The notes beneath the pieces were generated by a model. It saw only the letters and a list, made by a program, of their open reading frames with translations. It was not told the DNA's origin and ran no database searches. From contig JALAGF010002515.1 of NCBI GenBank assembly GCA_030167865.1, positions 1-32,645 on the forward strand: a stretch of 32,645 nt of DNA, given 5' to 3'. A program made the translations under genes and the position numbers. Source of the DNA: Craspedostauros australis (Eukaryota). Shown piece after piece: positions 1 through 32,645 of this stretch. How positions within the stretch are numbered: position 1 is the stretch's first letter; every line of letters begins with the position of its first letter.

Positions 1-234
1 ACGGAGGTATGTCATCGACCAAATTGGAGAAATGACGTCATATGGTGACGTATTCTTGCGACACCATGAAGACAAAAACAAGTCAGATGATGACGTGTTT
101 GTGAGCCGACAGCACTCGGGAAGAAGTAGTGGAAATATCAGGTACATGATTTACCGCGGCTCCCACTTAGTACCTGCACCGTTAATTGTGGTCTCAACAC
201 ATGTCGCACAACCGGCCGAGACGAGCAGAGAAAA

Positions 235-426
235 AGGTGAAAGTACTCCAGACTCGACGAAAGTACTGAGGAGTAGGTGAAAGTACTCAACACTCGACGA
301 AAGTACTCCAGACCCGACGAAAGTACTCAAAACTCGACGAAAGTACTCGAGAGTAGGTGAAAGTACTCAGGATTAGGTGAAAGTACTCCAGACTCGACGA
401 AAGTACTCAGGATTAGGTGAAAGTAC
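235..426. repeat. 20-bp tandem array (9 full units + 1 partial), core GAAAGTAC, two unit variants
   Basis: GAAAGTAC recurs exactly every 20 nt at 239, 259 ... 419. Unit tails are type A (e.g. CAGACTCGAC) or type B (e.g. AGGATTAGGT), in order A B A A A B B A B. Confidence 0.95.
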
Positions 427-436
427 CGTTTCGATG

Positions 437-458
437 AATAACCGAAATAACGGTTATT
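437..458. other. Perfect 8-bp inverted repeat (hairpin) next to the array
   Basis: AATAACCG (437-444), loop AAATAA, CGGTTATT (451-458). Confidence 0.7.
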
Positions 459-1165
459 ATCTAATATTTAACGTCCTCAATGGTGTCAACGGAGTTTGAC
501 TAATCAGAATAATACATTGATGCACAAATGCCACGTCAGCATTGACATTCTCGGACGTTTCTTCGATCGTTTCGTCGAAATTCCCGTGTCTTGCAGTGGA
601 AGCACGTTGCGCACATCAGAAAGTGGAGCGCGGCTGATGCGAATTGCCGTTTCGAATAGCTGTTGGATACCCGTTCGCATTCGACGCGCCATGTGTGTCA
701 TGTGACAAGGTTGAATGGTCGCGTACGACACCATCTACTGCTCTCGTTACAACCGCTCGCACAAGAACCACAATTATTGTGTTTTGGTCACGAATCGTCG
801 AGGGGAGAACTTCCCAATTAAAAATACCCGCTGGACGAACGACAAATTTCGCGGAATGACCATCGCCAACTAAGATCAAACTGGTGAGGGTTCCATGCAA
901 TCGTTTGATTCCGCTTTTTCAAAAAGCGAATTCAAAGCGGTCAAGCGAATCACTTTATTCGTATGGGTCAAACCGCCTGCCATCTCCAAGCAAACATGAG
1001 GAAAAGCACGATCCAAACGCAAGTCCAAACGGAACAGGAAGAACGCCTCTTCAAAACAACAGCAAGACGTAACGGCAATGGAAATGACGACAACGGAGAC
1101 GAGATCAAAAGTTCCCAAGCAACAGAGCGCAAAAACACTCACCGCTCCAAGCATTGCAACCGACT

Positions 1166-1216
1166 ATCATAATCATCAACATCATTATCATCATCATCAT
1201 CACCATCGTCGTCGTC
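1166..1216. repeat. Degenerate (CAT)n/(CGT)n microsatellite
   Basis: atcataatcatcaacatcattatcatcatcatcatcaccatcgtcgtcgtc. It explains the poly-His and poly-Ile shadow ORFs. Confidence 0.85.
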
Positions 1217-1246
1217 GATACCAGCAATACACAACAAACAAAGACA

Positions 1247-1854
1247 ATGACGCTACTATTCGAGACCTACACAGCCTACCTGGGACCTCTGCTGAAGAAG
1301 CACGAGGCAGGCTCTGCCATCAGATGGCAGGATCTGCAGCATTCCTTCAAGGCTGCCAAGTCGCTCTATCAAGGCAGGAACAACGACTTTGTAATGGTAC
1401 GGAACATCTCAGCATCCACAACTGCATGAGCATACGAACAGTGATGGACATGGCATTATTATAGAATAGAATGGAATACATCGTATCATTATACCAATGA
1501 TACAAGAGAATAGAATGGAATGGAACCCTGGACAACGCAATGAAGGGAACAGCGGAGGACTGCTCGTTGTACCAATCGAGAGCGAGACAGAGGACCAAGA
1601 CTGAACTCGCACAATGTAATATTCTACTATATTATATACTCGTATTGTATTGGACAACACAAAAGATGCACAAACGCATCTTGCGTGAGTCAATCAGCCT
1701 CCTCTCAAATGCATGCATGCATGAATAGAGACAGGCACGGAGATGGCAAATGGAAGAGGGGACAGGTAACCGTACTCGCAAGGGCATCGTCCTCATCCTC
1801 GCGCCACCAGCACTCCAGGTCGCCAAGAACAGGTCAACGAGCGACAGCACGTGA
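1247..1854 (+). CDS. Small hypothetical protein, predicted 2 exons (1247-1396, 1729-1854), about 91 aa
   Basis: ATG at 1247 follows an A/C-rich leader. Donor GTACGG at 1397, AT-rich intron with pentamer repeats, acceptor TAG at 1728. The phase-0 join reads MTLLFETYTAYLGPLLKKHEAG...NDFVM/RQARRWQMEEG...STSDST*. No recognisable domain. Confidence 0.4.
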
Positions 1855-2183
1855 ACACGCCAAGAAACTCGCTGAAACAGCATCTCAAACGTGCGCACGA
1901 CTCAGGCTCCGATTTGGGACAACCACCGAAGACGAAACCACCAACTGACCTCCGGGATCAGGCGAAGTGAGATGCAGGCATGCGAATGCCTCGCTTTCAG
2001 TGCAAGCAACTTCCGAAGCAGCGTCCAACGCCAAGATGAGAATCCATTTCGTGGTCAACCATCGCATCAAGAGGCCATCCTTCAGGGTGGTCGGCTTCGG
2101 CATCGCTGCTGTCGCTCTGGACCCCGTTCTGGCTCCGGTCGTTCCCATCAAGGCGTCCACCTCAGTTCCAGCTCCAAAAGTCC

Positions 2184-3204
2184 ATGTCCACACCAACGCA
2201 ACCAACAGTAAGTATACGCAACCTGCATCCTTCTCACGTCCAACTCCCACGATCATTCGTGCTGCTTGCCTCGCTGCCTTGACAACACCCATCCCTGCGC
2301 TCGCTTCTGTCCCTATCTCTCCGCGTCTGCACATGGAACTGCGTGTGGAACTGCACATACATATGCACGGGCCACTACCTATCGGTATGGTCTGTTGCAT
2401 GCATAACCACATCCAATGGATGTGCCGCCCCGCCGATATTCGTACGCTTTCGCTACGGAACTGTGCACTTTCGCTGCACCTCGCTTTGCGTCTCTGCTGC
2501 AATGCAAACGCATCCATGATTGCAATTATGTATTCATTCCACTCTACTCTATACCAATGCCATCTCAACGATCGCAGAGAAAGATGGAAGCATTGCACAA
2601 TGCACAGACAAAAGCATACCAAGAGGCAGCAACCAAGGCGATAGATCAATGGATCCGAACAGCGCCGCTTGAGCCAATGGAGGAGAACGACTCCGAACAG
2701 GACTACGTCAACCGATGCCTCAAGGCCCTGGTCGCCAAGGCACCCAAATGGCAGCTCAAGGAACCCAACGCGCTCGACTTGGCAATTCGCAGAAAGGCCA
2801 AGCTCATGTACGCCAAGTACAGTTCCAGCGCTTCCATTGCTGCAGCAGCAAAAGCCACGGCCGCAAGAGGCTCGGTTCCGGCAACGCCCGAAGACGGAGA
2901 GATGGAGGACGTTGCAGATGCGCAACAGAACAACAACAACAACAGAATGACCAGCCAGCCCGCCACACCCAATGAAAGCGCGGCTGAAGACGACGAAGAC
3001 GGAGAAATCGAGGACGATGCCACCAGCAATCCAGGTGATGCCATGAAACGAAAGATCCCGCCTCGACGCAAGGCCGCCCCAACCAAACGCATGCCCAACA
3101 AGATGGTGGCACGCAAGAAGCAGCCAGCCATCAAGGGTGGGCGCGGAGGCCGCGGCGGCATGACGACACGTGCCAAGCGCGGTGGCAGAGGTGGCAAGAA
3201 GTGA
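2184..3204 (+). CDS. Hypothetical protein with acidic middle and basic K/R + RGG C-terminal tail, predicted exons 2184-2207 and 2578-3204
   Basis: Donor GTAAGT at 2208 and acceptor CGCAG at 2577 give in-frame MSTPTQPT/RKMEALHNAQ.... Helical-looking N-terminal part, acidic EDDEDGEIEDD, and tail KGGRGGRGGMTTRAKRGGRGGKK suggest a nuclear or RNA-binding protein. An alternative start is the ATG near 2584. Confidence 0.65.
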
Positions 3205-3420
3205 AACCTCAGTATGGAATGCACCACCTTGTGTTCCATCGCGTCGAACCACATGCAGCAAACGCATGACTCCACTCGCACATCACGCCGTGGTATCGCA
3301 ATCACGAACAGTGCTTGTAGGTGGATGGCTGTATAAGCGTACTCGTGGATGTACCACATATGTCCAGGACCACTATAATTCATGTTAGGAACATTCAAAA
3401 CAGGGAATATAATGCGTGCA

Positions 3421-4524
3421 CTACCAATTATTCAATCCAAAGTCCTTGCCAACTTCCTTCTCGGTCTTCCGCCTGTCCTTGTACTGCTCGAGGGTCTTCT
3501 TGCGCTCCGTGCGGTCGTTGCCTGCCTTCTCGATCTCCGTGGCCTGCGCGAAGAACTCATCGACGACATCCTGCGATTCCTCCGCCGCATCGAGGACCGG
3601 ATCCGTGAAGTAGCGGTTGCCGAGGCCGGCCCGATCCCCTCCAATCTGGATCTTGGGGATCCCGTTGGCCTTGCGCCAGTCGTTGGAATCCCTGAGGGAG
3701 TAGGAGCAGCCGCAGTACTCCTGCTTGTAGAATTTCTGCTCGGCGGAGATCTGATACTTGCGCAGGGTCATCTCGTCGGACTGCCAGTCCCTGGCCCAGT
3801 AGTGCAGGCCTTGGTACCGGGCCGCCGCCCTCGCGCCGGAGTCGTCGACCTGCTTGGCGTCCTTCCATCGGGAGGTCGCGTTGGTGGTGGCGATGGCGTC
3901 GAATCCATGCTCATGCGCGTAAAGCGCCGTCCGCTCCATGCGCATATCGAAACAGTGCGTGCAACGGCGTCCGCGCTCGGCATCGAACTCCATGCCCTTC
4001 ATGCGTTCGTACCAGCGATCGGCATCGTAATCGCAATCGACGAAGCCGATGCCGAGATCTTCGCAGAAACGCTTGTTCTCGTCCTTGCGGATATCGTACT
4101 CGCGTTTGGGATGGATGTTGGGATTGTAGAAGAAGACGACGACCTGGCAATCCTCGAAGGACATCATCTCCTCCACCATGGCGCCGCTGCAGGGCGCGCA
4201 GCAAGAGTGCAGCAGGATGCGGGAGATGCCGGGCGGGGCCTTGGCGGATTTGCGTGGGCCTAACGCCAGTTTCTCTTGCAGACGTTGGCTCGCGGCCACG
4301 GCCCAGGCCGGAGCGTGCGTCGGCAATGCGGCGCCCTCGCTGTATTTGAGTTGGGGGTTGGTCTTGCCATTGTTAGTGTTGGAGTTATTGTTAGAGTTAT
4401 TGTTGGAGTTGGAGTTGGTGTGTCCATGATTGTGTCCATGATCGGCGGCATCTTCTTGGGCTGTCTGCAGATGATGTCCATTGCAGCCACCAACCTCGCT
4501 CAACTTCTCCTCCACGGTAGTCAT
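3421..4524 (-). CDS. queH: Epoxyqueuosine reductase QueH (DUF208) with N- and C-terminal extensions
   Basis: Family motifs are present in order: LLHSCCAPCS, FFYNPNIHPxxEYxxRKDE, ERGRRCTHCFDMRMERTA, SRWK, FYKQEYCGCSYSLRD. Intronless, 367 aa, with an Asn/His-rich N-terminal extension. Confidence 0.93.
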   Translation of the reverse strand: MTTVEEKLSEVGGCNGHHLQTAQEDAADHGHNHGHTNSNSNNNSNNNSNTNNGKTNPQLKYSEGAALPTHAPAWAVAASQRLQEKLALGPRKSAKAPPGISRILLHSCCAPCSGAMVEEMMSFEDCQVVVFFYNPNIHPKREYDIRKDENKRFCEDLGIGFVDCDYDADRWYERMKGMEFDAERGRRCTHCFDMRMERTALYAHEHGFDAIATTNATSRWKDAKQVDDSGARAAARYQGLHYWARDWQSDEMTLRKYQISAEQKFYKQEYCGCSYSLRDSNDWRKANGIPKIQIGGDRAGLGNRYFTDPVLDAAEESQDVVDEFFAQATEIEKAGNDRTERKKTLEQYKDRRKTEKEVGKDFGLNNW

Positions 4525-5663
4525 GGTGCGTTTCCCTCCTTCGCTGTCTGCTTCGGTCTGATCAGCTGCTATCTTCTGTAATGGAATACTCTAGTACGGT
4601 ATAATACCATGTGATAGCATGTAATGGTATGTGATAGCATGAACAAGAATCATCTCTCATTACCTACATTGCTTTCGCTCTTGGTTGCTCTCCCACCATT
4701 CCCTTGGTTCCAGTCATCTCCAATCATTGCGGAGGCAGCCGACGACAGCGAGAAACTGCGCAACTTGTTCTTCTTCACATCCGTCCGTCCGTCCGTCGAT
4801 CTCATGACATCACGCCACATCAATCCCGCCTTTGATCCTCGCGCTGTTCGTGTCTGTTGAGGCATGTGCAAGATATCCGTTCAGCATCTGTTGAGTTTTG
4901 TACAGCCCTCGTGGCTGAGGATGTTATTAACCTTTTGAAGCGCAACATTTTTGGCGCATCGTGACTTCTTCCAAAATTCCGTTGACACCGGAGGCAGTCT
5001 CCGCACTGAACAAAGACCGAGGATGGCGGCAACTCTGTTGTGGCATGGAGGCAAAGAGACAAGGCAGAGAGGGTCCAAATCGGTGGAAGGGAACCAAGAG
5101 TGAAGTGGAAGAGGAGCAAAGGAAGCCACATCCCAGTGCCACGAATGCCTGCCTGGTCTTGCGATATCCCCATACATAGATCCAAAGCGTATGGCACATG
5201 CACTCGCATTGCTCTGCGACTATACCCATCGACGAAAACGAAGTCTGGTTGTTCGTGTGTGATACTCCATCAACCAAGACATCCGAGTGTTACATCCACA
5301 CGTGCATCCCCACGTGTACATTACCATACCCAGGAAGAGAGAGAGAGAGGCTGTAGTCATAGTTCGCACTCCGTCCATTATTTGCGGCATTCGTCAATCA
5401 GTCGTCAATCAGTCGTAAACCAACAAAGCCGTCCTCTCTTGCAACTGCTATACTATCCTACTGGAGATGCCGTAGCACGAGGTAGAGGGACAAAGAGAGA
5501 GAGACTCGATACCGTGAACACGCGCACACAGAGACAGACACAGACACAGAGAGAGAGAAGCAACCAGACACATCACAACTACTCATACACCATCTACACC
5601 ACGCATACTATACCATATCATATCATATTATATCATATAATCCCATTGCTGAACAAAGCATTG

Positions 5664-7397
5664 ATGAAGATGAACTCAGTCTCCAATCCCAACGAATTCG
5701 AAGTCACGATCGAGGAGATGAACATCCACACGATGGACTGCGCTTCTCAGCTGCCATCATCTCATGCTCCACATTCTCCACATGCGACTACGAGAGCCAG
5801 CCCTGCGGGCAGTTCTACGGGCAATACTTCCATCAATGGGATGAATGGAATGAATACTGTGCATGGAATGCATGCCATCAATGGGATGAATGGAATGCAT
5901 CGTATGCCACTCGAAACCGTCCCAGAATGCGACTCAGAGGTCGAGGACGGTCTGGATGCCAGGGATGATGCGCGTGACGATGAGGCTTCTTCGTTGCATG
6001 CTGCGAGGGGAGAGCCTCTCGCATCGGAAGACTTGCAGTCCAACTTGGAGTCCATCCTCATGGCGGACATGCCTCTGGATGACAAGCTCGAGCTGCTCAT
6101 TGCTTCGGCAGAAGCGGCTTCTTCCTTGTCCACCGCAATATCGACGGCTGCCATGTCAGAGTCAGTATCAACGTCAATGTCAGCATCAATGTCAATGCCA
6201 ACATCCATGTCAGCATCAACGTCAGTATCAATGTCAATGTCAGCATCATCGTCTTCGCTGCCATCATCTCCGGTTGCGTCCAATGAGGATGCTCCTTCCA
6301 CGGCGGAGCACCACTTCCTCAATGGACGCAAGGCCACGGAGACGATGGAGCTCGATGCGGCGATCCGCAGCTTCAAGGCATGCATCCAGATCATGGAGGA
6401 CAAGCTCTTTGCCGCCTTTGTCTTCACCAAGCCCATCTCCTCCATGCCATCCATCCTGCAGCAGGCCGCGCAACAGGAAGGCATTGCGCACCATCACGAT
6501 GACTCCTTCGACGACCCCACCATGCTCTGTGAGGCCTACCAGTACCTAGGTCTGGCACACTTCAACTCCGGTGCCGTCAAACTGGCCTACCAAGCCTTCC
6601 GACGGTCGCTCAGATTGCGCCTGCAGTACGGCGTGGGCACCGACACCATACACCTCCTCCTCAACTCGGCGCTCAAGGTCATCCACAAGAGGGACGCCTC
6701 CTCCGATGTCCAGGCCCTGCGCGAAGCCCTGCAGAACAGCGTCACGCACGAGCAGCAGGCCGAACTGCACTGCTACAACGCCTACTGCGAACACGACGAC
6801 GAGGCGCACCAACCCGCCTCCGACGCGGCCGCACAGTTCCAACTGGCCCTGCAAGCCATCAAGGGCGACGACACCGATGAGGCCAACCTCCGCTACAAGC
6901 TGGGACACGTCTACGCCATCCTCAACGACAACGCCACCAGCCTCTTCGAGTTCCGTTCCGCCCTGCGCATCTCCAACAAATCCAACGCCCTGCACTGCAA
7001 GCACGGCATGTACGTCACGGCGCAGCAGATGGGACACTGCGATGACGACATCGAAACCTACCTCGACGCCCTGCCCATGGCCCTGGCGCAGGAGACCATG
7101 GGCGACGAATGCGTATTCCAAGCAGACCAAGACTCCATGGACGCCATCCAGCACTACCGCTACGCCATCGACCTCGAACAGATCGGGATCGGCAAGAACG
7201 ATCAGATCGGTGTGGCCGTGCTCTACACCAAGATGGGCGCCATTCACGAGTTGCATCAGCAGTATCAGGAAGCCATGTCGTGCCATTGTCATTCCCTCGC
7301 CATCTACGAACCCTGTCTCGGCAGTTCGCATCAGTGCACGCACGCGACGAAGGAAAAGATCAAGAGTCTTATGCTCACGTTGCGGGCGCGGCGCTAA
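5664..7397 (+). CDS. TPR-repeat protein (kinesin-light-chain-like C-terminal TPRs) with low-complexity N-terminus
   Basis: TPR-like helices EAYQYLGLAHFNSGAVKLAYQAFRRSLRL, LRYKLGHVYAILND and VAVLYTKMGAIHELHQQYQEAMSCHCHSLAIY. The likely start is ATG 5664, because the upstream part of the 5040 ORF is microsatellite/UTR-like. Confidence 0.8.
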   Translation: MKMNSVSNPNEFEVTIEEMNIHTMDCASQLPSSHAPHSPHATTRASPAGSSTGNTSINGMNGMNTVHGMHAINGMNGMHRMPLETVPECDSEVEDGLDARDDARDDEASSLHAARGEPLASEDLQSNLESILMADMPLDDKLELLIASAEAASSLSTAISTAAMSESVSTSMSASMSMPTSMSASTSVSMSMSASSSSLPSSPVASNEDAPSTAEHHFLNGRKATETMELDAAIRSFKACIQIMEDKLFAAFVFTKPISSMPSILQQAAQQEGIAHHHDDSFDDPTMLCEAYQYLGLAHFNSGAVKLAYQAFRRSLRLRLQYGVGTDTIHLLLNSALKVIHKRDASSDVQALREALQNSVTHEQQAELHCYNAYCEHDDEAHQPASDAAAQFQLALQAIKGDDTDEANLRYKLGHVYAILNDNATSLFEFRSALRISNKSNALHCKHGMYVTAQQMGHCDDDIETYLDALPMALAQETMGDECVFQADQDSMDAIQHYRYAIDLEQIGIGKNDQIGVAVLYTKMGAIHELHQQYQEAMSCHCHSLAIYEPCLGSSHQCTHATKEKIKSLMLTLRARR

Positions 7398-7485
7398 GCT
7401 ACTGTGCTACATTAGTTGCTATCATAACTCAGTTGCGTCAATTGTTCGTGGTCGCATGTTTGGCGTGAGTACTCGCGTGCAGCTG

Positions 7486-8376
7486 TCACTGCAAGTTCAC
7501 CCACGCGCTTCGAACCGTCACGTCGTACACCTGATCTTCATCGATCGCAACGCCCGATCCTTCGAAAGATCGCAGAACATGCTCCGACCACTCCACCTTC
7601 ACTGCGTCGCCCAGGCTTCGTTGCAGGTCGTCCGGAAACTGGGATACGAACCGCTGCGAATCGGTGATCAAGATCTGCGTCCTCGGATTCTGTTTCATGG
7701 CTTCCGCGCATCGCATGCACACCTGCTTGGCCAGATCCTCGTCGTAGAGAACGTCCGCCACGACGATCAGATCGGCCGCGATGTAATCGGAACGGAATAG
7801 GTCGAATCGTCGGAATTCCACGGTCCCCGTCAGATTCGCAGCCCGCACACCCACCTCGCATTGTTTTAATGGTTGAATATCGGTTGCGATCACATGCGCC
7901 GCGCCGCACATCATGGCGGCCTGCACTTCGAGGCCCACACCGGCACCCCATACCAGCACGGTGCCTCCTGTCGTCATCTTCTTGCGCAACTCGCGCGCCG
8001 CCACGACGGATCCCGGCCACGACACGATGCCGAAGGGATCCAGCACACGCTTCGAGACAATGCCGTCCATCATGTTGGACATCTGCGCATTCCAGTAGGC
8101 CTCCACGACCTGCGCGGGTTTCTCGCGTTCCCAGATCGTGATGTGCCAATCGTCCTCAATGGGGACGCTGCGGGATATCAGCGTGCTCGTCTCGCCGTCC
8201 TCCAGTTGGATGGTCTTGCGCTGTCGATGCGCGGGTAGGGCCGTGCAGTGTTGCAGTAATCGCGGACGTTGCTGTGGATGGGTCATCCAAGCCTTGGAGA
8301 TCGGTATGCCGATAGTCCAAAGGAGGATGGACAGTGCCATGGACACTGACCAAGGGATGGCAAGCTGTCTCATCAT
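7486..8376 (-). CDS. SAM-dependent methyltransferase (family 16 / METTL20-21-like), probably plastid-targeted
   Basis: DPFGIVSWPGS, motif I VLVWGAGVGL, post-I VIATDI, and DLIVVADVLYD (DxxY). N-terminal signal peptide with an ISKA|W cleavage site and a transit-like stretch. Confidence 0.8.
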   Translation of the reverse strand: MMRQLAIPWSVSMALSILLWTIGIPISKAWMTHPQQRPRLLQHCTALPAHRQRKTIQLEDGETSTLISRSVPIEDDWHITIWEREKPAQVVEAYWNAQMSNMMDGIVSKRVLDPFGIVSWPGSVVAARELRKKMTTGGTVLVWGAGVGLEVQAAMMCGAAHVIATDIQPLKQCEVGVRAANLTGTVEFRRFDLFRSDYIAADLIVVADVLYDEDLAKQVCMRCAEAMKQNPRTQILITDSQRFVSQFPDDLQRSLGDAVKVEWSEHVLRSFEGSGVAIDEDQVYDVTVRSAWVNLQ

Positions 8377-9214
8377 GAACTTCGGCTGTGGCTACTGATG
8401 TGACAGCGGGTGCAATGGTGTATGTACGAGTAAAGGCGAGCGTGTGTGGTGAAGGACCAGTCGGAACTGTTACAGCCAACGCAGTAGGAGCAGCGAGAGG
8501 TGTCCACAACAAGAGTTCCCGATAGTTGTGATGTTGATTGGCATTGATGGGTCGGATGGATCGAAGATACGAACAGGACCCACAAAACTCGGCGTCAGCC
8601 TGGCTTTGCTCACATCTCTTGACGTTTCGTCGGTCAATGGGTGTTTCGGCATACGTGTACCAATAGAATGTGCTGGTACTCCGCTCTCGCAATCCCATGG
8701 TCAATGAACATTGGGATACAATCACTTTCAGCATCTATCACCATCGCAATGGCCATGTTGCCAACCTTCGCGGTATCGCGATTGGTGCCGTGATCATCAT
8801 CGCGGCAAATCACTGGCATGTTCGCAGTCGCAAATTCAAAATGACTTCATTTAACGCCCATAACGGTTCAACGGATGCACTTCTCTCACAAAACAAAACG
8901 AAACCACTTCTTCTCATCGACGATCGCAGGGGACGACGATGCGACGAGGACGATACCGATGACGATGGTGGCAATGAAGGTACTCTGTCGACTTCCACTC
9001 TCTCCACTCGCTGCCGTACTCGTACGCATTGCCAACCCTGAAGCGGATCGTGCAAGCACAGATGCGTTGAGACCCAGCATCGAATTGTTTGGAATAGAGC
9101 AGGCGCCAATCATCACAGCGACGAACGGCATTCAAAGAAGCAGAGATGCATGTGCAGCATCACCAGCGGCGATCATCTCTTGCACAGCCAGCGAGGAGAA
9201 GACAGAGAACGCGA

Positions 9215-10771
9215 ATGGAGATGAGATCGAGACACATTAGCCATGGAATGATTGTGTCGATGTTCCTGTCGGCCGTTGCGTTGCAGGCAGGCATCATCTT
9301 CATCCACTTCTGGCTCCGCCACGAAGTGTATCGTCACAACGTGACAGCTGCATCTGAACATGATTCTGCCGCGAGCACAGCAGCGCCAACCATACCACAG
9401 ATCGACGAACAGCTGTCTCTGAATCAGCATGCTGATGGCGAGCGAACTGATGCGTCAAACACCAACAAAGCGACGACAATCGGCGCATCCAATTCGGAGA
9501 GCTACTCGGACGCCAACCAATCAGCTGCCCATGCTATTGATGATGAAATCGACGTTTTGCAACAGCGAATGCATGACATATTAGGCAGGCCCGCCAACCA
9601 TGGCGATGACGGCGACGCCAATGACTACGAGAGGAAGGAGCTGCGATCAATCTTCAGCAATCCGTCTCCCACGCTCAACGACAGTGACACGCTGTTGTCC
9701 GTCTACGAGGATCTCATGGAATATTATGGATCAAAGCCCATCATTCATGGGAAAGAGCAACATTGCGCAGCGTTCCAACAAAACGTGCCACTGCTGTTTC
9801 GAAGAATTGCTGTGGCTGGGATGTTCAACTCCGGCACGAATCTGGTCTACAACCTCTTGGCGGATAACTGCAAATTCTCTGACGTGCCCACGTCGAAATC
9901 ACATCTCAACAGCATGACGACCAATACCACCAACAGCACGTGGATACCGATCGAATGGATGGTGCCATGGGGCAAGCACGTCCTGGCGAATCGTTGGCAA
10001 ACCCGCAAGACGGTGGATTCGGGTCGCTTGAATCCAAAGTTCACGTTGGCGGTGGTCACGATACGAGATCCGTACGAATGGATGGCATCCATGTGCCAGC
10101 ACCCTTATGTCGTCAAGTGGCAGCACGAGCTCAGCCTCACGCGGCAACAGCGCAGCAAGCGCAATCGAATGCGAAAGCAGCAGGCGCATCTATTCCGCGC
10201 GGATGCGGACTCTCAAGATACAAGCATTCCGCGTGAAGATTTGGTGCTGCCACCCTGCCCAATGTTGACCTACAATCCGATGAACGGTAGCAAAGTCCCT
10301 GTGCACATCTTCGAAGATGGCGATGGAGAGGATCAGGTGCTCGATCCCAACCTGCCTCTGCCGACACCCACCGCCACCTTCGATTCCATCCTGGAGTACT
10401 GGAATGAATGGTACTCGCAGTACTGGAACCTCTTCATCCATGGCGACCCGCCCGCCCTCATGGTTCGATTGGAGGACCTCGTGTTGCATCCTCAGGAGAC
10501 CATCCATGAGATCTGCACCTGCGCAGGTGGCGAATATACCGCACCTGCCGACGCACAATTCCAGTTTCCAATTGAGAGCGTGAAACCTGCCAAGGGTCAT
10601 GGTTCGCAGCGCACGGGTGCGTGGAAGGCGTGGCAGAACTTGATCCGGCGGATGTATCAGCCCCAGAACGGTCTGGCCGATGTGGATTCCAAGGTTGCGA
10701 AGCGAACGATCGACGACATGCTGATGGATGCATTTCAATATCATCATCCGAGACGTACGAAGCAACACTAA
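9215..10771 (+). CDS. Type II membrane sulfotransferase-like protein
   Basis: N-terminal TM helix (MIVSMFLSAVALQAGIIFIHFWL), stem region, 5'-PSB-like VAGMFNSGTNL, WMVPWGKH, 3'-PB-like IRDPYEWMASM, and VRLEDLV. The start could be 9146, 9215 or 9248. Confidence 0.75.
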   Translation: MEMRSRHISHGMIVSMFLSAVALQAGIIFIHFWLRHEVYRHNVTAASEHDSAASTAAPTIPQIDEQLSLNQHADGERTDASNTNKATTIGASNSESYSDANQSAAHAIDDEIDVLQQRMHDILGRPANHGDDGDANDYERKELRSIFSNPSPTLNDSDTLLSVYEDLMEYYGSKPIIHGKEQHCAAFQQNVPLLFRRIAVAGMFNSGTNLVYNLLADNCKFSDVPTSKSHLNSMTTNTTNSTWIPIEWMVPWGKHVLANRWQTRKTVDSGRLNPKFTLAVVTIRDPYEWMASMCQHPYVVKWQHELSLTRQQRSKRNRMRKQQAHLFRADADSQDTSIPREDLVLPPCPMLTYNPMNGSKVPVHIFEDGDGEDQVLDPNLPLPTPTATFDSILEYWNEWYSQYWNLFIHGDPPALMVRLEDLVLHPQETIHEICTCAGGEYTAPADAQFQFPIESVKPAKGHGSQRTGAWKAWQNLIRRMYQPQNGLADVDSKVAKRTIDDMLMDAFQYHHPRRTKQH

Positions 10772-10915
10772 TGTAGTTGTACTATACGTACGAGTATGAT
10801 AACACTCACTGTGCTTTCAACTCTCTCATATAATACTATTTTCAATACTTGCAACATCGAGTCAAGTCGAGTACTCGTCTTCTTTCATACCATAACTCGC
10901 AGATTGTTCTCCGCT

Positions 10916-13066
10916 TCAAGCTTCCTCGACGACTTCGTCTCCCGCGTTCGGAATGCTGTGCCCCGTGACGATGGCCTTGAAATCTTGCAGGATCGTGAGA
11001 TGATCGACCATGCCGCCGCCTTGATGCGGATTGCCCGACAGGAAGGATTCGCCGACGCGGAGGACGGGCGCATCGCCGATACGGGCTTTGGAACGCGCCT
11101 TGCGTGGCAGCACCGCGTTCTCATAGATGTAGGGCGTGTAGGTGTGGACGCTCACGAGTGGGCGGCTGGGCACGCACCACGCCGCGAATAAGCGGAGCGT
11201 GTGGATGAGGTTGTTGGTCTGGAAGAGGCGCTGGTAGACCATGTCGGCGGGCTCGATATCGTACAACGCAAGCGCTGCTGGCTTGTCGTCGCCCGGCGTG
11301 GTGAGGATGTACCGGAAGGCATCGAACTGATCCTGCGTCAACTGCAGCGACGCCGAGACGACGGGGTAGGCCGGTCTGTGGCGGGCCAGGAGCTTGGCGA
11401 TGTCGTGGCGGTAGGAGGAGGTGGAGATGTCGAGCCAGGACAGGCGGCACAGATCGTCGCAATTCAAGTTCTCGTCGATGGCGCAGGTCTGCTGCAGACA
11501 CAGGGGGTGGTTGGAGATCATGAGGTCATGGCCGTACATCTTCCAGCTCTTGATGAAATGCTCATTGACGGCAGGTGGGAAGATGTCATGAATGTTGAGG
11601 TAGCGCACGTGGAAAGGCTGGTTCGTGTCGGCGGAGACAGGGTACAGCATGGCTCCCTGACGCGATGTGCGGTTGGCGATGTGAATGACGTGGCCATTCT
11701 GTTTGAGGAAGTCGTACTGATCCTTGTTGATGGATCCCCAAGCACATGAGTTGGAGTTCGCGGCGGCATCGCTTGGTTGAGCGCAGGTCTCATGTGGTTT
11801 CCAGGACGAGACGGTCACGCCGCGGCTGGAGTGGAGAGATTGGAGCTTGATCTGACCATCCTTCGTGGCGTCCGAAGGCGATGGACCTTCCCGAGTCAGG
11901 GGTTCCATGCTGTGGCCAGAGGCGTCGATGACAAGGAGGTTGGGATAGTTGGCAAGCATGTTCTTGTACTTCGCAAAGTCTTCGTAGAGGTACTTAACGC
12001 CGTTGTCCCTGTTGGAGATGACCAGCAACGCCTGAAGCACGAAGATCGGGACGCGGACATTGTGCTTGGGGGTGTCGTCCGCGGTGGACGACGCACTGCG
12101 GGACTTGTGATGCAACGTGGTGAGGAGGTTGTAGATCCTCTCATCCGTGGTTTGGAGGAGATCGAGCGGGATGTCGGTCAACCAGTCGTCGGTGTAGACC
12201 TTGCGGCCCGGAGCCTGCGTGGCGTTGTCGAACATGAGGATGCGCAGCGATTCGAAGGCGCGGTCCGCGCTTTGTGCCGTCTCGGCCTGGATCTGAAGCT
12301 CCTGCAGGACGTTGGCGACGTAGAGACCGACGGGACCCGCACCGACGATGACGACGTTCAAGGTGGAGTCCGTGAAGTGCTCGCGGATGAGATCCTTCGC
12401 CGTGATGTTCTGCGCTAGGGAGGTCGCCTTAGTCTCAGGAGTTTCGTCGTTGGAATCCTCGTCCCCATTGGAATTGCTCTTGCAAACGTACCTGGAGTCG
12501 AACTGGGTGGTGCATCTGGGGCTCTTGATGAGGCTCAGAACACTGCCGAAGCAATCGTTGAGGAACTCCGTGCCTCGCATGGTGGCATTCTGGCTGCATC
12601 GCTCCGTGAGGACCTCGAAGTACCCATCGATGTAGTTCTCGTCATCTTCGACGAACGGCGGCAGTTGCGACGCATCCCCGGGCTTTGCGGACTCGTGCGT
12701 GTGGTCTCCCCAGATGTTCGTCTTGAGACCTTTGACCAGCGGGAACCACGGCTTGTTCTTGACAAGTCCTTCGCCGCCGCTCGTCTGCTTGCCAGACCCT
12801 GGCTTGGCAGCCTCAGGAATCCGCACATCCTTCTCCGCAACCACCAACCGATTCCAGGATTGCTGGTGCAGAGCAGATGTGCGCTGCGTTGCCTGTTGAT
12901 AGCTCTCGATGATGCGTTTCATGGTGGCAGCGATGGATGCAGGTGGTGCTGCACTGGTGCCACCACCGTCCTCCTGATGCCGCTGCTCCCTCGCGGCATT
13001 GGTGAGCGGCAGAGCAAGGAGCAGGCCTCCGATCGCCAGGATCCTGAGCAGTCGCAGGGCCGTCAT
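10916..13066 (-). CDS. Secreted/endomembrane FAD-binding (flavin monooxygenase-like) protein
   Basis: Signal peptide MTALRLLRILAIGGLLLALPLTNA from ATG 13066. Rossmann motif VVIVGAGPVGL, LVIDASG (DG-like), and C-terminal VLRVGESFLSGNPHQGGG (GD...P..G.G-like). Confidence 0.72.
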   Translation of the reverse strand: MTALRLLRILAIGGLLLALPLTNAAREQRHQEDGGGTSAAPPASIAATMKRIIESYQQATQRTSALHQQSWNRLVVAEKDVRIPEAAKPGSGKQTSGGEGLVKNKPWFPLVKGLKTNIWGDHTHESAKPGDASQLPPFVEDDENYIDGYFEVLTERCSQNATMRGTEFLNDCFGSVLSLIKSPRCTTQFDSRYVCKSNSNGDEDSNDETPETKATSLAQNITAKDLIREHFTDSTLNVVIVGAGPVGLYVANVLQELQIQAETAQSADRAFESLRILMFDNATQAPGRKVYTDDWLTDIPLDLLQTTDERIYNLLTTLHHKSRSASSTADDTPKHNVRVPIFVLQALLVISNRDNGVKYLYEDFAKYKNMLANYPNLLVIDASGHSMEPLTREGPSPSDATKDGQIKLQSLHSSRGVTVSSWKPHETCAQPSDAAANSNSCAWGSINKDQYDFLKQNGHVIHIANRTSRQGAMLYPVSADTNQPFHVRYLNIHDIFPPAVNEHFIKSWKMYGHDLMISNHPLCLQQTCAIDENLNCDDLCRLSWLDISTSSYRHDIAKLLARHRPAYPVVSASLQLTQDQFDAFRYILTTPGDDKPAALALYDIEPADMVYQRLFQTNNLIHTLRLFAAWCVPSRPLVSVHTYTPYIYENAVLPRKARSKARIGDAPVLRVGESFLSGNPHQGGGMVDHLTILQDFKAIVTGHSIPNAGDEVVEEA

Positions 13067-13920
13067 GGCTGTTGCTCTTGTCGTTGCTATTGGTGCTGCT
13101 CTTGGTCTGAGTGGCTTCGCTTGAGGTCTAAGTTGCTGTGCACGAGCAAACAAAAGGTTGAGGATGGATGTTCTGACACAGATGTATTGTGCAATATTAT
13201 ATTATATTATATAATACGATATGATACAATATTAGAATAGACAGTATTACACAAGCTATTATATGTAGCAATACAACAGCAAGATCCGAGTACTCGCTGT
13301 GTCGATGATGTGTTTCTTGCCAAGAAAGGAAGAGTGTTGGAAAGAGATTCTGCGCCAAGATGGAGACGCTTCCGTTGGATTTGCGCCATTGTCGATCGAT
13401 GCAGCGTCCCCGGAATTTGGTCGTGCGAAATGCGCCAAACCAGCATCGCGCTTCTCATCGCGTTTTGTTCGCCTCGTCACTCCACAAGAGAGAAGAACAC
13501 ATGCAATTGAGTAGAGTAGAGTAGTCGTGGAGTAGCCCTTCTTGTTACGTATTATCGTTACGCACACACGTGTTAGCAGCGTGGAGACTGTGGGATGAAC
13601 GTGGGCATGGAACCCTGAACAGACGGAGTGCTACTCTGTTCACGCCATGCTTGTCCGCAACTCTCACTTCTTTCGCTTTCCACACTTGCTCTTCGGTCTT
13701 CGCTACACTACAGAGCCACGCAATGACAAGAAGCGAAGGGCTGAGAATTAGAATAGCATTCTATTCCACATAGAATACGTATTGCCTGCAATTGCCTGTC
13801 ATTGACTGCCATGCCATTCATTAACATTTGGCGCCACGCACCCACTCTGCTCGTGCGAGTAGAGAATGCATGGCCCATGCACTACTACGAGCACGAGTGA
13901 GTACGAGTGAATGCGAATAC

Positions 13921-14805
13921 TCACAAGGCAAAGGCCAACTTGATGGCCCGCCGCATCTCATCCTTCTCGACGCGGCTGATCTCCTCCTCACGGAACCTCT
14001 GGCCATTCGCGTTGACGCCGGTCTCCGGATCGACATCGGGCATGGGCGTGAGCACCCCCAGCTGCAGGCACTGCTGACGCGACAGCTCGATCACGGTGCC
14101 CGTCTTGGGATCCACCAGCACGATCTCATCCACCTCGCCATGCGCGAATTGCCGGCACTTCATCATGACCTCGTAGAGACCGAGATCGTTCATGACCTCC
14201 ACGAACCGCTTCAGCTGCTGCTGGTACTCCTCGATGGCGTTGAGCTGCTGCTTGTCGGCGATCTGCATCAGCCCGCCGTTGTTCTTCATGTCCTGGATGG
14301 CGTCGTTGCATTGCACCATGCGCTCGTACTGCGAGAATCCATCCCTTACCAGCACGCATCCCAGATGGTACTTGTTGTACATCTTGCGCCGCTCGTCCGT
14401 GCCCGTGGAGGGGATGAGGTCGATGGTGTCCTGCGTGCTGCTCACGAGGCTCTTGTTCATCTCGTTGAGAGCGTTGCGGCCCTTGACGGTGGTGCGATCG
14501 GCGGACAGATCGCCCTTGTCCAGGAAGGTCTTGACCTTGCCCACGTGCTTCTCCAGCTGCGTCATGTCCGTGCCGAACTTGGTGTACGACGCCTCCGCGG
14601 GTCCCATGCCTTTCTGGGTCAGGAACATCTCGAAGCGCTTCAGGAAGGACGCCTTCCAGCGGTTGAACGAGCGGAAGTTGTTGATGCCGTCCAGCTTTTC
14701 GATCATGCCCTTCAGCTCGGCATCGTACGACAGCGGGTTGCCCGTCAGCGACTTCGACGGGGACGAAGCCATGGAACTTGAGGCGGCCGTTGGTGTTTCC
14801 GGCAT
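13921..14805 (-). CDS. Uncharacterised helical-domain protein, paralogue of 15467-16819
   Basis: 294-aa ORF with strong GC3 bias. It shares blocks with the neighbour: GDLSADRTTVKGRNALNEMNK, YHLGCVLVRDGF, ADKQQ, DLGLYEVMMKC. Confidence 0.88.
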   Translation of the reverse strand: MPETPTAASSSMASSPSKSLTGNPLSYDAELKGMIEKLDGINNFRSFNRWKASFLKRFEMFLTQKGMGPAEASYTKFGTDMTQLEKHVGKVKTFLDKGDLSADRTTVKGRNALNEMNKSLVSSTQDTIDLIPSTGTDERRKMYNKYHLGCVLVRDGFSQYERMVQCNDAIQDMKNNGGLMQIADKQQLNAIEEYQQQLKRFVEVMNDLGLYEVMMKCRQFAHGEVDEIVLVDPKTGTVIELSRQQCLQLGVLTPMPDVDPETGVNANGQRFREEEISRVEKDEMRRAIKLAFAL

Positions 14806-15466
14806 TGTCGGTCTATTCTACTCTGTTCTATTCGACAATGTGATATGATATGATATGTGACGGCGTGTATCTTATCATATATCGTGGAGCGTGTGGATGC
14901 TCTAGGTCGTACTGCGCTGCACTATGGTGCAGTCCAACACAATCAGAGATGCTTGAATGGATGCTTGAATGGTTGGATGCGAGTTGCTCGCATCATGGGA
15001 GGAATAACGCAACGTGGTCCACCACAGCGCCATCGTGGATCCTTTTGTCCATCGTGATGGTCTGGTCATTTCGGTTGGGCCTTTGGAAAAATCTCACGAC
15101 CAAAACAGCCCTCAAAACGGCCACCCCAGAAACGGTATCCAAGAAATATGCCTCTTTTGACACCAAAAACAGAAGAGATCCACATCCACCCAAGAGCTAG
15201 TCATTGAGAATCCAATGACCAGATCGCTGCTCGTGCGTTCGCCTCCGACAAGACGCCTGGAACGGACGACCGAATCCACAACATGTGCAGAATCGAGTGA
15301 ACACCAATGGCGCAAACAGCATCCGCCTCAGCTCTCCATCTTCCCATCATCAATTATTCTATCAAAGTCGTCCTGTAGGTCGTATCACCCACAACATAAT
15401 ATTATATTATATAACAGTGCATAACAGTGCATTGCAGTATATTATTCTATTGTACAATACACAACG

Positions 15467-16819
15467 ATGAACATGGACGAGCTGATGGCCGCCAAGGCGC
15501 AGGCAGTCGAAGAGGAGGACTTCCTCCGAGCGGCAGAACTCAAGAAGCAGATCGAGGAGCTGAAGGCTGAGAGTCAGCAGGACGATGAGGCGCAGAGGCG
15601 CATTCAGGAGCAGATCGAGGCTCTCACCTTGGAGAAGAAGGAGGCCGTGGCCAACGAGGATTACTTGCGTGCCGCGGAACTCAAGAAGGAGATCGAGGGT
15701 CTCCAGAATGGTGGAAGCAGCGCTGCTACCACAACTCCCGCAAAGACTGCCCCTCCCAGAACCCCTTCCAGCAGCCACAGCGCTGCCGCAAAGACGTTTG
15801 CTCCCTACACATCCAAGCCGATACCAACCTCAGCGTCGCCCATGTCCGTGTCATCGCCTGCCACGCCCTCCATGACAGCGGCCTCCACTCCGACGTCTAC
15901 GCCCAGCAGAGCCACGCCCATCAAGATGCCAATGAAGACCAACGACGGGCCTTCCTCTGCTTCCAAATCCAACTCCCGGACGCCGGAGAGGAGGGCACCA
16001 CCGCGCACGCAGTCATCAACGCTCAACCCAATCAAAGCCGATCCAAAACTCAAATCGTTAATTGAAGAACTCACGGACATCACGTCGGCAAGGGCGTTCA
16101 AGTGCTGGAAGTCATCCTTCCTCAACCGCTTCGAGGACTTCCTGCATGAGGACGGCAGCAAGCCGGCGCAGGATGCCTACACCAACTTCCGCGACTCCAT
16201 GCAGACCTTCGGCAAGCACGTCACCTTGGTGGAGCAGAATGTCAACAAGGGCGATCTCAGCGTCGACCGCACCACCGTCAAGGGCCGCAACTCCCTCAAC
16301 GAAATGAACAAGGTCCTCGTCAGCATCATCGAGGAGGAGCGCAACCTCATCCCCGCAAAGTCCAAGCAGGAACGCAACCTGGGATACACCAAATTCCATC
16401 TCGGCGCCGTCCTCGTGCGTGACGGATTCAAGGAGTACCAGCGCATGAACACGTGCTGCGAGATCCTCACGCACTTCAAGGACGTCTCCCTCGTCGGCGT
16501 CGCGGACAAGCAGCAGATAGGCGAGCTAGAAAACTACGCCAAATCCATGAAGCGGTTCCGCGACATCATGGCCGATCTCGGTCTCTACGAGGTCATGCTC
16601 AAGTGCTGGGAGTTCGGCATGGACAACGAGGAATTCATCTTCATCGATCTCAAGACCGGTGCCATCGGTGGTCTCTCCATCAAGGAGGCCATCGACAGGG
16701 GCCACGTCCACACCATCAAGAATGACAAGGGCAGCGATATTGGCTTCCGCGAGGCAATCACTGATGAGGATGACAAGAATGCGGTCATGGCCTTGGTCAG
16801 TGAGGTGCTCAAACTCTAA
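15467..16819 (+). CDS. Uncharacterised protein: 2 UVR (UvrB/C) motifs + S/T/P-rich linker + domain shared with 13921-14805
   Basis: UVR-like AKAQAVEEEDFLRAAELKKQIEEL and EKKEAVANEDYLRAAELKKEIEGL. The C-terminal domain has GDLSVDRTTVKGRNSLNEMNK, FHLGAVLVRDGF and DLGLYEVMLKC. Confidence 0.88.
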   Translation: MNMDELMAAKAQAVEEEDFLRAAELKKQIEELKAESQQDDEAQRRIQEQIEALTLEKKEAVANEDYLRAAELKKEIEGLQNGGSSAATTTPAKTAPPRTPSSSHSAAAKTFAPYTSKPIPTSASPMSVSSPATPSMTAASTPTSTPSRATPIKMPMKTNDGPSSASKSNSRTPERRAPPRTQSSTLNPIKADPKLKSLIEELTDITSARAFKCWKSSFLNRFEDFLHEDGSKPAQDAYTNFRDSMQTFGKHVTLVEQNVNKGDLSVDRTTVKGRNSLNEMNKVLVSIIEEERNLIPAKSKQERNLGYTKFHLGAVLVRDGFKEYQRMNTCCEILTHFKDVSLVGVADKQQIGELENYAKSMKRFRDIMADLGLYEVMLKCWEFGMDNEEFIFIDLKTGAIGGLSIKEAIDRGHVHTIKNDKGSDIGFREAITDEDDKNAVMALVSEVLKL

Positions 16820-17671
16820 GCATTCGGCATGTGACACCTGGAAAGTGGCACAAATAGAGAGAGAGAGAGAAGTATGCCAGATACGGCTCTACATGACCGA
16901 TGCAAGTCCTCGGATATGTCAACAGGTACACGTGCGAGTGCATCTCACGAGTACCATACGCATTGACAAAGTTGTGGGGCGGTGACTGCGTGTATGTGAG
17001 CATGCGTGTGTGAATGTGGAAGAACATGCTCCTTCTGCCACGAAGGCGGATTCAACGAGAATCATCCCGTACCAGTTCAACCAACAAACAAGCTAGGCAA
17101 AGGACACAAAAGATGAAACAAGGCTGACCAATGGAAGGTTCAATTCAATGCCAGAAGTTCCTCGTGCCATGCGATCAGTTCTCACGGAGTATACTGGAAT
17201 GGGATCATCCTGTCTTGGCAGAACTATCGCTGCGATTTTGCCTTTTTCTTTGCAAGGAATCGTTGGCAATTCGAGAGAGCAGACGATGCTTGTCTTGCGA
17301 CATGTATTCTCGTACGTAACACACACACTCACTTTGGAGAAAGATTCCAACAACACCGCAGCCCGCGCATAACATCGCACCACTGCGACGACATATCCAA
17401 AAAAGCATGGCATACCCCTGTAGTATTATACGAGTAGAGCACAATACTTGCATTCAGAAACGAAGAATCCATGGAATTATGTTGTGTTGTGTTTTGTCAA
17501 GTCATTTGTTCGTGTTGGCTTCCATTCGTGCTCCAAGATTGAGGCTGGACAAGAGACATCACGTCACATTTCGGTATTTGGGCACCGAGGACGTACTGGT
17601 AGAGTACCCTGCAGTGCAGTGCGGCACAGCACAGAGTGGAGCAAACCAATTGTGGTCTACATCCTCGTGCT

Positions 17672-20600
17672 CTACAAAATGCCGTACACCTTTTTCAGTT
17701 TCACCACCAAACGCCAGTCCTCGTTCTCGAGCGCATCCTTGAAGTTCTCCTTCAGCGCATCGATGGAGGCTCTTGTCAGGGTGGAGTATAGGCTGTGCGC
17801 GGCATCGAACTGACGTCCGTACGTGATGTTGGGGTTGCCCTCGTTCACGATCTTGATGGCCACGGAAGATCCCTTCTTGGCGGTATCCTGTTCGCGTCCG
17901 CTGTTCTCGATCGACGTCACCTTGCCGACATGCAGACCACCCAAGGCCGGGACGCACAGCGGCGTGCCAACCTTCAGAATTCCCTCCACGACCTCCACGC
18001 CGACGATGATCGGGTCCTTCTGGTTGAACACGTGCTGTGGGAGGATTTTGATGATGGAAGGGAACACAGCGACGGCCGCGGCCTCCTCACGGCGGCGTTG
18101 CGTCAGGTCATCCATGAACCTTGTGAACTGATCGAACAGGTGGTAAATGATATCGGCAGTCATGATGCGGACGCCCATGTCCGTCGCATGCTCGCGAGCC
18201 TCACGTTCGATATCGACGTCGAAAGCAAGGATGGTGGCGTACTCCGGATGTCCCTTCTCGTTCATGATGGAGATCTTGGTGACATCGCGCTTGTGGACGG
18301 TACCGATGCCGATGGCGCTCACTGGGATTGGCGGTTGTGTTTCCTCGCGCAGGAACTGCAGCAGCGCCTCTAGCGCACCCAGCGTGGAAGCCTGGACGAG
18401 CACACCCTGCTTGTCCGTGCTGAGCTTGTCCTCGAGCTTCGTGAGGTCGGACATGACCTCGGCCTTGATGTCCTCCTCCTCGTCATCCGGCCCGACGACC
18501 ATGACCGGCGTTCCCGCCATGACCTTCTCAAGTCCGTTACCGATGACCTTGACGCCCAGGGCTCCCTTGATCTCCTTGTGGTGGATGTACTCGGACTTGA
18601 CGCGCATCTCACGACTTGGTGGTGGGGTGAGCAGACCACGGATCTCAGCGACGATGGGACCATCGAGGGTGCAAAACACGGCCTTGTCACCTTCCCGCAA
18701 GTACCCGTTGACGACCAAGACATCCACGGTCATTCCTAGACCATCGATGGCCTTCACCTCGAGCACCGTGCACTGCAGGTTGGCGCACCACATGAGCTGC
18801 TTCCAGATCTTGCGCTGTGCTATCTGACAGAGGAGAAGCAGGATGTCCTGCACGCCCTCTCCCGTGACGGCGGAGGTGGGGACGAGGGGGATGAAGTCGG
18901 AGCTCATCCAGTCGTCATCGCCCATCTCCCAGTAGAGGTTTGAGTTGACGCCCTGCTCCTGCAGCTGGACCTTGGCATCGAGGGCGCGGCTGCGGAATTC
19001 TCCGACCGTTCCTTCCTCCTGCTGTTCGAGGGCCTCGCGGATGGGCGCGTCCTTGCAGGTCTTCCAGGCGTAGCATCTGTCGACCTTGTTGAGGGCCACG
19101 ACGAAGGGCACGCCCTTCTTGACGAGCATGTTGAGACTCTCGATGGTCTGCTGTTCGAGTCCGTGCATGAGATCCACCACGAGGATGGCGACGTCACAGA
19201 GCGAGGATCCGCGCGATCGCAGGTTGGTGAAAGACTCGTGGCCTGGCGTATCGATGACGAGCATACCCGGGAGGTTCATGTCGAACTTCTCAACCTCGTT
19301 GAGGCGCTTCGTCTGCGTCTCAAGCGTCTTCTTCTCGAAGTAGGTGGCACCGATCTGCTGCGTGATACCACCAGCCTCGCCCTCCTGCACGTTGGTCTTG
19401 CGGATCTTGTCCAGAAGCTTGGTCTTTCCGGTATCGACGTGACCCATGATGACGACGATGGGGCATCGCAGGTCGTCGCGGGTTCGCGCCTCGAGGTTCG
19501 CCTTTTCTTGCGCCTCGCGCTTCTTCTTGCCCTGTTCCCGCTTCTGGGCGGCCAGCAGCGTCTTCATGCTCTCCGCCTCCTGCTCCAGCGCCAGCTTGGC
19601 ACGGTTCTCGGAGTCGATGCGGTCTTGCTCGGCGCGCTTGCGGCCCAGCTCACGCAGTCGCTCCTGCTCCTTCTTCCTGGCCACTTCTGCCAGGTCCACG
19701 TCGTCATCAACCTTGGCGGCCTCAAGACGCTTGGCAAGATCGCCGAACTTGCCATCGTCATCATCATCGCTGTCGGCATCCCATTCATCATCTGAATCGG
19801 CATCCCATTCGTCGCCGCTTCCCTCATCGTCAGCAGCTGCTTCTGCTGGCTTTTCTTCTGCTTCTTTGGTCTCGACGGCGGCTGGTGCAGCTGCTTCCTC
19901 TTCCTTGTTTGGCTCCTCCGCTGACGCGGACGCCTCCTCCTGTTGTTGTTGTTGCTGATTCTGCTGGAACTTCCCTCTTCCCTTACCTCTGCCTTTACGC
20001 TTGTTGTCGTAGACGACCTTCTGCGGCTTGGCGGCGCCCTCCCCTTCCACGGGCAGCATGCCGGCCTTGCGCATGGCCTCGAGACGCTGCTCCGCCAACC
20101 TCGCCTTGGCCTTCTGCGCCTTGGTCATGTAGGTTCCCTCCCGCTTCTGCCGCTCGATCTTCTCCTTCTGCTTGAGGCGTTTCTTCTCGCGCTCCTCCTC
20201 CTTCTTGCGAGCCTCCTCGGCCTCCTTGCGTTCCAATTCTTCGACGCGCTTGCGCTCTGCCTCTTCGGCGGCGCGGATGCGTTCCTCCTCCTCGCGTTGC
20301 AGTCGCAGGCGTTCCTGGACCATGCGGCCGCGGGCGGAGACCTGTTGTAATGCAGTGCATTTTGTTGTATTGTAGTGCAAGTAGTGGTTGTGTAAGTGAA
20401 GTTGGAATTGGGTTCAAATGAGTTGGAATATTGAGTGTAATATAATATAATACCATTTGGCATGTAGTAATACGAGTGTGCAGATGAATGTGGTCAACAA
20501 GAAGGGGCTGTCAAGAGATGCGAGGATGGGTGCATGTCTCTGAATGTTGCACCCTCTTCGATTGCAGTTGGCATTGGTTTCATCACTGCCATTGGAGTCA

Positions 20601-21164
20601 CCGTCTCTCTGTCCAATGAAAGAGAGAGAGAGAGAGAGATTGTTCCATTAACAGTATTATAATAATACTATTATAGAAGCGAGAAAATAGGAATCGAACA
20701 ACATGACATGACATGATGGCACACATAATATTATATTATACTTCACACGCCATCAACTAAAGCCACAGCCATAACAATACAACAACAATAACAGTAGCAT
20801 CAACAGTAGCATCAACAGTAGCAATGACACGCACCTTCTCATTGGCCTGAGCTCCACCAGCAGCTCCACCACCTCCACCGCCTCCTTTCTTCTTCTTTTT
20901 CTTCTTCTTATTCTTGCCACCACCACCACCGCCTTCGCCTTCGTCTCCTGCAATGCCCTGCGCTGCTAGGAACGCAGCTGCCGCATCGACCGCTCCAGCA
21001 GGAGCCTCTGCAGTCGCGGGTTCCTTGGCAGCATCCTCCTTGGCAGCTGGCGCAGCATCCGTCTTGTTCTTCTGCGACTCAGCGTCCAGCAGAGCCTCCC
21101 AATCATCATCCGCGTCGGCCGCCTGCTTCTTCTGCTGCTGCTTCTTTCCCTTCTTCTTCGGCAT
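17672..21164 (-). CDS. EIF5B: Eukaryotic translation initiation factor 5B, exons 21164-20835 and 20341-17672 (about 999 aa)
   Basis: G-domain motifs MGHVDTGKT, EAGGITQQIGAT, DTPGHESF and NKVD, plus VQASTLGALEALL and ADIIYHLFD. Lys-rich N-terminal exon. Donor AAG|GTGCGT at 20834 and acceptor AACAG at 20342 give a phase-0 join. Confidence 0.96.
20621..20639. repeat. (GA)n microsatellite in the eIF5B intron
   Basis: agagagagagagagagaga. Confidence 0.9.
20790..20823. repeat. 12-bp tandem repeat (AACAGTAGCATC, nearly 3 copies) in the eIF5B intron near the donor
   Basis: Units start at 20790, 20802 and 20814. Confidence 0.85.
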
Positions 21165-21667
21165 CGTGCTGTCTTTCCTTTCTCTTTCTCTTTAACAGGT
21201 GGAGTTGAGTCGGAGTACGAGCTGTGGTACGTATTCTATTGTATTATGCTGTATTATATGTGAAGTTGTGGATGCCAAGTGAGTGTGTTTGAATGATCGT
21301 TTGAATGAGGAAATCGATGTGCGAAAATCCAAGGTTGAATCTGGAGGTGGTTTTACGTGTTTGTCTGTTCATTGGTGCGTTTCGACACCGCATTCATGCG
21401 CGTGTTGATGTCGATGGCCAAGGATTTTCAGACATCATCCACTCATGTTTCTGACGACGTACAGACGTTGATAACACACGTTTGAACCATCACAAGGAAT
21501 GCACGACTGGAACAGGCTCTTCCACGATTCACAGCGTCTGTTCTGATGTGTTTGGGAGGTGCTCTGCTGCACTGTGCTGTGATTCAATGTATTGTGGAGT
21601 ACTCCATCATGATCTGCTAGTATAATATAATATAATAGTACTCTACGACTATGTAGGTGCTGCACTC

Positions 21668-22675
21668 TTAAAACCATTCGTCCTCTTTATTCTCTATCCT
21701 CTCGCTGACGGCGAGGTAGTTCTGGTACGTCTTGATGATGCGCATGTCTCCATCCAGGTACAGAATCTCGAACTTGCCGAATGGCAGGGTGAGGCCGCCT
21801 TTCAATTCCACCGCGTTGCCGCCCCCGGTTGCCAGCTGCTTGATCAATGTCGCGGGCAGCCCTTGATTCTGCAGCGAGTCATCGTCGCCGTCCGCGCACA
21901 GCTCGATCCCCGCAATATCCAAATCCACGTTGTACGGCTTACCGGGATCGGCCTTGCCCGACGTCACCACTTTCTGCAGGATGCGCGATTCGCTGTCACC
22001 CGAGAAGGGCAGATTGAGACGCGCGGCGATATCGGGACGCTTCCATTCGATGACGTTCTTGATGTCGGGCGCGGCGCATTCCTGCCCGATGCGACCCAGC
22101 TTGGCGAAGGGGCTCGTGTCGAGGCCGGTGATGTCGGGTGCGTCCGTGTAGATCAACGTCCACTTTCCGGCCAGCGTGGGTTCTGGTGGCGGTGTTGTAT
22201 TGTCATCGTCGGACTTGGAGTAGTAGGGAGACGCTGGTTCTGAGGATGGATTGAAGGCTCTGATCTCCTCCACCAAGGTTCGCATTTGCTTGCGCTGCTG
22301 CTGCGTGGCTTGGAAGCCGCGTTTGGTGTTTTCGGCGACGTTGAAGATCTGCTCCTTCAGGTCATTTACAGCAGCATTCTCCTTCTCAGGGATGCCGTCG
22401 TTGTTATTGTCTTCGTCGTCGTTGCTGCCATCGTCGTCGTCGTCGTCGTCGTCGGTGCTATCGTTGACGGCGTTTAAGTGGAAGCGAAGCGGAGAGCGGT
22501 TGGAAAGACGGCATGGACGAAGGCAAGCAGAACATCCTCGAGACGCCACAGCCAGATCGATGCCAAATGCCGAGGCCTCATCCAATTGCCAGAAGCAGAG
22601 CAACGCAGCGAAGAGTGATGCTGCCATCGATCGTTCGAACAACGGTGCTCGCAAAGCGGTGCTTCCTTTCTTCAT
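21668..22675 (-). CDS. Plastid lipid-associated protein / fibrillin (PAP_fibrillin) domain protein
   Basis: Bipartite presequence ...LCFWQLDEASA|FG.... Motifs TKRGF, LAGKWTLIYTDAPDI and GKFEILYLDGDMRIIKT are typical of fibrillins. Confidence 0.88.
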   Translation of the reverse strand: MKKGSTALRAPLFERSMAASLFAALLCFWQLDEASAFGIDLAVASRGCSACLRPCRLSNRSPLRFHLNAVNDSTDDDDDDDDGSNDDEDNNNDGIPEKENAAVNDLKEQIFNVAENTKRGFQATQQQRKQMRTLVEEIRAFNPSSEPASPYYSKSDDDNTTPPPEPTLAGKWTLIYTDAPDITGLDTSPFAKLGRIGQECAAPDIKNVIEWKRPDIAARLNLPFSGDSESRILQKVVTSGKADPGKPYNVDLDIAGIELCADGDDDSLQNQGLPATLIKQLATGGGNAVELKGGLTLPFGKFEILYLDGDMRIIKTYQNYLAVSERIENKEDEWF

Positions 22676-23267
22676 GGTGAACGCTGTCAGGTGCGAGCAA
22701 TATATAATATAATAGAGTTTGTGGGAGAATGATGCGTTGCGCTGCAGCTCTTCTATTGCTCAATGGAGTGCAAGCGGAACCATCGTGTCAGGTTGGTTGG
22801 GGGCGCTTGTGCCATCGATCGTGTCGGAACACGTTGGCGGATGTGAGCGTGATGGTCGTGGAATCTTCGTGCCACGAACGGTTTGGATCCTTTTGGATTC
22901 GGATCTATTTCAATATTGTTTTCATGGTACCACAAATGTAGTGAAACAACAACACACAATAAATACTAGAGTTTGGGTACATAAAAACGATGCCACGCGG
23001 AACCAAGTCCTTCTCGAAACACGCCAAAAGTCCACGACGCACCCAAAAATGGAGATCTGCTTCCGCCATCGTCACCGCGCAAAAACAACTCACATCGTGT
23101 GTTCCTCCTCTCTTGCGACAATTGCGACTGAGGAGAGACAGGATCGCAACCATTCCCACAATCCAAACAAACAACACAATCCAACAAACGAATCAACAAA
23201 GCAAGTCCATTCCCAAACAAGGCATCATCTCTCTCCAGAATCTCACAATAGAAGTAGAAGCACAATC

Positions 23268-24340
23268 ATGATCCGCAGAATCGTCAGCATCACAGGGCTC
23301 TCCCTCCTCTTTCTGTCGGTATGTCCACTTGGGTGCAGTTGCCTGCATCGTGTTTCTTGGCTTCGCTCTACTCTCTGGAGTACTAGTATGGTATGCTCTC
23401 TCTGTAGTATGCTCTCTGGATTAATATAACATGATTGTGCACATGTGCAAATATAATGAAACTGATTGAGTTGTCTGTGTCTGCCATTCAACATATTATA
23501 CAATACATGCTCTATGTTTCTGCACTCACTCACTCGCCCACTCAATTGATTCGTTCATACATTCACGTCACGGATTTCCAATAACAGCCAACGGCCGCAC
23601 AATTCGGTGTGGGCGGTGGCCGCGGTGGACGCGCCAAGGGCGCCTCCTTCCAGGAACTGAATGAGCAGGCCAAGAAGGTCCAGCAGGAGGGCGGTGCCGC
23701 CGCCGGCATGGACATGGGAGCGATGGAGTCCATGTGGGGAGACGCCATGGAGGCCTTCAAAGACCCAGAGATGATGAAGCAGATGGAGGAGGCCATGAAG
23801 ATGCTGGAGGACATGACCCCGGAACAGCTCGAGCAGCAGATGCAGCAGGCGATGAAGATGCTCACGGACGGAGACATGATGAAGGAGATGATCAAGCAGA
23901 TGGACGTGGAGCAATTCGTGGCGCATCTCGAAGAGACGGGCAGTCTGCCAGCAGGCGAAGCGCAGAAGCTCCGCGAGGATCCGGCCTACTTTCAGCAGAA
24001 GCTGCAGGAGACCATGGAGAACCTCTCCACCCTCTTCCAGGATCCGGAGATCATCAAGAGCGCCACCGACATGATGACGGGAATGAAGGAAGTCATGAAC
24101 AACCCGGGCGTCCTCGACGAGATGACGGAGATGCTCATGAAGGATATGAGCGACGACAAGATCGAGGAGGCGCGTTTGGAGATCCTTGCCAGCCCGGATG
24201 CCATGGGCGGTCTCTTCGACTCCGAGGACATGCAGGACATCCTCAAGGACCCAAAGAAGTGGAGGGATTCCGTCCGGGAAGGCCAGGGCATGCTCGGGTC
24301 CGACTCTAAAGGCGCCGGCGTTGCTTCCGGTGAATTGTAA
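23268..24340 (+). CDS. Signal-peptide STI1/DP-repeat-like Met-rich helical protein, exons 23268-23318 and 23588-24340 (about 267 aa)
   Basis: Donor GTATGT at 23319 and acceptor AACAG at 23587 give MIRRIVSITGLSLLFLS/PTAA|QFG.... Repeated DP/NP helices (DPEMMKQM, DPAYFQQ, DPEIIKS, NPGVL, DPKKW). C-terminus SGEL. Confidence 0.8.
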
Positions 24341-24569
24341 CTTGTCAATCGTCGCTTGTCACTTCACACGCGACGTGTGGCAGCTGTTCGCCCAAACAAC
24401 CATCGCAGTCGCGTACCATGCACTGCCCACCGCATGGTAATGCTTGATTGGATCCTCACGAGATGCCAACGAGTTGCCTTCAGTTATGGAAGGCACACAA
24501 GCAGCAACGCAGTGGTCAGAAAAGTGGCTGGGGGTTATGCGAAAGCAGCAGTTCACTTGTGATCAGCAT

Positions 24570-25287
24570 GCTGTTTCAATTCCGACCGTCGTTAACGCGC
24601 TCGTTCTCCTTGCGCGACAAGCACTCTCTGGCGCCATCCTGCTCATGTGCGACTGTGGTTGGAATGTGGATAGAACACGAGCGGATGGAACACAACCAAC
24701 ACCCGAAGTATGTATCGTATCATACTAGTTTTCTACAAGAAAGTGTGCTACTCTACTAGTTCTGTCCTCAATTGCACGATCATGTCACACACGAAAACGC
24801 AAATATAAATACTGTTTTCATATTATATTTCACAATTGTTACACGCATCCCAATTCCTGGGATGGGGCATCATCTTCCCAATCGCAGCCTACTTCGGCCA
24901 CCTCACATTGGAAGTCCTCGACATCCGCAACAAAATCATCAAGATGGCGGCCGGCTCCTTTTCCACCGTCGTCTGCTTTCGCGTCATCGAGGCCATGTAC
25001 GAAACGCCAGCCTCGCCGGCAGTGGAGACCTCGTTGGGACATCACGCCGCGTACTATTCGACCCCGGTGCCATGCATCTCAAGGCGATGCAACGCGTCAA
25101 GGGGGCGCCGTACCAGACATTGAAAACGAGCCTGTTCATCCTGTGGCGCTTCGTTCTCGTTTCCTTCACGCTCTCTTTTCTGGCGCACTTCGACCACAAG
25201 GCATTCTCGACTGATCTGGTGGAACTGGGCAGCATGGAACTCTCATTCGATCTGTTCACGCCGCAGCATCTGACCAATGCGTACTGT
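24570..25287 (+). pseudogene. Frameshifted, truncated fragment of a membrane protein resembling diatom MBOAT/wax-synthase-like acyltransferases
   Basis: One frame reads FLGWGIIFPIAAY...STVVCFRVIEAMYETP...YYSTPVP. It shifts near 25075 to MQRVK...LSFLAHFDHKAF...DLFTPQHLTNAYC, after which similarity stops. A possible upstream exon ends at GTATGT 24708 with no clean AG acceptor. The family call is from memory. Confidence 0.5.
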
Positions 25288-25423
25288 CAGAGCCACCATC
25301 TTCTTGCTCACGGGCCTTCTCCTTTTGCTGAAACGGCCATTCCTCAAATTGCCAGGAGCAGCATCATTCGCCAAGGCATTGCCCACGCCGATCATTTCCA
25401 TATTGCTGGTGTTGGCGCATGCT

Positions 25424-25802
25424 CTCTTCCTTAAGTTCCGGAAAGTCGCCGACAAGCTCCTTGACCTTTTCGGGTCCGACCTGGATTGCGCGGTTCATGA
25501 GGGTGTATCCCTTGCCATCGTAGACTGGTCCGGGTCGGCTGTTGTGGTTCTGATACTGCTTCCCAATCACGACCTCGTTGCGCACCGCCTTAGATGCCAT
25601 GGATCGAAACCATGGGGGTGCCTGGAAGACCATACTATTGCGCCATACCTGTCGAGTACGGATCGTGGGTGATGCGCAAACCCTCCTTGCGGTGTTATTC
25701 TTTGGCGTTGGATGACATGATGACCATGGAAAGCGAATGGATGGAATAACGGGATGAATACGGTGCCGCCAAGGAGATCGCAAACAGCTTTCCCAGGATC
25801 AT
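25424..25802 (-). pseudogene. Decayed 5' fragment of an algal ankyrin-associated protein gene
   Basis: ATG 25802 reads MILGKLFAISLAA...AKE* (TAA 25697) HRKEGLRITHDPYSTGMAQ* (TAG 25637) YGLPG. After a frameshift it continues VVIGKQYQNHNSRPGPVYDGKGYTLMNRAIQVGPEKVKELVGDFPELKEE and is truncated. In intact algal homologues as I recall them, an STGGAxPLH ankyrin region follows, and it is absent here. Confidence 0.65.
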
Positions 25803-26392
25803 GCTATTGGCTGTGCTGAGAATCGACGACTTGACGACGATGTTGTTGACAGCAAGAATGATTGTATGATTGCGCAGAAGTTGTTCCCAAGAGCATCACG
25901 GGAACTGTCGCTGCCCTGCACCCCTTTGCACTTCTCTGTACACCCTTCTGCGTCACACGATACCCAGCATCACCATGAGTGATGTGTTGGTCTGCAACAC
26001 GGAATTGTCTGGATTTTGAGAATCGGACGATGGGGAAAATCTTGGTCTTGTGACGTGGATTTGGCGGGACTGATAGTTCGCATCGAATCCCGAGTGTGAG
26101 TCAGAAAATCTTGCTCGTCACGCACATCACCAACGCACTCACCGCCATTCACACGCGCCCCCACACGCATGTCCACCAAAGACCAGACGAGAAAACGACA
26201 ATGATGTTACTATTCCGCTGATGTTGCGGATAATGGAGAGAGGGAGAGAGAGATGGATCCTCTCCTCGTGCTTTGCAAACAGCAAAGGGCAACTGAACCA
26301 ACGACGGCGCACTGCAGCTTCCGCCTTCATAAAGTCAACAAGGACAGCAACCAACCAAGACTACACTGCCAGCACTATACCAATATTCCAAG

Positions 26393-27305
26393 ATGAAGCA
26401 GACACTCATTTCCCTCCTCGCCCTGGCGCTCATCCCAAGCGTCACGTCAATGGCGTTCCCGAACCCAGTCATCGAGACGATGGCCACCGCAATGGCCGTC
26501 GCCAAGCCAGTCTTCGGTGTTGAGGCCAAGCTGCAAGCCGCCGTGCTCGGCAAGATCGCCGGCGTCGATGAGGACCAGGTTGCCGCCGATCTCCTCGCTG
26601 AGCGCACTGCCAACAAGGTGCTCATCTACACCTACGCCATCTCTCCGTTCTCTACGGAGGCCATCAGCCTGCTGCAGAGCACCGGATACGAATTCACTCA
26701 AGTGGAGCTCGGCGTCGAATGGTTCCTGCTCGGAGGAGAGAATTCCGTCAAGCGCGTTCTCTTGTCGCAGGAGCTCGACAGCGGCGCCACGTCCCTTCCA
26801 AAGATCTTCATCGGAGGACAGTGCCTGGGTGGATATGGTAAGGGCAACGATGTTGCCTGCAGCATCTTTCAAGCACATCGGCGTTGAATGAATGCAAATG
26901 CGATGTGAACTCGCACTGCAAGACATGTCACATCACGCACTGCCAACAATGTGTGCTCGTTTGATACGAGTATGTGGTCGAGGAATGTTGCTGCTCTCGT
27001 GATAATATACTTCGCCCTGAGTGCCGCAGGATGATGTTCGTTTCGTGCAACCACTCACACGGCGTCGCCTTCTTTGCATCTTGTGGATACTGTTACAATC
27101 ATGACGCAAAAATCAAATCGGCGTCGTTCTGCGATGATCCCGCTCTGCGCAATTTGGGTTTCGCTCATGCTCTCACACGATGTCATCCTACATTGCAGCT
27201 GAGCTGGCCGCTGCTGCCAAGACTGATGAATTGGAGACTCTGTTGAAGAAGTCTGGAGCCAAGAAGGAGGGTGAGCAACCAAAGAAGCTGTTCCCATTCC
27301 TGTAG
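26393..27305 (+). CDS. Glutaredoxin-fold protein with SPFS in place of CPFC, signal/plastid presequence, exons 26393-26837 and 27199-27305 (about 183 aa)
   Basis: VLIYTYAISPFS, TSLPKIFIGGQCLGGY. Donor GTAAGG at 26838 and acceptor TGCAG at 27198 give GGY-A-ELAAAAKTDELETLLKKSGA, the usual Grx C-terminal helix. Hydrophobic N-terminus. Confidence 0.85.
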
Positions 27306-27464
27306 ACTGATGACGATTGCATTCGGCGCATGGAGGACACAAAATACGCCAACCATCTGATGTCTCAACGTTGAGATCTATGATCTTCAATGCTCAATAG
27401 GAATCGAGTTTTTGCTATCACACCAACCATACTCGTTGGTTATTGCTGAACCATACATAGTGTC

Positions 27465-29126
27465 CTATGCGGCAACCAATGCTTTGCTCTTCTGCTTCAT
27501 CTTGGGCGATTCTTCCATCCCCGAAATGTGCAATGCTGGCATAGATTGCACGATATCATCCGCTGCCTTGTCACTTGTCACATCGCTTTCCTTCACGGGA
27601 TCATGCAGAGAGAGATTCTCCAACTCTTCCATCAACTCATCCTCATCGATGACATCTGCCGAGTAGGAGGACTGCTGGAAGGTTGCCTGAGCGGCTTCGA
27701 CCATCTCGATCTCCTCCTTCCAATCCACGCAGACGTCGTCAATCGCGTCCGTCGTCATGCCCTTGTTCTCTCGCAGCTGCTTGAGGGTTTCGGCCGTCCC
27801 CTTCAGAGCCGCAGTCGCCGCTCTTGTCGAGATCGCTCCACGCAGCACGGAAAGCGTGCTGTGCAAGTTCAAGATGGAGGATTCCATCTCATGCGCCCGG
27901 TTCTGATAGAGGGCCTTGCGCTTGAGCTGGAACAGCGCCTGCTGCTTCTTGCCTTCTCGTTTGCACTGCAGTGCCTTGTCATAGCAATCATCTGCCGCTT
28001 GATTCCAACGATCCACCTGCGCTTCAGATGATGCGGCCGCTCGTTCGAGATCGAACATGGCGACCGCCGTCTCTGACAGCGTGTTGAGCTCATTGCGCTG
28101 CTCTTGATTACGATCGTCGTCCCACGACGCATCCTTGCACAGCACGACAAGATCGTCCTTGCCTGCGTCGCTTCGCGATCTGCGAATGATCTTGGCCATT
28201 CCGAGTGCCTCGAACACGTGTAGGAGCAGCTCCAAATCGCTGCTCTTCAAATGCCGCAGGAGATCCTCCTGTTCATCCTCTTCGTCAGGGCCTGATGGGC
28301 TCGAAGGACATTCCGCATTGTGGCACCACTGCGACCAGCACAGCGATGGATCATTGCGATCTTCGCATGGAAAACGGAGCATCGTCTTGAACGGAATGCC
28401 GATCTCATCGCAATCCATGACACTCACCTGCTGTTGCAGTTGTTCCATGCAGCGTTGGAGCAATTGGATATTGATCACAGCTGCATCCAGGGGGAGTGAC
28501 CGATTCTGAGCAGGAGCAGAATGGATGGCTCCATTGTCGCCATCATCTGGTTGCTGCAGTGCATCGTCATCCTCCTGCCTCCATTCAGGTGGCGGGTTGT
28601 AGTAGTCATCATCAGCATGGTCATAATCATTGCCATCATAACCCGGACGGGAATGATTTCCGACGCTGTTGTATGCCAACGTCACAGGGCTCAACAAAGT
28701 GGTGACGACGGAGAACAGACCCGAGGTAAGCGACGAGGACTTGCTGGAGGGCGGCGGCGTGTTGAGCGATGGCTCGGTCTGCTCTCGCGCTTTCGCTTTG
28801 ATCATTCTCAACTGCTCCGCAACTGCTTCTGCGGCCGAGGATAGCCGGCGGTCAGCGACACTCTTTGTACGATCATCGTCATTGCCATCGGTATCACCGT
28901 CAGCAACCTTCCCTCCACCTCCGGATGCATTGACGGCAGGAAGTGCAATCACATCGTCTCGCTGCGGGACGCTCCAAGAGAGCTCCGACCCGTCCGGAAG
29001 ACCGCCAAGCACATCGCCGGGTGTCGCAGTCAAGGACTTGCGTTGCATGCAGCAGGCTGCATGGGCAGCACTCCACGAAGATGGAATCGATGCACTGCCT
29101 GGCAGGCTCGTTTCAGTCTCAGCCAT
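27465..29126 (-). CDS. Snf7-domain ESCRT-III protein with long N-terminal extension (CHMP7-like)
   Basis: C-terminal Snf7 helices ALQCKREGKKQQALFQLKRKALY...TDAIDDVCVDWKEEIE...IDEDELMEELENL. The N-terminal region of about 350 aa, including DLELLLHVFEALG, fits a CHMP7 architecture. Start ATG 29126. Confidence 0.75.
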   Translation of the reverse strand: MAETETSLPGSASIPSSWSAAHAACCMQRKSLTATPGDVLGGLPDGSELSWSVPQRDDVIALPAVNASGGGGKVADGDTDGNDDDRTKSVADRRLSSAAEAVAEQLRMIKAKAREQTEPSLNTPPPSSKSSSLTSGLFSVVTTLLSPVTLAYNSVGNHSRPGYDGNDYDHADDDYYNPPPEWRQEDDDALQQPDDGDNGAIHSAPAQNRSLPLDAAVINIQLLQRCMEQLQQQVSVMDCDEIGIPFKTMLRFPCEDRNDPSLCWSQWCHNAECPSSPSGPDEEDEQEDLLRHLKSSDLELLLHVFEALGMAKIIRRSRSDAGKDDLVVLCKDASWDDDRNQEQRNELNTLSETAVAMFDLERAAASSEAQVDRWNQAADDCYDKALQCKREGKKQQALFQLKRKALYQNRAHEMESSILNLHSTLSVLRGAISTRAATAALKGTAETLKQLRENKGMTTDAIDDVCVDWKEEIEMVEAAQATFQQSSYSADVIDEDELMEELENLSLHDPVKESDVTSDKAADDIVQSMPALHISGMEESPKMKQKSKALVAA

Positions 29127-29814
29127 GGTGGCCTTGCGGATGTTGGACTTGTGCGACGGGATGGCGACAGCTGTTGTGAATGAATGATGCAGCGTGTTCG
29201 TGATGTGATGGTGTGGATCCTCTTGCCATAGGACTACAGAATGCCTTGATGATGGATGAACGAGATTGGGCACTCGTACTCACAGTATAATCGATCGTAT
29301 CATACTCACGTTCGATTGTCCAACCCTTGAAGGAAGTCCAGAACGAGTTGTTCCGCCTCCACAACAACCACCACACCAAACATCAACACAATTTGAAATT
29401 CAAACCTCAGTCCCAGAAATAATTCAATCACGGAAAGTGCCAAGAAAGCGACTGAATTTGTGCCTCCAATCAGCGAAGCTGATTTATCAAATAGCTATAC
29501 AAAATAGGAGCGCGTGTTTGCTTCAGCCAAGCCTCGATACTCCACTCTATCAACGCGTGTACTTGACACTACGCGATTTGTGTGGTGAAAGACTAGGTCT
29601 TTACGTTTTTATCGAGAAGGAGTGTAGACACGCGAAGGCTACGAGTATTGCTGCTGCTGTTCACGAGTCCGCATGAAAGCAACCGATTCTGTCTGATGAT
29701 GTGGTAGGTTTGCAATCATCATCCAGTCGGCATTGGCAGGACCTGCTTGAATTCGCGCACCGGGATCCATGCCCACAACCCTACTTGAAGAGGGCGGAGG
29801 CTACGACTGCCAAT

Positions 29815-30432
29815 TTAACAACCGACTGCCTTGATGCTGAAGAGATCAGTGGTGAAATCTCCCTCGACTCCTTGGGCCCAGATCTCCATGAACTGGATGT
29901 TGGATAGCACAGCTGGGGGTGGGCAGACACTTGGGAAGGCGAAGCATGGATCGAAGATTCTGCCGGTTGCATGGTACCAGTCACTGCTGAACTCGGAGAG
30001 TGGGATGGTGTATCCGTTCTGGCCTGGTCCAGCGATAGGGATGGCGGCGCGGTACTCGAATGGAAATGGCATGTATTTATGAGGAGGAGTATCTCCGAAG
30101 GCGACGAAGTATCCATTGTAGCCGGCGACGGAGTCCATGGTGACCTCGATGGCAGCGCAGCCAGCGATGTTGGGGAAGGACTTGGTGCCAATGATCTTGA
30201 CGAATCCTGGTTCGTTCAAGGATGGCTGGTATCTGACAATCCCATCGAAGTAAGAACGATCGCTTCCCGCAAAGAAGCTGCTCACGGATTCTCCAGCATA
30301 GATGGCATCGTCGGTCTTCACCTCCCAGCCGCTGTCGCCGCTACTGAAGTCCTGCAAGAGGATGTCGGCGTTGGCGGTGGAGAACATGCCCATGAGGGTG
30401 GCAGCGATGGCGGAAGCAACGGAGATCTTCAT
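29815..30432 (-). CDS. Secreted CIA30 / carbohydrate-binding-like beta-sandwich domain protein
   Basis: Signal peptide MKISVASAIAATLMGMFSTANA|D from ATG 30432. W..xD....G.S.S.F, FDGIV, PGFVKI, FPNIAGC, TIPLSEFSSDW and GVEGDF..DL.SIKA match the algal CIA30-type layout. Confidence 0.72.
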   Translation of the reverse strand: MKISVASAIAATLMGMFSTANADILLQDFSSGDSGWEVKTDDAIYAGESVSSFFAGSDRSYFDGIVRYQPSLNEPGFVKIIGTKSFPNIAGCAAIEVTMDSVAGYNGYFVAFGDTPPHKYMPFPFEYRAAIPIAGPGQNGYTIPLSEFSSDWYHATGRIFDPCFAFPSVCPPPAVLSNIQFMEIWAQGVEGDFTTDLFSIKAVGC

Positions 30433-31705
30433 GGTGTTGGTTGTTGTCAGGAATCGGGGGTACGACTTTGCAAAGATATCTTGTTCTACCGCAGCTCCCA
30501 CGGGGACTGACTGGAACCGAAATGGTATTATGCGCAAAGATACCCATGATTGCTGCAACCTTCAATAGCATCTCCCAGACAAACCGCAACCTAGCAATCG
30601 ATCAGTTGCACTCGGACAGCCCAATGGCCTTACCTGTCTTATGCAACATCCAAGCACCCTCATCCAGTGGCCTACTTGGCCATGTCCCGATAACGGTTGG
30701 GAACCGAGAGATCTATGATAACGGCAACACACCAGCCCATAAGTGAATCGAATGAGCGCGACAACCAATATATCTGGACAAGTCGATGCGTCCCTGAGAA
30801 TCTAATGTGAGAAAGTGAAACAGAGGCAATCCCTATTCACCCAAGACCACGATCCAGATGACAATAAGTTCCAAAGATTCAAAGGCAACCATCAAGATGA
30901 CCCTAGGAAGGAACTGAAATGACATGAACCGAAGTGGGACCAGTGAGGTGATGTGAGACCCAAGGAGAGGTACCCGCAGGTCTACGAGTATGAACTTGAC
31001 AAATGTAGGTGCTCTCCAACGCGCAGCTAAGCAGGCGATGAACCACCATGAACGCAAGATGCAGATGCAGATGAAGGGAGCCATGCCCAAGAGTGTAACC
31101 TTGGACGGCTACTGCAGACCATGCTTGTTTTGGAATTGGAATCGAAAGGAGATGAGCATGTTGTGCTCACAGTTCTAAAATGGTACAGACTGATAACAGA
31201 TTAGTCTACTACTATAACCCCGGATTTCCAACAGATAGGATCGTCTTCTGTGTGTCTTGAGGTCTCTCCTTTGCAGCACCTACCAACTCGCAAGCGTCTG
31301 AATTCATTCTGTGTTCTTCTCCTCGCGGTGTTTTGTGTGGTTGGAGAAAGATTTCAGAATGATTCAGACGACTCTCTCAGAAAAATTGAACCGGAGAACC
31401 AAGTTTGGAGAACACCCACGCGAAACGTGTCTCGAATTCCATGTGACGAAAGCAGAGTGGACGAAACACGATGGTGGTGGATATTGTGTCAGGCAAGGCA
31501 CACAAAATCCCACCCTCTCTCGTTCTTGCTCTCTCATTCTCTCTCTCTCTCTCTCTTTGGAGTAGAGGCAACAACTCCAGCGAGTTCATCATCAAACAAT
31601 GCTTGCCATGGAGCCGTGTATCCCGAAATCCACGCTGCCGAAAATGGACCAGAGCAACTACCGCCAAGGGGGAAGGCAAAGACACCACCTAAAAAAGACG
31701 ACACA

Positions 31706-31795
31706 GCAAAACCTGAGAGTTCTGTGAGTCTGATCTGCATGGTTGGTTCAGCTAAACCTGAGTGTTCTGCGAGCCTGATCTGTGCGTTCGGCACT
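31706..31795. repeat. 45-bp imperfect tandem duplication
   Basis: GCAAAACCTGAGAGTTCTGTGAGTCTGATCTG... at 31706 and GCTAAACCTGAGTGTTCTGCGAGCCTGATCTG... at 31751. Confidence 0.8.
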
Positions 31796-32645
31796 GCACA
31801 AAGACGGATTCGAACAGACATGAAGTTGAGGAGACCAAGAACAACAAGCCGTTGGTGTCAACGTGCCCGCAAATCACTCTCTCGAGACTTTCCTCGCTCC
31901 GCACTCGCAGACACATCGGAGAGAGCACAGCCATTGTCATCATAATTATCATCATAATCACAATCATCATCAACAACGTCGTGTGGGAATATTCCAATGA
32001 CACGTATACTTTGTGACCTTGAGAGTGATCAAATTGTGTCGTGAATGAATTTTGTTCCTCAATCAAATCAATCACGACTCCAAGAACCATGCGCGCCATT
32101 TTTTCAACAATGTTCCTTGTGTGTTACGTTCAATCAAAACACGGCGAAGATTCTGGATCGATCGTGGATCTGGATAACTATCGACCAACCGAGCACGACC
32201 TCGGAGTGCCATCGCAACCCAAGGGGGGGAAGGGAAAACGGCGTTTTTTTCGAATCGCGACTCAGAAAGAATAGAAAGTGGGTCCATTGTTGCCATTTTC
32301 CGAATTTTCTTGGTCTTCGTTGGAATCAGCCATTTCATAGGTTTTGCTGTTACTTTCCTCGTGTATTTGTAACTGTTCTCGGACTTGGGACAACAAGCCC
32401 ATCATCCATCTCGACTTCGTCCGCAATTTCCATCCACACTTCCACATGGTCCTCCCTGTAGCAAATAATTGTAGTCCAGCCTACCATACTGATAATGCAA
32501 GTTGCTTCTCTCTTCCTCCCCCTGCATGCAATGTACAGTGCTTTTTCTGTTGTTATTGTACCCTATAGACTATAATCCATAACTATTTGCCACAGGTGCT
32601 TGCATACCTGCGGCATTTACAACACATGAGTTATTCAGTGGTAAC

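Follow-up and report, generated by a model that had tools for sequence, protein, structure and literature searches.

The evidence supports a genuine, intact and host-integrated gene for QueH, bacterial in ancestry, in the window, i.e. the whole 32,645-nt stretch of DNA from the diatom Craspedostauros australis that was analysed. We tentatively propose, with a little less than even confidence, that diatom QueH is a domesticated, cytosolic, B12-independent epoxyqueuosine reductase which finishes salvaged epoxy-precursors. The gene is located as follows:

3421-4524, reverse strand: QueH coding sequence in full, 367 codons followed by the stop codon at 3421-3423, ATG start, single exon (ORF list, Pfam PF02677)

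The 367-aa protein, for which an identical entry exists in the public protein collection (P0001), matched Pfam PF02677 (QueH) with an E-value of 3.4e-58 and 197 bits (cut-off 23.5) over residues 103-278, corresponding to profile positions 1-174 of 175. A profile search against NCBIfam at E up to 0.01 returned no family. The complete QueH domain with three cysteine motifs, which the preliminary description had read from the DNA, was confirmed by this match and by the presence of all seven cysteines:

3679-4218, reverse strand: QueH catalytic core, residues 103-282, adenine-nucleotide alpha-hydrolase-like fold (Pfam; pLDDT >92; 7lc5 superposition over 102-282)
4189-4203, reverse strand: CCAPC motif (C108, C109, C112), invariant in 89 rows
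3952-3963, reverse strand: CTHC motif (C188, C191), invariant in 89 rows
3706-3714, reverse strand: CGC motif (C271, C273), invariant in 89 rows

The 89-row alignment combined eukaryotic sequences with 37 bacterial-type ones, and nine other residues were invariant in it besides the seven cysteines. The motifs CC.PC, C..C and CGC are said to hold the metal centres in the structure paper on T. maritima QueH. The structures 7lc5 and 9dco of this enzyme were matched by sequence with an E-value of 1e-20. An AlphaFold model of the window protein (mean pLDDT 82, core >92) superposed on 7lc5 in VIA-align with Z 24.7 and an rmsd of 1.3 Å over 175 of 178 residues, the next family reaching Z 11; Foldseek gave an E-value of 6e-11 and a TM-score of 0.90 normalised to target. 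Residue C108 aligns to T. maritima C9 and C112 to D13; as the PDB titles 'C9S mutant' and 'D13N mutant' indicate, there are deposited structures in which these two T. maritima residues had been mutated. The diatom protein shares the full-length domain, the fold and the Cys motifs with bacterial QueH from T. maritima (7lc5/7lc7/9deu), and presumably also the B12-independent conversion of epoxyqueuosine (oQ) to queuosine (Q), but it is only 27% identical and has CCAPC in place of CCAPD. In contrast to the bacterial-type QueH examined, it is nuclear-encoded and adds an N-extension of 100 residues and a C-extension of 85 residues ending in N-W-COOH.

Among the 120 matches listed, at least 93 clusters at 90% identity were full-length QueH of the diatom type, and the diatom-type clusters contained seven named diatom taxa and four MMETSP transcripts. 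Twelve aligned homologues, centric and pennate diatoms included, were 63-80% identical; together with the number of clusters and the MMETSP transcripts, this conservation indicates selection on diatom QueH. In a quick tree with SH-aLRT support, 48 eukaryotic rows formed one side of a branch (96); the diatoms were supported at 89 and the subclade with the fusions at 90, and diatom branches were short. As placed by this tree, diatom QueH forms one algal clade together with sequences of haptophytes, dinoflagellates and prasinophytes. The preliminary description had proposed a horizontal acquisition by the alga; the bacterial ancestry stands, but the acquisition does not appear specific to diatoms, since the clade is shared with the other three groups.

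Judged by their domains, nearly all non-diatom members of the clade are fusions of QueA and QueH. The combination PF02547 and PF02677 was detected in 10 of 31 long representatives scanned, with 53-64% identity to the window protein, and in 5 of 9 further cluster members. Named fusions come from Polarella glacialis, Pycnococcus provasolii (824 aa), Pseudoscourfieldia marina, Cymbomonas tetramitiformis (734 aa) and Diacronema lutheri (887 aa). The aligned non-diatom eukaryotic members, mostly fusions, were 46-60% identical to the window protein, ten aligned fusions 46-52%. Diatom QueH shares the clade (SH-aLRT 96), the C-extension and the terminal N-W with the fusions, but lacks the QueA half; a conserved N-extension of its own and a short AGLG.R insertion within the tail also set it apart. 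Because QueH is fused to QueA in other algae, the family marks a partial Q pathway, which bears out the second option considered in the preliminary description. No description of QueA-QueH fusions was found in print; databases call them 'hypothetical' or 'epoxyqueuosine reductase'. The earlier doubt whether the diatom gene had already been reported is settled in part: a literature search found no paper on eukaryotic or diatom QueH, but several diatom copies are auto-named 'Epoxyqueuosine reductase QueH' in public databases, so that the mere existence of the gene has already been recorded publicly.

In the proposed mechanism, QueH would catalyse the cobalamin-independent, [4Fe-4S]-dependent reduction of oQ at tRNA position 34 to Q. 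A single eukaryotic algal clade of bacterial ancestry would have been fitted to eukaryotic cells by its C-extension of about 85 residues. In haptophytes, dinoflagellates and prasinophytes, a bifunctional QueA-QueH protein would synthesize oQ and then reduce it. Diatoms would have kept the reductase half alone, and their oQ would come from outside their own synthesis. An epoxy-precursor, either epoxyqueuine or the oQ nucleoside or nucleotide, may be released by bacteria, e.g. by B12-starved cells with stalled QueG, and once salvaged it may be reduced free, or the eukaryotic transglycosylase may first insert it into tRNA, where it would be reduced. According to PDB titles, crystals of T. maritima QueH have been obtained with GMP and also with free queuosine, so a free nucleoside or nucleotide as substrate is not absurd. 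The literature search found no report of a eukaryotic transglycosylase taking epoxyqueuine, nor of oQ or its base being available in seawater. The complete scenario is a speculative possibility: diatoms would have lost QueA and would convert bacterial precursors of the epoxyqueuosine type to queuosine with a QueH that is cytosolic and matured by the cytosolic Fe-S assembly (CIA) machinery.

As QueA was not found for diatoms, their QueH would most likely act on oQ made outside the cell, and salvage of epoxyqueuosine or epoxyqueuine is consistent with this search result. By tblastn, QueA was absent from the 32.6-kb window. A single-sequence search and a profile search each yielded no diatom-named QueA among the best 120 hits, as read from the names of cluster representatives, and a divergent diatom QueA of other bacterial origin with less than about 395 bits would fall outside these 120. 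Among 20 opened QueA clusters, no diatom name occurred. QueH thus co-occurs with QueA clade-wide through the fusions, but for diatoms no QueA was seen in the window or under a diatom name; these indirect searches suggest that diatoms possess the reductase half only.

The main alternative, which we regard as unlikely, assumes that diatoms have an undetected QueA, stand-alone, of other bacterial origin or very divergent, as well as a preQ1-inserting transglycosylase, and that QueH ends an internal route from preQ1 via oQ to Q. A parallel between such a route and BL-TGT/QueA/QueG of Chloropicon and the red algae, with the B12-independent QueH replacing QueG, is equally doubtful. The physical joining of QueH to QueA in nearly all other members of the clade would agree with the internal route, and a QueA that scores under the Bacteroidota block would be invisible to the QueA searches. 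A bacterial-like, chlamydial-type TGT has been placed in 'chromalveolates', red algae and prasinophytes, diatoms not being named in the available text of the source (PMC2376095), and another report lists BL-TGT, QueA and QueG in Chloropicon and Galdieria (PMC12301720). The stand-alone QueA clusters of eukaryote type that outscored the first named Bacteroidota hit numbered 16, and the 12 of them that were opened held Emiliania huxleyi as sole name. These 16 stand against at least 93 diatom-type QueH clusters. The seven named diatom taxa of the QueH list likewise contrast with none in either QueA list (best 120 each), and QueA was missing from the window and from three stand-alone eukaryote-type metagenome loci (L003-L005), which are short contigs.

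Queuosine tunes the decoding of NAU and NAC codons, and to our knowledge textbooks hold that eukaryotes are unable to make it and must salvage queuine. In 2025 one small green alga, along with certain red algae, was reported to break this rule by means of a mitochondrial QueG that depends on B12 (PMC12301720). According to that report, Chloropicon and red algae have a bacterial-type Q pathway that consists of YhhQ, BL-TGT and QueA along with QueG, where QueA and QueG of Chloropicon are predicted to be mitochondrial (PMC12301720). Algal QueH resembles this pathway in that bacterial tRNA-queuosine enzymes are encoded in an algal nucleus, and it would likewise break the queuine-salvage-only rule. 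The published pathway differs, as far as described there, in its B12-dependent QueG, its separate genes and its predicted mitochondrial location (PMC12301720), whereas the reductase found here is a QueH, fused to QueA in most lineages and alone in diatoms, with a candidate tail for cytosolic-type Fe-S maturation; the diatom protein has no presequence by inspection.

The fusion of QueH to the enzyme of the preceding step in other marine algae suggests that the capacities of many phytoplankton go beyond scavenging finished queuine. Diatoms, haptophytes, dinoflagellates and prasinophytes would thereby join the exceptions to the salvage rule, and their reductase would be B12-independent. Such independence is of note because chronic cobalamin scarcity is the living condition of these algae. 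New aspects are the natural bifunctional QueA-QueH enzyme in algae, as predicted from its fused domains, and the apparently orphan QueH in diatoms, which would need an outside source of substrate. If the complete salvage scenario proved true, it would mean that phytoplankton and marine bacteria short of B12 exchange a new micronutrient ('epoxyqueuine'), with oQ-type compounds as a novel currency between algae and bacteria. In three further major groups of phytoplankton a cytosolic bifunctional QueA-QueH would then be at work, and for a large part of the ocean's primary producers the queuine-salvage-only rule would no longer hold.

The cytosolic location in our proposal draws on the C-terminal part of the protein:

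3424-3678, reverse strand: C-extension of the eukaryote clade, residues 283-367 (.WR...G.P.I.IGG..AGLG.RYF.DP..DA.EES.DVVDEFF...ERKK.L..YK.RRK...GLNNW; from the alignment)
3424-3432, reverse strand: terminal Asn-Asn-Trp-COOH, candidate recognition signal for the CIA targeting complex (row counts; published signal rules)

In the alignment the C-extension of about 85 aa was common to diatoms and all QueA-QueH fusions and was lacking in the nearest bacterial-type sequences. The eukaryote-clade rows ended in NW in 149 of 153 cases (NNW 109, ENW 35, DNW 4, SNW 1), and the remaining four were truncated or variant models. None of 51 bacterial-type rows had a terminal W and one had a terminal F. In the window protein, W367 is the final residue directly before the stop codon. 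The published CIA signal is a terminal Trp with its free carboxylate; in Trp-ended signals the residue at -1 is dispensable and the one at -2 merely modulating. Orthologues of CIA clients in bacteria, mitochondria and plastids are without the tail, and a terminal W or F is present in 0 of 164 organellar Fe-S proteins. The conserved C-extension with its invariant N-W-COOH fits a terminal-Trp signal of this kind that would recruit the CIA machinery. Like the known clients, QueH is an Fe-S enzyme whose eukaryotic versions carry an invariant terminal Trp on a variable linker, and whose bacterial orthologues lack it. It differs from them at -1 (N) and -2 (N, E, D or, in one row, S), where the published consensus is [LIM]-[DES]-[WF] and the natural signal of Leu1 is Q-D-W, and in its longer extension; by its sequence it is a candidate. 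Also new would be a textbook-style case of domestication in which a bacterial Fe-S enzyme acquired a candidate CIA-recruitment tail. Independently of the N-terminus, the invariant C-terminal Trp argues for a cytosolic location. Several QueA-QueH fusions have Arg-rich, presequence-like N-termini, and these, together with the predicted mitochondrial QueA and QueG of Chloropicon, are a poor fit to a purely cytosolic clade.

It is also conceivable, though we doubt it, that the C-extension, terminal Trp included, is no CIA signal but belongs to the enzyme itself, for instance as a module for tRNA binding or electron-donor docking or as an active-site lid. In the predicted model, ordered helices make up most of the extension (309-314, 318-333 and 338-357; pLDDT 74-84), and its 85 aa are far above the approximately 3-45 residues of published CIA-client tails. 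The deviations from the consensus at -1 and -2 and the apparent organelle targeting of some fusions point in the same direction. On the other hand, sequence and length vary freely among the clade rows just ahead of the fixed N-W-COOH. The final block of the model has a pLDDT of 56, and this low confidence indicates that the last residues are probably flexible. Moreover, the published hallmark of the CIA signal is that the eukaryotic orthologues of an Fe-S enzyme carry it and the bacterial ones do not. Pfam identified no family in the N- or C-extension of the window protein, and the ESM Atlas gave no usable match for the C-extension alone.

The N-terminal part comprises two regions:

4225-4356, reverse strand: diatom-conserved N-extension, residues 57-100 (L.YSEGA.LP..AP.WAVAAS.R...; homologue alignment; predicted helix 73-87, pLDDT 84-89)
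4357-4440, reverse strand: window-specific His/Asn/Ser-rich low-complexity insert, residues ~29-56, missing from 12 aligned homologues, pLDDT <50

Of the low-complexity extensions mentioned in the preliminary description, only residues ~29-56 match this term; conserved, presumably functional sequence makes up the remaining N-extension and the entire C-extension. Homologues begin 2-10 residues ahead of the conserved block, and by inspection the N-termini carry no targeting peptide, in line with the earlier statement that no signal peptide was obvious; on this inspection, targeting to plastid or mitochondrion was rejected for the diatom protein. The idea that the N-extension is a vestige of the QueA C-terminus was also discarded: MAFFT places its start under the fusion motif RFLSYGDA, but the similarity is too weak.

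An improbable reading is that diatom QueH has changed its job and acts outside queuosine metabolism, on another epoxide or a related substrate or in a non-catalytic role. The enzyme is an orphan inasmuch as its upstream partner was not found among the best 120 hits of the two QueA searches, and the helix of the N-extension and the AGLG.R insert of 5-6 residues in the tail are specific to diatoms. Nevertheless, residues invariant across bacterial-type and fusion QueH are likewise invariant in diatoms, the identity to non-diatom eukaryotic members and the short diatom branches speak for a retained function, and the core of the model lies on T. maritima QueH at 1.3 Å.

Regarding the bacterial source, a contig scan found named prokaryotic relatives of QueH at one locus only, from Fusobacterium with 34% identity; Pseudomonadota QueH clusters retrieved from the ESM Atlas at 0.92 provide a lead. 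The nearest bacterial-type QueH (~226 aa, metagenome locus L008) is 58% identical over residues 97-295. At this locus queA lies 6 nt upstream of QueH in the same orientation; such an operon arrangement could give rise to a fusion. However, this QueH has no tail and its neighbour is a short-form QueA, whereas the eukaryotic QueA halves had their best scores against named long-form QueA of Bacteroidota.

Within the same contig, QueH has eukaryotic genes on both sides; its neighbours encode an eIF5B-type IF2 (17672-20380), Snf7/ESCRT-III, PAP-fibrillin and Methyltransf_16. The GC3 of QueH, earlier called host-like, was 0.79 and lies within the range of ten neighbouring ORFs (0.61-0.79), and its RSCU correlation with the pooled neighbours was 0.86 (neighbours' own range 0.72-0.92). 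The continuity with the flanking gene, which had been left for confirmation, is given by a public contig of 1096 nt that bridges the junction with 100% identity (run kind unrecorded). These neighbours, the matching codon usage and the bridging contig place QueH inside the diatom nuclear genome, as first assumed. Despite the bacterial ancestry of the family and the single exon, a bacterial contamination or chimeric assembly has a negligible probability and was ruled out by the same observations as well as by the eukaryote-specific C-terminal tail and by the nearest relatives, which are named diatom genome or transcriptome proteins with 56-80% identity, some of them on contigs of up to 3.6 Mb.

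The reading of the gene as intronless agrees with the uninterrupted ORF and with public-run contigs (run kind unrecorded) that covered 3421-3894 and 4327-4612 with zero differences and zero joints. This run was the single public one listed for the locus, and none of those listed was recorded as RNA. There is only slight backing for the statement that the neighbours of QueH carry spliceosomal introns. Pfam matched none of 55 stop-to-stop ORFs, out of 111 with at least 110 aa in the window, that were searched for intron-split domains, and the remaining neighbours, including the complete PAP-fibrillin gene, each consist of one ORF. The eIF5B gene contains one candidate phase-0 GT..AG intron at 20342-20834 on the minus strand, as deduced from the DNA and not from RNA.

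The contig encodes a protein of the QueH (epoxyqueuosine reductase) family, an assignment that sequence and predicted structure could hardly support more firmly. The following features are relevant here:

3421-4524, minus strand: QueH, one uninterrupted ORF of 367 codons with an ATG start
4357-4440, minus strand: His/Asn/Ser-rich run HGHNHGHTNSNSNNNSNNNSNTNN within QueH, preceding its conserved N-terminal extension
2416-3204, plus strand: convergent neighbour, 262 aa, acidic in its central part and basic and RGG-rich towards the C-terminus
17672-21191, minus strand: eIF5B-type IF2 with GTP_EFTU, IF-2 and GTP_EFTU_D4 domains
20342-20834, minus strand: candidate phase-0 GT..AG intron of 493 nt in the eIF5B gene, borders GAG AAG/GTGCGT ... 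ACAG/GTC

The Pfam profile PF02677 (QueH) matched residues 103-278 over profile positions 1-174 of 175 (197 bits, E 3.4e-58), and crystal-structure sequences of Thermotoga maritima QueH were matched with E 1e-20. This confirmed the complete domain reported in the preliminary description, with its motifs CCAPC (C108, C109, C112), CTHC (C188, C191) and CGC (C271, C273); the unbroken frame likewise agrees with an intronless gene. In an alignment of 89 rows (52 eukaryotic and 37 bacterial-type sequences), all seven cysteines were invariant, as were N136, I137, R146, E183, R187, R195, K221, Q268 and G272. The AlphaFold2 model computed from this alignment had a mean pLDDT of 82.2 (core >92) and a pTM of 0.79. 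It matched T. maritima QueH 7lc5 with a Foldseek E of 6e-11 and a TM of 0.90 normalised to the target, and in VIA-align with Z 24.7 and an rmsd of 1.3 Å over 175/178 residues. The next-best fold group in VIA-align, consisting of QueC, MnmA, LarE and other PP-loop folds, reached Z 11.

The genomic setting is that of a diatom nuclear gene. Besides eIF5B, the contig carries genes for a Snf7/ESCRT-III protein, a PAP-fibrillin and a Methyltransf_16 lysine methyltransferase. The GC3 of QueH, previously described as host-like, was 0.79 and lay within the range of ten neighbouring ORFs (0.61-0.79); its synonymous codon usage correlated with that of the pooled neighbours at r = 0.86 (neighbours' own range 0.72-0.92). 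Contigs from one public run of unrecorded kind covered 2493-3894 and 4327-4612 at 100% identity and without joints, and one of them (1096 nt) joined the convergent gene to the 3' half of QueH. They show continuity of the locus with its flanking gene, not transcription. With eukaryotic neighbours, matching codon usage and this bridging contig, contamination or chimerism is very unlikely. The neighbours had also been said to contain spliceosomal introns; support for this is thin, with one candidate in eIF5B predicted from sequence and all other neighbours readable as single ORFs. The candidate intron connects a Lys-rich first exon (MPKKKGKKQQQKK...) with the main eIF5B ORF. The stop codons of QueH and the convergent gene lie 216 nt apart, and no Pfam family was found for the product of the latter.

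QueH belongs to the ordinary gene set of diatoms. When 5.8 billion clustered proteins were searched, 5972 matched, and the 120 best of these were examined. All 120 contained PF02677 and, the identical public entry P0001 aside, shared 56-80% identity with the window protein; 93 were full-length proteins of the same architecture. Their named owners were diatoms throughout (Skeletonema menzelii, Seminavis robusta, Thalassiosira profunda, Chaetoceros debilis, Chaetoceros tenuissimus, Stephanodiscus triporus and a Bacillariaceae MAG), and four more were MMETSP transcripts.

HMMER, run exhaustively over 1.84 billion representatives, yielded 4082 matches, 180 of them at E <=1e-30. Among 31 long representatives, picked for length from the best 150 of the 4082 matches and scanned with Pfam, ten carried PF02547 (QueA) N-terminal to PF02677. 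QueA is the S-adenosylmethionine:tRNA ribosyltransferase-isomerase. These ten fusions shared 53-64% identity with the window protein in alignments extending into its C-terminal extension, and long matches at 38-45% identity were fused to unrelated partners. Five of nine further cluster members were also QueA-QueH fusions. Owners were the dinoflagellate Polarella glacialis, in which FolD and pterin-carbinolamine-dehydratase domains lie ahead of QueA-QueH, Pycnococcus provasolii, Pseudoscourfieldia marina and Cymbomonas tetramitiformis; a profile search revealed a fusion in the haptophyte Diacronema lutheri and eukaryote-type QueA in Prymnesium parvum and Emiliania huxleyi. QueH acts on epoxyqueuosine (oQ)-tRNA, which is what QueA produces. 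The fused form is therefore direct evidence for a role of this clade in queuosine (Q) synthesis, its catalytic activity being predicted.

A quick IQ-TREE tree (99 rows, 182 columns, LG+C20+F+G4 by PMSF, SH-aLRT support only) comprised 22 of 93 diatom-type sequences picked by hand, 26 of 57 other eukaryote-type sequences after removal of near-duplicates, and all 51 bacterial-type sequences. All 48 eukaryotic rows fell on one side of a branch with SH-aLRT 96. The diatom group had a support of 89, the other group (25 rows, nearly all fusions) one of 90, and the window protein paired with Seminavis (96). Supposedly stand-alone non-diatom members such as P0123 are cut-short gene models of fusion proteins, opening with the C-terminal motif of QueA. 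The stand-alone entry P0126 was assigned to neither group and sat basally among the eukaryotic rows. This QueH (P0126/P0302, 335 aa, contigs up to 92 kb) shares the AGLG.R insert of diatoms and ends in NNW, although its identity to the window protein is no more than 50-51%; it may represent a second QueA-less lineage outside the diatoms.

The nearest bacterial-type QueH (~226 aa, 50-58% identity) came from 76 of 80 metagenome loci retrieved with the diatom alignment; in the tree they correspond to the rows P0137, P0140, P0147 and P0150. In one of the 76, L008 (3-1328, plus strand), a 5'-open queA ends at 641 and a 226-aa queH with 58% identity to the diatom protein follows at 648-1328 after a gap of 6 nt; the flanks of the other 75 were without QueA. 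This arrangement demonstrates that a queA-queH operon exists in bacteria, and such an operon is the natural precursor of the fusion. The Atlas match for QueH was to Pseudomonadota, a lead only as to the donor, and the eukaryotic QueA halves scored nearest to long-form Bacteroidota QueA.

No QueA was detected in the 32,645-nt window by tblastn with four fusions. Diatom names were missing from the 120 best matches both to the QueA half of one fusion and to a profile built from 11 QueA sequences of eukaryotic type. With this profile, 38 clusters outscored the best-placed named QueA of Bacteroidota (421 bits), 19 of them QueH-fused, 3 FolD/PCD-fused and 16 stand-alone; opening 20 QueA clusters gave Emiliania huxleyi as the sole further name. 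Cluster numbers are strongly asymmetric, with at least 93 for diatom-type QueH and 16 for stand-alone QueA from any source. Among the 80 metagenome loci, L006 was a QueA-QueH fusion, and the stand-alone eukaryote-type loci L003-L005 had no QueA on their short contigs. On these best-scoring cluster matches and metagenome contigs, QueA is probably absent from diatoms.

In the bacterial route, TGT places preQ1 at G34 and QueA forms oQ, which is converted to Q by B12-dependent QueG or B12-independent QueH; eukaryotes insert queuine directly by QTRT1/QTRT2, and QNG1 frees queuine from Q nucleotides (PMC12301720). The QueA-QueH proteins of haptophytes, dinoflagellates and prasinophytes imply that these algae form preQ1-tRNA and carry it on to Q. 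Diatoms keep the reductase alone, under strong constraint, and if QueA is truly absent the substrate of QueH has to come from outside, which renders the salvage suggested in the preliminary description more plausible. Bacteria would release epoxyqueuine or oQ nucleoside or nucleotide for use by the diatom. Its QueH might reduce the free epoxy-precursor, an option for which the structure titles of T. maritima QueH crystallised with GMP and with queuosine can be cited, or a eukaryotic transglycosylase might insert the precursor into tRNA for reduction by QueH. We tentatively favour such salvage by an orphan QueH of predicted activity, at slightly less than even odds. The QueA searches cover the 120 best matches, and a QueA of different origin below ~395 bits would fall under that range; an internal pathway based on such an undetected diatom QueA is the main alternative, though less likely. 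A changed function of diatom QueH, which lacks a detected QueA partner and retains all invariant cysteines, is improbable.

The window protein was aligned with 12 homologues, named centric and pennate diatoms included. Of the low-complexity extensions described before, only the His/Asn/Ser-rich residues ~29-56 proved species-specific. The run at these residues was missing in all 12 homologues. Residues 57-100 (L.YSEGA.LP..AP.WAVAAS.R.., with a model helix at 73-87) are conserved, and residues 283-367 strongly so, up to an invariant G-L-N-N-W-stop. Homologues start 2-10 residues ahead of the conserved block with neither a hydrophobic signal peptide nor a basic presequence by inspection, in line with the absence of a signal peptide noted earlier. 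The C-terminal extension of ~85 residues (.WR...G.P.I.IGG....Y.DP..D..EES.EVV..FF.......Y..RRK....NNW) was present in all aligned eukaryotic members, fused and unfused; the nearest bacterial-type sequences end shortly past the G.P.I.IG stretch. Among 205 stored full-domain sequences, 153 scored >=266 bits, and 149 of these ended in Asn-Trp (NNW 109, ENW 35, DNW 4, SNW 1), the remaining four being truncated or variant models. Of the 51 bacterial-type rows none ended in Trp and one in Phe. The residues just ahead of N-W varied in sequence and number, and the last block of the model had a pLDDT of 56.

The tripeptide [LIM]-[DES]-[WF]-COO- is necessary and sufficient to recruit the targeting complex of the cytosolic Fe-S assembly machinery (CIA); it occurs on cytosolic enzymes such as Leu1, on client tails of ~3-45 residues, whereas bacterial, mitochondrial and plastidial orthologues lack it and 0 of 164 organellar Fe-S proteins have a W or F end (PMC10245660). 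Binding is dominated by the Trp side chain and the free carboxylate, Trp being 16-fold better than Phe; signals ending in Trp do not depend on the -1 residue, and Leu1 itself naturally ends in Q-D-W (bioRxiv 10.64898/2026.04.06.716496). The N-N-W of eukaryotic QueH deviates from the consensus at -1 and -2 but, given this dominance, keeps the decisive determinants. As in CIA clients, the Trp end occurs in eukaryotic members and is missing from bacterial-type rows. We read the tail as a putative CIA signal, an adaptation for maturing a bacterial [4Fe-4S] enzyme in the eukaryotic cytosol. Against this reading count the ordered, 85-residue extension and the Arg-rich N-extensions of some fusions (P0329, P0292, P0306, P0476 and P0483; not P0473, P0319, P0486 and P0129). 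About half of the complete aligned fusions carry 20-80 Arg-rich residues ahead of the QueA domain, and the others begin at the domain. The Arg-rich stretches could be mitochondrial presequences, of the kind predicted for Chloropicon QueA and QueG (PMC12301720). A presequence and a C-terminal Trp tail in one fusion would be contradictory cues for the site of Fe-S loading.

Databases already show the gene: in NCBI/UniRef the Seminavis, Chaetoceros and Stephanodiscus proteins carry the label 'Epoxyqueuosine reductase QueH'. A published account of eukaryotic QueH, the other half of the question whether this was a described algal gene, was not found among the papers listed on queuosine, QueH/DUF208, algae and diatoms. 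Neither the gene family nor its chemistry is new, diatom gene catalogues already contain it, and for algae a Q pathway of bacterial type, using QueG, was described in 2025 (PMC12301720). Within our searches, four points are apparently new to print: a eukaryotic QueH clade shared by four major groups of phytoplankton, its fusion to QueA, the conserved extension with its terminal Trp, and the likely lack of QueA in diatoms. Diatom QueH is of solid interest for research on queuosine, Fe-S protein maturation and the exchange of micronutrients between algae and bacteria.

QueH or QueA was repeatedly joined to folate or pterin enzymes (P0122 cluster of Polarella glacialis, P0490, P0493, P0495, P0520, P0207, P0171, P0226, P0217, P0575). 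Dinoflagellate-type proteins combined FolD, pterin-4a-carbinolamine dehydratase and QueA, in some cases with QueH; bacterial-type QueH was fused to 5-formyl-THF cyclo-ligase in three cases, and HPPK occurred with QueH as well as with QueA. These fusions could point to the reductant that QueH uses in vivo, or to the way in which GTP/pterin-derived precursors are supplied.
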